Below are positions 1 through 64,000 of a stretch of DNA of 64,000 nt, piece after piece. This stretch comes from Cladosporium halotolerans. Lineage: Eukaryota. The notes beneath the pieces were generated by a model that did not search any database, had not been told where the DNA came from, and saw only the letters and a list, made by a program, of their open reading frames with translations. The translations under genes were made by a program, and so were the position numbers. How positions within the stretch are numbered: the stretch's first letter is position 1; every line of letters begins with the position of its first letter. The DNA is taken from assembly GCF_011745625.1 (NCBI RefSeq), contig NW_027191480.1:186001-250000 (forward strand). Reading direction: 5' to 3'.

Positions 1-631
1 GCGAGACTGAAGACAGATCGCTGGATCGCAGGTTTTCGCAGCGACCTGTGCATGTGGCCTAGCGCAGAGTGGTAGGAATCATGGTGCCCTGAATCGGTCC
101 CTCCGAAGTTCGAGGAGATGAGTTGGCTGGCCGTTGCGTGGACAGTACGGCCAAGAGCCTCCAGTTGACGAGTCTACAACGCATCCATGTCAGCGCTTGC
201 AAGATTCTATCCCACGAGGATACCTACGTTCACAAAGGACTCTTCCTCGTTGTCGAATGCTCTCTGAGGCCGAGATGTCCGTCGAGGAGACGTGCTCCGC
301 CCACGACGGTCTGACATGGCTGCTGAAGAGCGCAAGGCGTGTAGCTTACTGGCTCATACCGAGAATGCGTGCAGAAAGACTCTGAGCAACAGCAGTGAAG
401 CGTGACGACTGGGAGCTGCCTTGTTGATCGCGTGCACCGTCCACCTCGATCACAAGCCCAGCCGTTCCGCCGGCTGGACGCCAAACGTACGCCAAGCCGA
501 GCGTGAACGGTGCGGGAAACAGTCATGGCGCGCCTGAAAGTCAGATAGCAAATAACGTACAATCATTGATTCTATTACATTTGTTGATACGGTCGCAAGT
601 CAATCGCCAATTGTAGACCTTAGTCAGCACC

Positions 632-1435
632 ATGGACACTGCAATCGATATCAACGATGCCAGCAAGGCCCTGGATCTGGCACATATCCGCTTCCAATTG
701 ATCAGATTAGAGGATACTGTGCTCTTCCACATCATCGAGCGAGTGCAATTCCCGTACAATGGCACTATCTACAAGGCTGGAGCAATCGATATTCCTGGAT
801 CAGACCTCAGCTTCTCAGACTGGGTTCTGCGTGAGCAGGAAGTCATGCAATCTAAAATCCGCCGTTACCAGAGCCCTGACGAGTATCCCTTCTTCCCGGA
901 CGCTATGCAAACTCCAATTCTTAAGGAGCTGAAGTACCCTAAGATTCTTTGGCCGAATACCGTCAATGTAAACAGCGAATTGAAGCAGCGCTACATCAAC
1001 GACATTCTCCCCGCCGCCTGCGCCAAGTTTGGACGTGAAGAACGTTCTGACTCACAAGAAAACTACGGAAGTGCTGCGACCGCAGACGTCAACACTCTTC
1101 AAGCACTGAGTCGACGCATTCATTTTGGCAAATTTGTCGCCGAGTCAAAGTTCCAATCAAATCCCGAGAAATTCGTCGCTCTTATCAAAGCCAAGGACAC
1201 GCAAGGCATTGATGATGCCATCACAAATGCGGCTGTCGAGAAGCAGGTACTGGAGAGATTACGGCTGAAGGCCAACACCTATGGCCAAGATCCGAATTTT
1301 TGCAGTGAAGGTGGTGTGCCAAAGGTCGATGTTGATGCTGTGGTGGCAATGTACAAGGATCATGTCATCCCGCTTACGAAAGTGGTTGAGGTCGACTACT
1401 TGATGGAGAGGCTGAAGGGTACCCAATGGGAATGA
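632..1435 (+). CDS. ARO7: Chorismate mutase (eukaryotic AroQ type), intronless
   Basis: 267-aa ORF with hallmark motifs [38 protein letters not shown] and [13 protein letters not shown]. Confidence 0.97.
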
Positions 1436-1996
1436 GCATTTTGACCAAAAGATAGCTGTTGTTTTCACGTAAAAGGAGATTGAAAAGTTCATGCCGGAAT
1501 CTCCAAAGGCTACTTGTGGCGTTGTACTAGCTGTTGTGAGGATATCCAGGGTCGAAAGGGTCAGCGGTGGGCCATGAGTACTTGCCACGAGAATATCATG
1601 AAGGTAAACATATTTAACAAGAGCGTCTGTACGACACGGAACTCCATGAGTCTATTTCACACGAGCCCCCTAGACCTTGAGCACCAGACGACGTCTCTTG
1701 GCCTTACGGCCGGCCGCAGATTGTATTCTGTGACCAAGTTCAAAGGACAAATTTTCTCGGATCAAGCTCGAAAGACTCTGCCTTGAGGATGAGATAGTAT
1801 TTAGTGGCCTTGGGCAAGGCGTTGCTGCACGTTTCCCGCCACATGTCAATCAATTCGGTGAGCTCTTTGAGCGCGTGACAGCGTGAAGACGCTATTCCGA
1901 TTCGGGACGTCGCGCGCACGTCCACGCGCTCCTTCTGCCTCGGCGAGATCAACGACACGAGACACCACCACCAAATCAAAGGACCTGCAATGCACG

Positions 1997-4374
1997 ATGC
2001 CGCCCCCGATCCTGAACGACTCGGAAGACGAGGACGGCGACGTCTTGTACGATGATCCAAAGGAGAGCAACTCAATCAGTTCAAGTGGCGGCTCGGGGCT
2101 GGAGATCTCGAAATTAGATGGAACGCACGACACCATTGATCAAAGCACAGGTTCAACAGGTAATCAGCCTTGATGTATCGCTGGTATTCGCAGCTCCCAC
2201 CATTGACTTCTCATATAGATCGTCTCCGGCAGCAGATCGAAGACGTTCAGCGACACCTTTGTGGGGACTCGAGCGAGAATGCTCAACCAAATGACCAACA
2301 GACGGCTCACGCAGCATCAGACTCCACGAAGCTAGATCGAAACAAACGCAGAAACTCTATTGTCGGCAGACCAGGCCCTATTTCTGACCCTCCCCGAGCT
2401 GTGCACCGCAGCAAAACTCTGACGACTTATTCCACTAAAAAGCCCACCTCATCTACCGCGGAGCGCGACCATTTCATTGCTAGATTTGGCGAAGACGCCA
2501 TTGCTCCCGAAAGCTCTCGATCAATTCGATATTCTGATCACTCTGGTACGCGAAGTTCAAACGGCCTGCCAACTGGATCTATGCAGAACGAGTTCATAAA
2601 CCACGAGCCTGCTATGTTCAAGGAAAGTGGCAGCACAATTCCTGACAACGAGTCGTCTCACGAGCGGATGGTCGAACAAGCTCTTCGAAGTAAGCCATTG
2701 AAGGGCGTTAGCTCACCTGAAATCAAGCTTTTCGACCCGAACGAGATGCCAAAAAGCTCTTCCTTTCCTTGGTCCCCTTCAGAGCAAACGGAATCTGCTC
2801 GAAGTAATCGTGCCGGCGATACGAATGGTCAGAAGGTATCGGCCGGAGTTGAAGTAGAAACTGGTAGCCAGGCCGCTATTAATCAGGGCAATATCGCCCA
2901 CCAGCAGAACGACACTGTCCCGGCTGGCGTTCCTCATCAAGAACAAGCTCCCGAGGAATCAGATCCGCGTCACGAAGTTGGCAGTGTGCATCGATCTAGC
3001 CCGACCGTCGAGGTCAACGCGGTCGAGGCTGAAGCACGAGCTTTTGCGGAGCCGGATGCAGTGCCTGCGAGCACGACGCAGAAGGCAGGTCGTGGGTGCA
3101 AACGCAAAGTTCAAAATGAGTCGAGCGAGCCTCTGAACTCGGACGACATCGCAGTTGGCCTGCCAAAGGAACGTTACAAGCCGAGGCCAAGCAAACGACG
3201 GGCAACTCACAATGTGGACGAAGCTATCGATTACTCCGTGGTTGTAGAGAAGGCAGCGAAGAAAAAGCGCACAAGGACGACAGGAGGCAGCTTTACTTCG
3301 GTCGAAGACCCGTTGCAAGGACCGACGACGCAGCGTTCATCTAAGCCAGAGGACGACCAGGAAACGATCACTGTGAAGGCTGCTGCGGCGCACGTCGTGC
3401 CGGCTGGTGAAGGGAAACCAGAGACCACTCAGACTCTCCAACAAGATGCTGACCCGCCAAAACCCTCTCCAATCGTCGAAGTGCCTGCAACTAAATCCGA
3501 GCAAACGCAAATCCCGAGCAAAGCAACCGGCCAGCCGTCTCAGAACGCCATAGCTGATGAAACCACCTTCGTAAAGCCCGCAGGCAAACTGAGAAAACCA
3601 ATCTCAAAGTCCAAGCGCAGCTCCACGACCATCTTCGAAGATCACGTAGACTTCACAGGCAAGCAACGATCACCGAGTCTCAGCCAACAGCAAGCTATGA
3701 GACAGACCGCTCTCAGGGACGTCAAGAACGAAGTGTCTCCAGCGCAAGCTCGCCGTGGACGTAAAACAATAATAGCCGACGAAGACGACGAGGACGAGTT
3801 GGCGCTGGATTCCGAACACAACAGCGAGCAGGCAGAGGCTCCGCCTAAGAAGCGAGGCCGAGGGCGGCCGCGCAAAGACACCTCGAAGACCGAAGCACAG
3901 ACTGAAGACTCCACTCTTTTCAAGACTGAACCGGAGACCAAAGACGAACCCAACGAGCCCACCATCGAACCCCCCTCCAAAAAGCGCAGAGGCCGGCCTC
4001 CAAAATCCGCACCTCCAGCTCCGGCACCCAACACATACACCAACGACACCGCCGAGCCCTCGACCTCCCATCCCGAACCACAGCAAGAAGAAGCCGACAC
4101 CTCCACGAAACACTCACCCGACGTCCCAGCAACCGAAGACCCTCGCAAACCCCCCACCATTCCAACTCCGTCTCCCGAAAAACAACTCCCAGCTCCATCA
4201 ACAAAGAACACGCCCGCGCCTCCCTCCCCCACCAAGCCGCCCAAACCCAGCCCGCCGACTCACTCGCCCATCAAGCGCGCCTCGCCGGCGCCGTACAGAG
4301 TCGGACTGAGCAGGAAGCGGCAGATCCCGTCGCTGCTGAAAGTTGTGAATCCCAGGCCGCCGAGGAACAACTAG
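1997..4374 (+). CDS. Low-complexity nuclear AT-hook protein (2 exons: 1997-2159, 2219-4374)
   Basis: ATG at 1997. Intron 2160-2218 (GTAATC...ATTGAC...TAG) joins two ORFs in frame. AT-hooks KRGRGRPRK and KRRGRPPK, motif GLPKERYKPRPSKRR, and a C-terminal YRVGLSRKRQIPSLLK. Confidence 0.85.
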
Positions 4375-4745
4375 GAGAGGTGGAGAGGATGAAGGAAGGG
4401 TGGCGGATGGGGAAAGAGATATGGAAGTGCACCGACGATGGATGGCTGAAACGAAACATGACATGATATGATACCCCCGAACGCTCTCTGTTGCTGTATG
4501 CAGATATGTAATTTCTCTAGACTCGCTACCTCCTGCGGGAAGAATGCTAGGTAGCTATGATCGATCGCTTGCTTGCTTGTTGAAGTAACAAATGCTTTGC
4601 CCGGCCGTTAAGATGTAATTGGTGACGAAAAGTTCCACGCTTGCTTGCCTCCGGTTGCTGTTTTCTCACGAGTACACATGCAAAGTAGGAAAAAAAACCA
4701 TAGAATCAAGACGGTAAAAACCGAACGCTTCCACCGATCAACTAA

Positions 4746-7700
4746 CTAAACATGCCCATCCGCCCCGGCACCATTGACCACAACCGCCGGCGCCGGCACC
4801 GCCGCAGCCCCAGCACTCTGCTGCGCGCGCACGGCCTCCGCGTCCGTCAGCCCCTTGCGGACCTTCAGCACGCTGTCGACGATGACGGCGTCGATGCCCT
4901 CCTGCGCCTGCAGCTGGGAGTTGTGGATGTCGTTGTTCAGCATGCCGTACGAGACGCAGACGAGGCCGCTCTCCTTGACGACGCGGATCAGGCGCGGACA
5001 CAGCACGAGCGGGTCAGCGGCGGCGACGATGCCGAGGAGTTTCCAGCGGGAGGCGAAGCGCACGGCTTCCTGGACGGACGAGGCGCGGATGTCGCCGACC
5101 TCGGACGCGCCGGCGTCGGTGAGGAAGAGGACGGGGATGGAGGGCTGCTTGAAGGACAGCAGGAGGCAGACGTCCGGGTTGAAGGACGAGAAGATGATGT
5201 TGCGCTTGGCGCCGAGGTCGTAGACGAGGCGCAGGATGGTGTCGACGTAGGTGTTGAGCTCGACGGCGTAGTGGTCCATGCCCTCGGCCTCGGTCTCGAA
5301 GAGCATGGGGTACTTCATCTCGATGTTGAAGCCGACGTCCTGCGGGATCTTGCGGAACATTTCCTCCAGGGTGGCGAAGGGCGACTGGATGAACTCGCCG
5401 CGCACGTTGCCTTTGAAGCCCTTGGTCTTGAAGTCGCGCGTGTGCTTCATGCGCTCGCGCATGTCGGTGCGGCGGGCTGCGTCGGCGCCGCCGCCGAGCG
5501 AGTAGGAGCGGTTGGAGCGGAACTGGGGCCGCTTTTCGTCGCCGCTGCTGCTATTGCCATCGCTGTTTTTGTCGGTCCCTGGCGTTGGGGCGCGGGAAGC
5601 GCGGGGGGTGCCTTCGTTGTTGACGTGCAGGAATTGCTCGAGCGTAAGGCTGTGCACTGGGACGTCGGCGCCCGTCTCGCTGACGAGGAAGTCGTGGTAG
5701 ATGACGGGGATGTGATCTTTTGTGAGTTGGACGTCGAACTCGACGTACGAGGCTCCCAGATTAGCTGCGGTGATGAACGATTGAATTGTATTCTCGCCAA
5801 GCTGGAGTGATGTCTTGGAAGCCATGTTCTTGCCGAGTCCACGGTGTCCGATGACCATGGTGGACGTGCTCCTCCAATATGTCTGATCTTCGGAGATAGC
5901 CATGTTGGGGTGCTTGAAAGGTGTGATGACCAGGAAGTTGAAGTTGATCGACCCAATCAAATCAAGCGTATCAGCAGCCACGATTGGGACGCTGAGGTCA
6001 CCCTGCAAGAGCGTGCGGTTAGACCCTACCGTCTGCTTGATCGACGAGAGTAGCGCAACACCACGGCCGATGACCTTGTTGGTAGCTCCGGAATATGTTG
6101 GGACAAGATCAAAGTATAGCTTGACCTTGGAGGGATCCTTGGTGCTGAAGCTCACCGGCGAGGTGCTAATGTTCTCCTGGATGGGAAGGTCGATGACGGA
6201 CGGTTCACCTGTAGCACCTTGGGCGGAGACGACGACTGACAAGGCAGTGTCGAGCTGCGTGGCGTGAACATCTGCGAGCGCAATGCTCTCGAGACTTACA
6301 GGCGGAAGATGCTTGCGGGTATCCATAGATCCAAGACTGACGAGTACCATGGCCTCATCTTTGAGGTAACGATGACCGAACTCTTTCAGAGGCTCCGGCA
6401 CCCGTGAAGTGTTATTCACCTCCTTTGACACACCATTCGATCGGCGATCTTCCAGAGGAGTCGCATCTGCTGGTTGCTGAGGCTTGGTGGAAGCCTCTGG
6501 TCCGTCGTGAACTTTAGGCGCCGGGGTAATTTCAGCCAGTCTCCTAGCGATATCAAGGTGACCTCTGAGGGCAGCGTGTTCCTGTGGAGTCCAGCCAGAT
6601 GCGTCAGGCTTGCTTGGGTTTGCTCCTGCAGCGATGAGAAGCTCAACGATCGGCAGGTGACCGTCGACACATGCTATGAACAGCGGCGTCCAGCCGAAAG
6701 TCTTCTCCGCAATCTCGAAGTTGACGCCAGGCGCCTTGAGGAGGATGTCGGCGCACTCAGTGAAGCCGAAACGTGCAGCCACATGGAGCGCCGTCTCATT
6801 TTGCTGATCACAGTAGTTGACATCGACGCCTGCTTCCACAAGAAGCTGGATAATCTGGTGGTATCGGCGGTGAGTTGCCAGCTCTAGCGATGCACCGCTC
6901 TTCTCTACCAGCTTGCGAGCCTTGACGATTTCCTCGCTGTGTCCGAACTCATCTTCAGCGAGCAAGAGAGCCTTGGTCGTCCTGTAGTGGCCACCGATGA
7001 CAGCAAGATGCAGCGGCGCGTAGCCTTCAAGATCCTGCCAGCCGGCAGAGTCAATGCCTCCGGAGACATCAAACATCTGCCAGCTCTGCATGTGCTTCAT
7101 CAACTCTTGAGTAGCAGCAACCAAACCGTACTGCGCAGCATAGTGGAGCGGAATGCGACCATATACATCCTTCGCGATCATGGCAGGCCGTTGCTGCGGA
7201 GAAAGGTGATTCAATAGGAAGACCAAGACTTTGATGGCGGGATCGTCTTTGCCCATTGTTGTTGCCGGGTCGCGTTCGATGACTTGGAAGGTATCCGGTC
7301 CACTGGTCGGCGCCTCGGCAGCGTTGATATACACTGGCGGTCTGGTTGCGTCGGTGAGTGGGTTGGTGGCTTGCGAATCCTCCATAGCCCTTGAGCGTCC
7401 AATAGCGATCAACAGACGGTGCAAGCAGTTGCGCTTGTTGATCTCGTCGTCCTGATCGATGGAAGGCAGCTGCTTCAACAGCGCTTCGATGCACTTCCAG
7501 GCCTTGAAGGAGATCGATCGTTGTAAGAGGTCCAAAAGGAACTTTCTGTGGGCAGTGGGCGTCGCGTTCGCCAACGCTGACTGAATCAACTCTGACATGC
7601 TAAGGGTATCGTCACCACGAATGGCGACCTCCAAGTTCTCAATCGTCGCCGGAGGAATCTTAAGCGCATTTCGAGACGCGACCCTATGCAGTGAACCCGA

Positions 7701-8319
7701 AGCGCCAGAATGCACCGAGCTGGCATCGTCCTTCGGCCTCGCCTCGTTAAGAGCGGACAGCCAGTCGTTGATCGCGCGCATGTCCAGCGTCAACTTGTTG
7801 TTGGTAGCGAAGGGCTTGGGGTCGACTTTGGTCGCAAGATACCGACTCTGCGCCGACGAAGATTCTATCTTCTTGTCCAGCTTCTTCGTGATCTTGACGA
7901 ACCCGCGTCGGTTGACCTCGCCGTACCATTGCAGCTTGCGGTATTGTCCCCTCAACTCCAGCAGCGTGCCCATGAGGTCTTGCATCTCGTCCTTGTCCAT
8001 CGCCTCCGGCAGCTTCGACGACATGCCATAGCGCTCGTAGAGCAGGCGGAGGCGGCGCGAGAACTCGGAGTACTTGCGGTTGTAGAAGGTGTCCACGTCT
8101 TCGAGCTGGCGGTCAAGGGTGAAGAAGAAGCCTGCAGGGTGGTTAGGCCTTCCGTGCCAATGGTGGTGCCAGTCTCACCATACTGGCCAAGTCCGCGTCC
8201 TCGCCAGCGCGCGTCTCGTTCTTCGCCGACTTGATGATCTTCTTCAACGCCTTGTAGTCGATATACGACGATGCCCACTCGGGGACTTGATTGTGCGGAA
8301 GGTTCTGACCGAACTTCAT
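4746..8319 (-). CDS. GDE1: Glycerophosphodiester phosphodiesterase, SPX + ankyrin repeats + GDPD (2 exons; intron 8132-8183)
   Basis: Exon 1 reads MKFGQNLPHNQVPEWASSYIDYKALKK (SPX start). Intron GTATGG...CTAAC...CAG restores the frame into FFFTLDRQLEDVDTFY. Ankyrin repeats (PLHYAA, PLHLAV, ALHVAA). GDPD motifs VIGHRG, ENT, VEFDVQLTKD, NIEMKYP. Confidence 0.96.
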
Positions 8320-9298
8320 GTCGAAGAGTCCGAGACCAGGGAGGAGAAGAAGGATAACAAGTGATCAAGCAGAGGAGCGCAAGACGAGCAAGTGTACACG
8401 AGAGCGCGGCGCGCGACAGCAGGTGTGAAGCATTCACCGACGAAGCGACAAGCAATCAATCTAGATGCGCGATCGCGCTCCTGAGACGGCGCGCGAGATC
8501 TTCCAGGCGGTCGTCAATGCTGCCATTGATCGGAGGGCGTGTGAGGTCGGCTGGGGTGCCTGAGCCGGCGACTTGTGGTGGAATGGGCGGTGGTGGTTGG
8601 CCGCAGGAAGGCTCTGTGCCAGACGTGCTGCCATGAGCTCATCTCATAGGCCCCAGGCCCGCCCGCCAGCTGCCACCTGCTCTCAGGGTCTGGCTCTGTC
8701 GGTTTGTCGGATCTGTCTCCCTATCTTGGCTGCGCAGCGTCTCACCCGGCACACCATCGTGTGCGCGAGATGCAGTGCGCCGGCCATTGCATTGTTTGCT
8801 ATTGTCTGGAGAGAAAAAGCGACAGCCTTGTGAGATGTAACTAGGCTCGCCAATCCCTGCGGCCTGACTGGGCGCCTTGGGCTGCGTGGATGCCTCGCAC
8901 CACCTCGCCAGCCGCCTTGCCGGATCGTCAAAGGCCGACGGATCTAAGGCGTTCCTGGTGTTGATCGCCATGAACCACCGGTTTGACGTGTCTTCACGCG
9001 AGGATCACCTGTGCTTACGAGACATTTGGGCAACTTCATCATGACTTTGCATGCTTGCAATGGTGCAGGAAGGGTACCTTTCCGGTTCAGCCAATGTTGC
9101 ACAGCATTAAAATGTTTGTCGAGGACTAATGTGTACACAGTTCTGTTACATGTGACGGATGGCAACAGGTACACAGAACAAGCAACTTGTTTATCATAGC
9201 TTGATTCATGTCCCTTGACATTCGTACGTCTTTCTGACATGATGTATACCCAAGTAGCAAGGTTCTGCCGAAGACGCCCTTTCATCAAAAAGCATTCC

Positions 9299-9744
9299 CA
9301 CGTGCCTGCAATCGGCTCGCAAGAACATAGGTAGATTGATGGGCATGCCCTGACGCTGTACGAGTGGTATGGAATGCCCAAGTTCCAGATCTACTATTAA
9401 TGCGTGTCCTTCTCGTTGGGCATCTTTATACAAGTCATCAGCGATTCCTTCCACAAACCTTTATACGCACAACAACCAAACCACACGTGCCTCAAACACA
9501 AACCCTACCTGCCACCAAACCTACCTGCACTCACACACCGCGCCATATAATCCCATACTCCCACTTCCCCAAACATACCAAGACTGCCTATATCACAACC
9601 CCTCTAAATCCCTCAAACACTCGCCCTTCGCTTCCCTCAAACGCAGCCCCAAACGCCCCTCCCGCCCGCAGCATCGACGCCACACCACCCGCGCGCCTCA
9701 AAGCAAGCCCCACAATCCACGCACACCACACGCGCCCACGTGCC
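9299..9744. promoter_or_regulatory. Three CACGTGCC E-boxes upstream of GDE1 (candidate Pho4/NUC-1 sites)
   Basis: CACGTG(CC) at 9299, 9484 and 9737, about 1-1.4 kb 5' of the GDE1 start. Yeast GDE1 is a PHO-regulon gene. Confidence 0.4.
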
Positions 9745-10098
9745 GCCCACGCGACGAGCAGAAGCGCCTAGAAAAAAGCCAAAAAGAAACTAAGAATGAG
9801 GTAGGAAATCATGGAAAATCCGAAAGTCATCACAGAGCGGCCTAAAGCAGTCCAGCCGTGGCCACTTACAATTCCACGGCCAAACCCAACCCGTCCTGCG
9901 CCAGAAGCCAGAGCATAAGGTATCAGAACCCGGCCCTGCGTAACCCCCTCCCGTCCCCTCCCCTGCGCTGCACTCCCGCAAGCGAGTCCGTCGGGGAAGT
10001 CAGAAGATTGCTCCGTGCGATGCGCGGCGTGGATTGTTGGAGCTCTCCCTGGGGAGCTAATTAAGCGAGGGTCGCGGCGCGTGCGCGGCGAGGCGGCA

Positions 10099-10130
10099 CA
10101 GGGCAGGGCAGGGCAGGGCAGGGCAGGGCA
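10099..10130. repeat. (CAGGG)n pentanucleotide microsatellite, ~6 copies
   Basis: Direct reading: cagggcagggcagggcagggcagggcagggca. Confidence 0.9.
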
Positions 10131-10819
10131 AGCAGGGTGAGGTAAGGTGATGGTGCTGCTGCTGACATGTGCAGGCGACTGCGGCTGCGGCGCTTAGCTG
10201 GAAATTGAGGGGTGGTTGGCTTGGCGGGCGAGAGTATTGGAGGAAGGGTGAGGATGGTGGATTGGTTGTTGGAGGGAGATGGGAGTGTGTTTGGAGGTTT
10301 GTAAGGTGTTGATTTGGGTTGAGAAGGGTGGAAGGTCCGCCTCTGACTACTACGTATCAGATCCATCGTACAGCGTCCAGCCCTCTCTCTCTCTACTGTC
10401 TCCGATAGATCGCGCAACAAAAACACATTACACGCTGCAAAAGTGGGAGAACACGCGCTGCTGCCCAGCGCCTCTCCGGCGCGGAGACCGTCCTCGAACA
10501 AATTGAAAATATCCATAAACCTCCACATTTCTCCTCCACCTCAAAAGTCGCAAATGTGCGCCAGTGCACCGTGTCCCGCCAGAATCGTAAAACGTCGTAG
10601 GTGTGCTGAAAGATAAGGTGAATCGAATCGGAAGCGGAAACAGCCAAGACTGACAAAAACGAAGAAGTCCGGCGTCTTTCAATGCTCCGTAGCAAGGGTA
10701 TCAGAGCCGCAGTGGACTCGGTGGTATCATCGAGAAAAAGCAAGGGTGGGCGGCAAAATGCCAGTACAGAAGTTCACGTGTCGGATCGCTTGGGACTTCA
10801 CGTGGAGGTGCAGCAGGTG

Positions 10820-11996
10820 TTATACTGCGACGAGCGAGGGGGACTGGTGTCCGCCGCCGAGTCTCGTCTGGACCGAGCGCAGGATGTCGGGGTCGAGGGA
10901 GCGTTTGTCTTTCTTGGCGCTGGGAGACCGTTAGTAGATGCTTTGTGACACATGTGAATGGGAATACGTACGGATTCCTGATGCAGTCGCCGCACTTTTG
11001 ATGCTGACAGTTCGAGCATCGGTCTCTGGTGGTGAAGAGGGAGTTGCATCTGTCGCAGGTCCAACGTATCCTTTGGCGTGGCTGCTTGTAGACACGCTGT
11101 ATTGTTGGCGTAGAATCATCTACTTGACGGTCCTTTGCTCTCCTGGGATCGAGATGGTACAACTCTACGCCACCAACACCGCCGAGCGACGCGGAGCGGA
11201 TGGTGTAGATGAACCTGAGCGGCTGGACCTCGCCCACAGTCTTTTCCGTGCCGTGCGAAAGGGTTTCAGATCGGTCGTCGGGCAGGTTGTTCAGGGGAAG
11301 CTTCTCCGTCGTTACGGTTGTGAAAGGTCCAGGCACTGCGTCGTCTTCGGGCGATGCACTCGCGGCTCGCTCAAGGAGCTCGGCAGCCTCCTTCTCCCTC
11401 TTAGTCTTCTCCAATAGGCGCAGGACACGAGGCGGTGGCGAACGAAGACAGTCTCCGCATCTAGCATGGCCGCACGAACTGCACACCTTTTCCCGGGCGA
11501 AGGCAGTTTTGCACTCATGGCAAGTCCACCGTAGTTTGATCCGGACGGGCCTTTCTATTCGCCTGATTTTACTTGCTGGTTCCTGTTCTGCATTTCGGGC
11601 GCCGTTGTATTTCAGGCCGTACTTCTCGAATAGCAGTTTGGCTTTCTCCTCTGAAAGTCCGACACGCACGGAGCCAGCGTCCACGGGGATGATGGGCTCC
11701 TCGGTGTCTTCGAAGTCGTCCACGGCATTCTCCTCCACCTCCAGGGCATTCCCTAGCGACACCGTGGGCTCTCCAGGTGGGGCGGCGTGTGCTGGAGCGA
11801 CGCCGGCATGCTCGACAGCAGGTCCAGATGCATTTTGCTGTGTAGTGTTTTCGCGAGATCCGCTGGCGGTCTCCGTCCTGTTGGAACCTCTCCGGGAGAA
11901 GACGTTCATAAACCTGTCGAAGGCGCGGCCAAGGCTGCTGTTCCGCCTGGCAGCCGTCTGCTGCTGCGACGAGTCGTCCTGCGCTCCCGACGACAT
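10820..11996 (-). CDS. Hypothetical protein with two Cys/His-rich zinc-binding-like repeats (2 exons; intron 10920-10971)
   Basis: Start MSSGAQDD. Repeats RWTCHECKTAFAREKVCSSCGHARCGDCLRSP and RWTCDRCNSLFTTRDRCSNCQHQKCGDCIRNP. Intron GTACGT...ACTAAC...CAG leads to AKKDKRSLDPDILRSVQTRLG...VAV-stop. Confidence 0.85.
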
Positions 11997-14525
11997 GGCG
12001 GCTAAGACATGCCAGGACAGCCGTTCCGGGCAGAGGCTGCAGAATGGGAGGGCGGGAGGGAGCGAGGTGTGTTGAAGACGCGGGCGAGGGCAGGGCAATA
12101 ACAACCAGCAAGCCCGACGAAACGGTGCAGAGGTTCCGACGCTCTGGGCGGCAAGCTAAGGTAGGTAAGCTGCTAAAACGCGGCAAGGCAGGGCAGAAGA
12201 AGACAGACCAGTCGCTTGGGACCAGCCAGCAGCAGCGCCGCACGGGCTGCCAGCAGACACACCTTACCTTGCTTTATGAAGATCACCCGTCGAAGCCCGC
12301 CCACACCGACGGTGGGCCCCGCGCCGCCCCACGCCCAATCGGAGGCCGCCGAGCGAGACTCCGGGCCCAGCGTCTCGCGCGCGCCCGGCCACTACTGGCG
12401 ACCGCCCGGCTGGCCTCCCCGCTCGTGCCTATCGAGACGGCGACGGTTGCTGGACACTGCACTCGCGCGCGCACGTTGGCCGACGCGCATCTGTATGTAC
12501 ATACATACGCGGCCCTCAGGAGCGCAAGCGAGCCACGGGCGCCTGCACGCCTGGCTTCGCGCTGCCCACGGCGCTGCTGGCGCACCCTCGTCCCGGCTGG
12601 CCCGGCAGGGTTCGTCCCCGGCAGCGTGTTGTGAGTCGGGGCGCTGCAAGTTCCAGCCATCCAGACGACGCCGCGCGCGCGGTACCGTGACGACACGGGG
12701 CGCTGGGCCTGGGAGGGAGGGTACAGTAGCTCGGGGATGCAACCCGACCTGGGTGTCGGGTCCGGCGGAGCCAAGCAAGAGAGCTGACACAGCTCCGTCG
12801 AATCCTGAGCGTGCGGCGGGCTGGCCGCGTCCGAGATTGATCGTCTGCTTTGAGGGCATGACGGCTCGCTTGTGTGCTTCCGGGGAGACGTACCGAAGCA
12901 TGCCCATGCCCCTGCCAGTGCCGGGAGACTTCGGGCCATTCTGCTGCGTGGGCAGTCTCAGCATGAGTTTGGAACTTCTCTCAATAGCCAAGGAGTAGAC
13001 AGTCCGCGACGACTTGCTCTTTCGTGTTCACTACCAGGGTGGGGCTCCAGCGGACGGGCCGCCGCCTGACCACGGGTCATGGAGGGTCCCTTGGGTGTCA
13101 GTCAGCCCACGGAGTTCGCTTCCACGGCTGCCAGGGACGTGGAGACGGTGAACACTGTTTGTGACTGCAGCTGCAGCTGCAGCATGTGATTCTCCGCTCA
13201 ATCATCCGAGAGACACGCAGATCCGAGACGCATGCTTGCGGTGAACCTTCATCTAGCTGTGCGGACTGTACGGTACACGCTGAGCAGTGGCCATCCTCCT
13301 ATCGCTTACGCTCGCCTAGACTTGCTGGCAACCGACTTCTGAAGCCCTGCACGAGTCGCGCGCGAAATCAATGCTCCCCGTCTCGCCTCCGCGACGCCAG
13401 CGCATCGCACGCCGGCTTTCCCCACACATTGGCCTAACAACCTGATCAAATGAAGTCCCAAGGCGTAGTCCAAACATCCACACGCACGTAGGCACCCACC
13501 ATCAGACCACATCCTCAGCATCCCAAACCAGCGCGTTTCAAAAACCAACAACCCTCGCCGCGAGGCGCAATATCCCAGTCCCGGGTCACACCCGACCTCC
13601 ACAGCTCCCTCCCGTGGCGCCCGCCGCCTCGAGCCCTCACCAGGGTAGCGCCTCACCAGCAGCCCGACAGGCCGGATTGCCTCCCCGACGCCGTGGATAG
13701 CGGCAAGTTCACGGAGAGTCAGACGCGCGCGAAAGCAGGGAACAGGGGGCGTCGGTCTGCGATAGAGTACTGTGGACCGCAACGGTCGTGCGTTGCATTA
13801 TGTAGAAACTGTGAACGCTACTGTACAGCACATAGAGGCGGACGTTTTGCCTGCAGTAGTGACCACCTGGAGGTTACATAGGCACAGCACCGCGCCGTCG
13901 GGCATCAAAGTTCACGTCGCGCGCCACGTCGCGCGGGCAATGGACGCAAGCACTCTACTGTAGCTACCTACCAGCGCAGGTGGCCCCCCGACTTGCCCAC
14001 ACGAGTAAGGCTGGCTTTCCCGATTCGGTGCTGCTTGGCCTTGAGTATGTAAGCTAAGCCAGACGGCGCCGCGACCCACTGCCTTGGTAGCTTCGATGCG
14101 GGTGGCGACTTCTCCTCGGAGGGTTTTTGGGTCGCTTGAGTCGGTCTGGTGCCACGTTGGTGCCACGAGAGCGGGTGGGCAACTTTATTCTTGGGACGGA
14201 GCCGGGTGGGTGGTAATGGGGACGAGGTGTGGCGGGTGGGCTTGAGAGGGAGGCGTGAGAGGCGTGGATGACTTCCGTTGTGAGTTTGGGAGAATCATAT
14301 CAGGTTTTGGACGAGTCGAATAGCGGAGTTGTGTTCGCTGTGTTTCAATATGGCACCACTCCGCTTTTAACACAGCAATCGAAATAGATGTGACCTGTGG
14401 ACCAACCAACTTCGGAAGTATTTTACATTCAGCAAGCATAGTATTCATCCCTAAGCACTAAACCATCTCAGATGTCCTGTATCCCATCGAGATCCAACCA
14501 CAGCCACCCTCCCTCCCAAAGAACC

Positions 14526-15862
14526 TCACTTCCCCCTCCCTCTCCCACCACCTCTCCCACCCCTCCCCCCACCCCTCCCACCCCTCTTCGCCCCCGGCCC
14601 CCTCCCAACCCTCTCAAACAACCTCTCCCTTCCAAAAACCGTATCCCCCACCCTCAAATAACTCGTGACCCCCTGATCCACAATCGCCAGGACGACATTC
14701 TTCCACCCCCACCTCAGCCGCCCGTACAACTGGCCTCCCTCAGCCGGCGGATCCCACGGCGCGGTCTCCAGCAGCGCGCCCAGCTGCTCGAGCGTGGGGA
14801 CCGCCGTCTCGCGCCCGTTGACGACCGCGAGCCGGAAATCGGGCGCGCCGGGCGCGGACTTCTTGTACGTTGTTGAGCCGGGCTTGTAGACGTGGTAGGT
14901 TATGCGGAAGGCAGGGTCGGTTGAGGGGGTTGTGGGGGTCGGGGGATGGGTGATGGCGGGGGTGTTGTGGAAGGGGATGAGGGCGAGGCGGGCGTAGATG
15001 GAGGGGTAGGAGCGGTAGAGGCCGGGTTGGACCAGGGAGCTGGTGTCGGGGAGGGAGGTGGTGTTGGGGGTGAGGGCGGGGGCGAAGAGGAGGGTCCAGA
15101 GGCGGGAGGGGTGCAGGAGGCTGGAGGATGAGGTGCGCGGTGGGTAGTTTGCTTCTGTGAGGGGCGGGCCGGCACTGTCCCAGGTTGGGGCGCGGAGGAC
15201 GGTGTAGCCTTGTCGTTTGAGGGCTGAGAAGACGGAGTAGCGCTCGTAGGTGAGGGCGCCGGAGTGCGTGGGTTCGTCGCCAATGAAGACGGCGTGGCCG
15301 CCCTGCAGGCTCATGGGCATGCCGGGCTCGCCGGCTGCGAGTTCTTCGTCGGTAGCCGGCCATCTTATGTCGATTGTGCCTCGCTCGAGGAGGTACAATG
15401 CCTCTTCGGGCAGGAGCCATAGTCTGTGGCCACGCCTCTCCTCGCCGAGAGGGTCCTGGCCGGCGGGTAAGATTTGGCCCATCCTGGTAAACAGCGGGCC
15501 TTTGGGGTTGTAGGCGTAGGCCATGTTGGTTTCCGGGTGATAATGAGCGATCGTATGGTGCTTAGGTTGGTGGATCCGCTGAAAGGCTAGGGCGTTGTGC
15601 ATCGCTTGTCTTGAAGCGGCCAATGTGTTCGATTGAAGTGCGGTGGCGTGAGGCTCAAAGTCCTTTTCACCGCGTTTGGGGATTTTCGCATCTTCGGCGC
15701 TGTTTCAAATTAGTATTGATTGTTCTGTGTTTGTATTGGCTGTTTTTGGGTTTCTTACGATAGAGCGGCGAGAAATCGGAAATCCTGGGTTTCGTCCGAA
15801 AGGTCGATGTCTTCCATGGAAGGCCCAGTCCTCGGGATCACATCTTCATCTGCGTCCGCCAT
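14526..15862 (-). CDS. SEN54: tRNA-splicing endonuclease subunit Sen54 (2 exons; intron 15700-15758)
   Basis: Exon 1 MADADEDV...DETQDFRFL. After intron GTAAGA...ACTAAT...CAG come IPKRGEKDFEP, GPLFTRMG, LWLLPEEALYLLERGT, LKRQGY and VVLAIVDQGVTSYL. RGG-rich tail. Confidence 0.93.
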
Positions 15863-16157
15863 GATCGCCTGAAAGTATTTATGCAGGCGACAGGGAAATT
15901 ATACAGCAATCTTTTGATTGCGCAATGTTGTTACAAGAGTCGAATGATCTGTCGCGGCAAGCATCTGTCGCATGCAAAGTTCAAGGAATTCTGCGCACAG
16001 ACTTTGGAATCCGACGTCGAGCTTCAATGCATCATCCCACGGTGGTTTTGCTGAGTCATTTCCTTAATACACGCAATACCTGGTACAATCGAGCATTTTG
16101 TGACTAGTCATTGAGCCTTTGCAGAAATAATTGAATTATTCCATGGAATAAGCAAAA

Positions 16158-16480
16158 ATGTCAACCCAAGCAGACGAGCTCCTCTCAATAGTATGCGAGC
16201 TCACTCACACTTCACGGAACGAAACACTAACATTCCACTCGAGCTTCTCGTAAGCCTCCGCAACGCAGCCGCCACTTTCGGCGAAGGTTCACCACCCTAC
16301 GAAAGCATTCGAAAATCCATAGAAGAGCACGTCCAAGCCATGCAAGCCAGCGGGCATTCGACGAACATCACGCACGCGAGACAGTCGCCACAGTCAGCCG
16401 GTGCCCAACAAGCCGCTGGGGATTCGATGACGCTGGCTTTTGAGAATCTTGCCATTCAGCCGAAGCAGGATTTTCGATGA
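16158..16480 (+). CDS. Small hypothetical protein (~89 aa; putative intron 16191-16243)
   Basis: ATG in good context (AAAAATG). GTATGC donor, ACTAAC branch and a non-canonical GAG acceptor give MSTQADELLSILLVSLRNAAATFGEGSPPYESIRKSIEEHV. No family recognised. Confidence 0.5.
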
Positions 16481-16922
16481 TTGATGTCGAGGTGTCCACG
16501 CTGCCGGTGCGGAGACTGGAATGTTACGGCCAATTCTCTATTTCGATTCATGAGACGCGGTCTTAGTACAGAATTTGAATGTTCATTTGTGGGCTACTGA
16601 TTGCTGGTCGCCTTCTTTGAAGGCAACATTGGGGTATCCCTTTCCTCGAAACCAAAAAGAAGTATTAAAACGCCATCGGGATCATCGAAACACTTTCGCA
16701 CCAAAGACTCAGCACGGACTGCCGGTCACCAGTTGTTCAGCAGCCGGAATGCAATCCGGCAGAGCAATTCATCAGGAAAATTACACCTGTGGAGCCTGGG
16801 AGCTTCCACCAGAGAATCGAATAGCACGCCTCATGGCAGAACAATCTGCCACTTGTGGGCGGCCTAGCCAATTGACAGAGTCGTCAGGCATTTGAAGTGC
16901 TGCGCGAACGGCGCAAAGGTAT

Positions 16923-18315
16923 TCAGAGCTTGCGCTTCTTCAGCGCAGGCTTGGTCGGAGTCTCGCTGCCATCGTTGCCGTCGTCCTCGGCCTCGGCTTC
17001 GGCCTCAACGTCGGTCTCGGTCTTCACGACCGGCGCGGTGAATGAGCGGATTGGCAGAGTCGGAGGCGCCGGGGTGTAGCCCTCTGGAATATTGCCTCTC
17101 ACCGTACTAGGCGCCGGGTCGGGAGTCGCGGGGCCAAGGAGCTCGCGGTGGGTGCATCTCTTCTGTGATAGATGTTAGCATAGAATCGCGAGATATGGTT
17201 CAGATAAAAAAAAGATCACTTACATGAGCCTTGACACAACCCGCGCAGCGAGGTCCCTGCCTCGGCGCAGGCGCGGGAGTCGTCTCGCGCGCGCGCCTCG
17301 CGTTCTTGGGAGCGGCCTTCTTGGTCTCCGGCACCGGCACCTCGTCTGTGTCCTCGGTTGCGTTTGAAATATCGGGCTTCTTCGTCTCGGTGGCGGGGGT
17401 TGCCGGGAGAATCTTACGAGGCTCGTTGGGGGCGGCGGCGGCGTGGTTTTCGGGACTGCCGTTGTCTTCGACCTCGGTGCTCTTGACTACGTGCGGCCTG
17501 GCATGCTCTGCCTGAACGGCCCTCGCAAGCTGTGTCTGAGCCGCTCTCGCGAGATCACCATGGTAGAAACGCGCGTGCATGATCCCGTAGTGACTGGGCG
17601 AAGGCCCTCCCATCTGACGCGGCGGCTGAATGGTTTCATACTCCGGCTTGACGAAGGGCTGAGTTGGCTGAGGCTGTGTCTGGGTTTGGTTACCATGCTC
17701 GTCGTTTGATTTATTGTTCGGCTGATCCTGCGACTCCTTGTTGTTGGCCTCGAGAACGCGATGAGCGGCCTGAGCAATGCTCGGAACTGGGGCGTACACC
17801 GGAGCCAGAAGGGTCGGGTCCTGGGCGGCTTGCGGGCCGGCGGTGTGCAAGAGAATGTCCCTCGCGGTCCAGCCTTGGTCGAGGAGGCCGAGAGCATTCT
17901 TGACTGCATCGCATTTAATGCGCGTGATGGTTTGGTGAGAAATTACACCGTCGCCCACAGCAGCAGCAGCAACCCTATTGTCGGAAGTCTGCTGGGGGTT
18001 GATAAGCTTCCTGCGCTCCTCTCTGAGGGCCTCGATGCGCTCGAGAGGGTTGACTGGGCAGTACATTTCGAGGTGGCCCCATTGAGAGCAGCGAGAGCAG
18101 TCATGGAGGGGCTTCAAGCAAGGCCTCGGCAGATGCCATTCATCGCAGTTGTGGCAGATGGCCCAGTAGCGGTAGGTCGGGTCTTTGATGATGACGCCGC
18201 GAGGGCAGAACACCCACATGTGCCCGAAGCAGTAGCAGATGTTGCATTGCACAAGAGTGTGGCCGCAGCGGTCGGGAAGGTGGCAGTTGCCACAGTTGTA
18301 GCAAAGGTCGGTCAT
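16923..18315 (-). CDS. Hypothetical zinc-knuckle (CCHC-like) protein with C-terminal CxxC-x6-C motif and NLS (2 exons; intron 17163-17223)
   Basis: N-terminal duplicated CxxCxxxHxxxxC / CxxCxxxGHxxxxC units. Intron GTAAGT...GCTAAC...CAG joins RCAGCVKAH to KRCTHR. Ends KPALKKRKL-stop. Confidence 0.8.
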
Positions 18316-19152
18316 GGCGAGTGAATTGCGTGTGCCAGATTCACGTGTCGTTCTCACGAGCTGAGTTGTTCAGGCGGATGATAGTGGCCTATGAGGCGGC
18401 CAGAGATATCAGACGAGCAGCAGGCGGTTGATCGGTTTGGGTTGGTGAGACTCGGCGGGCAGGTTCCAACGCAGAGTGGTGTCGGGTGTATTGTTGGATG
18501 TCGTGTCAAAGAAGTGATGAAGTTACGTTTTGCATTTTGCGGCGTTTGACGTTCAAGGTTCCCCAAACAAGTCACTGCACAGCAGGCACTATCGGAAGGA
18601 AGGAGCGACCGGAAGACGTCACCTTCACAAAAGCGTGGAATTAAAAAAGCATTGGAGGTCAGGAATCTGTTGAGGCACCATGTGAATGATTACAGGCACT
18701 AGTGAACTGTTACTTGCATTGTGAGTGAAAGTCCCTAACATACCTTAGCAGCCCGTGCCATGGATTCCTACCTGAAGCACGTGATTGAGGTCAGCCCCGA
18801 TGTGAAGTCGGTTTCTCAACAGGGCAGGCGCAGTCAATCCAACCCGGTGGCTTGCTTATGAATCACCAGTGAAGTTCCACGCATGTGCCTTCTTTGCGCA
18901 GAGCGTCCCTCGATCTCTCAAGCTGTGGTGTCGAGCCCATTAAGCTGACCAGAGCAGTGAAGCCGAACACACTCAGATGGTGGTCTAGGCTGGCTCGGTC
19001 CTCAAGCAGTATATGAAGCCTGAGAGCCAACGGGGGAGAAATTGCAGGTATGCGCACCCGGGCCTGCAAGGTGGCACGTCTCACTGTGATGTCTTACAAT
19101 GCCTCGAATCTCACATGTCCTCTTTCAACTCTCGTCTTTCGTCTTTCACCTC

Positions 19153-19644
19153 TCATCTCTCATCTGCCAACGGGTTTGCGTGTATTTGCACGCTGTCGAT
19201 TTTGATAGGTTGCTGAGGTCTGTTCTTCTTGTCTACCGGGATGGCCTCGATGACATCGAGCGTGTCCCAACCCTCCAGCACCCTTCCAAAAACAGTGTTC
19301 TTCCCGTCGAGATGCGGCGCAGGCGCGAACGTGATGTAGAACTGGCTGCCATTGGTTCCCGGCCCCTTATTGGCCATGCTCAGAATACCACGCGCGTGAT
19401 GTCTGAGGGACGTCTTTATTTCGTCTTCGAACATTTCCCCATAGACCGAGTTGCTTTCCTTTGTGCTACCAGAGGCAGGCGAGCCTGCCTGGACCATGAA
19501 GTTCGCAATGCTTCTGTGAAAAGGCGATCCATCGTAGCCGCCGCTTGCGCAAAGCGCGAGAAAGTTGTAGGTGGTTTTCGGGCACGCCTGGCAAAACAGC
19601 TCCAGCTTGATGTCGCCCGAGGTGGTTTTGAACGTCACAGACAT
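19153..19644 (-). CDS. cyp10: Cyclophilin-type peptidyl-prolyl isomerase, PPIL3/Cyp10-like, intronless
   Basis: 163 aa from MSVTFKTTSGDIKLELFC. Motifs NFLALCASG, FHR, GILSMANKGPGTNGSQFYIT, HLDGKNTVFGRV, IHANPLA. Confidence 0.93.
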   Translation of the reverse strand: MSVTFKTTSGDIKLELFCQACPKTTYNFLALCASGGYDGSPFHRSIANFMVQAGSPASGSTKESNSVYGEMFEDEIKTSLRHHARGILSMANKGPGTNGSQFYITFAPAPHLDGKNTVFGRVLEGWDTLDVIEAIPVDKKNRPQQPIKIDSVQIHANPLADER

Positions 19645-20431
19645 GACGCGGTGCGGTGCCGGGGTTGGAGGACGGTCCGGAGTACGCGCTCGGAAAATGA
19701 GGGGGAAGGAGCAGATCTCAGATGTGATGATGGCAAGGTGGGACGTCCGGCGATCTGAGAGTTGCGCCGCCAGCGGGGATCGACAAGGGTCGGACAGGCT
19801 GGTCGTTGCTTGGATGGCCTGGCTCGCCTGGGGGAGCGTGGTGAGCTGTGAGCTGACGCACCTGCACGAACAACAAGGCAGGAGTCCGGTACAAGTAGCG
19901 CCTGCTGATAACCAACAAGGCTGATTCCTTTGTCCCGCGCAGACGAATCCCTTGTCAGACCACCACCAGCCCATCTTACGCCCCTCGGCCGCGCGCCATT
20001 ACACCTGGCTGCGCCATACCCGACCCTTGGATGTATTCATATTCGCACAATTACTGCATACGTCTCCGACGATAATACGCTTGACCCGCCGCCTGTCTTC
20101 GCATCGCATAGTATTCTCGAGCTGAGCGCAGTCGCATTCTGGAAATCTGCCCCCCTCGACGCGCGCTTGGTATACAGGACTCCGCGCGGACTCGACAACG
20201 CATCATTGCGCAATTTACCCGGACTGGATCGGGAATCGGGCGCATCGTCTACGCGACCTTTTGGGACGTCCTCGGAAGAGCTTGGGAAGTCACGGAAGCA
20301 TTTTGGTGAACCCAGAGTGCGCGCGCCATCAAGGGCATCATACAGGCCGGCCCTTGGACCGACAGGGAGTGCTAGCTGGACTGGCAGTCAACACTTGTCG
20401 AGTGCCCAATGCGGGCTGAGAGTTTTGGAAA

Positions 20432-21783
20432 ATGGCATTTGCCAGTGTGAGGGTGACAGGAAACCCGAATAGCAATTTCCTAGTTGGATATCCCGGCATA
20501 TCTGCGACACTGGTACGTGAACGGTATCCTCGGTCTTGCGCAGCTCGTTATAACTGCTATCTGTTGTGCGAGCTTCTTGCTGACTATCTACATAGCCTCG
20601 ATTAGAAGGCAAGGTTGAAATTCGACCCGGAGTCAATGCAACCGCACCGGTCCTTGTCTCTATGGTCACGATCCACCTGCAGCGCCGCGAAACGATCAAT
20701 CCAACCGCGGACTCGCTCCTGAGGTCGCAGGTCAGCTCACAGCGGAGAGAGATCATAGACATGGTAGGACGCCAAATGTGCCTCTACAAAGTGCCCCCGG
20801 GCAGGGACGCGGAAGCTGTCATGCTGATGGACCTTCCTTTCATGGTCTTCATCCCCTTTGGACGAGGCGGTGAAGAAGTCGCGCGCCGTGTACCACCAGC
20901 AAGCTTGCAGTTGGACAAGCGAACAGCAGAAACATTCTACGAATTGGTGGTCGAATTGCGCCATGGGTCAGAAATCAAGAAATACGCATTCCCGGTACCA
21001 ATTGCGCGATACGACACACTGTCAACATTTGGAATGTACAACCGTCCGGAGAGCGCAGAGCGTACGACAGATCACATAGTCACTCTCGGCATCAGCCTAC
21101 CACGATGGAGCTACGGACCGTTAGATCCAGTCTCCGTCTACATCAAGCTATCGCCAAACTCTGACTGGATGAACAAGGCGAAGAGGGTGACCATCCAGTC
21201 GATAACGGTAGGCATTGAAGAAGAAATCATTTACAACCACGAGGGTGATGAACCCTCACGCAAAGTAAAGACTCTCGCGAAGCACAACCAAACCGTTGGC
21301 GTAAAAATGCCAGAAGCCGGCTACTTCACAAACCTTGGCCTGGTGTTTCCAGCACGAGAGCTGCGAGATAGTGACGGCGTACTCCCCCGTGGCAGGAAAG
21401 AGTTTCCCACGTATGCGGTGGCGGGCTTCACAACGACAGGCACACTGTACAAGATCGAATACTATCTCACAGTAAAGGTACGTTGACCGTCTCCGGTCTT
21501 CCTTTCCGCCTCTCATTACTGACACTGACAAACCTGGCAGGCGAAACTCTCGTCCGCTAGAGACATACTTCTAAGACAACCAATCGTCGTTTGCCCATTT
21601 GATCACGCCGGCTGCAAAGAGGAAATGGAGGCTATCGAGCAAGCCGCCAAAGATGCCGCGCATGTCAGCCCAGACAATCCTCTCCTGCCGCCACAGAAGA
21701 TCATCAAGGCAGATAACCCCGCAGGCTTGCGAGCGCTGGGAATCGGCATGGTGGGTGGCATGCGCAAGCCTTACATCGAGTGA
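20432..21783 (+). CDS. Arrestin-fold-like conserved fungal protein (3 exons: 20432-20512, 20596-21477, 21541-21783)
   Basis: Canonical introns (GTACGT...CTGAC...TAG; GTACGT...CTGAC...CAG) join NFLVGYPGISATL|PRLEGKVEIR ... LYKIEYYLTVK|AKLSSARDILLRQPIVVCP in one frame. The arrestin fold is inferred from family resemblance. Confidence 0.8.
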
Positions 21784-22492
21784 GAAGAGTCTAGAAACCT
21801 TCTGACATGTAACACCGCCTATGAACGATCGACGCACAACATGAGGCGCGATGCCAGCGGCTAAGGAGAGGGAAAATGGAGGTCTATCGACGCGTCGTCA
21901 AGACTCCTCACGACCCAAAATCGAGCTGCAGAGGCCTTGTGAGGGCTAACACGACACAAGAAATGGCGTTGCGTACGACAAAGGCGAAGAAATTTACGAG
22001 AGCTAAACCGGCGCATGACGGAGTAAGGGTAACGAGGCAGGCTTGGGCGTTAGGTTGGATACCGATACCCACATGCGCCACATTGAGTGCGCGCAAAGAT
22101 TTCGAATGGCTATGAGCACTCACTGGCGTTCTTCGAGTGATGCATTTGCACGGCGCTTGCAGGACGGGCGATGAGAAATTGTATGATAGGATGTGCGCTG
22201 AATGAGGGGATCCGACTATGAAAGCTGATTTTATCAAGAAGGTTGTCTCGCTTTGCTAAAGGTATTCATTTTCCCTGCTTCTTTCGAACCAAGCCTCACG
22301 TGGCGATCACATGTCAACTGGCTGGCTGGCTCGCACCTTCCTTCACCTCAGGCAACTCAGCTAGCGTCAATCACTGGGCTCCTTCTGCTTCACTCACTTC
22401 CTCGCCACACATGAACACACACTAGCGACGGTCTTCAAGTCATCGGTTGCCACACGCGTTGACTGTCAAATCAATACCGTGCAACACTCGTC

Positions 22493-24541
22493 ATGGCGTC
22501 CCCAACAGAAACAAGCGTGCCAGAGTCGCCGCCACCAGCCACGGTGGGCGCGCCGAACCAAGATCTAACGCATCCAGCCATGGCGGCGCTCGACAAGGAA
22601 GCCATTCTCCGTCAGGTCGAGCACTACTTCAGTGACGAGAACCTGCAGAGCGACGCTCACCTGCTAGGCAAGCTCGAGGAAGGCAATGGCACCGTCAGCA
22701 TCAGCCACCTCCTCAGCTTCCCTCGCATGCACAAGTACAAGCCCAGGTCGGCAGTCCGCGAGATCCTCAAAGAGAGCAACGTGGTCGAGCTCGTAGAGAA
22801 CAACAAGCGCATCAGACGTCGAACTCCGTTCGACATCTCTAAAGCGAGAGTCGTTCCTCGCGTCAACAGAGATGAAGAGGCAACTAGGCGTAAGGCTATC
22901 CTTGCGGCGAACCCGCATCTCACCAAGAGCATGCTCAAGCCTACAGGTTTTGAGCGTGACCACGTTGAGCCAGCGCTGTCCGCTGAAGAGAAGCAGACTG
23001 CACTTGAGGAGTTCAGCCCCGAGATTCCCTTTTGCGACAGGATCGAGACTGCCGTCCTGCGGTACAAGATGAACCGTAAGCTCCACCAAGAGACTGCCAG
23101 GATTCTCCACACATTTCTCGAGTATGGCGGCTTCGACCAGCGCCCACCCATGTTCACTGGCGGCGCCAGCAAGGAGGAGCTGGAAGGGCTGAGCAAAGAG
23201 GAAAAGGCAAGGCGCAAGCAGATCAGTTTCGTGTCCGAGCAAGTGAGAGAGAGCCTCGAGGCTCAAGATGGCAGATGGACCGTCGACTTCGACGGTGTCT
23301 TGAAAGGGTTCTTCTCGACCTACTTTCAAGAGAAGTTCCTCCTCAACGAGAGCACTAGTCGCCAGCGCGACAAGGACGTCACCAAAGGGGCCTGCAATAT
23401 CTTCCGCAACTTCTTCAACTATCTCCTCCACCAAGGTGTGTGCACGGAGTACGCTGATCAGATTCTTGCAGCTCGCGCATCTCTCGATGTCGTAGAGAGC
23501 GAATATCCTAGGCTGGCAGATTTCCAACAAGTCTTTCCAGGCGACTTTAATGTAGCATGCTCCACCTTACTCAAAGGCCACCACTACCAGATCCAATACC
23601 GAGGTGACTGGATGACACCAGAAGAAGCAGCCACCCATGACCCCGGGTTCACTCCAGAAGAAGCCATCTGGATCGCAAACGCAGGTGTTGCCGCTTTCGC
23701 GAACCAAGACCACCTCGACGCAGCAACCCCAAACCCTCAGCTCGCCATCATCAGCACCGAAGACAACGTCGGCCTCGAAATCACCACCCTCATCCCACCA
23801 GCAGGAACCTCGTCTTCCTCCCAAGACCTCTTCGCCAAACTAGCCAGCACGATCGTTCCACGCATGGGCAAGGTCATCTGCCACCGCTACCACTTCCCCA
23901 ACGCCGCGCCCTCCAACACTCCGCCAAATTCCCCTGACGTCTTCGAATTCATCCTGGACGAGAAGACCCTGGCAAAGTGCTACCCGGGCATCAAATTCGT
24001 CGCCACGGTCGTTGAGACCAACGTGGGAATCCACTTCATCGATCACTGGGCCGAAGTCTCCGGTACCTTCTACACCTGGTGCTGGAACGACAAGCGTACG
24101 TTGCCGAAGGGGTGGGGTCGGGCTCGCCGGCGCGCTGCGTCGGATAGTCAGGAGGCGAACGCTGATAGCGAGTCGGTGGAGGATCCGGTTCCGGAAGGTG
24201 ACCCTCCATTCAAACTGCCGAAGGATTTCCCGGAGATCGTTGTTCAAAACATCGAAGAGCAGTTTTCGGGCGAGAACTTGCGTTTGAATGCCCGCGAGGT
24301 GTCCGAGGCGACGGAGATGGATGTCGCAGATAGCTCTTTGGGCGCACATACGGACAAGAAAGGGGCTGCTAGCGGAAACCACGATGGGTCCAACGATGAC
24401 CAAAAGCGCAAGGATAGCGCTGCTGTGTCTGGCAGTCATTCTGCAGAGCGCCAGCCCAGCGTTGCTGAAGCTAACGAGAACATGTCCGGTGACGAGGGCT
24501 TCTTCAGCGACGAAGAGGATACTGCGGCGGATGATGGATAG
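22493..24541 (+). CDS. arb1: La-motif + Argonaute siRNA chaperone Arb1-like domain protein, intronless
   Basis: N-terminal La motif ILRQVEHYFSDENL...SISHLLSFPRM. Central RIETAVLRYKMNRKLH, FLEYGG...PMFTGG, WTVDFDGVLKGFFS, NFFNYLLHQGVCTEY and FPGDFNVACSTL resemble fungal Arb1. Confidence 0.8.
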   Translation: MASPTETSVPESPPPATVGAPNQDLTHPAMAALDKEAILRQVEHYFSDENLQSDAHLLGKLEEGNGTVSISHLLSFPRMHKYKPRSAVREILKESNVVELVENNKRIRRRTPFDISKARVVPRVNRDEEATRRKAILAANPHLTKSMLKPTGFERDHVEPALSAEEKQTALEEFSPEIPFCDRIETAVLRYKMNRKLHQETARILHTFLEYGGFDQRPPMFTGGASKEELEGLSKEEKARRKQISFVSEQVRESLEAQDGRWTVDFDGVLKGFFSTYFQEKFLLNESTSRQRDKDVTKGACNIFRNFFNYLLHQGVCTEYADQILAARASLDVVESEYPRLADFQQVFPGDFNVACSTLLKGHHYQIQYRGDWMTPEEAATHDPGFTPEEAIWIANAGVAAFANQDHLDAATPNPQLAIISTEDNVGLEITTLIPPAGTSSSSQDLFAKLASTIVPRMGKVICHRYHFPNAAPSNTPPNSPDVFEFILDEKTLAKCYPGIKFVATVVETNVGIHFIDHWAEVSGTFYTWCWNDKRTLPKGWGRARRRAASDSQEANADSESVEDPVPEGDPPFKLPKDFPEIVVQNIEEQFSGENLRLNAREVSEATEMDVADSSLGAHTDKKGAASGNHDGSNDDQKRKDSAAVSGSHSAERQPSVAEANENMSGDEGFFSDEEDTAADDG

Positions 24542-24856
24542 CTAGGGCAGAAAGGATAACAGGCATGCTTGTGAAATGATATTCTCAGGTCTTGAGAACG
24601 GAAAAGATCACCTTTCTTCCTTTCTACTAGTCAGACCGTAGCAACTCATGGCATGCAGCAAAGTGATCAAACACATCTCCAAATCATCCTAAATTGTGAC
24701 GCAGTCCTGTCCACGATCTGCCACAGACCCGGGGTAGCCAGAGAATCAACTTGTTTCCACGCAGCACAGCAGCACAGCGACTATGGAGCCAAATGATGGG
24801 TTTGCACATTCCAGCGTGTGCATTGCCGACGCAAAAAGAGCAAAAGAATATTCTGT

Positions 24857-24949
24857 TACAAACCCCCGGAATCGAACCGGGAACCTTCTGTGCTGCCAAT
24901 CAGCCAACGTGTTGTTAGACAGAAATCATAACCGCTAGACCAGGCTTGC
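24857..24949 (-). tRNA. tRNA-Val (anticodon AAC) with a 20-nt intron at 24893-24912
   Basis: Minus strand GCAAGCC-TG-GTCTAGCGGTTATGAT-T-TCTGT-CTAACA-[intron]-C-ACAGA-AGGTT-CCCGG-TTCGATT-CCGGG-GGTTTGT-A. Acceptor, anticodon and T stems pair. The intron sits at the canonical 37/38 position, the mature length is 73 nt, and T-runs follow. Confidence 0.93.
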
Positions 24950-25383
24950 TTCGTTACAATTCGGTATTGAATCGATGTGGAGACGAGTGCTGGAAATTAT
25001 ATATTTCTTCAAACTATTGCCTCGTAGATGTACAACTTCCTTTGTCCACATAGTTCATGGGGATTATGCTCCAGGCCAGTTTCAAAAGCAGGGTGAACCG
25101 CGCTTCGAGGTATAGGCTCGGCATTGATTGATCCAAGGTCTGTAAGCGCTATTCATCAGGTGGAGCATTATTTGGAGGGGGTAGCTAAAAATCTACACTG
25201 CACAGATCATTTCTCCAGAAATCGAATTCTTGAGCATGGATGCCGGGCGAGAAAAATATAACTGCAGAAACGAAAAGTGATTCATGTTTCTCACAGAGGA
25301 TGGCTAACCGCTCTAATATCGTTGAGGAGTCAGGAGGTACCGGGAAAGGATTGCCGGTGGATTGCTCGTGGTTTTTGATGTGC

Positions 25384-26010
25384 TTAAGGATTGGTGACAC
25401 CTTGAGACCCCATTGCAGGGGCTTTCTGGAGATTTCGGAAGTTGATGTTATAGACCGTACGGATCAGGTCCTCCGAGAGGGTGTGTTTGGTGCCTTGGCC
25501 GAGGAGAACAGCAGTTCGCATGAGATTTTTGATATCTCTGCCGTTGATCTCCAGGTCCTTGCCCAGTCTTTCGGCGACGGAAACGGGCCAGTTTTTGGGT
25601 ATGAAGTGCCGCCAGATCTGGGTCCTGATGGTAGCGTCTGGCTCTTGGTACTTTTCCTCCACACGATTCGAGGTCAGAAATAGGAGACCTTGATAATATT
25701 CCAAATGGCGGAGAAACACGTTGACAAGTGCGTTGCGCTCAAATTCCTCTGAAGTCCGTTTCGCTAGAAAGAGATCGGCCTCCTCTAAGAGCAAGGCGGC
25801 ATTCCATCTCTCGCTCCGCTTGAAGATTGCACGTAGTGCATCTTCAGCAACTCGTGCGTTGGTGCTTAGTTCCCCTGTGCCCATGGGGATAGAACGGCCG
25901 GTGTGTCAGCTCCGCAACGCTTTCTATGAGCTAATTAGCCAAATGGAGTACGTCTTTCAGTGCTTAAGCTTACCGGCAGTCAGCGTTTTGCGTGAACCGG
26001 GAGGATTCTC
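25384..26010 (-). pseudogene. Decayed fungal AAA+ ATPase (C-terminal half only)
   Basis: Walker A reads NPPGSRKTLTA, intron 25924-25973, then ESVAELTHRPFYP. A 1-nt frameshift at the CCCC near 25885 precedes MGTGELS. Walker B reads LLLEEAD, and there is an apparent deletion after FLTSNRV. No N-terminal half is visible. Confidence 0.8.
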
Positions 26011-26258
26011 ATTCCGATCGTCGTTCGCTATGATACTGTCTAGTAAATGGCGTCTAGCACCAGACAATCATGAGCGGCGAGCAAGCAGAAAATCAAAGCA
26101 GGGAAACAGACACAAATAATCAATAGCCAACGCTGTGTGTGCATATGTGTGTATATCTCCGCTCTCGCCGTCTCGCAGCGCATTCATCAATCCGATCAAC
26201 AGACCGTCGCATCGTCATCCCAGACAGATAGACTCCGGTCGCGTCCGTCTCATAAAAC

Positions 26259-26278
26259 GTAAGTAAGTAAGTAAGTAA
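26259..26278. repeat. (GTAA)5 microsatellite
   Basis: Direct reading. Confidence 0.85.
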
Positions 26279-26418
26279 GCAAGCAGATAGGTAGGTATTC
26301 CGTTAATCGTCATCGAAAGCAGCGCCTCAAAAACCAAAAAAAGAAAAAAGAGCCTTGCGAGCCGTAAACACGCAGAAAAATCAACAAAAGTGGTATCCCT
26401 CCCCCCTCGTCCTCCTAC

Positions 26419-28881
26419 TCATACATCCCCTCCGTCCCCACCCTGCACCCAAGGCCCCTTCTCCTCCTCCGTCGCCCCCAGCACGCCCTCCGCCCTCGCG
26501 AGCGTCAGCACATCCAAATCCGTCACCCACCTCCTACTCCCTACCACCCTGCCCTGCGCATCCCTCTCTTCCCTCAGCGGGATCCGCACCTCGTGCGCCG
26601 CGCAGTCGAGCATCATATCGTCCTTCCAGAGCCTGCGGGGCCCGTCGAAGACGCACAGCACGCGCTTCTTCATCGTCATGCTGGCGGCGGGCGAGGCCCA
26701 GGAGAGCGGGTAGGAGGCGCGGGGGTTGCGCTTTTTGGAGGCGGTTGCGGGGCCTCGGAGGGGGACGCCGTGGGCGGAGTGCGTGAGGCCTTGTTTTTGG
26801 GATTTGCGCGGGCGGGTTGGGGTGGGGCTGGCGCGGGCGTCAGCGCGGTGGGTGGTGGGTTGTGCGTGTGGTTGTCACCTTTGGTTGTTGGCGGTGGTGG
26901 TGGAGGAGGAGGGTTTGCGGGTGCGTTTGTTGTGGGCGTTGGTGGCGGTGTGGGAGGGGGCGTTGCGAGGGCGGCGGGAGCCGTACGTGGCGTCGTTGGC
27001 GTCGTCGAAGTCGTCGTCGTCGTCTTCGGCCGTGGCGTCGTCGTCTTCGTCGTCGAAGTCCTCGTCGTAGGAGGCGGGCTTGTAGTCGACGCTCGCGGGG
27101 AGGTTGTGGCGCTTCAGCGTGGCCTGCACCGCCGCGTCGTCGGCGACGGAGCGCAGGAGCTTGTCGTTGATGGCCTCGGAGGGCTCGGCCTGCTGCACGA
27201 CGCGCAGCACGCAGTCGTCGAGGTGCTCGTAGAAGTCCTGGGCGTTGGCGAACATGACGCCGCAAGTGGAGCACATGCCGGGGGCGTCGCGGACGCCGCT
27301 GTTGGCGTAGCTGGGGCGCTTGGAAGCACCGGCAGGGCTCTTCCGGCGCGCGTTGGGAGGAGTCTGCTCGACGCCGTGGACGGAGGTCAGGTGGCGCTTG
27401 AAGACGTCGGCGCGGTTGAAGCTCTTCTCCGCCGAGCTGCCGGAGCCCGGGCAGAAGCCGCAGACCATCGTGCCCTTGTAGTGCGTCAGGGTGTGCCTGT
27501 TCTTGTCGTACTTGCGGGCGAAGCCTTTGATGTGGTACTCGCAGGCCGGGATGGGGCACTTTTCGGGGCGCTCGTTTTGGTGCGTGAGCATGTGCGCCTT
27601 GAGGTCCTTGAAGTGCCTGCCGCAAGTCGGGTACGGGCAAAGACCCTTGGAGGACTCGCTTGTCGAGGAGTTATTGCTGTGGCGCGAATGTGTTGACGAG
27701 ACGGATTGCCGGCGCGAGCCAGGATAGGCTGGAGCTGCAGGATATGGCTGCCACGACGGTGTGTGTAGGTGTGGCGATGTCTGCATCTTCCCCATCGATG
27801 AACGCGGGCTCCGCACGGATATTGTTGAAGGTACGGGCGAAGGCACCAAAGGGTACGCAGGGTGAGGGGAGTGCATGGCCGGCACTTCGGGGTATGCCGC
27901 GCTGATCAACGAAGGGTCTGTAGCATCACTGTCAGCAGACGCTCTATTTCCCTCCGCCATGATGTGATAGAGAGAGAGGAAAGATGATTTGTAAGACGCA
28001 AAACAAGGAGACGGACAAGAAGAACCAAGAGGGGGTACAAAGTGGCCGCTGGACTGACAAAAGAAAGGGGATTGGACGGGCGTATGCGCATGCGCATGCG
28101 AGCGGCCGGTATCACCGCTTGTCGTGCAGGAGCGCGCTAAGCGCGTCACACCAGGCATGTGCCTCGGTGATGGCGTTGCGGATGCTCGTCGCTGGCCACG
28201 GACGCGCTCCAACACCGGCGACCGTGGGTGGAAAGGTTGATTGGAGCATGCATCACCCGGTGACTGCTCGGTCGAGGCTGGAACTGTCACGGACATAGGA
28301 AAAGAAGCAGGATCTGGCTGGGAGCCGGCCCAGCTTTCTGCAGTCGCGCTTGGGAAAGGAGAAGAGTCAAGAGACGAAGAAACCGTTGCTGACTCACCAA
28401 CACATCCCTTGTCGATGGGTATATTGCCGAAGTCGAAGCCAGAGGTCGGGATCATACTGTCTTGTTGTTGAACGATGCTAGGAACGGTGAAGGAATGCCA
28501 GTCGTTTGCTTGCTGTCCCAGAGCGGACGGCGAGCCGTGGTGGGAGGACATCGCGCTCTGCACTGATGCTCCCGAGTCTGAATTCGACGACAAGACGGGT
28601 GGTTGCTGGTAGTCGAATGAGTAGCCGACCTTGGCGGACGGATCGTTGTGAATATCTTGATGCTCCATGCTGTCTATGCCGAACACACAAGGGTCGTGGA
28701 AATGTTGTTGAACGTATGCCTCGTTATTGTTGTTGTACGCCATGAAGTTGTTGGGGTCGGCGGATGTGGTGGTGGGCATGAACTGACGGTCCTCCCAGTT
28801 GTTATACGAAGCGTACATGTTGCCGAAGTCCTGCGGCATGGATGCCATGGGAGGCGGCTGGTACTGTGCGTAGGAGGTCAT
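26419..28881 (-). CDS. C2H2 zinc-finger transcription factor; intron 27918-28397 (alternative donor 28016) and a possible intron or readthrough segment 26828-26878
   Basis: Fingers CPYPTCGRHFKDLKAHMLTH, CPIPACEYHIKGFARKYDKNRHTLTH, CGFC...FKRHLTSVH, CSTC...FYEHLDDC. A structured-looking C-terminal block YPLSW...KKRVLCVFDGPRRLWKDDMML lies in the same frame beyond the TGA at 26875-26877. Confidence 0.9.
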
Positions 28882-31800
28882 GGTTGCCGAGTGATGGTCA
28901 TCCGAGGAAGTAGAGGCTTCCTGCAGGATGGTTGCTGGATCGATTGTCTGATCGAACGGTCAACGAGGGCTTCGAGCGTCAATCCCAGAGAACGTACCCG
29001 CTGAGTCGGAACGGCGTCGTGATCGTTTGCGTTCGTTCTATCAACAGCACCAGGCTAGAACGTCGACAACGTCTGCCACAGTCCGCGGCGTATCTTCGTG
29101 GACGGCGAGTTGGAACAGTCGGCGCAAGAGGGACGAGTCAGGATTGACGGGTACCTGAAGAAGCTGGGCGAGGCCTCAGCCTTACGGAGGCAGGCGGGCA
29201 GGAAGGTCGCTGGTATAAGGAGTAGTCTGGGAGGGTCGGCGGCTGACACGAGTGCTGACGTTCAATCGGGGTTTGGTGACGGACGGATCTAGGATTGGAA
29301 ACGGCGCGGGAGGCGAAGCCCACGAGCTATCTATACCTACCGGTAAGGCCATGGGCGGGCTCGCGAGTGATACGCATGCGCAGCCAGCCTGCAGCAGCAG
29401 CAAGCAGCACAAAGCAGCAGGGCAGAGACCCTGGCCCACGGCCCTATGGCGCGCGGGAGTGTCGACAGTAGCGTCCGGGCGCGCCTTTGCCTTTGCGCCC
29501 ACCCACCCCTGCAGACGGGCAAGCCGCGAGGGCGGAGGAGCACGAGGCTAGCGCGCCATGACTGAGGCAGCGGAGGCCCTGGCGCCCGAGCAGGCCTATG
29601 AGTGCAGCGCGCGCGCCTTTGGGGGCCAAACACTGCTGCCAAACACTCCTTCGCGCCGCCCGAGCGCGAGGCCCGGGGCGGCAGGCTCACACGCGAGGCA
29701 CGCGAGACTCGCGGGCCCCGCCAGGCGGACGGTGAGGGCGTGCACAACGCCCCGGCACAAGGCGCCATCGCGGGCATCGTTATCCACGGCGTGTGCATGG
29801 ACGGTGGAGGGTGCCCCGCGCGCGCGGCGGGAGCCGTGGTGCACTCACTGCACTGTGTATGGTGAGTCCCCACCGCGTCCCTCCCCATGCGCCTTGCAGG
29901 TTGCCAGCCAGACGTGCCCAAAGCGAGCGTGCACCACCCCGAATCGCTCGCCGATCGCATGGGCGCGCGCCGCATCGGGCGATGTTAGGCGGGATTGGCG
30001 TCGCGCGACGAGCGAGATGCGACTCGGATGCCGTGCGCCCTGCCAGCCCCGGCGGCGAGGTTGCAGGAGCCCAGGACAGGCAGGGCAGGGCAGGACAGTG
30101 CAGGACGGTGGAGGACAGCACGCAGCACCGCCCGCTGCCACGCTCTCACTAACTTGCTCTGCCTCGCCGACCCACCGCATGCCTGACCTGCACGTTGCCT
30201 GCCCGGCCCGCGCCCTACCCGGCCACCTGGGACGGCTCCGCGCGCGCTCATTGGCCGCGTCGGCGAACCCGTCGCTAGCGGCCTGCGCGCGCATCCCTCC
30301 GCGAGGCGTGGGCGGGCGGTCTGCTGGTCGCCGGCGGGCGGGCGAGGCAGTGTATATTTGGGCCCACGCCATGCCGCATGCAGCCACGCACGTCTTGCAC
30401 AAACGCGCCGCCAGGCCGCAACGGGAAGCAGGTCGTGCAGTTGTGCATAAGCAATCTCTCCTCACCGATCCTGCCCTCGCCCACCGCGCCGGCGCCGGCC
30501 ACCGTCGCCTGCGAGGATCGCTCGCTGCTGCAGAACCCCGAGCCTCCGCCAATCTGCACATGCAGGCACCGCCCGCCCGCCATTGGCCGCGCCGCACTGC
30601 CTGCCAACGCCATTGCACCATCCGCTCACCGGTCGGCCTTTGGGGGGTGGGCAGGCCAGGGCAGGGCCAGCGCACCCACCCACTCCCACTGGGTCCGCGC
30701 CCGCCGGCCTGCTGTATTGACTCTGTGACCCAATATTCGTACCTGCGAGGAGCGGCGTCCGCCCGCCTTGTGACTCCGTCCGTGCCAGGCCGCGACAGGC
30801 AATCCGAACGTGAAGCGTCGCGGCGACGATCGGCCACCCTCCGACAACAGCGCCGTGCAGCGGAGTTAGAGATGCTTTCCGCGAGCGTTCGTGCCGCGCC
30901 TGCGGTTCCGCGAATCCTGCGGCAGGCAGAGCAGTGGAGGTAGCTAGGGCCAGCGGGCAGGGCAGGGCACGAACGCACGCACGCACGCACGCGCATCGAC
31001 GTCGCTCGAACCTACAGACGTTGTGACCTGCGGATCGGCAACAGGCATGCTTCAGATGGCGTTCGGCGCTATGCCTGCCGCTAGCGGGATAAGCTTGCTG
31101 CTGCTGCTGCGCGCGCGCCCGCCGTCCTGAGTCGTGAAGACATGGGCGTGTGTGCGACTCGCGCGACCTGATGCCCGGAACTTTGCGTCGCGGCGTTGAT
31201 TGGCTTTGGGAACGAAGGGCCCGCCAGGCCCAGCATGCCAGAGTCGACTGACGTTCGCGGCCCTCGCGCAGCAGAGCAGCACGGGTGTTCGCAGACTCCA
31301 CTTGCACACAGTGGTCGCGGACCTTGCACGCGATGTCGGGGGAGGGAAGGATGACGAGCCTTTCGCGCCGCGCCAGAGTTTCGAAGCGATCACCAAAACG
31401 AGCCCGCGCATGATTCGACACCGCAGCAGGGTGACATGAGCCAAACACCGGCCTGCAGCCAGCCAGCGAGCCAGCCAGCGAGGCGGGCCTGCACGCCATT
31501 CGGAAACTTTTCTCGCTGGCTCCTGTCTCTCGGAGCCGTCTGTCGTGCCGACGGCGCATCCTGCCATTGGGTCGCAGGCGGCTTCGGCTCGAACCTTGGC
31601 CGGCGTCGTGGAGCAGGCTCGTCGTAGTCAGCAAGAACCTCCCGCGCTCGCGAGGTGTCGTCTGGCGGAATTAGCCTTTCTGGCTCTCGAGCCTATCCCG
31701 CCCGTCTGCCGGGGCCGCGATGGAGCTAAAGCCCATCTCGGCCGCGCCGTCTGCCGTGCAGAGGGCACTACGGCGATGCCAGACGCACCCAGGGAATCCC

Positions 31801-34785
31801 CATGCTTTTTTTGTTGCGCCCGCGCATGGGGGGCTTGGTTGCTTTGACAGTCGCGGCAAGCGCGGCTTGCGATTATCTGGCGCACGCACGCACGCACGCA
31901 CGTGCGCGGGCGCGCGGGCAGAGGGCGTGGAAAGTGCCGTTCGGCTCCCCTGGTGCTGTGAGAGGGGGGCTCGTGATATCGCGAGGATGTCCGATACCAA
32001 CGGGCGTCTCTGAAACGCGGCCGTCACTACTGCGTTCCAAGCACACGGACGCAAGGGCTTTTGGCCGTGGCCCATTCGAAGTGGAGATGGCGCCAACGGT
32101 TGCTTGCTTACGTACGTTTGGCACCGGCCATGTGTTGGCCGACACTAGGTGAGCTAAGCCAGACGAGGTTGATGCTGGGCTTGGGCTTCCCCATTCTTGC
32201 CCAGCCAGTCAGACGTCAAAGTGGCTAGTGTCGACTACACATTTTAGCACCGTGCTAAGTGCCCGCCATCTGAAAGGGCACGCAGAACGGCAGCGTAAAG
32301 GCAAAGCCGTGGCCAAGCCGCAAAGACAGCGGGGAAAGACTGAGGGCGACGATAAGCGCAGCGTACGACCGGATTGGGATGAGCGCAGCCCCGTCGTGGT
32401 CGTGGCGGCGCCAATCGTCGCGTGCCTGTCGCTTCAGTATTCCGACTTTCAAGAATAGATCTCCTACTCTATGGCCGGCAAGCCCTTGCTCGGCCTGCAT
32501 CGGGCAACTTCCGAGCGACCTGAGTCGAAGTCCCCTCCACGTGGCATGGCGCTGGTCTCTTTGGCGAGCGAGGGTGTTGATCCCGTTTGATTGTTGGCAA
32601 TGAGAAATGTGCCCAATTACGTGCCGTCCTTTGGCGGCCCTTTCGCAGGATGCCTATCCTGGTACACATGGTCTCGCGAACCGTCTAACCGTGTAGAGCA
32701 ATCAAAGTGGTCACGGCCTAGTTTTGCCGGTCGCGCTCCTTCACCACGGTCTAGACGGCGACGGTCGCAATCAACGAGAACCGTAATGGATGTAGTGGAG
32801 TGGAGGTGCCGACGAGCCGCTTGACTCCCACCAGCCTAAGGTCCAAGGATGCTTTCAACCGGTGGGCGGCCGACGAAACGGGCCAAGCTGTCACGATTCG
32901 TTTCTGCTGGTTAGTATTAAGGACGACTGGCTTGCATGCCGGTGTTGCATTTGTACGGACCCGAGCGAGTGGTGACTGGATCATGATGGGCTAGCGAGCG
33001 ACACGTGGGCATAGCCGAGTCTGACTGAGACCGGTAGCTGCGGTGTATCGGCGCCGCCTGCGTGGAAGCTTGAGCGGTGATGGAATGCTGTGCACAAATC
33101 CCTGCGGTGAGATGGTTACCATTTGTGCAGCGTTGGAGGCCGCCTCTCTTTGCACTTGAGGACTTGTTCTCTGGCCACACTGAGGATGTGTTGTAGAGTT
33201 CGACTACCGGTGTGCTCTGCAGGTGTCACGTCCTTAGCAGTGACGGGCGTTTTTGTCGCCTGCGGCTAGTGTGCATGCACTATTGCACAAGATTTTTGAT
33301 TTATTGTGCATCGCGCCGGTATAGCCACTTTGGTAATCCCAGGGCACACGTTGCACAAAATGCCACAAATACCACAGTCACCTTTGGCATTCCGGACGGA
33401 GGTCCGTCAAACTCTGCTGGGAGTATTTATTGGGGGGCCTTGGAAAATCTGTTGCTGGTTCGCAGTGCCGTTGTTGAAGTCTATTCGTAAGATTGCATGC
33501 GATACTGTTAGGTTTCGCCGGCAGTTGGTGGTCAGGATTGTGACCCCGATCAGCAGGGACAAGTCGACCGCTCCTTTCTCAACAGCTCCGTTCCGCACCG
33601 GTGTGCTGGAGACGTACAGGCAGATCCGTCCTTTGATTCTGCCGCCACGTCATGCCTTCTTTCACGTGCTTGAGCTGCTCAATTTTCGGGTGATCGCAGG
33701 CTTGCATAAATGGTCCAACAAGTGGCACATCACTTTATGCACGCAGCTTCACCGGTGCATCCCACTCACACACACCGCAGTGAAATACCAACGCTCTCGT
33801 CTGTACACACTGCATGTGCAGGTGAACAGCACACAAAAACCAGGTTCGACTGCCCCAAGCCTTACGGCCGCAAATCACACCGTAGCGATCCTCCCAAACT
33901 CTCATTCCAATCGGCACCCACCTTCCTCTTTCGCCCGTCCCCAGGCTGACAAAGCCATCTTTAACGATATCGAGACCTTGGCCCGGCTGTGCACGCTCTC
34001 TGCCCTATTCTGCTGCAGGAGCCGTCATACATGTCACCAACTCATGCAAGCTCGCTCGTTCACCGGACGAATCGTACGCGAGTCCGAGTCCGATCACCTG
34101 TCTGGCGCAAGTCCCAAGGATTGACGATGTGAACTCTCTTCTTTATAAGTGATCAAAACGTGCTCACGCGAACCAAAAGAGAGGCCAGGCAGAAGTCACG
34201 CACGACACCGGCATACCCGCCTCGAACAAACGAAACTCCGACCGAAACCCTCTTTCCCCAAAGATACACCTCATCATCATCATCAGACTTCACACGCCTC
34301 GGCCAACCTCCGCCCTCGACACTATTCCCGAATCCTGACACCGCGACCCAAAGAACCACACCCTCCACATGCCATCACCATACACCGGTAGCCCCAATCC
34401 TACCCCCACTCTCGCGCGCGCTCCGAGAGATCCATCCCAAAATACAGTCATCCGTCCTCTGCCCCACCCTATCCGCCCCGCCACACTCCCTCCGCGCGAA
34501 GGAAGCCCGGCTTACCCACTACAGCCACAGCCACACTCTGCACCGCCCTGCCATGCCCTGCCCTATCCATCTGCGATCGGGCGATAAGTACTATTCCGCA
34601 CGTCGCGGTGACGCACAGCGCAGTCAGCGAAGCAAGACAACCCAGAAAGCAAAGCAAAAGCAAAGTAGGTACCTACCCTCTCAAGCCCTCCCTCCCTCTG
34701 CAGGACCGGCTTCCTCTTTCTGCCCTGCCCTGCCCTGCGCTTCGCTTCGGCTCTCGTAAGCCCGCGGGCTCTGGCGCTGGGTACC

Positions 34786-34808
34786 TACATACATACATAC
34801 ATACATAC
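34786..34808. repeat. (TACA)n microsatellite, ~5.5 copies
   Basis: Direct reading. Confidence 0.85.
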
Positions 34809-35489
34809 GTACGCACATGTTTCCGTGACGACCGCCCGGCCGGCTGACTGCATGCGCCGCTCGCACGTAGCCTTGTAAGGCTGGTGGCGGCGGCTCGGGC
34901 GGCGGCTTTTTGGGTAATGTGCGTTTGCGTGGGGGTGGGTAGGTTCCTGAGTGAGGTCTCTGGCGGTGTGCTGCGGTGCGTGCGTGGATGGACGGCTGCG
35001 TTGCGACGGTGAGGCTTCTGGGGGATGGATGCCTTCGCGAGGCGTGAGAGACCTTGGCGTTAAGGTAGGTAAGCGGGAGGTGGTCTGGAGCGTGGGCTGG
35101 GGGATCGAGATGGTGAGTGTCACTGAGGTGTGTCTTGTGTCACGTGCGAAGTGGTGGACGGCCACTCTGTGCAGGAGGTAAGTGAGATGAGATGGTGACG
35201 GTCAGGGCGAGTACGTCCATTGCTCGACAGGGCGATGTGATTGATCGATTGTGTTGTGGAAAGAGGTCATTGAAGCTATCGAGAATTCTAGAGGGGGATA
35301 TCACATCTAATACAAGCAAGCAAGAAGCAGAGGAGAGGCTCGGAAACACGGCCATTGAAGAGACGAAACAATGCATCCCTCCAGAACAGAACCATCACCC
35401 ATCCTCGCCACTCGCTCAAAGACTCATGCCAATTGCTTTGTACCATCAGGCTGTCGCAATTCAGGCTGTCACAAATCAAATCAAAACAA

Positions 35490-38400
35490 TCACCACCCAT
35501 TCCTTTTCCTCTTCGGCCTCTTCTTCGCCGTCGCTCCCGCACTCGCACCCTTCCCCTTCTCCACCGCAGCACCTCCATCTGCCCCCGCCGCCGTGCACCC
35601 CTGGCCAATAGAATCATCCAACCCACTAAGCCCCAGGCCCACAAGCGTATCCTCATCCATATCCGACAGCTCCTCGCTCATATCGCGCATCACTTCGCGA
35701 CCGGTGTAGCGCTCCTCGTGCACTGTCGTGCCGAGCGGGTCGAAAGGCGCGAGGTACCAGGCGACGCCGCCGTGGGCGAAGACGTCGTCGCTAGGGTTGG
35801 CGTTGGGACGCTGCGCGGAGCCGGTGGAGATGGGGGGTGAGAGGGGCTCGGTGGGTTTGGAGCTGTTTGTTTTGGTTGCGTGGGAGAGGGTTGAGGAAGC
35901 GCGGGTGGGTTTCTCTGCGGTGCCGTTTACGGTGATGGGCGCGGCGTCCTCGGCGGCGCTGGAGACGTCGCGCATTTCGATGTCGGCGGCGGCGCCGTCG
36001 GCTTTCACGTCGGGGGACGCGCCGGCGACTGCGGAGGCGTTGGAGGCGGAGCGGAGTTTCGTGGTGGCTTTGCTGGTGTCGTCGAGGTCGGCCTCGATGG
36101 ATTTGGTGACGTCCGCGGAGAAGAGGGCGAGGGATTCGATTTTGCGCATGGCTTCTTCGTGCTGCAAGCCGCGCAGCTGGGCTTCTTTCCTGGCGGCACC
36201 CTCGGTGAGCTCTTTGACTGCTTTGACGATGCGCTTGGCGAGCTTCTTGAGCTCTTTCTGGTCGTGGCTGAGGGCGTGGTGCTCTGCGGTTCCAGGTTGA
36301 ACTTCGTTGAGCTTTTGGTGGATTGTGTTGATGTCAGCGCTGGAGGCCGGGTCCAAGTTGTCGCCCTCGGCCAGTTTGGCGAGGAAGACCTGTGACAGGT
36401 CTTTGGAGAAGTCGGAGACAGAGGTATAGTAGCGCTCACGCAAGCGTTGAGCGAGCTCGTCAGTGCCCTCGCGGAAGACACCGTCTCTCTCATCGAGTCT
36501 GAAATTTAAGTCAGTCAACTGAAATGTCACACATGTTGATGTCGGAACTCACTTTTGCACGCGCAGCAAGATCGGCCACAGCAGCGGCGCAATAGGCGTG
36601 TACACGGTGTCAATCTGCTCCCTGAGCATGAGAAGCTCCTGCAGGCGAAGCATCTCGCGCTCCTTGATCTTCGCCGTGAGCTGCACCTGATACTCCATGT
36701 CCTTCTGCAGCATCTCGCCAAACTCGATGCGCCGCAGTAACCTCGGCCGTCCAGCCGCGCCCATACCAGCGAAGTTGCGCCTTGTGATTTCCATGCTAGA
36801 GAAAGTCTCAAGTTGCAACTGCAGCCGTTTGAGCAGCGCGGCGCCGCGACGTGCCTCGCGCTTCAGAGTCCAGTATCGGCATGCCTTCTCCACGAACTCC
36901 TTGCGTTTGCGGATCGTGAAGCGAGTCAAGCTGGCTTCCACCGTGTTGTAGACCACATTCGGAACGACAGGCGCCCCTGAAGGCAATCTCCAGCTCAGCT
37001 TCGGCGGCTGAGCGCGCTTGCGTTTCTGGTTCGCGACAGTGATGGTGTCATCCCCGGCGCTGCCGTCAGCCACCATGCCTCCGTCTGGCGCGGGAGGAGC
37101 CCCAAGCTCAAGCGCGGCGGTCTGGCTGTCTGCCCATTTGCGGTCCTTCATAGCGTGCCTGTACCATCGCTTCGTCTCGATGATCGCGTTGTCAGTATCG
37201 TGCGTCCGCCTCCACTCGGGCGGCACGTGCTTGTCGCAGAAAGCTTTCAAGACGCTAGCGTCAATTCCTCCCTGATGTTGGCTCTTCATCTTGAGGAACA
37301 GCTTGGCTTTCCTAGCGCATGTGACGTGGAATGCAAGATAGCAATTCTTGTTGCCGCACTGGATGCATGCACCCATCTTCTGCTGGCAAATATAACAATT
37401 CAATTTCCATCTGCTTTTCGGCACTTTGTCCACGTCGGTAATGGGCTCCATAAACGTCATGTTAGCGATCGTAACTTCTGGAATCCATATCGAGCAGAGC
37501 AAATGCGACCAGCGTAGAGTATTCGTTTGCTTGAAGGCGCCGTCCACGTTCGGACAGAAGATGCACGTGGGTGTGCCTCGTCCAATCTCCTTGCATTTCC
37601 GGCAGAACCACTGGCCTTCGGGAATGAATGGCACACCATAGCATTCCTGATGAACAGCCAGGTCGCAGCCATCGCAGAAGATGATAGCGTTGGCGTTCTC
37701 GCAGTCTCCGTCGTCACAGATCGAGCATTTGCTATCTGGCTCGTCTCCCGGCGGATTAGGGTCGCCATTAACGGCCGCTTGCGAGCTCGAACGCGGTCTA
37801 TGCAGTTGAGCGTGCCGCGGCTGCGGTTTGGGTATACGTTTCTCGAGCGCGTGGTATTCCTTTTCGATTTGCGTCATGGTGATCTCGAAGATGGCGGGCT
37901 TGATCGCATCCACTCCTTCGCTCTTACGCTGTTCGTTGATCCACTCCAGCCATTCTTCATCTTGCTCGTCCATGTCGTACTCGACTTTCCCAACGGCTGG
38001 TGCCGCAACATGTCCCTCGACGGGGCCATCGCTCTCCAGTCTCAAGCCCATCTCGGCCTCCTCTTCCGCTTGCTGGGCTTCTGAAAGTCGGATAAGGTGT
38101 TTCGCAGGAAGCTCGAATCTATCGCTCTCCTGATATCCGACGTTCGACATTGTCCGATCGACATAGTTCACCTTGATCTCTCGTGAATTCTCCTCAAATG
38201 CGAGAAAGTGGCTGAAATGGCGAAAAGAGGGTTTCGGCAAGTTCAGACGTTCTTTCGAGCTGTGCGTTGGCAGTGGCTTGATTGGTATCGGTGAGGCCAG
38301 ACCAAGACCCGTGAGCATCGAAGTGTGTTGCCTGGGCGGCCGGCCAGGTCTGCGCTTCAGAGGTGTCTCGACGTCGGCTGTAGGTTGCTGTGGCGTGTCT

Positions 38401-38999
38401 GCGGTGTGTATTTCGCCGTTTCCATTCACCGTAGGTCTGTGGTTCTCCAGCTGAGCAATCGCAGCCTTGACATCGTCCTTCTTCGTCCTACCATCCACCT
38501 CGTCTGCGGAGTAGATTATCAATCCAGCGTCCAGATCCAGGTCGGGGTGGAAGTCCTCCCAGCTCCTCTCTTCTCTCGGTTTGTAACCATCGCTCGCCTG
38601 ACTCGCTGCCGCCGCAGAAGACGAGTTGCTATACCGTGGTCTGGGCGGCACCGAGGGCGGAACATATCTTTCAGGCCTTTCTCTCCGTGGTCGTGTCTGC
38701 ATAGCCGATCTTGTTGCCGTAGGTGTCGCTGTGTCGTCGTCCTTGTCACGGAGCTCAGCACTGAATCGCCGTGATCGCACGCGTGGCGCAGTGAGTGCAC
38801 GCGAGCTTCTGGTATTCTGCTCCGGTTTGGTGTTCTCTGTATCCTCGGTGTCTTCCCACCTTCCTCCTCCTCCAAGGCCTCCAGGAACGAACTTGCGCCG
38901 CTTGGCTGGAGGTTCGGTCACGAGGTCGTGGCGCGAGCTTACACGCGTTCTGGCTGGAGTGCGCGTAGCACGACGTGGCGAAAGGTCTGTCGAGGCCAT
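35490..38999 (-). CDS. NTO1: NuA3 HAT complex PHD-finger scaffold, Nto1/BRPF-like (2 exons; intron 36499-36552)
   Basis: EPC-N motif VEYDMDEQDEEWL. PHD1 CSICDDGDCENANAIIFCDGCDLAVHQECYG, extended PHD CYICQQKMGACIQC...FHVTCA, YWTLKREARRGAALLKRL. Intron GTGAGT...ACTGAC...CAG joins the two ORFs. The start at MASTDLSPRR is inferred. Confidence 0.93.
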
Positions 39000-39628
39000 G
39001 TCGGCTGGTGAAGGCGCGATGGGCGCGCGCGAGGTGTTGCAGGTGAGTTTGTCAGCTGCGAGTGGGATGGTGAAGCTAGCCTGTCGTCGTCTGTCTCCCG
39101 GCGCAGGTGCTGAGCCGCTGGCGCATGGCTTTGCGTGCGCGATGCCGTTTGTTCCGGAGGCGGCTTGTAGCAAACTCACTCGCTGCGTCGTCGGGCGCGT
39201 GGCAGCGGTGCGCTCGACGTGGCTGTTGATGCTGGTGTTGGCGCATGGGCCGTCGACCCTGTCGGGCTGTCCAGCGCGAGGTATCGCGAAACCCGCTTTT
39301 GCGGAGACGGCCCGCGCGCCGTGGAGGAACGGTCCAAGGCTGCTGACTCGGCAGAGCGTGCCCTTGGTGTGCTCAACCCAGGCCGCCCGGCGATTGCTGC
39401 AGGTACAGAGACCTCGTGAACGAGAGGCTCCGCTAGTTGCGTCTTTGCCGCCGCGCCTTGTGCCATCGCGTGACTGAGGCATCGATGCCACAATCCGCGC
39501 TGCTTCGAGATATCACTGCGGCCTGGCATCTAGACACCTTCGTTCATCTTGTCCATATCAAGCCCTAGTCGTCCCGCCTGTCTTGTATTATTTGCAGTAT
39601 TTTTTTTCCCTTCACTCTCGTTTATGCG

Positions 39629-40629
39629 ATGCTGCTTGAGAATCATCAACTGGTGCTGTTCGCCCAGGCGGTATCTCGGTAAGGCACATGGTCATACACA
39701 GGAACGTCAGCAAGCTAACACACGTCCCACAGCCTTTGCGGGTGGCTGTATTTCATCGCTTGGTCTCTGTCATTCTACCCTCAACCCTGGCTCAACTACA
39801 AGCGCCGCTCGACTAAAGGCTTTTTGCCGGACTTTCCACTCTTGAACGTCTTTGGATTCTCCTGCTACACCATCAGCACGGGCATCTTTCTCTACTCTCC
39901 TATCGTGCGTTCCCAATATGCCGTCCGTCACCCGCTGTCGCCCGAGCCGACCGTCAGATTCAACGACTTCGCTTTCGGCGTGCATGCCTGGATCTTCTGC
40001 GTCGTGGTCTACTCGCAATTTTGGCCGAGGCTCTGGGGATGGGAGGCGGCGAAGGGTGTGAAGAGACATGCTGGAAGGCTGACCTTGGGTATCCTGTTCG
40101 GAAGCTTGCTCGGCGTCGCCATCACGATCCTCATTGTCTTGAACAGCGAAGGAGGCGGAAGCAATGATGGTACTGGCTGGGCATGGCTTGACGTGGTGAG
40201 TTGAGAGAACGCTCTTCCCAGCTCCCCGCAACCAGGACACTGACAAAGTCTCAGGTCTACGCCATTCAGTATGTCAAGCTGATTCTCACCGTATGGAAAT
40301 ACGTTCCACAGGCCTTCGCCAACTTCAGACGCCAGTCGACCGTTGGCTGGTCGATCACACAGCAGCTGCTCGACTTCAGTGGAGGCATTCTGAGCTTGCT
40401 CCAACTCATCATAGACAGCTCGCTTCAAGCCGACTGGAGCGGGCTGACCGGCAACCCGGTTAAGTTCGGGCTGGCTAACATCAGCTTAGCCTTTGACATC
40501 ATCTTCATCACACAGCACTACGTCCTCTACGGGCCGGTGGAAGAGAAGGCCGACCACGAAGGTAGCGTCGACGATGCATCTTACGAGGCTGGACAGGAGC
40601 AAGACCCACTATTGAGGCGAAGCGACTAG
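39629..40629 (+). CDS. ERS1: Cystinosin/Ers1-like PQ-loop lysosomal/vacuolar cystine transporter (3 exons: 39629-39678, 39733-40195, 40255-40629)
   Basis: Spliced product has [15 protein letters not shown]...[43 protein letters not shown] and QHYVLY. C-terminal acidic dileucine EQDPLL. Confidence 0.92.
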
Positions 40630-40855
40630 TACAGTCTCTCGAGCCATGTCCTGCTTGAAGCCAATATTACTAAAAGCTACACCACTGGCATTGCAACGCA
40701 TTAAGTCGTATACAAGCTAATAATATAAGACGACATTTCCCGGATCAGACGACTCGGATCTCCGAAACCACCCACCACCAAACCAGACCCCCACCCCTCG
40801 CATATACCGCACAACCCCACAGCAAAACCAGAAACAATACACCAAACCAACACCC

Positions 40856-43294
40856 TCACGCCCCGCAACCCGCCCTAGTCTGACTCGTCCACATCCGCCA
40901 ATACCTCCCCTCAATCCCCAACAGCTCCTCATGACTCCCCCTCTCCACCACCCTCCCCTCATGCATCACAAAGATACAATCCGCCTTAACAACCGTCGAC
41001 AGCCGATGCGCAATCACCAGCGTCGTTCGACCCTTCCGCAACCCCTCCAGCGCCCCCTGCACCGCCGCCTCTGTCAGGGAGTCCACCGCGCTCGTCGCCT
41101 CGTCCAGGATCAGCACGGGCGGGTCTTTCAGGAACACCCGCGCGATCGCCAGCCGCTGGATCTCGCCGCCGGACAATTTGACGCCCTGCTCGCCAACGCG
41201 CGTGGCGTAGCCGTCCGCGAACGTGAGGATTTTGTCGTGGATGGCCGCCGCGCGGCACGCGGATTCGATTTCGGCGTCGCTCGCGTCGAGGCGCGCGTAG
41301 CGCAGGTTTTCGAGGATGGAGCCGTTGAAGAGGAGGGGTGCCTGCGGCACGACGCCGATGGCCGTGCGTAGGCTGTCGAGGCTCAAGTGTCGGACGTCGT
41401 GGCCGTCGAGCGTGATGCGGCCGGCGGAGACGTCGTAGAGGCGCAGGAGAAGCTTGGTGACGGAGGACTTGCCGGCGCCGGTCTCGCCGACGAAGGCGAT
41501 GGTCTGGCCGACGTGGGCGGCGAGGGAGATGTCGTGGAGGATGGGCTGTTTGCCGTCGTAGGCGAAATGGACGTTGGAGAAGATGATTTCGCCTTTGATC
41601 GGGATGGAGAGCGCGTCGGGGCGGGAGGTGATGGTTGGTTGGGTTTGGAAGAGGTGCAGGAGGCGTTCGGCGTCGACGAGGTCGGACATGAGGAAGCGGC
41701 AGTTGTGGGAGAGCATGGAAATGGGCCAGGTCAGCCGGTCCCAGTATTCCATCAGGAAGACGAAGTCGCCGGGCGTAGCGTTGCCGACCGAGATCTCGCG
41801 CATGACCAAGCAGGCAAGCACGAAGAAAGTTGTTGGAAAGAGACCCTCAACGACAGCTTGCACCATCGCGTCTGCCACGCCCCAGCGCTGCTTTGCGATG
41901 AGTTGGGTTTGCACGGCCTGCCCAAAACGCTGTCTTTCGTACCCGAACCGATTGAAGAACGACACGGTCTGCCAACCCTGCACAGCTTGCAAGATGACCT
42001 TCGCCTCCTGTCGACTGGCCTTGGCCATCGCTCTACGGTTGCCGAGATTCCAGCTCGTCGCCAAAATCTCAGATCCGATGAACGCGATCGCGCACGCCAG
42101 CAGAGCAACAGCAACGATCTGGTTGAACTTTTGCGAGAGGTACACCAGCGCGATGACAAGGTCCAGAATCGTTGGGATGATAGACAGCACGAACGTGCTC
42201 AGCAAGTTCGTAATAGCATTGCCCTGCTCGATCGCGCGTATGACCTCTGCCGAGTCACGCTCCGAATGGAAGTCCATCGATAGGCTCATGACATGGTTGA
42301 AAGCCGCGTTCGTCAGGGAGGCGTAACTGAAGTTCTCGATCGGGATCTTGGCCAGGGCCTGGATGGTGTCCAAGCCAGGGTCGTAGCGCGCGAAGGAGAG
42401 CAGGAGCCAGATGCCCAGGTCGCGGTAAGGCGGTTTGCCGCTCGTGAGGTTGTCGGCGACTTTGCCGAGCTGGACTGGGAGGATGACGTTCAGGGCTCTG
42501 GCGGCGATCATGCAGAGGAGGCAGATCAGGTAGCAGAATTGGACCCAGCCGTCGTGTCTGGGGATGATGTGCGGCGCGAAGACTTTGAATTCTCTCAGGT
42601 ACCCTAACCAGCCTCCGCGCTGCTTCAACATTTCGGCACGGCGCTCCTTGATGAGGGCGACGTCTTCGCCGCATTGTTCGGAATCGTCGTCGGAGTCGTC
42701 CGACGAGGCCGAAGCGGCATCGCCCTTCGTGGTGGCGGACTCTGGAATCGCACCATATCCATTCTCTTGGTCACGAAACAATGGCTGGTCGTCATCCTGA
42801 TCTGGCGTGTCCTTGTGCCTTCGCGGGCAAGTAAGTACCATGAGACCTGCGAAGGCAATGACCCGGATCACCTGGAGGACAAGAGCTGCGATGTTGAAGG
42901 TGTGCCCATCTAGTTGCAGATTCGATAGAACACATAGCGGAATCTCCAGAGCAAGTCCCGTAACAGCCGTAGCAAATACCGTGAACGCGGTGCATTTCTT
43001 CTGCACGAGAAGAGTCGTCCATGTTAGTGCTGCGACAAGGAGATGTACCAGCGGAGCTTGATCCGTAGCCAAAGCATCGTCGCCCGCAAGAACAGCCACG
43101 ATCGTCTCAACGACGTACGTAGCAATTATCAATACTTGCCACCACCTGGAATATTTTTTCCGATATCCAAAATCTCGATCCGGTGCCTTCTTCGAGCTAA
43201 TAGCCCCTAAGCTAGCAAGCGAGGCGACAACGACAGTAGCACAGGCGCAAGCGTAGTGAAGCCCCAGGCCCACCAAAGCCAGCGAACTATGCAT
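40856..43294 (-). CDS. Half-size ABCB transporter, heavy-metal tolerance HMT1/ABCB6-like, intronless
   Basis: N-terminal hydrophobic extension, TMD (FNHVMSLSMDFH), Walker A GETGAGKS, signature LSGGEIQRLAIAR, Walker B LILDEATS, IAHRLST. The first in-frame ATG at 43294 is taken as the start. Confidence 0.9.
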   Translation of the reverse strand: MHSSLALVGLGLHYACACATVVVASLASLGAISSKKAPDRDFGYRKKYSRWWQVLIIATYVVETIVAVLAGDDALATDQAPLVHLLVAALTWTTLLVQKKCTAFTVFATAVTGLALEIPLCVLSNLQLDGHTFNIAALVLQVIRVIAFAGLMVLTCPRRHKDTPDQDDDQPLFRDQENGYGAIPESATTKGDAASASSDDSDDDSEQCGEDVALIKERRAEMLKQRGGWLGYLREFKVFAPHIIPRHDGWVQFCYLICLLCMIAARALNVILPVQLGKVADNLTSGKPPYRDLGIWLLLSFARYDPGLDTIQALAKIPIENFSYASLTNAAFNHVMSLSMDFHSERDSAEVIRAIEQGNAITNLLSTFVLSIIPTILDLVIALVYLSQKFNQIVAVALLACAIAFIGSEILATSWNLGNRRAMAKASRQEAKVILQAVQGWQTVSFFNRFGYERQRFGQAVQTQLIAKQRWGVADAMVQAVVEGLFPTTFFVLACLVMREISVGNATPGDFVFLMEYWDRLTWPISMLSHNCRFLMSDLVDAERLLHLFQTQPTITSRPDALSIPIKGEIIFSNVHFAYDGKQPILHDISLAAHVGQTIAFVGETGAGKSSVTKLLLRLYDVSAGRITLDGHDVRHLSLDSLRTAIGVVPQAPLLFNGSILENLRYARLDASDAEIESACRAAAIHDKILTFADGYATRVGEQGVKLSGGEIQRLAIARVFLKDPPVLILDEATSAVDSLTEAAVQGALEGLRKGRTTLVIAHRLSTVVKADCIFVMHEGRVVERGSHEELLGIEGRYWRMWTSQTRAGCGA

Positions 43295-44405
43295 GTTGGT
43301 TGCAAAAAAACGAAAAACAGATACCGCACCCAACAAGCACGACTAAAGCCTCGCAGATTAAGACAGGTAGGTAGATATAGGGAGGCAGAATCGACACGTC
43401 CTCCAAGGGAAACCGGGCTCCTCAGCTACGGCGGAGGTGCCGCCCACGCACAGGACGGTCGCCACGGGTCGTAAAACGAGCCAATCGCAGGCGCAGCAGG
43501 CTCGCAGAAGTACATTGATACCATGCACGGCCTCATCTCAGCGGCGCGGTGAGCGTGAGGAGGAGGGCCCGTGGGCGCTGGCTCGGTCGCCACTCTGTGT
43601 ACGTGAGAGAGGAAGGAGACCGATTCTGGTAATTAGAGCCGTGTTCGACGGTTTGTTTGGATGTGTGCCTCGTATAAAGCTCGGTGGATTGGACAGAGTT
43701 TGTGAGTCAAGCTTTAGGCAGAAGAAATGAGCAATCGTGATATGCTGTGCATGCGTTTGAGGTATTTTGCGATGGAGGATCTAGCTAATGGGACGCTACT
43801 GATGAAGACAGGTCTCGTCGCGAAGTCAATGTTCAGAGTGTTTGGAAGGGAAAACGTCAAGGTCATGGAAACCTTCGGTTTGCGTAGGCTGACGAGGCTG
43901 ACGTCGTCAGTCTGTCGATACAAAAGCGCATAAAATCATTCGAAATCGGAGTGAGGCAATTTTTGGTATTAACTGTATTGATTTCTTCTATGAAATCCTA
44001 GACCACCCTCCACCTGGCTCTAAAAGCCCAGGCCGAGGGAAAAAAAGTCTAGCAGAGAGGAGAGCTATCGTCTGGGTATCTTAGTATTACAATATGCAAA
44101 GCCGCTCGACGGCTATGCTCGGCCGTCCCATCATCATCAACCCGGCCGCTTGGGGCGCTTCCCTCCATGCCCCCAACGTCAATCCATTCCCAACCCAGAG
44201 TCCCACCGTCGCTGAGCCCGCGTGTCGCAGACCAGCCGGATGCCGCGAGGAAAAGAAAACCAGAATCTGCCGAGAACGCCGTCGCTGAATGCACAAGGTG
44301 AAGAGCAAAATAGATCCCGGAGAACTGAAGGAGCATCCCCATGCTCAAATATAAAAGCGAAAACGCCAAAACAGAAGAACGCAAGCAGACCAGAGAGCCT
44401 GGAGA

Positions 44406-47400
44406 TTACCTCACAAGCTCGGCGATCTTGCCAGCGACGGCGCTAGGGTACCCTCTACCCAGCGCCTCCTTCACGACCTCCTTCGCGTCCTCGCGCTTCT
44501 CAGCCGCAAGGCAGGCGCGCACCATAGCTTCGTAGGTGCTAGGCTCTCGCTTAGCCATCGGCACACGAGCGAAAGCGTGCTTGGCCTTGTTGAGATCATT
44601 CTCAAGAGTCCAGCCGTGGATAAGCGCGTTGGCAATGTACGGTGTGTATTCGACGTGGCGGGCACGCATGTCAGCGAGCAGGGAGTCAGCTGAGGCGGAC
44701 TGGTGGTTTGCGTTCAGTGACTCGAAGAGCGACTGGTACAAGCATGGCTGCGGGCGAGCGACAGCGGCAAGCGCGGCGTCGAACATGCCACGGGCGGCTG
44801 GAAGATCGTGCTGCACGCAGCCTTTGGCGTGAATCAGCGAGGCGTAGTGGACAGCCTCAGGCTGCACACCGGCAGCTGACATCTCGGCCAGAACTGTCTC
44901 CGCGGCTTGCATGTCGACCGGCTCGAGAGTGGCGTGGGTGTCAATGAGAAGCTTGTAAGTGTGCAGCGTAGGCTCGATACCCTTGCTACGCATGCGCTCG
45001 TAGTAGGCAAGGACCTTGGTACGGTCACGCTTGGTGGTGAGGAAGTACTGCATCAAGCTGTGGTAAGGCGCAGGACGAGGCTTGTAGTTGGTGGCAGACT
45101 CCATCTCCTCGAAGATTTCCTCCGCGAACTTCTCATCGCTGACACGGCAGAGAGCGTTAACAATGGTACCGTAGGTGACGCTGGTAGGGCGAATGCCGAG
45201 GTTGCGCATCTCAGCGAAGTAGAACAGGCAGTCATCGATGCGACGAGCCTTGCCGAGCTTGCCAATCAGCGCATTGTAGAGGAAAGACGAAGGCTCGACG
45301 CCCTCAGACTTGGCCTGATGGAAGATCTTGACGGCCTCAGTAGCCTCGTCGAACGTCTTGGTGTTCTCCTTGAGCGTGGTGATGTAAAGTCCGAAAGTGT
45401 TTGCCGAGGGAGAGAAACCGAGCTGGAGCATGTCCTGATGGTAGCGAGCAGCAAGATCGCGGCGGTTGACGTTGAGGCAGCCGGCCACCATGTGGTCGAG
45501 GATCTGCTGCCAGCCAAAGCGGACGACACGGTATCTGACATCAAAGGGCACGTCTTGCTTGGCCATCTCGAGAATGTCGTGTGCCATCTCAAGGTTGTTC
45601 TCCTTGGCGGCCGCCTCGATGAGCTTGCCGTAGGTGAACATCCTCGGGACGCGGCCGACACGGCGCATGTTGCGGAACTTAGCCAGAGCCTCGTTCATCT
45701 TGCGGCCGTGCGGGCGTTCGAGCATCTCGTTAATAGCGTTGGAGCCCTTGACATCAGTCCTCGCAGCGTACGGGTCGAAAGTCTCGTCGAAAGCAGGGAC
45801 CGGTGCAGGAATGGCAGGGGTGAACGGAGCTGGCGTGAAAGCGGGAGCTTGGGGGTAGCGGTAGTTGTTCCACAGGCGCGAAAGCTCAGCATTGTCGATA
45901 TTGATCAGGGTCCTCTCAATCATGGTCTCGGTGTCCGAAGACGGCATGATGACCTTCGCCACGATGATTTCCAGCAGACAGCCGAAGCGAGCTGGGCCGG
46001 CGATGTCCGCTGTGGACTCGCGTACGATCATGCCTGCCTGAATGCGGAGAAGCAGCTCAACGTCAGCAGGGGATAGACGCGCAATCTGCTCAGGTCCAAA
46101 GCGGGCCACGATGTGCTCGGCGATGGGCTCAACGAGGCTGCCGTTTTCGGTCATGGTGCGCAGGAGCTCTGCGCTGCTCTCGGCAGGGAGCGGCATCTTG
46201 CTGGTGAGGACAAACCTGCCAATGACTTCGATCGCCTCGTCGATGCGGTCGGCAGTCTTGGCCTGAGCGCTCTCGGGCTGAGAGTCACGCACACGAGCAA
46301 ACATGCGGCGTGCCTGCCCAATGCCACGGTCGGCCTGACCAGTGGCGATAAGAGCGATGGAGCGCATGGTAGTCGGCTCAATGAACATCATCTCGGCAGG
46401 CGCAGACTCCAGGATTGCCCAGTACTGCTCAGCAGCCTCGACGTTGGCGTTGCGTACGTGCATCGCAATCATCGCCATAGCCGGTTTCACGAGATCGTGG
46501 GAAACGTTTGCCAGCGCGTCGAAGGCCTGCAGACTCTGCTCCACCAAGTTGCGATCAGCTGCAGTGACGCAGATGGTCGACATGGCAGAAACGAATGTAG
46601 CGCCTGTGAGAGAGCGGCTGAGATGGAACGCATTTTGGCATGTGCTGTCGTTCAATGCGAGCGGAAGGAGAGCCTGAAGTGCAACGGCGTCGCGCAGGCT
46701 CTGCAGCTCGCTGGCATCAGTGATACCTGCCTGGATCCCCTCTAGGAACTTCAAGCCGCCCTGGAGGCGGTCTGCCGAACCGTAAGCCTTGATAAGGGCA
46801 GCATAGACCTCGTGGTCGACGCGGTCCATCTCGTGTGCACCAGCGTTGTGGGCGATCGCTAGGTTCTTGTACTCGTCGTAAGACTCAACGGCATTCTTGA
46901 GGTTGCCAACATTGCCATGGGCGGCAATGACAGGCGGGAAGACGCTGGAGGCCACTGTCATGCTTCGAGAGATCATGTGGTCGTAGACCTTGGACATGTC
47001 CTCAACACGGCCCTGTTCCGCACAAGCGCGCACAAGAGCGGCGCAGACGGTGCTGGAGAGCATCTCAGATCCGTCCTGAGAGGCACGCTTGAACATGGTG
47101 AGCGCGATCGAAAGCGAGCTGTCCTCCAAAAGCATGGTGTACTGCGACTCGTTGGAGCGGAACAAGAACTGATCTTGGCCCTCAAGACCGCCGTAACGAG
47201 CGAGACGGTCCTCCAAATCCTTGCGGGCGACAACAGATGCTGAGGCACGAGCAGCAAGAAGGTCGATCAAGATACCAAAAGTGGCAACACTAGGAGTGAC
47301 CCTCCTTCGGAGCATGTCCGAGTAGACCTCAAGGGCCTTGGGAACTTTGTGGGACTTGCTCCGAGTGAGCTCCAGAGCCGAGACGAGGAGCGCATGGTAA

Positions 47401-48260
47401 GCGGCAGGCGAAGGCTTCTGCACGCCAGCGCGCAGCATCGCCTGGAAGACGGCTGGGATTTCAGCATATCGCTGGTTCTCAGAAAGCTGGACAAGCTCCT
47501 CTGTGAATGACTGTCCCTCTGATGCAAGTAGGTCTTCGGGAGACTCAGGAGGTGTGTAGACAGTGGCCGGACTAGAGGCGGAAGGCTGCTCAGACGCAGC
47601 AGAATCCTGGACAGAGCGAACCTCAACCGCAGACTGTGTCCTGGGCGAAATCTCCAGGTCATCCTTGGAGCGGAAAATCTCTTCGGCAATTGCATCGTTG
47701 ACCTGCGCCCGCGCAGCTTCATCGTGTCCAAAGAGTTTTCCGAAGTCGTTCAGTGCGCTCGTGGTGTATGATCGCTTGAGCGCAGGCGCGCTAGCCGCTT
47801 CTTTCGTCTCCTCACCAAGATCCTCATCCACCACCGCAGACTCTCCAACCAGCTTGCCTTCGGGAACTGTAGTCGGCGGCTGCCATTCAATCCTTCGCGC
47901 GAACTGAAACTGCTGCCATTCCTTCTCTTTGATCTCGTTCCTCTGGTACTTCTGCCATGCGTCGAAGTACCTCTCCAGTCCAGAATCATGGTGGCTGGGC
48001 TCAGGGCGAGCGTTCGGGGCGACGTGGGTGCTCGCCTGGCGCGCACCCTCTATGTGGTGGTGAACATTGTGGAGTCTGTTCTTCTCCGACTTGCGCCAGC
48101 GGCCAAGAAGGTTGTCGGCGAAAGGAGTAGCGTTGGTGTTCTGAGCGGCGTAGGAAGCTTGCGAGGCTGCGACGACAGTCTGGGCACCTCCGTGGGTGAA
48201 TGACTTGAGGGCTGTGCCTGCAAATCGCGAAAGGTGGACCGTGGGCTTCACGTACACCAT
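44406..48260 (-). CDS. Pentatricopeptide-repeat (PPR) protein, probably mitochondrial, intronless
   Basis: 1284-aa ORF with tandem PPR motifs (LYNALIGKLGKARRIDDCLFYFAEMRNLGIRPT-SVTYGTIVNALCRVSDEKFAEEIFEEM...). The basic/hydroxylated N-terminus resembles a presequence. Confidence 0.92.
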   Translation of the reverse strand: MVYVKPTVHLSRFAGTALKSFTHGGAQTVVAASQASYAAQNTNATPFADNLLGRWRKSEKNRLHNVHHHIEGARQASTHVAPNARPEPSHHDSGLERYFDAWQKYQRNEIKEKEWQQFQFARRIEWQPPTTVPEGKLVGESAVVDEDLGEETKEAASAPALKRSYTTSALNDFGKLFGHDEAARAQVNDAIAEEIFRSKDDLEISPRTQSAVEVRSVQDSAASEQPSASSPATVYTPPESPEDLLASEGQSFTEELVQLSENQRYAEIPAVFQAMLRAGVQKPSPAAYHALLVSALELTRSKSHKVPKALEVYSDMLRRRVTPSVATFGILIDLLAARASASVVARKDLEDRLARYGGLEGQDQFLFRSNESQYTMLLEDSSLSIALTMFKRASQDGSEMLSSTVCAALVRACAEQGRVEDMSKVYDHMISRSMTVASSVFPPVIAAHGNVGNLKNAVESYDEYKNLAIAHNAGAHEMDRVDHEVYAALIKAYGSADRLQGGLKFLEGIQAGITDASELQSLRDAVALQALLPLALNDSTCQNAFHLSRSLTGATFVSAMSTICVTAADRNLVEQSLQAFDALANVSHDLVKPAMAMIAMHVRNANVEAAEQYWAILESAPAEMMFIEPTTMRSIALIATGQADRGIGQARRMFARVRDSQPESAQAKTADRIDEAIEVIGRFVLTSKMPLPAESSAELLRTMTENGSLVEPIAEHIVARFGPEQIARLSPADVELLLRIQAGMIVRESTADIAGPARFGCLLEIIVAKVIMPSSDTETMIERTLINIDNAELSRLWNNYRYPQAPAFTPAPFTPAIPAPVPAFDETFDPYAARTDVKGSNAINEMLERPHGRKMNEALAKFRNMRRVGRVPRMFTYGKLIEAAAKENNLEMAHDILEMAKQDVPFDVRYRVVRFGWQQILDHMVAGCLNVNRRDLAARYHQDMLQLGFSPSANTFGLYITTLKENTKTFDEATEAVKIFHQAKSEGVEPSSFLYNALIGKLGKARRIDDCLFYFAEMRNLGIRPTSVTYGTIVNALCRVSDEKFAEEIFEEMESATNYKPRPAPYHSLMQYFLTTKRDRTKVLAYYERMRSKGIEPTLHTYKLLIDTHATLEPVDMQAAETVLAEMSAAGVQPEAVHYASLIHAKGCVQHDLPAARGMFDAALAAVARPQPCLYQSLFESLNANHQSASADSLLADMRARHVEYTPYIANALIHGWTLENDLNKAKHAFARVPMAKREPSTYEAMVRACLAAEKREDAKEVVKEALGRGYPSAVAGKIAELVR

Positions 48261-49240
48261 TTAGGTGATGGGATGACCCTTCAAAAGAAGAGTGAGGCTG
48301 GTCTGGAGTCAGCTGCTTGTCGCGCGAATCGGAGGGTGCTCGCATTCGCGTGCCGCGCGAGGTTTTACACACCTGGTATCTTCTTTTAATGCAATACTGC
48401 AGGTTTACTTGATGACACGCCGGTCATCAAATAAACGCGCGATTAATAAAAGAAGTAAATGATGGGGGGTGGTGGGTGTAGTGGGAAAGGGAACGTCGCT
48501 ACCAAACGACGAGGAAATGTGCGGTGTAAGGGTGGGCGACAATGGAATGAATGCAAAGGGGATGGCGAGGATACGGCGAGCCTGAGTGAAATAGAGGCAC
48601 TAGGGAGGAAGTGTATGACCGCACGTTCTTCCATCTGACTCGACCCAAGAGAAGGTCCTAGGCGCAGCGCGAATGCGACCAGCCGTTAGATTATCGCCGG
48701 GGAGCGCGGAACGCCCAAATCCCGTGCTCAGCCCTGTCATGTGTCGCTGTCAAGCCTTGCGCGCGACTTCCCTCCACGACGGCATGTAAGTGAATTGGCA
48801 TGTAAATCGTCCGGAACAGTTGGCAGGCGTCGCGCACACGCATTGCATGACGCCCACAGGTGTTTCCATCCAATTCGTTTGACTGTGCGCCGCCCTTTCG
48901 CGGTGCGATCGCTCGCTCTGCCGTCTCAGCCACAACCCAAAACTTCCTAAGCGCGGCGGCGCTCGGCGGGCCATTTTCGCTGCCACGCACGAGCCGTGAT
49001 CCTCCTCCGCCCGGCGCTACCGGCCCTTACAGAAACGTCCCCTGTGGCGTAGCTCGAAACTGAAGCCCTCGCTGCCGTGCGTGCGAAAGGAAGCGGGGTG
49101 AAGTGCCTGCCTGCCTGCCTGCATCGCCTATCCTACCCCATCACCGATCAGCATATACCTACCGCTCCAGTCGCCCTCCGCCAGACCCGTGACCGGCACA
49201 GCGAGGGCACGATTGCTCCCGTCGCTACGTCCTCTTTCCA

Positions 49241-50793
49241 ATGGCTCGCGTGGCCCCCAATGCCGCTGTAGCCGTGTCAGCACCGGGGAAGGTCCTGCTG
49301 GCTGGTGGCTACCTGGTGCTAGACAGGGAGTACAATGGCCTTGTCTTCGGCTTGGATGCCAGGATCCACTGTGTCGTACAGGATGTACCCACCAGGAATG
49401 GAGTATCGCTATCCGAGATCACCGTGAGATCGCCCCAGTTTGAAGACGCTGTGTGGGAGTACGGCTACACCCTGATCGAGCGGGACGGTGGTATGCAGAT
49501 GAGGCCTCTTAGAATGTAAGTGGGATTTTGTTTCGTCTGGATGTCAATGGCAATCGTTTGTCAATTTTACGCCAGGTGTGACTGTCATACAAGCCTACTT
49601 GCCCCTTTCCATGTCAATCGTGAAGCACTCGGAACGCCACAGGTCATATTTCTTAATCTAAGAGTGAACACATGCTCACCTATTCGCCTTCCAGAGACGC
49701 AGACCTCAAACTCAACCGCAACCCGTTCGTCGAAACTGCGCTCTGCTACGCCCTGAGCTACGTGACCACCGTTTCCGGCAACCCAATAATCACGCCTTCT
49801 GCCATCACCATCCTCGCCGACAACGATTACTACTCAACGCCCTCAGATCTGGCCTCTGGAGAGCGTTTCCACAACTTCGGCGTCCCCATCAGCAAAGCCC
49901 ACAAGACCGGCCTCGGCTCCTCCGCCGCCCTCGTCACCTCCCTCACGGCCGCAGTCCTCGCCCACTACCTCCCCGACCGCATCGACCTCACCACCGCCGA
50001 GGGCAAGCGCCGCCTGCACAACCTCGCGCAGGCCGCCCACTGCGCGGCCCAAGGCAAAGTCGGCTCCGGCTTCGACGTCGCCAGCGCCGTCTTCGGCTCC
50101 TGCCTCTACCGCCGCTTCAGCCCGTCCATCCTCGCCTCGCACTCCGAGCCCGGCTCGCCAGGCTTCGGCTCGCACCTGCGCGCCACCGTCGACGAGGCCG
50201 GCACGCCCTGGGACACTGAGGTGCTCAAGGACGCCGTGAGGGTGCCCGCCGGCCTGCGCCTAGTCATGTGCGACGTCTCGTGCGGCAGTGGCACGCCGGG
50301 GATGGTGCGCAAGGTGCTCGACTGGCGCAAGCAGGAGCCTGCTGAGGCGGACCGCGTGTGGCGGGATTTGCAGGCGGCGAACGAGGCGCTGGCGAGGGAA
50401 ATGCGTGCGCTCGCGGAGGCGTCAGGCGCGGAGCCGGACTATGCTTCGCTGAGGCTGTGCTTTAAGGCCATCAGGAAGAATATCCGCACGATGGGCGAGA
50501 AGAGCGGCGTGCCCATCGAGCCCCCGGCTCAGACGCAGTTGCTGGATGCCTGCGAGGCTGTCCAAGGTGTGGTTGGTGGGACGGTTCCCGGCGCTGGCGG
50601 GTATGATGCTATTGCGCTGCTTATTGAGGACCAGGACAGCACGGTTGCCGAGTTGCAGGCGCTGTTCAAGGGCTGGGAGTTTAAGGGTGAGGAGAGGGGT
50701 GGTGGCAACGTGAGCATGTTGGGCGTCAGAGAGGAAATGGAGGGCGTCAAGGTGGAGGATACGACGCCGTATGAGGAGTACCTTATCGTTTAG
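49241..50793 (+). CDS. ERG8: Phosphomevalonate kinase (2 exons: 49241-49515, 49695-50793)
   Basis: Motifs SAPGKVLLAGGYLVLD, NPFVETAL, KTGLGSSAAL, AHCAAQGKVGSGFDVA, VPGAGGYDAI. Intron 49516-49694 (GTAAGT...CAG) restores the frame. Confidence 0.97.
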
Positions 50794-52604
50794 AGTACTT
50801 GGCAATTTTTGCTGGGTTGGTGATTTGATGGGATTTCATTAATAACAATGAGCAAATTTGGCGTGGCGCTGGATGTTATACAAAACAAAGACAAAGCGAT
50901 GGAGCGATTGGAGCGGTTTTTGAAATAAGAAATATATTATACTGATGCCAAAGTAAAGACTCAAATTGGGATTGGCTCGACCATTGCCTGTCTGTTGTGC
51001 TGCTGTACTGTGTTTCGACGACAGTGTAGCACTGTGATGCGATAACAAATTGATTGAAGCTGGTGGTTTCCTGGCACGCTTGCTCACGGAGTCCGTGCCA
51101 GACCCTCACGGAACCTCGCCAGACGAGACGTGGCAATGCCTCGGATGATGATCATGCCATCCGTCCACATGCTTACCGCCGTACCATGTACGCACTGAGT
51201 CCAAAGCCCATACCCGTCCGCATGTTCGCACACCTCCACGGAGCACAGCCGTTCAGAGTACCAGGATCAGTGCCGACATGCGATGGATTCCTAGGCATTT
51301 GAAACGATGGATGCAAGTCATCATGCAGACGTGCCTCGGGGAACAGTTATCAAATTCCTTGGACGAGAGCAAATCGCAACATTACACGAGCTGCCGTCAC
51401 GGGCCTTGAGCCAATCTTGCAGATCCGCCAGTTCCGTTTGCCACTCTGCATTTCCTCGTCTCGTCAGACAAGACGCTGAACAGAGCCTTATCTCCTAGCG
51501 GAGACGCTTCATAGATCTTTGGTTATTTTTCTGAGCGATTGCATGCATGCCTTTTCTGCACACTCCGCACTGATTCCTCACCTCTCCAACACGCATTGTT
51601 CCGCAGTCAAAGGCCGAAGTGAAGGCCGAGCAGCAGTGCCAGCCTTGCCTTGCCTTGCCCAGACCCCAAGCCGGCCCGCTCGCCGTTCTCAGTCTCCGCC
51701 TTTTGGAGAAGAGAGAGTGGATCAGGTCCCGTGCCCCGTCTGCGCAGCGTCCAGAGCCTTTAGCCACAGAAAGCAAGACGATATCCCGCGCCGTAGGCGA
51801 GGCGTCGACTGGCCTTGAACCTTCCCATCTACACTTGCGCTCCCGCTTCGCCGCTGCGCCTCACTATTGCAACAACCCGCCGCCGTCTCCTTTGCTGGCG
51901 AAGACACTGCTGCGACTGTCCTACCTTACCACGCCTGTGCCTGACCGACGATTGGCTCGGCACTGCTGACGAGAGATCCACTCGTACCCATTCGCTCGCC
52001 TGGCTGCACGCGCGCTGCGAGCCCGAGTTCCGAGCGACCTGGGGAAGAGCGACTTCTGGCCACGGAGCGATTGACAGCCTACGTCGTCGTCCACACTTGG
52101 GAAAGAGCAGGAGAGCGGATGAGAGAGAGAACCAGGAGCCACTTCCGCTCAGTCGCATACCGGCCGCTGAGACTTTCGTTGAGGACCTGAGCAGGAAGGA
52201 AGGGAGCACGGATCCTGCTGCAGACATACCCTCTGGACCAACTCGCATCCGACTCTTGCGATCGAACAGCTATTTCTTGAGAGCCTGCACAAAAACTCAC
52301 GGAAAGCATCTTCAGTGTGTATTTTACGTCTGCATACGCTGTCGCTATCTGAACCCCACCCACATCGAAGCCCTGGCTCTCGAACACGCCGGTACCTGTT
52401 GCGGACCTTGATCCTAGTGAAGGACTGCATCGTTCGAGTTCTTGGAACCGACACCGATCACCCGGCTGTGGCGGTTTACCATTCCCGACTACGTGCCGTG
52501 AGTCGATACGGTACATATCACAAAGACCCAGCGTTCTCAGCCACACGAACAGCAGTATAAGCACTCTTATCGCTAAAGCAAGGGGAGCACTGGAAACGTG
52601 TACA

Positions 52605-53405
52605 ATGGCAGTAAGCAGTGAAGCACCATCCGCGAACCCGGCAGTGGAAGCACAAGCAGTTCCTGGGGCTTCAGCGACCGACGACCAAGACCACGCCGGG
52701 CCATCAAGCAAAGCCGTCGAGATGAACGACCTGAGCAATCCCGGCGCCGAGGCCAGCTCCTCAGCACAAGCGTCGAGCTCAAAATCAGCGGAGCAGAAGA
52801 AGTCCACTGAGCAGACTCTCCACCCTCACCCTCCGGATCTCAACCGCAGCGAAACCGCCGAGCTGGCCCTCGGCCCTGACGGCCAGCCGGCACCCAGCAC
52901 CGACCCTTCTTCTCCAGCTCTGAAGATCACCCTCATGCTTACCACCGGCGCTAGACACGCCTACACGATCTCACAAAAGTACCTGGCCTCACGCAAGGTC
53001 ACAGCAAAGGATGCCAACGGCAACTTCGACCCTCGCGAGATGAGCGGGTACAAGCTCAAGGAGCTGATTTGGACCGATTGGCGATCAGAGTGGGAAGCGA
53101 GGCCGCGTGACCCCAGCAGTATTCGCCTTATCATAATGGGAAGGATGATTGACGACAAAGTCGCGCTGAAAGGTACGCTCATCATGATCCTCTGACTACC
53201 CCAATACTAATTGTTCATCACTAACGCTCTTCCAGACCTCCCTTTCTCCCTCCCCAACACCAACGTCGTCCACATGACAGTCAAGCCCGCCGACCTGCTC
53301 GACGACGAAGCCGAGGCTGGCGCCAAATCCGGCGGCAAAGGCTCGATACGGGCCCACAATGCCGGCGAGGAAGGCGGCTCGGGCTGCAGATGTGTCATCT
53401 TGTAA
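52605..53405 (+). CDS. Membrane-anchored ubiquitin-fold protein (UBL3/MUB-like) with CaaX (2 exons; intron 53173-53235)
   Basis: LKITLMLTTGARH, LKELIWTDW, SIRLIIMGRMIDDK, NVVHMTVKP, C-terminus GCRCVIL-stop. Intron GTACGC...ACTAAC...CAG. Confidence 0.88.
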
Positions 53406-54003
53406 TCTACGGCCAGCTTGCTTGTGAAGTCTTCAACAGGGCGGAGAGAGAAGCGAGAAAAGCCACACCGAGCGACATGCATGTGGTTTGGGAGAGGTGG
53501 CGTTTGTGGGAGTTTTGATGTTTCTGGAGTCAACAGGAGAGGCATCCGCATTCCTTTGGGTAGGGTACTAGGTTTCTGCCGGGACGCGTCTTTCGATACC
53601 ATGCTATTTCCATTTTTTCTACCAGTGGCGGGACTGGGATCAGACTCTCTTTTGAGCTGTGCTGCGATAGATTTGAAAATCATGTTTTATCTCTCTGCGT
53701 TCCTTGTCTTTGTGCTCCCTAACAAAGCGGTTCTTGGTCCTCCAAAATGCACAGCAACTGTGAATGCAACGGTCGTATGCCAGGGCAAGCCACTGTCCGA
53801 AAATGCTAGGTCTGACAGTTAGGTGACACGATGGATTCATGTTGTAGTGTTCAATATATCGTCTGATGCATTCATGCTTCGCTATCCGTTTATACTGGTA
53901 CAGCCAGACCAACAGCACACACAAAAGCTGTTGTTACACGTATCCTTCGGCTCCTCTCTTGCCTCCACGAGTCCACCGGGAACTCCTCAACCTTCTTCCG
54001 CAC

Positions 54004-54520
54004 CTAATACTCCATCTGGCACCTCCTCTCCATCTCCGCATGGAACTCCATCCCGCGCCCCGGCTCGCCCTGGTAAACATCCTCCCAATCGATCTCGCAA
54101 TCCCTCCCCTCCAGCACCTGCCTGTGCAGACCCGCGCTGCCCTCGCCCAGCGCCGCGGGCCGCCACTCGCCGTTCTTGACGATCGCGAGCTCCATGCCGC
54201 GGCGCACGGGCTCCGCGATGCCGAACTGCCGGCGCAGCAGGCTCATCTTGAGATCGTCTTGCTGCTGCTTCCAGGCTGTGAGGCGCGCCTCGAGAGGGTG
54301 CGAGGAGGTGGTGCTGGGCGCGCCGGTGGCTTTGGGCGCGGGTGCCGAGAGGTTGAGGTTGTGGCGCAGGGTGTCGTGGACGCCGGGAGCGGAGGGCGCG
54401 CCGAGGGTGACTGGCGTGGTGGTTGTGGTTGAGGCGGCGGGGACGATGCGGAGGGACTTTTGGAGGTGTTGGCGGTTAGTTGATGGGTGGGTTGGGGGTG
54501 TGGTGGGTGGGTTGTACCAT
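54004..54520 (-). CDS. UMP1: Proteasome maturation factor Ump1 (coding exon 1 is the ATG alone; intron 54457-54517)
   Basis: ATG|GTACAA...ACTAAC...AAG| then SLRIVP...GAPSAPGVHDTLR...HPLEARL...LRRQFGIAEPVRRGMEL...VLEGRDCEIDWEDVY...FHAEMERR. Confidence 0.92.
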
Positions 54521-54765
54521 TATGGCGTTCGGTTGGCTGTTTCGCAGCCGGTGTTGATATGAGTAGGCTTGCTTTAAGGGAGGCTTGAAATTCAAGTCGA
54601 AAGCTGTGTGTTGGAGAGGTGCAGGTTGTTCGGAGATAGGTACTGTTGATGGTGTTTGCTGGTGTTCTGATGGCAGCTTCCAGCTGGATGCGCGTGCATG
54701 AGGCCGCAGCCAGGCAGCTGAAGATGACGCCGGCGCACGGGCGCTCCCGCTTCCCCGGAGATCCA

Positions 54766-54800
54766 TTCACTTCACTTCACTTCACTTCACTTCACTTCAC
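54766..54800. repeat. (TTCAC)7 microsatellite upstream of UMP1
   Basis: Direct reading. Confidence 0.9.
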
Positions 54801-55092
54801 TCCAGCGTTGTAAGTATTGTGAGAATTGTAAGTCCACTTTGGGCATTTCGCGATTGCTACGCGACACGATAGTGTCATTTCTTCTATGAACTACCTGGAC
54901 ATCGATGCTTCCCTTACTCGCTCCGAAACTGAGGCTTCTGAGCTTGCACTCGTTCCCTCTATCCTCCTTTCACCCGAGTTCTGTTGTCCAGTGAATTCAA
55001 GCCCACAAATGCACACCATTGGATAGTACCAAAGCTCGTATCTCACCCCGCATTGTCTCTGGGCTGCATAAAGAGGTTTCGCACAAGCCCGA

Positions 55093-56055
55093 TCAAAACA
55101 AAACGCCTGTCAACGCTTCGTAGAGCTCTCTCTCAAGCTGGTCGTCGCTGCTATTCTCTGTCTGCGTCGCGACTTCATCGCGCGCTGATGGATGAGCATG
55201 AGGCGTCGTGTTCCATGATCCGGTCTGCACTGCGGCCTGATAGTGCACTGGTCGAGCATGATACCGTGCATTTGGTTGAACGGTCGGCGTAGAGGTAGTG
55301 GTGTAACCAAGGTAGGGGTACGTCGGCCCATTCGATTGCCAGGTTGGCGAGAAGACGACATCATTCGCATGATATGCTGGCCCGCTCCATGGCAAGGTCG
55401 GCGGGAAGACGGTAGGGTTGCCAGGGTGAGGGTATGTCGGCCCCACGGTAGGCGTAGAGACGGTGGTGTGACCAAGGTACGCAGGCCCATCCGATGGCAT
55501 CACCGCCGAAGAGTTGGTTTTACCACGGCGAGTCGGCTCGCTCGTTGGCAAGGTCCGCGTAGGGACTGTAGCTTTATTAAGTTCCGTCGGACGCACGCCT
55601 GTGGCAGCTTCAACCTTGTCTGCCATCTCCTTCTGCTCCTTCTCGAAATTTTCAAGCAGCTTTTGGGTTTTGGCAGTAGGCTTCATGCCCACGTTGGCGA
55701 AGAGATTTGTGCCCCTGCGAGCCCAGTGGTTGCAGCAACGAGTGCACTGGACCCTGTTGTTGTTGTCGTTGGGCGAGACCCTGCGAGTGCATAAGGTGCA
55801 AACATGGTCGTTACGCACCGGTAGATGCGGTCGGACTGCAGAGCCTGGAGTTTGTGGTATGGTGCCCGGCGCATGGGCGTCCTCGGAAGTGTCTTGGGTC
55901 TCTGTGGTGGTCGCCGCCGCCTCTTCAGGGAACAAGATCACACAGACGTCGCACATATCGATTTGCCCGCTGGCAAGGCAGTCGAACTCGACGCCGCATT
56001 TGCCGCACATGTCGGACCACGAAATTGACTCCCAGTCAATGTCGATGGCCGCCAT
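55093..56055 (-). CDS. Orphan hypothetical protein with two CxxC-x14-CxxC motifs and Pro/Thr-rich internal repeats
   Basis: 320-aa ORF from ATG 56055 (CAACATGG context). Motifs CGKC-x14-CDVC and CTLC-x14-CTRC...W. GP[AT]Y repeats. Confidence 0.6.
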   Translation of the reverse strand: MAAIDIDWESISWSDMCGKCGVEFDCLASGQIDMCDVCVILFPEEAAATTTETQDTSEDAHAPGTIPQTPGSAVRPHLPVRNDHVCTLCTRRVSPNDNNNRVQCTRCCNHWARRGTNLFANVGMKPTAKTQKLLENFEKEQKEMADKVEAATGVRPTELNKATVPTRTLPTSEPTRRGKTNSSAVMPSDGPAYLGHTTVSTPTVGPTYPHPGNPTVFPPTLPWSGPAYHANDVVFSPTWQSNGPTYPYLGYTTTSTPTVQPNARYHARPVHYQAAVQTGSWNTTPHAHPSARDEVATQTENSSDDQLERELYEALTGVLF

Positions 56056-58641
56056 GTTGTTGGTGGTGATGGCTATTGCGCAACAGCCGGATGTCGATGC
56101 GCTGGTGTTGACTGATGTGCTTGCGAGGATGTCACTTCGCAAGCAGGCTGGTTGAAAGTGTCGTAGTATGGTATCGTGGCAGCGCTGGTGTGTGTCAAAG
56201 AAACAGCGAGTGCAGCCGCGCGAACTTCACTTGACCTCGACCGAAGCCGGGACTCGAAGTCCTTCGACCCAGGAGCAAGTTGCATGCCACCATCTGCAAG
56301 CATGTCTTTATCGCATCAATGCAAACACAAATGTGGCCCTTCAATCAACATCGATCGATCCATCGACATTGGCTATCGATCTCTCGATGTATAAGGAGGC
56401 CAGTAAATGTATCTCACGCCTCCGCGCCGACTTCATATCATGACTCCAGAATAGTTCAGCATGGCACGAGTCCGAGGACGCTTGAGACTAAGTATAGGAC
56501 GTATTTTTGCGCAACCGAGCTTCAGCTAATGTTATAGCTGGTAATAGCTCTCTGTAACACGAGATAAGCACTGCAAAACAGCAGTTCAAACCGGTCCGAT
56601 ATTTCTAGCACGACGAGGTCGTTGTGACGAAGTCAAGGTTTAGGCCTGGTTAGGCGCAACCTACTCTAGCAGTGGAATGGTCTATCTTCTATGTTGCCAC
56701 ATCCAGAGAGACTGTCTTCCGTAGACGCTGCATTTTCGAGATAGTGGCCAGAGCAGAGGTTTAGACTTGTCGCTGAACGGTATTTTCATCGAAGAGAACC
56801 GCCAATAGATACTAAATGGCAATAGCGCTGTGACAAGAAGGACATGCATGGGGCATGGTAATTTCGAACGTTTTTGCATGGTGACAACATGCAGGGCCGT
56901 GTATGGGGGACTGTCATCATTGAAGCCTCCAAATCAACTCGCTACTTGTCAACGGCAGAGAAGACTGGGTCAGGAATTACAGATTTTGTGAGGCCAAGGT
57001 CCCCAATGAGTGCAGCGGCAATCCCTTCGCACGAAGGTTTGTGCCGACTCTGTAGATATCATGTGCCAGTCTAAATCATGCTTCGAGTCATTGTGATAGT
57101 AGACGGGCACTCTACAAGAACAGATGTCCATGCTCGCGATGTTGCCCGTGGTAGATCTGTCCTCAAACTCCCGAGGACGACCACGCAGCTATTTGTGTGG
57201 CAATTGCTGCGCTACCGGTCCCCTCTCATTTCTTTGGGCTCAAGCAGCTCTTCGTGCCAAATCGAGCATATGTAAATCTCTTTTCCGCCACAAGGTATTG
57301 GCGGATGGCCATCAAAGTGTGGATGCTTTTGATTGTACGTCAACTCATTGAATCGACGGAGTGACCCTTTCGGTCCTCTGAAGCCAAACCTTATTGATCG
57401 TAAGAAAGACTCTGCGGGCCTCTGCAATCCTGCGTAGCATTTCAAGGTTGAGTGCAGACATACCGTTGCTCCGTGTGTGACAAGGTAGCCAAGTCCCTGG
57501 TGCAGACCAACCTCAGGAAGGTAGATTGGGGTTGGCTTCCATATAGCCAGGCTTCGAGTAGAGAAGCGTTGAGAAAAGGAGCGCCTCTTCCTAATTTTAC
57601 CTACCCAAAGCAGACTTGGAGAGTTGGCCGTAAAGCCAGCAGTGACCGGTGAAGCGATGCGCTGCCCTACGGCCAGACCTTGCGGTCCTTCCCAGGCCTG
57701 CAATACCGGCCGGCAAATGGGCAGAACCATATACACCTGCTGCGGCCCTTGATATGAGGGTTCAGGAGCCCCTCGGATGTGCTTCAGAGCATATACATTT
57801 TCGTGAGCCTTGAAACCAAAGGTGTGGCTGCAATATGGCAGGGTCTTGGCGCGCGCTCGCACCGCATATAAGTGACGGGGGCCTTTCTGTGCAACAAAGC
57901 TCGCTTCCCCCGACACCCACAGCGTTCCCACCAGCACCACCAGCACCACCAGCAGCACCACCACCACCCCAGTCACACCGCAACCATCATCAGTGCAGTC
58001 ATCAGCATCGGCGCTTCTTCATCCGTCGCGCCCTTGATGACCTCCGTCATCGAGGCGAAGCTGCAACTGCCTTGGTCGACACCCAATCAACAACGCGCGA
58101 CCACCGGCGTTGGCGTCCCTCCGCCTCGCCTCGCCCTCGCCATGCACCACGTCCATGACGAGGCCGCTGGTAGTGAGAGCTGTCGACGAGAACCGTCACG
58201 GTTCACCTGCGTGGTGTCCTGACCGGCCCGTCAAGGTACGTGACCACCCCCTGAAGGAGACTCTAACATGGGAGGATCGCGCCAGCGCCTGAAGATAGGC
58301 GCGCGCACTTGCCAGAGCATGTTCCCAGCGCCTGTCATCCGACGGTGAGACTGCAAATGGACAACATGATATGGCCATTCGCGGATGTGACGCGACCGAT
58401 TGGAGGTGGCGCTCTACGGTCCTCACCCGAAGTTGGCTGCCCAGGCACCAGTCAAGAAGAACTTCACATCGGCTGCGAATTCATCTTCGCGCGCGACCTT
58501 GTGTGATCACTTCCGTGACAGCAGCGACACACAATAACCACGCTGACGATGCCAACCGAGTCAAAATCGCGCATTGGCCTCAACTCGCGCTCACATCGTT
58601 GAGCTCAAAAGTAAGTCTAACCATTTCAAGAGTTCCCTGTG

Positions 58642-58733
58642 TGGCGAGGATGACCCAAAAGACCAGATCCTAAGCGAGCCCGCCATCGTGGTTCGCAATG
58701 GGGAATCAAATCAAGAGCTAGAACTGATTGCCA
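58642..58733 (+). ncRNA. Box C/D snoRNA/scaRNA-like RNA, copy A (most diverged)
   Basis: C-like AGGATGA 58647-58653, D CTGA 58724-58727. Flanking TGGCG/TGCCA stem and internal GCGAGCC/GGTTCGC hairpin. Confidence 0.5.
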
Positions 58734-58891
58734 AGCACCGCCGCCGATCAAGATGGGAGTTGTACCGTTGTTGCTGCGAGAGAGAGCACCTGTTGACATA
58801 ATTCAAGTCCAGACATAGCGCGATCGCTTGAGGCCACGCTCATATCGGTCAACATTCAGGGTAAGTCGAAGGCTGCCCGGCAATCCGTTCC

Positions 58892-58983
58892 TGGCAAAGA
58901 TGACACAACAATAAGAACAGATACTTCTGCAGCAAGCCTTCCAGGCTAGCGTTGAAGATAATACACACGAGCAACCTGAGCCA
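58892..58983 (+). ncRNA. Box C/D snoRNA/scaRNA-like RNA, copy B
   Basis: TGGC-A-AAGATGA...CTGA-GCCA. U2-complementary AAGAACAGATACT 58913-58925, hairpin AGCCT/AGGCT, C'-like TTGAAGA. Confidence 0.6.
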
Positions 58984-59134
58984 AAGCCCCTCAAAACTCA
59001 TAATGCGATCTCCACTGCTGAGGCGAAAGACAGCACAAGCTAACACGCTTCAAGTTTAGGTGCCGGCTACTCGTTTTCGCCCACACTCGTCTTCCTTGAC
59101 CCAAGAGTAAGTCGAAAGCTGCCTGGCGTTCCCT

Positions 59135-59232
59135 TTTTGGCAAGGATGAAGCAAAAGCAAGAACAGATACTTCTGCAGCAAGCCTTGCAGGCTAGCGTTG
59201 AAGATAATACACACGAGCAAACTGAGCCAAAA
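59135..59232 (+). ncRNA. Box C/D snoRNA/scaRNA-like RNA, copy C
   Basis: Perfect 7-bp terminal stem TTTTGGC/GCCAAAA enclosing AGGATGA (59143-59149) and CTGA (59222-59225). U2-complementary tract 59159-59171. Confidence 0.68.
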
Positions 59233-59391
59233 CCCCCTCAGAACTCATGATGCGATCTCTACTGCTGAGGCGAAAGATAGCAAGAGCTGACACGCGTCAA
59301 GCTTAGGTCTCGTGTATTCTCTTTGGCCCTCACTCAGAGTCTTCGTTCCAAGAGTAAGGTGAGTGTCGAAAGCTGCCTCAGACTTCCCTCC

Positions 59392-59478
59392 TGGCAAGGA
59401 TGAAAAAGAACAGATAGCCTAAAGCAAGCCGTCCCGGCTCGCATGACGAATCAACATTAGAGCTAAAGCTGACCGCCA
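59392..59478 (+). ncRNA. Box C/D snoRNA/scaRNA-like RNA, copy D
   Basis: TGGC-A-AGGATGA (59397-59403), AAAAGAACAGATA, D'-like CTAA, hairpin AGCCG/CGGCT, C'-like ATGACGA, D CTGA 59469-59472, then CC-GCCA. Confidence 0.62.
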
Positions 59479-59914
59479 ACCCCCCTCGGAAGTGATGATG
59501 CGATCTCCGCTGCTGAAGCGCAAGATGGCAAGAGCTGACAAGCTTGAAGTTCACAGATGACCACACAGGAGCCACGAGTCGAACACCACACCTTGAGGTG
59601 CAAGAGTTTACCAGACAAGGTGGTTTCTTCCGGGTGACAAAGCAGGATCCACTTGAGAGGCACGGCTTCCATGCACGCGCAAGCTAGCGTCGTCCAATGC
59701 GGAAACATTCTCCCTCGCTGCGAACGGAGTTTGCAAAAGAACTCTTCAAGAGCCGTTGAATCATACCAGCTTGGAGTGGCCAACTGCTTCTTGGTGTAGC
59801 GACGGCGCCTACATGGTCAGGAGTGGGAGCTCCATCGTTCTGGCCCTCCGAGGGAGCGATTGAGCAAGGTAAGAGCTCATTTCTTTGGCGCCATTTATGT
59901 CTGACCGAAGCCAC

Positions 59915-60059
59915 GCGGCAATGATGAAATTCTCACAGAGTACGTGACCTTCAGAAAGACAGAAAAATCTGATAAAATATCTGTTGTGGCCGCTGAAGGT
60001 CACATCACTCGCCGAGAAACCTGCAAGGAAGTTTTGTGCTGAACCTTGTTCTGAGCCGC
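59915..60059 (+). ncRNA. Intronic box C/D snoRNA candidate, unrelated in sequence to copies A-D
   Basis: GCGGC-A-ATGATGA (59921-59927)...CTGA (60051-60054)-GCCGC, with a perfect 11-bp internal helix 59944-59954/59993-60003. It lies in an intron-like segment: GTAAGA 59869, GCTAAC 60103, TAG 60127. Confidence 0.72.
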
Positions 60060-63000
60060 CGTAGTTGCAAGGAATCCTGACAATGTTCGAAGCAAGAAAC
60101 GCGCTAACAATCGGGCATGCTCGCTAGATCACAAGAATTGCTGCGACGAGCATCACGAAGCTCAGCCGATTACCAGCCTCCGACCAGATATTCCGATCGT
60201 CGCAAGCGGTAAGAAGGGCGTCTGCGGTCGGAAAGCACAGGTTACCCTCATGCGTACGGGTTGTCGCCTGTTAGCTGGCAGCCTTTGATACTTGCTGGAG
60301 GAAAAGTTCAGCAACACTGAGGCTTGCGGCAACGATGCTCGTTTTGACGAAAGGCGTCTATGATAACACCAGCAGGAGCAGGGACGGCTCGCCATGCGGC
60401 AGCGTTGACAGTTGCTCAGGCATGTCGTGCCCAGCACACTCTGGCACCTGGATCAGGTGAGTTGGTGTCTCGTAGCGATTCTATGGGGTTGGAGAGAGCG
60501 GGGATGTCGTTGGGCGGTTTGAAGGGACGGTTCCGGATATTCTTAGGCTTGCCACGAGCCATTCGTTTGATTGATCGGACCGTAGAGCAAATGAAAAGAG
60601 ACGCTTTTGAGACCCAATTCGACTTCGTCATCTTGATCCTCTCACAGATTTGTCACAGTAGCGTTGCTGACGGGCTGGATTGCACAGAAAACTATGCGCA
60701 GCAGCGTAGTGGCAGTGACGTTCGGGCCAGGCATTTTCAGGACCTGAATTCAGGATCGGCCTCTCCTAGTGATATCGGGATTGGATGTCGGCTCTTGCTG
60801 GCAGAAAAGCTTAACGCAAACGGACCCGCGGCTGCAATCATCGACAAGAATACCATTCGACAAGAATATCATTGGCCCGGATTAATGTGTTCCGACAAAG
60901 CAGATCATTGTCAATAATTGGAGGCCTTCTGATAACTTGCCTGATCCGGATCCAGCACCCGATACGTCGTTACCAGTTCAGAATCAGAACATGGCGCGGT
61001 CCTTGAAGTTCTTCACCAGTACATAACCCCAGGAGCAGCCGAAGATGTTTCGACGACACTCTTTGCAGCTATCGGGATCATATGGAGGATTGCATCTCCT
61101 AATTCAACTACTGGTGCCGGCAAGGCTTGAGCTAAATCCGGGCTGGCGATCCACATTCCGATGTCGCGTATGAACATACACGCCGGAAGTCTGTCGCCAA
61201 TATAAGCACATCGATTCGGGCTGTACATGGAAAGTTGGGATAATCAGAGCGAATACGGCAGCCTTGCCGCATTATTGTTCTCGAAAGAATGCCTATGCGC
61301 ACGTTCCGGCTTACGAGAAACTGCGCAAGATGCCCACTGCCTTTTCGGCACAGGAGTATTCCATTCGGACCAGCTACCACGATCGTGTGTGTGGCAAGTA
61401 CACGACCGAGCAAGTCTGGAAGCAGTCTGCGTATGGCTCGCAGATAAGTAGTGACTTGACGGCGCTGAGCTGCAGAGCAGTATGCGAATGAGCCTTCTCT
61501 TCGATGCTGTCTCACCCCACAGACTCTGTACAATCGGCGATGCTTTCGCCTCTGGCCATTCTACCGAGTGTCATGTCCACAACAGGCGCTTGATTCCCAA
61601 TGCAACCCTTCTCGCATGCGTCGGACGGGTCGTCGTGGTCTCGAAGAGGGCCGGTCCTTGGTGTGTGGAAAGTCGACCGCGTCGCAATTGATGAGCTGCA
61701 CGCGCCGAATATGTTCTATCGCCTCCGTGGAACAAATACGGGGCCAGAGTCTCGTCGAGGAAAACGGCTGCTGCCGGAGAAAGGATCCTCCAAGGTCTCA
61801 CGAGGTCATGCAGCGAGCCGGACTCGTTGCAAAGGAGACCCACCACAGCTGAACGCCATTGCCCCACGAGAGAAGCCGAATTCCGGCGGTGTCCAAAGTC
61901 TATCACGACTTCAGCTCGTCCATAATTATTTGTCTGCCATCGGCGCACTTCAGCACCCACGCGTGACATGACCTTTGCAGATCTTCTGTCGGCTGCTGAA
62001 CTGACTGGTCCGATGTTGCTTTGGTCATCCCTCAATGAACAGCGCTGAAGTCTGTGCTTGCTCCTACAGCCCGCAGAAGCTTGTCTCTCACTGGACGCTG
62101 ATTGTGCCTTGCCGGCCTTTCAACACCCAAGAATGGATTTTGCAACATGTGAATCCCAAGTCGTGGCTTTCCTGGGGTTTCAAATGGTTTTGTGATCAAC
62201 CGGCTGCCGTCTGAAAGCGGCTGCTATCCGTCCAGCTACGCTCTGCAAGACACGCGAAACTGCGCGTCCGAATTTCAAATGCCTTGTCATCCACGCAGGT
62301 CGTCTACAGAGCCTGTCGCGCCAGCCCTTCATCGAGCGATGTTGATAGTGGAGTACCATCTCTCGAGCACCGACTGTATCCGCCTCTTGCAAGATACCAA
62401 ACTGCATACCATCACCAGGCTTCTTGCATGAGCTGTGCTCGCCCTACCTGTGGCGTAAACCGGGGTCGAACTCCTTGTCACAAACAAAAGAGCGCTTCGA
62501 TCGCGGATGTCAGGTCGTTGCGCTACGTGCAGAGATTGCCCAATCCGATACTCTTGTTAACGGCGAGGTCTTTGTGCTTCGGGTCACGCAGCAATTGGAG
62601 AAATACACAATGTCGCGTGGCAAACTGACATTGAGCGAGGGATGCGTCTCTCGATGCCGTCCTCGTGCTGCAAGATCACCAGTCTGGATCTCGCTGTCAC
62701 CAGCAGATCATGAGATATGCCTTGAGCATGTAAAGAACCTCGGCCGGCGATCTTCGGTGGCATGCTGCCGATGGCGAATGGCAATGAGTGCAACAAGCGT
62801 CCAGGAGGTGCCACGGTCAAGGAGTCGAAGGTCATCGGCGTCGTCGCAATGCAATGTCGTGTCTGCGATCGCATTCCATCCATGGGTCCTCCTTGGCGAC
62901 GTTCCGGGCACTCCAGCAGGGGAGCGTGTTTCACGTCAGGCGTAGTGTTGCGTCCTGAAGAGGGTGCTTTGTATGGCAAAACAAGAGCGTGCCAAGCCTC

Positions 63001-64000
63001 AGTCGGCTCTCAGCGCAGCCCACCGGCATGAGCGGCAGCACCCCATGCCTGCGATATCTTAACAACGACACGTTAGTACACCATCAGATCTTTAACGGTG
63101 CATGCATACACCGAGGGCTTGTACCTCTGCCCAAAAGATCACTGTTCGGAGGCTTGTGGCTCGCACAATTGAACTGTTGGCGAGGCTGGTGAGGCAAACA
63201 AGCCCAACCTTTATAAGCCTTTTCACACTGTGCATGACGTCTTACGAGACATGGACTCACGGTAAGGCGCTCGGCCTCTCTTCATTAGATGCGTAGTAAC
63301 TAACGATGGTCCAGAGTTCAATCCCCGGGTCATGACCCGTAAAGAAAGTGAAACGCCCCAGCTGCCACCTGGGCCCACTTTCCGCCGCCACAAAGGCTGG
63401 TTTTCGTTTTGCATATTCGAGATACACCGGTCCAATCTTTTTGCGATAACCAACCTTTTACACACGACATTATGGTACCCTTGCCGCGGTTGAAGCGTCA
63501 CTGGTCCAGTCCGCACATACTGAAAACTCTGCCACCGCCAGCCGACTTCCCTCCGACAACAACCACGGCTACTCCAGTCCTGCAACCGGTGCCCCTTCTC
63601 AGACGCCGTCACAGCGCACGACTGTCGGTCCCTGTACCGATTATTTCCGGTGTTGGAGCTGTAGCTTGCAAAAACACCACTTTCTCATCGATATCATATG
63701 CCACACGCTATCAACACAGCAACGTGCTCGGAGCAGACAAAGAGCGTTGGAGGATTGCTGAGGTCTATCGGGGGATCCAAGAATGTTTGTAAGCACAAGC
63801 AAAAATCGCGCAATGTGAGTACGCGCATAGTCTAACATCACATCGCATTGCCTGCCTCAAGCCCTTTTTCGATGAGCTCCAATTTCACAATCCGCTATCC
63901 CACAAACACGGTCCCATTGGCAGAACAAACCCCTGATGAGACGACAACCTGTTACCCTCACGATATTCGCATTGCTCATGTTGAATTCTCACTGCTAAGT

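Follow-up and report, generated by a model that had tools for sequence, protein, structure and literature searches.

An ORF-poor part of a Cladosporium halotolerans contig, in which short introns alternate with still shorter spacers, raises the question of what such a locus could encode. The window, i.e. the whole stretch of 64,000 nucleotides that was analyzed, contains at 58561–59556 on its plus strand a head-to-tail array of four units of about 247–250 nt each. The initial annotation had described four tandem units with a period of about 246–250 nt, and both programs applied here agreed with it. Tandem Repeats Finder reported a 247-nt period at 58913–59540 (2.6 copies, 79% matches), and MAFFT aligned the four units over 58561–59556 with a mean column identity of 76%. 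Genomic-type contigs from relatives (X1, X2, X6, and X17) also contain the introns.

Every unit is made up of a mini-exon of 47–48 nt and an intron of 199–203 nt with a GTAAG donor, a CTRAC-like branch site, and a YAG end; the donors, branch motifs, YAG ends, and 47–48-nt spacers reported earlier were thus found in all four units. Exon 1 ends at 58610 with the donor AAA/GTAAGT, and intron 1 (58611–58812, 202 nt) closes with a TTGACAT branch-like site and CAG. Between this CAG and the next GTAAGT lies the non-coding mini-exon 2 (58813–58860, 48 nt), followed by intron 2 (58861–59059, 199 nt; AGG/GTAAGT, CTAACAC, TAG), mini-exon 3 (59060–59106, 47 nt), intron 3 (59107–59306, 200 nt; AGA/GTAAGT, CTGACAC, TAG), and mini-exon 4 (59307–59353, 47 nt). 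Intron 4 (59354–59556, 203 nt) starts at AGA/GTAAGG, with a second, alternative donor-like GTGAGT 5 nt downstream (59359), and ends with CTGACAA and CAG.

One box C/D module of 88–93 nt was found in each intron, always in the order TGGC stem, ARGATGA, D' box, hairpin, C' box, CTGA, and GCCA stem. On both strands of the 64 kb, the pattern TGGC[AG]A[AG]GATGA matched four times, only at 58642, 58892, 59138, and 59392. A simple C/D grammar, applied to both strands, gave five matches, all on the plus strand at 58647–60054, and none elsewhere, the scan of the rest of the window serving as the chance control for the C/D architecture. Boxes and stems occupy the positions given by the initial annotation, and the GATGA of box C ends 42 nt past the donor in units 1–3. 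The modules, all on the plus strand, are arranged as follows. Candidate RNA 1 (58642–58734, 93 nt) has its TGGC stem at 58642–45, box C AGGATGA at 58647–53, an interrupted U2 antisense element at 58657–69, D' CTAA at 58670–73, C' ATGGGGA at 58698–704, D CTGA at 58724–27, and the GCCA stem at 58730–33. For RNA 2 (58892–58984, 93 nt) these are C AAGATGA at 58897–903, U2 antisense at 58911–25, D' CTGC at 58927–30, C' TTGAAGA at 58952–58, D CTGA at 58976–79, and GCCA at 58980–83. RNA 3 (59138–59230, 93 nt) carries C AGGATGA at 59143–49, U2 antisense at 59159–71, D' CTGC at 59173–76, C' TTGAAGA at 59198–204, D CTGA at 59222–25, and a terminal stem of 7 bp. In RNA 4 (59392–59479, 88 nt), C AGGATGA lies at 59397–403, U2 antisense at 59404–16, D' CTAA at 59419–22, C' ATGACGA at 59443–49, D CTGA at 59469–72, and GCCA at 59475–78.

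Box D is CTGA in all four copies and the TGGC/GCCA terminal stem is invariant. Box C reads AGGATGA in three copies and AAGATGA in one, fitting RUGAUGA at six of seven positions with the GAUGA core intact; the second position departs from the consensus U, being G or A in every copy, and this counts against the guide-RNA reading. The D' box (CTAA or CTGC) stands immediately 5', and the C' box (ATGGGGA, TTGAAGA, or ATGACGA) immediately 3', of a conserved hairpin. These D' and C' boxes are degenerate, as is common for such boxes. CUGC also serves as a D' box in CD15 of Neurospora crassa, according to the available parts of the snoRNA survey of that fungus (Liu et al. 2009, PMC2780460).

In its consensus fold, the module keeps a terminal stem of 4 bp and, between D' and C', an internal hairpin of 7 bp; over the whole intron, folding gave nothing beyond this hairpin. 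One hairpin pair has changed on both sides, being UA in two copies, GC in one, and AU in one, and the compensatory change claimed before is hence real. The module begins 31–38 nt after the 5' splice site and ends 75–78 nt before the 3' splice site. When conservation was measured between the paralogous units, pairwise identity was 0.65–0.91 for the C/D module and 0.60–0.86 for the intron tail, versus 0.49–0.68 for the exons, as expected from the earlier remark that the introns are better conserved than the spacers; units 2 and 3 have a module identity of 0.91 and an exon identity of 0.49. The cassette had also been called diversifying, a description that suits the D-side guides and the distance from guide to D'. 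The intron tail offers one more C/D-like candidate (TGATGC...CTGA...CTGAC), which we rejected: units 1 and 2 lack its C-like box, it has no terminal stem, and its CTGAC is the branch site.

The region downstream of the array was found to continue in the same manner. Exon 5 of the putative host transcript (59557–59868, plus strand) has no long ORF, and is followed by a putative intron 5 (59869–60127, plus strand) with AAG/GTAAGA, CTAAC at 60104–08, and TAG at 60125–27. Within it lies a fifth box C/D candidate of 145 nt (59915–60059, plus strand), unrelated to units 1–4, with a GCGGC stem, a perfect box C (ATGATGA, 59921–27), an internal 11-bp inverted repeat (59945–55/59993–60003), D CTGA at 60051–54, and a GCCGC stem. 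Rfam gave only weak sub-threshold C/D matches for this candidate, and the target scan revealed no convincing target. The longest ATG ORF in the joined exons is 42 aa, in line with the earlier statement that the spacers give no credible protein. Minus-strand coding and a protein-coding host were discarded, the ORFs being short and without a Pfam match; for a 185-aa ORF at 60360 no family was found.

Five introns with one C/D candidate apiece, and exons without a long ORF that are less conserved than the modules, fit a UHG-type non-coding snoRNA host gene. The available parts of the N. crassa survey describe a comparable arrangement: 45 of 55 C/D snoRNAs are intronic, and clusters I–V, with UHG-like hosts, likewise have several short introns with one C/D snoRNA each, only short ORFs, canonical fungal splice signals, and introns of the kind typical for filamentous fungi (PMC2780460). 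The N. crassa clusters, as far as described there, contain unrelated, mostly rRNA-directed snoRNAs conserved with yeast, and most snoRNA genes are singletons, whereas four of the five modules here are tandem paralogues. At the level of sequence, the proposal of intron-encoded box C/D guides in a tandemly amplified non-coding host is therefore supported by a C/D architecture unique in the window, conserved stems, faster exon drift, the lack of an ORF, a fitting intron geometry, and another C/D-bearing intron just downstream.

The element before the D' box is a perfect complement, 13–15 nt long, of U2 snRNA nt 36–50 in units 2–4, and is interrupted in unit 1. With a yeast U2 fragment (nt 31–55; PMC4712673), units 2, 3, and 4 each form 13 contiguous Watson-Crick base pairs, those of unit 2 with nt 36–48 and those of unit 4 with nt 38–50, and 15 nt of unit 2 are identical to an anti-human-U2 morpholino (PMC4028248). 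Unit 1 pairs by 5 + 6 bp around one mismatch when aligned by hand, the longest run found by script being 6. The stand-ins for U2 were the yeast fragment, the anti-human morpholino, and an N. crassa fragment reaching to U38, this region being assumed to be invariant in C. halotolerans. Within U2, nt 36–50 span the 3' half of GUAGUA, the branch-point-recognition sequence, together with the nucleotides that follow it. In units 2–4 the complement ends 1–2 nt before the D' box, which is where a guide belongs, and outside the boxes no other part of the module is as well conserved as this D' guide. No other complement of the yeast U2 fragment of at least 11 nt was present on either strand of the 64-kb window. 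By a rough estimate, a 13-mer match would arise by chance with a probability of about 0.005, given about five independent guides and about 8 kb of rRNA and snRNA.

Which nucleotide of U2 might be modified was derived from the box+5 rule with the D' box next to the hairpin. The predicted sites are A39 for units 2 and 3, U40 for unit 4, and U42 for unit 1; we know of no report of any of these as a 2'-O-methylated U2 site. They differ among the paralogues and miss C41, which counts against the reading as U2 guides and against an identity as Cm40/41 guides: C41 lies at position 6–7 (units 2–4) or 4 (unit 1) before D', not 5, and as a box+5 site it would need a D' box 1–2 nt upstream, read as CCUA or UUCU. 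Cm40/41 of U2 is carried in fission yeast and animals, and a methyl group in this stretch has been reported in fission yeast (PMC5733568). S. cerevisiae, by contrast, has no 2'-O-methylation of its snRNAs and has served as a host for testing guides of this kind (PMC5733568). The array is best described as probably encoding U2-directed 2'-O-methylation guides whose exact methylated nucleotide is ambiguous; most likely, they would act within U2 nt 39–42.

Known guides for the 5' part of U2 resemble the array RNAs in part. N. crassa CD29 and human SCARNA9 (mgU2-19/30), guides for U2-Am31/Am30, are likewise box C/D RNAs, and the CD29 target, like that of the array, adjoins the branch-point-recognition sequence. 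CD29 guides U2-Am31, with methylation mapped by primer extension according to the available parts of the survey (PMC2780460). It does so by a D guide on U2 nt 27–38 with target A31, whereas the array RNAs would use a D' guide on nt 36–50, and no sequence similarity between them was seen beyond the boxes. Drosophila scaRNA:MeU2-C41 and mouse MBII-19, assigned as guides to U2 Cm41/Cm40, have their antisense over the same U2 stretch when compared by their descriptions; a guide of this kind would have C41 opposite the fifth nucleotide upstream of D/D', unlike the array RNAs. As stated in 2018, the Drosophila guide had no identified orthologue in other species (PMC5733568), and a C/D survey of fission yeast gave one predicted site in U6 and, in its accessible parts, none in U2 (PMC4138321).

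With yeast and human U2 as stand-ins, the guides match in antisense a spliceosomal snRNA of the Pol II class, as in scaRNAs, and the array RNAs would act like box C/D scaRNAs. A long UG-repeat localization element is a feature of metazoan C/D scaRNAs; none of the four modules shows a UG/GU run in its sequence. SNORD115/SNORD116 and SNORD113/114 form imprinted tandem arrays of tens of copies in mammals, mostly of orphan guides. They are likewise built of tandemly amplified units of a non-coding exon and a C/D-bearing intron, whereas the present array has four copies, belongs to a fungus, and has a clear snRNA complement.

Taken together, these findings suggest a non-coding UHG-type host gene with tandem intronic box C/D RNAs directed at U2, a reading to which we assign a probability of roughly 0.72. 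The array, its boxes and stems, its complementarity to U2, and its lack of coding potential are features of the DNA itself. From these we infer expression, splicing, RNP assembly, and methylation as follows. The host gene would lie on the plus strand, beginning at about 58.5 kb and reaching at least 60.13 kb, with at least five short introns and one C/D RNA in each, introns 1–4 and the preceding mini-exons having originated from a unit of about 247 nt that was duplicated in tandem. The host transcript would be made by Pol II, and each intron, once spliced out and debranched, would be trimmed by exonucleases down to the RNP that orthologues of Snu13, Nop56, Nop58, and fibrillarin/Nop1 assemble at the C/D kink-turn and TGGC/GCCA stem, leaving an RNA of 88–93 nt. 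The element upstream of D', conserved in all four paralogues, would then pair with U2 nt 36–50 (yeast numbering), while the D-side guides have diverged into three versions.

The units could instead be decaying snoRNA-like paralogues or pseudogenes, forming no stable RNPs or only those of one copy, and alike through recent duplication or gene conversion and not through selection. This we consider improbable. Unit 1 does have a broken antisense element, and its C' box is the weakest of the four; every copy departs from the box C consensus, and the box+5 sites disagree between paralogues. Copy number also varies among relatives, which carry three or four copies (X6 skips 247 nt, and one X1 contig lacks about one unit). 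However, overall identity between the units is only 59–80% with numerous transversions, and they are therefore not recent copies. Boxes, stems, and D' guide have been kept while the exons drifted to the identities given above, the hairpin has retained its pairing through the two-sided change, and the splice signals are intact in four of four units.

Ordinary rRNA-directed box C/D snoRNAs, with targets in rRNA parts outside those scanned and an incidental complementarity to U2, would be a quite improbable explanation. Its appeal comes from N. crassa, where 64 of 71 predicted C/D sites are in rRNA according to the available parts of the survey (PMC2780460). We scanned rDNA from contaminant eukaryotic contigs in bacterial assemblies (at least 62 loci), IMG/VR, and one further contig, which covered SSU, 5.8S, and spacers (L040), and LSU model positions 1–2289 (L008) and 26–2256 (L004); above about 2289, LSU was represented only by a plant-like sequence (1312–3401, with 150 masked bases; L071) and a short piece (3007–3393; L063). 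Further IMG/VR loci (L064–L068, L070, and L115–L117) proved to be neither rRNA nor U2. With eight guides against both strands of this rRNA, the best sense matches reached 10–12 bp, contained a mismatch or wobbles, and did not surpass those on the antisense strand, and none of the three versions of the D-side guide had an rRNA target above the antisense-strand background. The U24-site region of 25S, promising as a target in plant-like sequences, had two mismatches in fungus-like ones and was dropped. Spacers and expansion segments are species-specific, and the three D-side guides without a target in the rRNA scanned leave room for such sites, but chance is an unlikely source for a perfect 13–15-nt complement that is conserved at the canonical guide position in three of the four units and occurs nowhere else on either strand of the window.

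That the array is a minisatellite or a piece of a dispersed repeat or transposon with box-like motifs by chance is highly implausible: it is a tandem repeat by Tandem Repeats Finder, but the covariance model matched just the four copies within the 64-kb window, the indices computed for RIP show no signature of it, the C/D grammar had no match outside the locus, and a transposon would not account jointly for splice signals, C/D architecture, and U2 antisense.

We also looked for the U2-directed RNAs among known families. The Rfam comparison suggested by the initial annotation gave no match at gathering score in the 64-kb window and weak C/D-like matches of 15–20 bits below it, the best being ceN114 (19.5 bits, threshold 44). 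A metagenome scan with a C-box-plus-guide pattern yielded 43 loci, none of them with D box and stem, and no orthologues; by inspection, these loci mostly resemble bacterial coding sequence. No C/D sequence in the available part of the N. crassa supplement has this guide, AACAGAU occurring there only in the H/ACA RNA ACA13 (PMC2780460). The array appears to be a new family, arranged in a manner already known, and the family list of 'The fungal snoRNAome' may already include it.

A further-reaching possibility, tentative and rather unlikely as a whole, is an undescribed fungal guide family directed at U2's branch-point-recognition region that gains new sites by 'guide sliding' and takes part in splicing feedback. 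In such sliding, small indels would leave one, three, or four nt between the same antisense element and D', so that the nucleotide predicted to be methylated moves to U42, U40, or A39. As the guides would be freed only when U2-dependent splicing removes their introns, the locus could make the modification of U2 depend on splicing activity and so close a feedback loop.

In summary, Drosophila and mouse are the only organisms with known or proposed 2'-O-methylation guides for this stretch of U2, and a C/D family from a fungus that is complementary to just these nucleotides would give a direct handle on U2 methylation and splicing. The array would also be a clean fungal example of snoRNA paralogues formed by tandem duplication of exon and intron, which are termed unusual in fungal snoRNA surveys, including the available parts of PMC2780460. 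The locus would represent a five-intron non-coding gene that is missed by ORF-based and Rfam-based annotation pipelines alike.

Four head-to-tail units lie at 58561–59556 on the + strand, with a mean column identity of 76% in a four-way alignment, and Tandem Repeats Finder reported an array with a 247-nt period at 58913–59540. Each unit is predicted to consist of a 47–48-nt mini-exon followed by a 199–203-nt intron. The donor is GTAAGT in three of the four; unit 4 has GTAAGG, with GTGAGT 5 nt downstream. Branch motifs of the fungal type (TTGACAT, CTAACAC, CTGACAC and CTGACAA in units 1–4) stand 14–17 nt before the CAG/TAG. Every intron holds one box C/D module of 88–93 nt (58642–58734, 58892–58984, 59138–59230 and 59392–59479), running in the order 5′ stem TGGC, box C ARGATGA, a guide of 15–23 nt, D′ box CTAA/CTGC, hairpin, C′ box ATGGGGA/TTGAAGA/ATGACGA, a second guide of 17–19 nt, box D CTGA and 3′ stem GCCA. 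All the boxes, stems and splice details that the initial annotation had listed were found in place. The distance from donor to module is 31 nt in units 1–3 and 38 nt in unit 4, and that from the module's 3′ end to the acceptor is 75–78 nt, a range that, in a passage of PMC2780460, is said to favour the processing of snoRNAs from introns.

The motif TGGC[AG]A[AG]GATGA has four matches in both strands of the 64 kb, confined to units 1–4. With a deliberately simple C/D grammar ([AG]NGATGA, CTGA 45–160 nt downstream and, 0–2 nt from the boxes, a flanking stem with 4 bp or more), five matches were obtained, all on the + strand at 58647–60054, and none elsewhere on either strand of the window. Four of these correspond to units 1–4; the remaining one, 145 nt long, is a candidate unrelated to them. 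When the four modules were used to build a covariance model, it matched only those four in the window. At the gathering score no Rfam family matched, with weak C/D-like matches only. In the consensus fold all four pairs of the terminal stem are invariant and the 7-bp internal hairpin is kept. The compensatory hairpin change noticed earlier was borne out, one pair being altered on both sides (UA in two copies, GC in one and AU in one), but this covariation carries little weight because there are only four paralogues.

Pairwise identity between units is highest in the C/D module (0.65–0.91), intermediate in the intron leader (0.51–0.77) and lowest in the mini-exon (0.49–0.68); for units 2 and 3 it is 0.91 in the module versus 0.49 in the exon. 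The intron tails (58735–58812, 58985–59059, 59231–59306 and 59480–59556) are well conserved (0.60–0.86), and have in common a small hairpin (TGCTG...CAGCA type) directly upstream of the branch site, which may act in processing or splicing. The introns are thus better conserved than the spacers, as had been proposed, and the joined exons, whose longest ATG ORF is at most 42 aa, again give no credible protein. No Pfam match was found for nearby ORFs. Judged from sequence, this conservation pattern and the short ORFs are those of a putative non-coding snoRNA host gene. In N. crassa, according to passages of PMC2780460, 45 of 55 C/D snoRNAs are intronic, and clusters carry one snoRNA per intron in short-ORF hosts likened to UHG and gas5. 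Many transversions separate the units, and their RIP indices do not look like those of RIP; therefore, the copies are old and evolved by ordinary substitution.

The same putative host would have a further intron, intron 5, at 59869–60127 on the + strand (AAG/GTAAGA, CTAAC, TAG). It contains the fifth C/D candidate (59915–60059, + strand, 145 nt; GCGGC-A-ATGATGA ... CTGA-GCCGC). Its box C, ATGATGA, is perfect, its box D is CTGA, and both are flanked by a 5-bp stem, GCGGC/GCCGC. The best target matches for it (10–11 bp, with the 18S 3′ end and another fungus's 5′ ETS) are at chance level, and none is convincing. A weak Rfam match to HIV_GSL3 is spurious, and is explained by a perfect 11-bp inverted repeat inside the candidate (59945–59955, GTGACCTTCAG; 59993–60003, CTGAAGGTCAC). 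After exon 6 a donor-like GTAAGA occurs at 60209, so the putative host transcript may continue. The 185-aa ORF at 60360–60917 looks non-coding, with no match in Pfam. On the other side, a 268-aa minus-strand ORF (57212–58018) contains a CCA/CCACCAGCA repeat at 57928–57968 (9-nt unit, 4.6 copies) and is transcribed away from the putative host gene; 58019 to about 58560 is likely a promoter region common to both.

Outside the boxes, conservation within the module is best in AAGA[AC]CAGAT, directly before D′. We read this stretch as complementary to the part of U2 snRNA that lies just behind the branch-point-recognition GUAGUA, an assignment then tested on printed U2 sequences. Against yeast U2 nt 31–78, as printed in an excerpt of PMC4712673, units 2 and 3 form 13 contiguous Watson-Crick pairs with nt 36–48, and unit 4 forms 13 with nt 38–50. 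Unit 1 keeps the antisense element with two changes, giving 5 + 6 bp around one mismatch in a hand alignment. An anti-human-U2 morpholino quoted in PMC4028248 has 15, 13 and 11 nt in common with units 2, 3 and 4, respectively. The N. crassa U2 stretch, in the same numbering, reads AUCAAGUGUAGU in a portion of the PMC2780460 supplement, and the motif GUAGUAUCUGUUCUU occurs in excerpts of literature on yeast, fish, frog, plant and human U2. No further U2 complement of 11 nt or more was found in either strand of the window. The gap between complement and D′ is 1 nt in units 2 and 3 and 2 nt in unit 4; a U2 complement ending 1–2 nt before D′ has the position of a methylation guide. U2 is the probable target of the conserved D′ guide. 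The initial annotation's reading of an intronic C/D guide array in a non-coding host is supported at the sequence level; the probable U2 target and the fifth C/D-bearing intron of the putative host are new.

All eight guides were scanned against stand-in eukaryotic rDNA from contaminant contigs, whose coverage has gaps, and no rRNA target rose above the antisense-strand background. These stand-ins (L001–L062) are at least 62 short rDNA contigs, fungus-like and plant-like, in bacterial isolate/MAG assemblies of a GTDB-based collection, and are contamination. The D-side guides, between C′ and box D, of units 1 (58705–58723) and 4 (59450–59468) have AGAGCTA in common; their best rDNA matches are all on the antisense strand, so that they resemble the 18S rRNA sense strand, not its complement. 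The D-side guides are orphans.

In other public runs, the contigs that cover this locus have about 90–99% identity to it. Exactly 247 nt (58982 to 59230) are absent from one contig of a soil run (X6), which leaves three units, and one X1 contig has 314 nt at 58960–59275 replaced by 62 other letters, with about one unit missing; copy number therefore differs between relatives. X2 covers the whole locus in three pieces. The 40 of 325 rows of sequence differences listed for the relatives give no basis for a conclusion on constraint. X17 (organism F) belongs to a set of twelve small-share runs that come from several studies. It has two short contigs (58329–58495 and 58520–58742, about 97% identity), the second stopping 8 nt beyond the 3′ end of the first candidate C/D RNA; this pattern may reflect an abundant 5′-extended RNA, or patchy low-depth DNA. 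A metagenome scan with the C-box-plus-guide pattern found no orthologues of the array.

Tandem sets of snoRNA paralogues are ordinary in plants and mammals. In fungi, a family generally has a single member in each species, according to a passage of the fungal snoRNAome paper, and most N. crassa snoRNA genes are singletons in the portion of PMC2780460 cited here; therefore, a four-copy tandem paralogue set is unusual for a fungus. The same portion gives two fungal U2 C/D guides, CD29 for U2-Am31 and CD26 for U2-Gm183, and an excerpt of a fission-yeast C/D survey (PMC4138321) predicts a single site in U6 and none in U2. In Drosophila, scaRNA:MeU2-C41 is a verified guide, for which a passage of PMC5733568 stated in 2018 that no orthologue had been identified elsewhere, and in part of a 2021 review table MBII-19 is listed for human Cm40 and scaRNA28 for Um47. 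Literature searches with the guide motif returned anti-U2 oligos and no snoRNA paper, in a body of text outside the fungal snoRNAome supplements, which may list the family; for Cm40, U2 snRNA and guide together, none of the matches listed concerned fungi.

The D′ boxes can be placed with fair confidence, since the hairpin joining D′ and C′ follows them immediately. With these boxes, the box+5 rule predicts A39 (units 2 and 3), U40 (unit 4) and U42 (unit 1) in yeast numbering. Within this U2 stretch 2′-O-methylation is given as Cm40 in vertebrates and Cm41 in Drosophila, and is reported in fission yeast too (passage of PMC5733568). C41 pairs with guide position 6–7 in units 2–4 and position 4 in unit 1, off position 5, and our claim therefore covers the U2 region, not the nucleotide. 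The guide-to-D′ spacing varies by small indels among the paralogues, and at least one relative's contig has a 1-nt deletion at 58925. On a bolder reading, the array would represent a fungal family of U2 branch-site methylation guides, diversifying by guide sliding.

Follow-up and report, generated by a model that had tools for sequence, protein, structure and literature searches.

Four tandem intronic box C/D snoRNA paralogues with antisense elements to the U2 branch-point recognition region: candidate U2 guides in Cladosporium halotolerans

Results

An apparent snoRNA host gene built of four tandem units

The locus described here lies within a window of 64 kb (the whole stretch of Cladosporium halotolerans DNA that was analysed) and consists of four tandem units, each made up of a short exon (~47 nt) and one intron with one snoRNA. 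The units are recognized by TRF with a period of 247, and form a repeat family (D4) of n = 4 copies at spacings of 250, 246 and 254. A 313-nt exon and a further intron with a fifth snoRNA follow. The features of the host gene and of this last intron are:

58611..59868, plus strand: repeated part of the snoRNA host gene, four units of ~247 bp and then a 313-nt exon
58611, 58861, 59107 and 59354, plus strand: 5' splice sites GTAAG of units A-D, the introns starting GTAAGT
58793 (TTGAC, unit A), 59040 (CTAAC, unit B), 59287 (CTGAC, unit C) and 59535 (CTGAC, unit D), plus strand: branch-like sites
58980-59056, 59227-59303 and 59475-59551, plus strand: conserved intronic element between snoRNA and branch point (repeat family D1)
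59916..60059, plus strand: fifth box C/D snoRNA, unrelated to the other four and longer, in the next intron (5' splice site at 59869)
59921-59927 and 60051-60054, plus strand: C box ATGATGA and D box CTGA of the fifth snoRNA, which has a terminal stem GCGGC/GCCGC
59938-59948 / 59993-60003, plus strand: internal perfect 11-bp hairpin of the fifth snoRNA

Placement within the introns is nearly constant, which fits intron-encoded snoRNAs. The distance from the 5' splice site to the snoRNA is 31, 31, 31 and 38 nt in units A-D, and that from the snoRNA 3' end to the branch-like site is 63, 60, 61 and 60 nt, with an AG downstream. No long reading frame appears in the open reading frame lists for the repeated part of the host gene (58611..59868). 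Elsewhere in the window, a frame on the minus strand (36549-39512) encodes a protein that resembles ascomycete NTO1/PHD proteins. Given this protein and the fungal character of the splice signals, we read the locus as an ascomycete non-coding snoRNA host gene. It apparently carries one C/D snoRNA per intron, a single ancestor having been tandemly duplicated to four.

Intron-encoded snoRNAs are the commonest arrangement among the C/D snoRNAs of N. crassa (PMC2780460, excerpt). As in UHG/GAS5-type genes and the N. crassa clusters, each intron has one snoRNA, the exons are short and lack reading frames, and the snoRNAs keep a set distance from the branch point; unlike them, the locus has four introns that hold a recent tandem array of one snoRNA's paralogues. 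Sequence from four runs was compared with the locus, in all cases as contigs, and no splice joints were seen among them. The only RNA-seq contig (run X19) spans 59840-60074, which holds the fifth snoRNA and not copies A-D; stretches beyond this contig carry no weight either way.

Two further components of the introns merit description. The conserved intronic element (~77 nt; three copies with 78-100% identity) ends at the branch site in units B-D and holds an ATGATGC-like motif and a CTGA within a possible hairpin. A diverged version of it seems to make the 5' part of the fifth snoRNA, and the element itself may act in processing or may be what is left of a second small RNA in each unit. In the hairpin loop of the fifth snoRNA, 8 nt (59978-59985) resemble U2 in the sense orientation and are complementary to the antisense element core of copies B-D described below. 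Upstream of the host gene by ~650 bp lies a CCA / CCACCAGCA microsatellite (57928-57968, plus strand; 4.6 copies of 9 nt).

Box C/D anatomy of the four paralogues

The four repeated snoRNAs, designated copies A-D after their units, have the following parts:

58642-58733, plus strand: snoRNA copy A, 92 nt, box C/D anatomy
58647-58653, 58670-58673, 58699-58704 and 58724-58727, plus strand: boxes of copy A, namely C (AGGATGA), D'-like (CTAA), C'-like (TGGGGA) and D (CTGA)
58892-58983, plus strand: snoRNA copy B, 92 nt, box C/D anatomy
58897-58903, 58927-58930, 58953-58958 and 58976-58979, plus strand: boxes of copy B, namely C (AAGATGA), D'-like (CTGC), C'-like (TGAAGA) and D
58935-58947, plus strand: internal hairpin of copy B
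59138-59229, plus strand: snoRNA copy C, 92 nt, box C/D anatomy
59143-59149, 59173-59176, 59199-59204 and 59222-59225, plus strand: boxes of copy C, namely C (AGGATGA), D'-like (CTGC), C'-like (TGAAGA) and D
59392-59478, plus strand: snoRNA copy D, 87 nt, box C/D anatomy
59397-59403, 59419-59422, 59444-59449 and 59469-59472, plus strand: boxes of copy D, namely C (AGGATGA), D'-like (CTAA), C'-like (TGACGA) and D
59418-59421, plus strand: weaker alternative D' box of copy D (CCTA, 2/4 match)

The lengths of 87-92 nt fit the 70-120 nt range of C/D snoRNAs. Near the 5' end stands a C box of the RUGAUGA type, which reads AGGAUGA in A, C and D and AAGAUGA in B; its core GAUGA is invariant in all four copies, and at position 2 the consensus U is replaced by A or G. 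Near the 3' end, the D box is CUGA in all four. The ends are joined by a terminal stem of 4 bp, UGGC/GCCA (TGGC/GCCA in the DNA), which is invariant and paired in every copy. The internal boxes are less regular. The D'-like boxes, of which A and D share CUAA and B and C share CUGC, are degenerate and match CUGA at three of four positions in every copy, and the C'-like boxes are weak (UGAAGA in B and C, UGACGA in D, UGGGGA in A). Between D' and C' a hairpin is kept, with pairing preserved through one two-sided change. In the consensus fold of the four copies, the segment upstream of the D'-like box that constitutes the antisense element is unpaired. A covariance model built from the four copies (R1) scores A at 94.1, B at 96.3, C at 96.5 and D at 91 bits, all four being its training sequences, and applied to the 64-kb window it finds no copy beyond them. 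By these features of their sequence, copies A-D are very probably genuine intron-encoded box C/D snoRNAs.

The first-pass annotation had called the RNAs paralogous scaRNA-like guides. Their status as paralogous C/D RNAs is borne out by the anatomy above and the conservation described below. The scaRNA-like part of the description is not supported, since direct reading finds no UG-rich run inside any of the four RNAs, and such a run marks human C/D scaRNAs (PMC6412121, excerpt). The sole UG-rich segment is a 7-nt TGTGTGG just 5' of copy A, outside the RNA.

Complementarity to U2

Upstream of each D'-like box is an element complementary to the part of U2 snRNA that recognizes the branch point:

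58657-58668, plus strand: antisense element of copy A (read directly and checked by script)
58913-58925, plus strand: antisense element of copy B (58911-58925 if U2 has A after CUU; checked by script)
59159-59171, plus strand: antisense element of copy C (checked by script)
59404-59416, plus strand: antisense element of copy D, directly 3' of the C box (checked by script)

These four motifs had been reported in the first-pass annotation as 13-nt perfect complements of U2 in B, C and D and a complement with one mismatch in A. Direct reading and the script place all four on the plus strand at the positions listed, and recomputation gives the same matches. The target used was the 22-nt U2 motif as written in that annotation, in both its U and A variants. 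The motif is genuine: it is included in yeast U2 nt 31-55 (PMC4712673, excerpt), and a literature listing has the 15-mer or its complement in 31 papers. The N. crassa U2 fragment printed with the duplex of the snoRNA CD29 extends into the same stretch (PMC2780460, excerpt). U2 of Cladosporium halotolerans is presumed here to have the motif, as yeast U2 has it and this part of the molecule is generally conserved.

With the two variants of the motif, uninterrupted Watson-Crick pairing extends over at most 13 or 15 nt in B, 13 nt in C and 13 or 11 nt in D, and copy A forms a 12-nt pairing with one internal mismatch at 58663. For the duplexes with U2, the computed energies come to -9.7 kcal/mol in A, -17.7 in B, -17.8 in C and -15.1 in D, compared with means of -4.9 to -7.1 kcal/mol for shuffled guides. 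This was the shuffled-control check that had been proposed with the first-pass annotation, and the duplexes beat the shuffles: per 2000 trials, the observed energy was reached 52 times for A, once for B, three times for C and once for D. On both strands of the 64-kb window, U2 complements of at least 11 nt occur in B, C and D only, and 13-nt words complementary to U2 give five word matches at three places against 0.029 expected. One 10-nt U2 complement, without snoRNA context, lies at 57116. The complementarity of the elements to U2 is far beyond chance. Because the three places are paralogues, the matches in B, C and D represent one origin kept three or four times and not independent events.

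The RNAs carry, then, an antisense element of at least 10 nt that ends 1-4 nt before D' and is complementary to a stable RNA, with the U2 sequence taken from the first-pass annotation and yeast. These observations support assigning the U2 elements to the D' side, as the 5' antisense elements of paralogous box C/D RNAs that look real. A match of this kind might be incidental if the element served another target, an rRNA, tRNA or mRNA sharing the sequence. Elements with several targets do exist, as exemplified by N. crassa CD11, which is directed to U6, 18S and 26S (PMC2780460, excerpt). A perfect match of 13-15 nt to a highly conserved snRNA stretch is unlikely by chance, however, and none of the N. 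crassa rRNA guide-target duplexes printed in Additional file 4 of that paper uses this sequence. We regard an incidental U2 match of this sort as distinctly unlikely.

Conservation among the paralogues and in relatives

Each RNA has a second potential guide on the D side, and these guides fall into two types:

58705-58723 and 59450-59468, plus strand: D-side guides of the A/D type, without counterpart among the published N. crassa guides
58959-58975 and 59205-59221, plus strand: D-side guides of the B/C type, without counterpart among the published N. crassa guides

The comparison with N. crassa was made by eye against the duplex list and sequences in the additional files of PMC2780460.

In each of the six pairwise comparisons of the paralogues, 9-10 of the 10 nt in the core of the antisense element agree, a level equal to that of the boxes (10-12 of 12). 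The spacer before the element keeps only 0-4 of its 5-9 positions, and D-side guides of the A/D type agree with those of the B/C type at only 7-8 of 17. The core is kept while the spacer and D-side guide have diverged, so the copies have existed long enough for similarity to fade where nothing requires it. Selection on every copy for pairing with U2 would be expected to give this pattern, and we take the element to be under such selection. The pattern is the opposite of what would be predicted if the D-side guides were the working parts, directed at rRNA, and the U2 element were a decaying relic or a chance feature inherited by duplication. A relic would be in keeping with the descent of the four copies from one ancestor, by which the match arose once, and with the mismatch already present in copy A. 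The mismatched position, though, is a G in the relatives represented by runs X5 and X10, where it would form a G-U wobble pair with U2. In light of these data we consider a relic or chance feature very improbable.

Relatives were compared as contigs, using the 40 of 355 difference rows listed, which we take as complete for run X5 up to 58938. The X5 relative (~96% identical) is represented by one contig over the whole stretch, with 99 differences in 2601 nt. Up to 58938, the listed X5 differences number 5 per 139 nt for the snoRNAs and 20 per 189 nt for the intron and exon sequence beside them (Fisher p = 0.02), and there is no change in element B among the differences listed for this run. The C box of copy B, AAGATGA here, is AGGATGA in the contigs from relatives. 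Run X16 contains a 43-nt contig identical to 58913-58955 at ~2x the neighbouring depth, as expected if copies B and C share this stretch there too. In a contig from the more distant X10 relative (~87% identical), one T (58925) is missing between element B and the D' box. The loss shifts the register of copy B by one, and the register therefore does not look constrained. In the same X10 contig, 62 other letters separate 58960 from 59275, and about one repeat unit is therefore missing; repeat copy number differs among close relatives.

Searches further afield covered published snoRNAs, Rfam and metagenomic and viral contigs, and brought no orthologue of copies A-D to light. The element core is present in none of the 55 published N. 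crassa C/D snoRNAs (PMC2780460). The comparison with Rfam that had been suggested along with the first-pass annotation gave no family at its gathering threshold in the window. In E-value mode, the weak matches to HIV_GSL3 and PK-repBA are clearly spurious, and that to ceN53 is below threshold. The nematode C/D snoRNA ceN114 also scores below its gathering threshold (19.5 bits, E = 2.7, compared with 44 bits); its match lies in copy D (59392-59432, plus strand) and is confined to the 5' stem, a C box of the unusual form GGAUGA and the element's first 8 nt. A metagenome scan with a degenerate pattern that combined the C-box core, the element and a D'-like box returned 26 loci, mostly in low-GC DNA, that look like chance matches. 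None of the 26 reached E < 0.01 with R1, the best scoring 18.5 bits (E 0.11). A 17-nt U2 motif matched viral contigs at three loci, none of which is U2 by Rfam and one of which looks like coding DNA.

Predicted target nucleotides

The distance from the end of the element core to the D'-like box is 1 nt in A, 4 nt in B and C, and 3 nt in D, which bears out the earlier remark that this spacing varies among copies. Registers were derived by hand from the alignments and the yeast U2 numbering (PMC4712673, excerpt), using the best D' boxes and the fifth-nucleotide rule. The predicted targets are A38 for B and C, U39 for D and U41 for A in human/S. pombe numbering, equivalent to A39, U40 and U42 in yeast; the first-pass annotation had arrived at the same three nucleotides.

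Fission yeast and animal U2 carry Cm40, and positions 39 and 41 of human and S. pombe U2 are pseudouridines, not ribose-methylated (PMC5733568, excerpt). Cm40, the nucleotide addressed by guides of the MeU2-C41/MBII-19 type, faces the fifth position in none of the four copies with the best D' box. C40 is reached only if copy D uses its weaker CCUA (2/4 match), or via the sixth or seventh position, and no single definition of the D' box brings the four copies onto one nucleotide. The three disagreeing registers, none of them Cm40, count against a methylation-guide function.

A set of RNAs in which pairing is kept and register is not, as seen in the three registers of the four copies and the 1-nt indel of a relative, might instead pair with U2 without methylating it. 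They could act as chaperones, as competitors that mask the branch site in U2 maturation, or through an accessory pairing that helps another guide; in the masking variant they could set the order or level of neighbouring pseudouridylation. The degenerate D' boxes point in the same direction. D' boxes that match at three of four positions are nonetheless common in working eukaryotic guides, and a methylation guide needs precisely such an arrangement, a 13-nt duplex beside a D'-like box. We know of no C/D RNA that chaperones U2, and none was met in the literature consulted. Published work also speaks for the idea: non-functional antisense elements may compete with functional guides (Deryusheva and Gall, PMC8522698, excerpt), and modifying one site of this U2 region inhibits its neighbours (PMC5733568, excerpt). 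Weighing these points, we judge pairing without methylation to be unlikely.

Discussion

The explanation we prefer, with moderate confidence, is that copies A-D are guides for 2'-O-methylation of U2 within the region that recognizes the branch point. Splicing and debranching, followed by exonucleolytic trimming, would convert each intron to an RNA of 87-92 nt, which would be protected by the C/D core proteins Snu13, Nop56 and Nop58 and the methyltransferase Nop1/fibrillarin, by analogy with other C/D snoRNAs. The antisense element, lying between the C and D'-like boxes, would pair with U2 nt 35-47 or 35-49 (human/S. pombe numbering) and thereby set a U2 ribose in the fibrillarin site for 2'-O-methylation. 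The second guides on the D side, of the A/D and B/C types, probably serve other targets, in the manner of the N. crassa double guide CD29. What is shown here is the anatomy of these RNAs, their complementarity and their conservation among paralogues; their expression, RNP assembly, in vivo pairing and methylation activity, and the exact site modified, are inferred.

Guided methylation of U2 by C/D snoRNAs has precedent in filamentous fungi. CD29 of N. crassa is a double guide that directs U2-Am31, as verified by primer extension (PMC2780460, excerpt), and Afu-191 of A. fumigatus is assigned to U2 Am32; filamentous ascomycetes thus use ordinary snoRNAs on U2. Both are fungal C/D snoRNAs that guide methylation on U2, as proposed for copies A-D. 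In contrast to our copies, CD29, Afu-191 and human SCARNA9 (mgU2-19/30) use an element that pairs with AUCAAGUGUAGU, with A30, A31 or A32 as target. On U2, the element of A-D lies ~8 nt further 3', with an overlap of only AGU(A), and A-D do not show the AUCAAGUGUAGU complement with A30/31 at the fifth position that marks this family. U2 methylation is not universal in ascomycetes, as the snRNAs of S. cerevisiae are without any 2'-O-methyl groups (PMC5733568, excerpt).

If they are such guides, copies A-D would be a counterpart, in a fungus, of Drosophila scaRNA:MeU2-C41, mouse MBII-19 or human scaRNA28. The Drosophila RNA (also mgU2-41) is a verified C/D guide that methylates U2 C41, equivalent to C40 of human and S. 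pombe (PMC5733568, excerpt). Judged by description and not by sequence, it is alike in being a C/D guide with an antisense element over the same branch-point recognition part of U2. It differs in being an animal Cajal-body RNA and in having C41 at the target position, where none of the four copies has it with the best D' boxes. Its authors, writing in 2018 (PMC5733568), knew of no orthologue in any other species. In mammals, a 2021 review lists MBII-19 for human U2 Cm40 and scaRNA28 for Um47 (PMC7960923, excerpt), the latter assignment being backed by knock-down (PMC6412121, excerpt). Both are C/D guides assigned to riboses inside or next to the U2 stretch paired here; they have other target nucleotides, and scaRNA28 has a UG-rich Cajal-body motif. 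No similarity between either and copies A-D is detectable through Rfam.

A bolder variant takes the differing registers at face value. The array would then be a set of staggered guides methylating the adjacent nucleotides A38, U39 and U41, or else a set of methylation-independent regulators of U2 maturation. We hold this to be doubtful, and methylation of several adjacent branch-region riboses is a pattern not described for any U2. Were either form of it true, new modification sites on snRNAs could evolve by tandem duplication combined with 1-nt indels. The differing registers of the paralogues would reveal if elements of this kind put up with drift or give rise to new sites.

Copies A-D are a candidate fungal C/D snoRNA family aimed at the U2 branch-site stretch, a site without a known fungal guide. 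Our search of the accessible literature found no fungal guide for this part of U2, and the supplements of a fungal snoRNAome study (PMC5824354) may list one. The order of U2 modifications matters because methylating C41 in yeast suppresses a neighbouring pseudouridine (PMC5733568, excerpt). S. cerevisiae U2 has the same target sequence and is free of ribose methylation.

A related observation concerns the H/ACA class. The N. crassa H/ACA snoRNA ACA13 (EU780992; Additional file 2 of PMC2780460, excerpt) includes 11 nt that are complementary to the U2 stretch discussed above. That paper predicted no snRNA pseudouridylation guides, and from this complementarity ACA13 may be an overlooked U2 pseudouridine guide.
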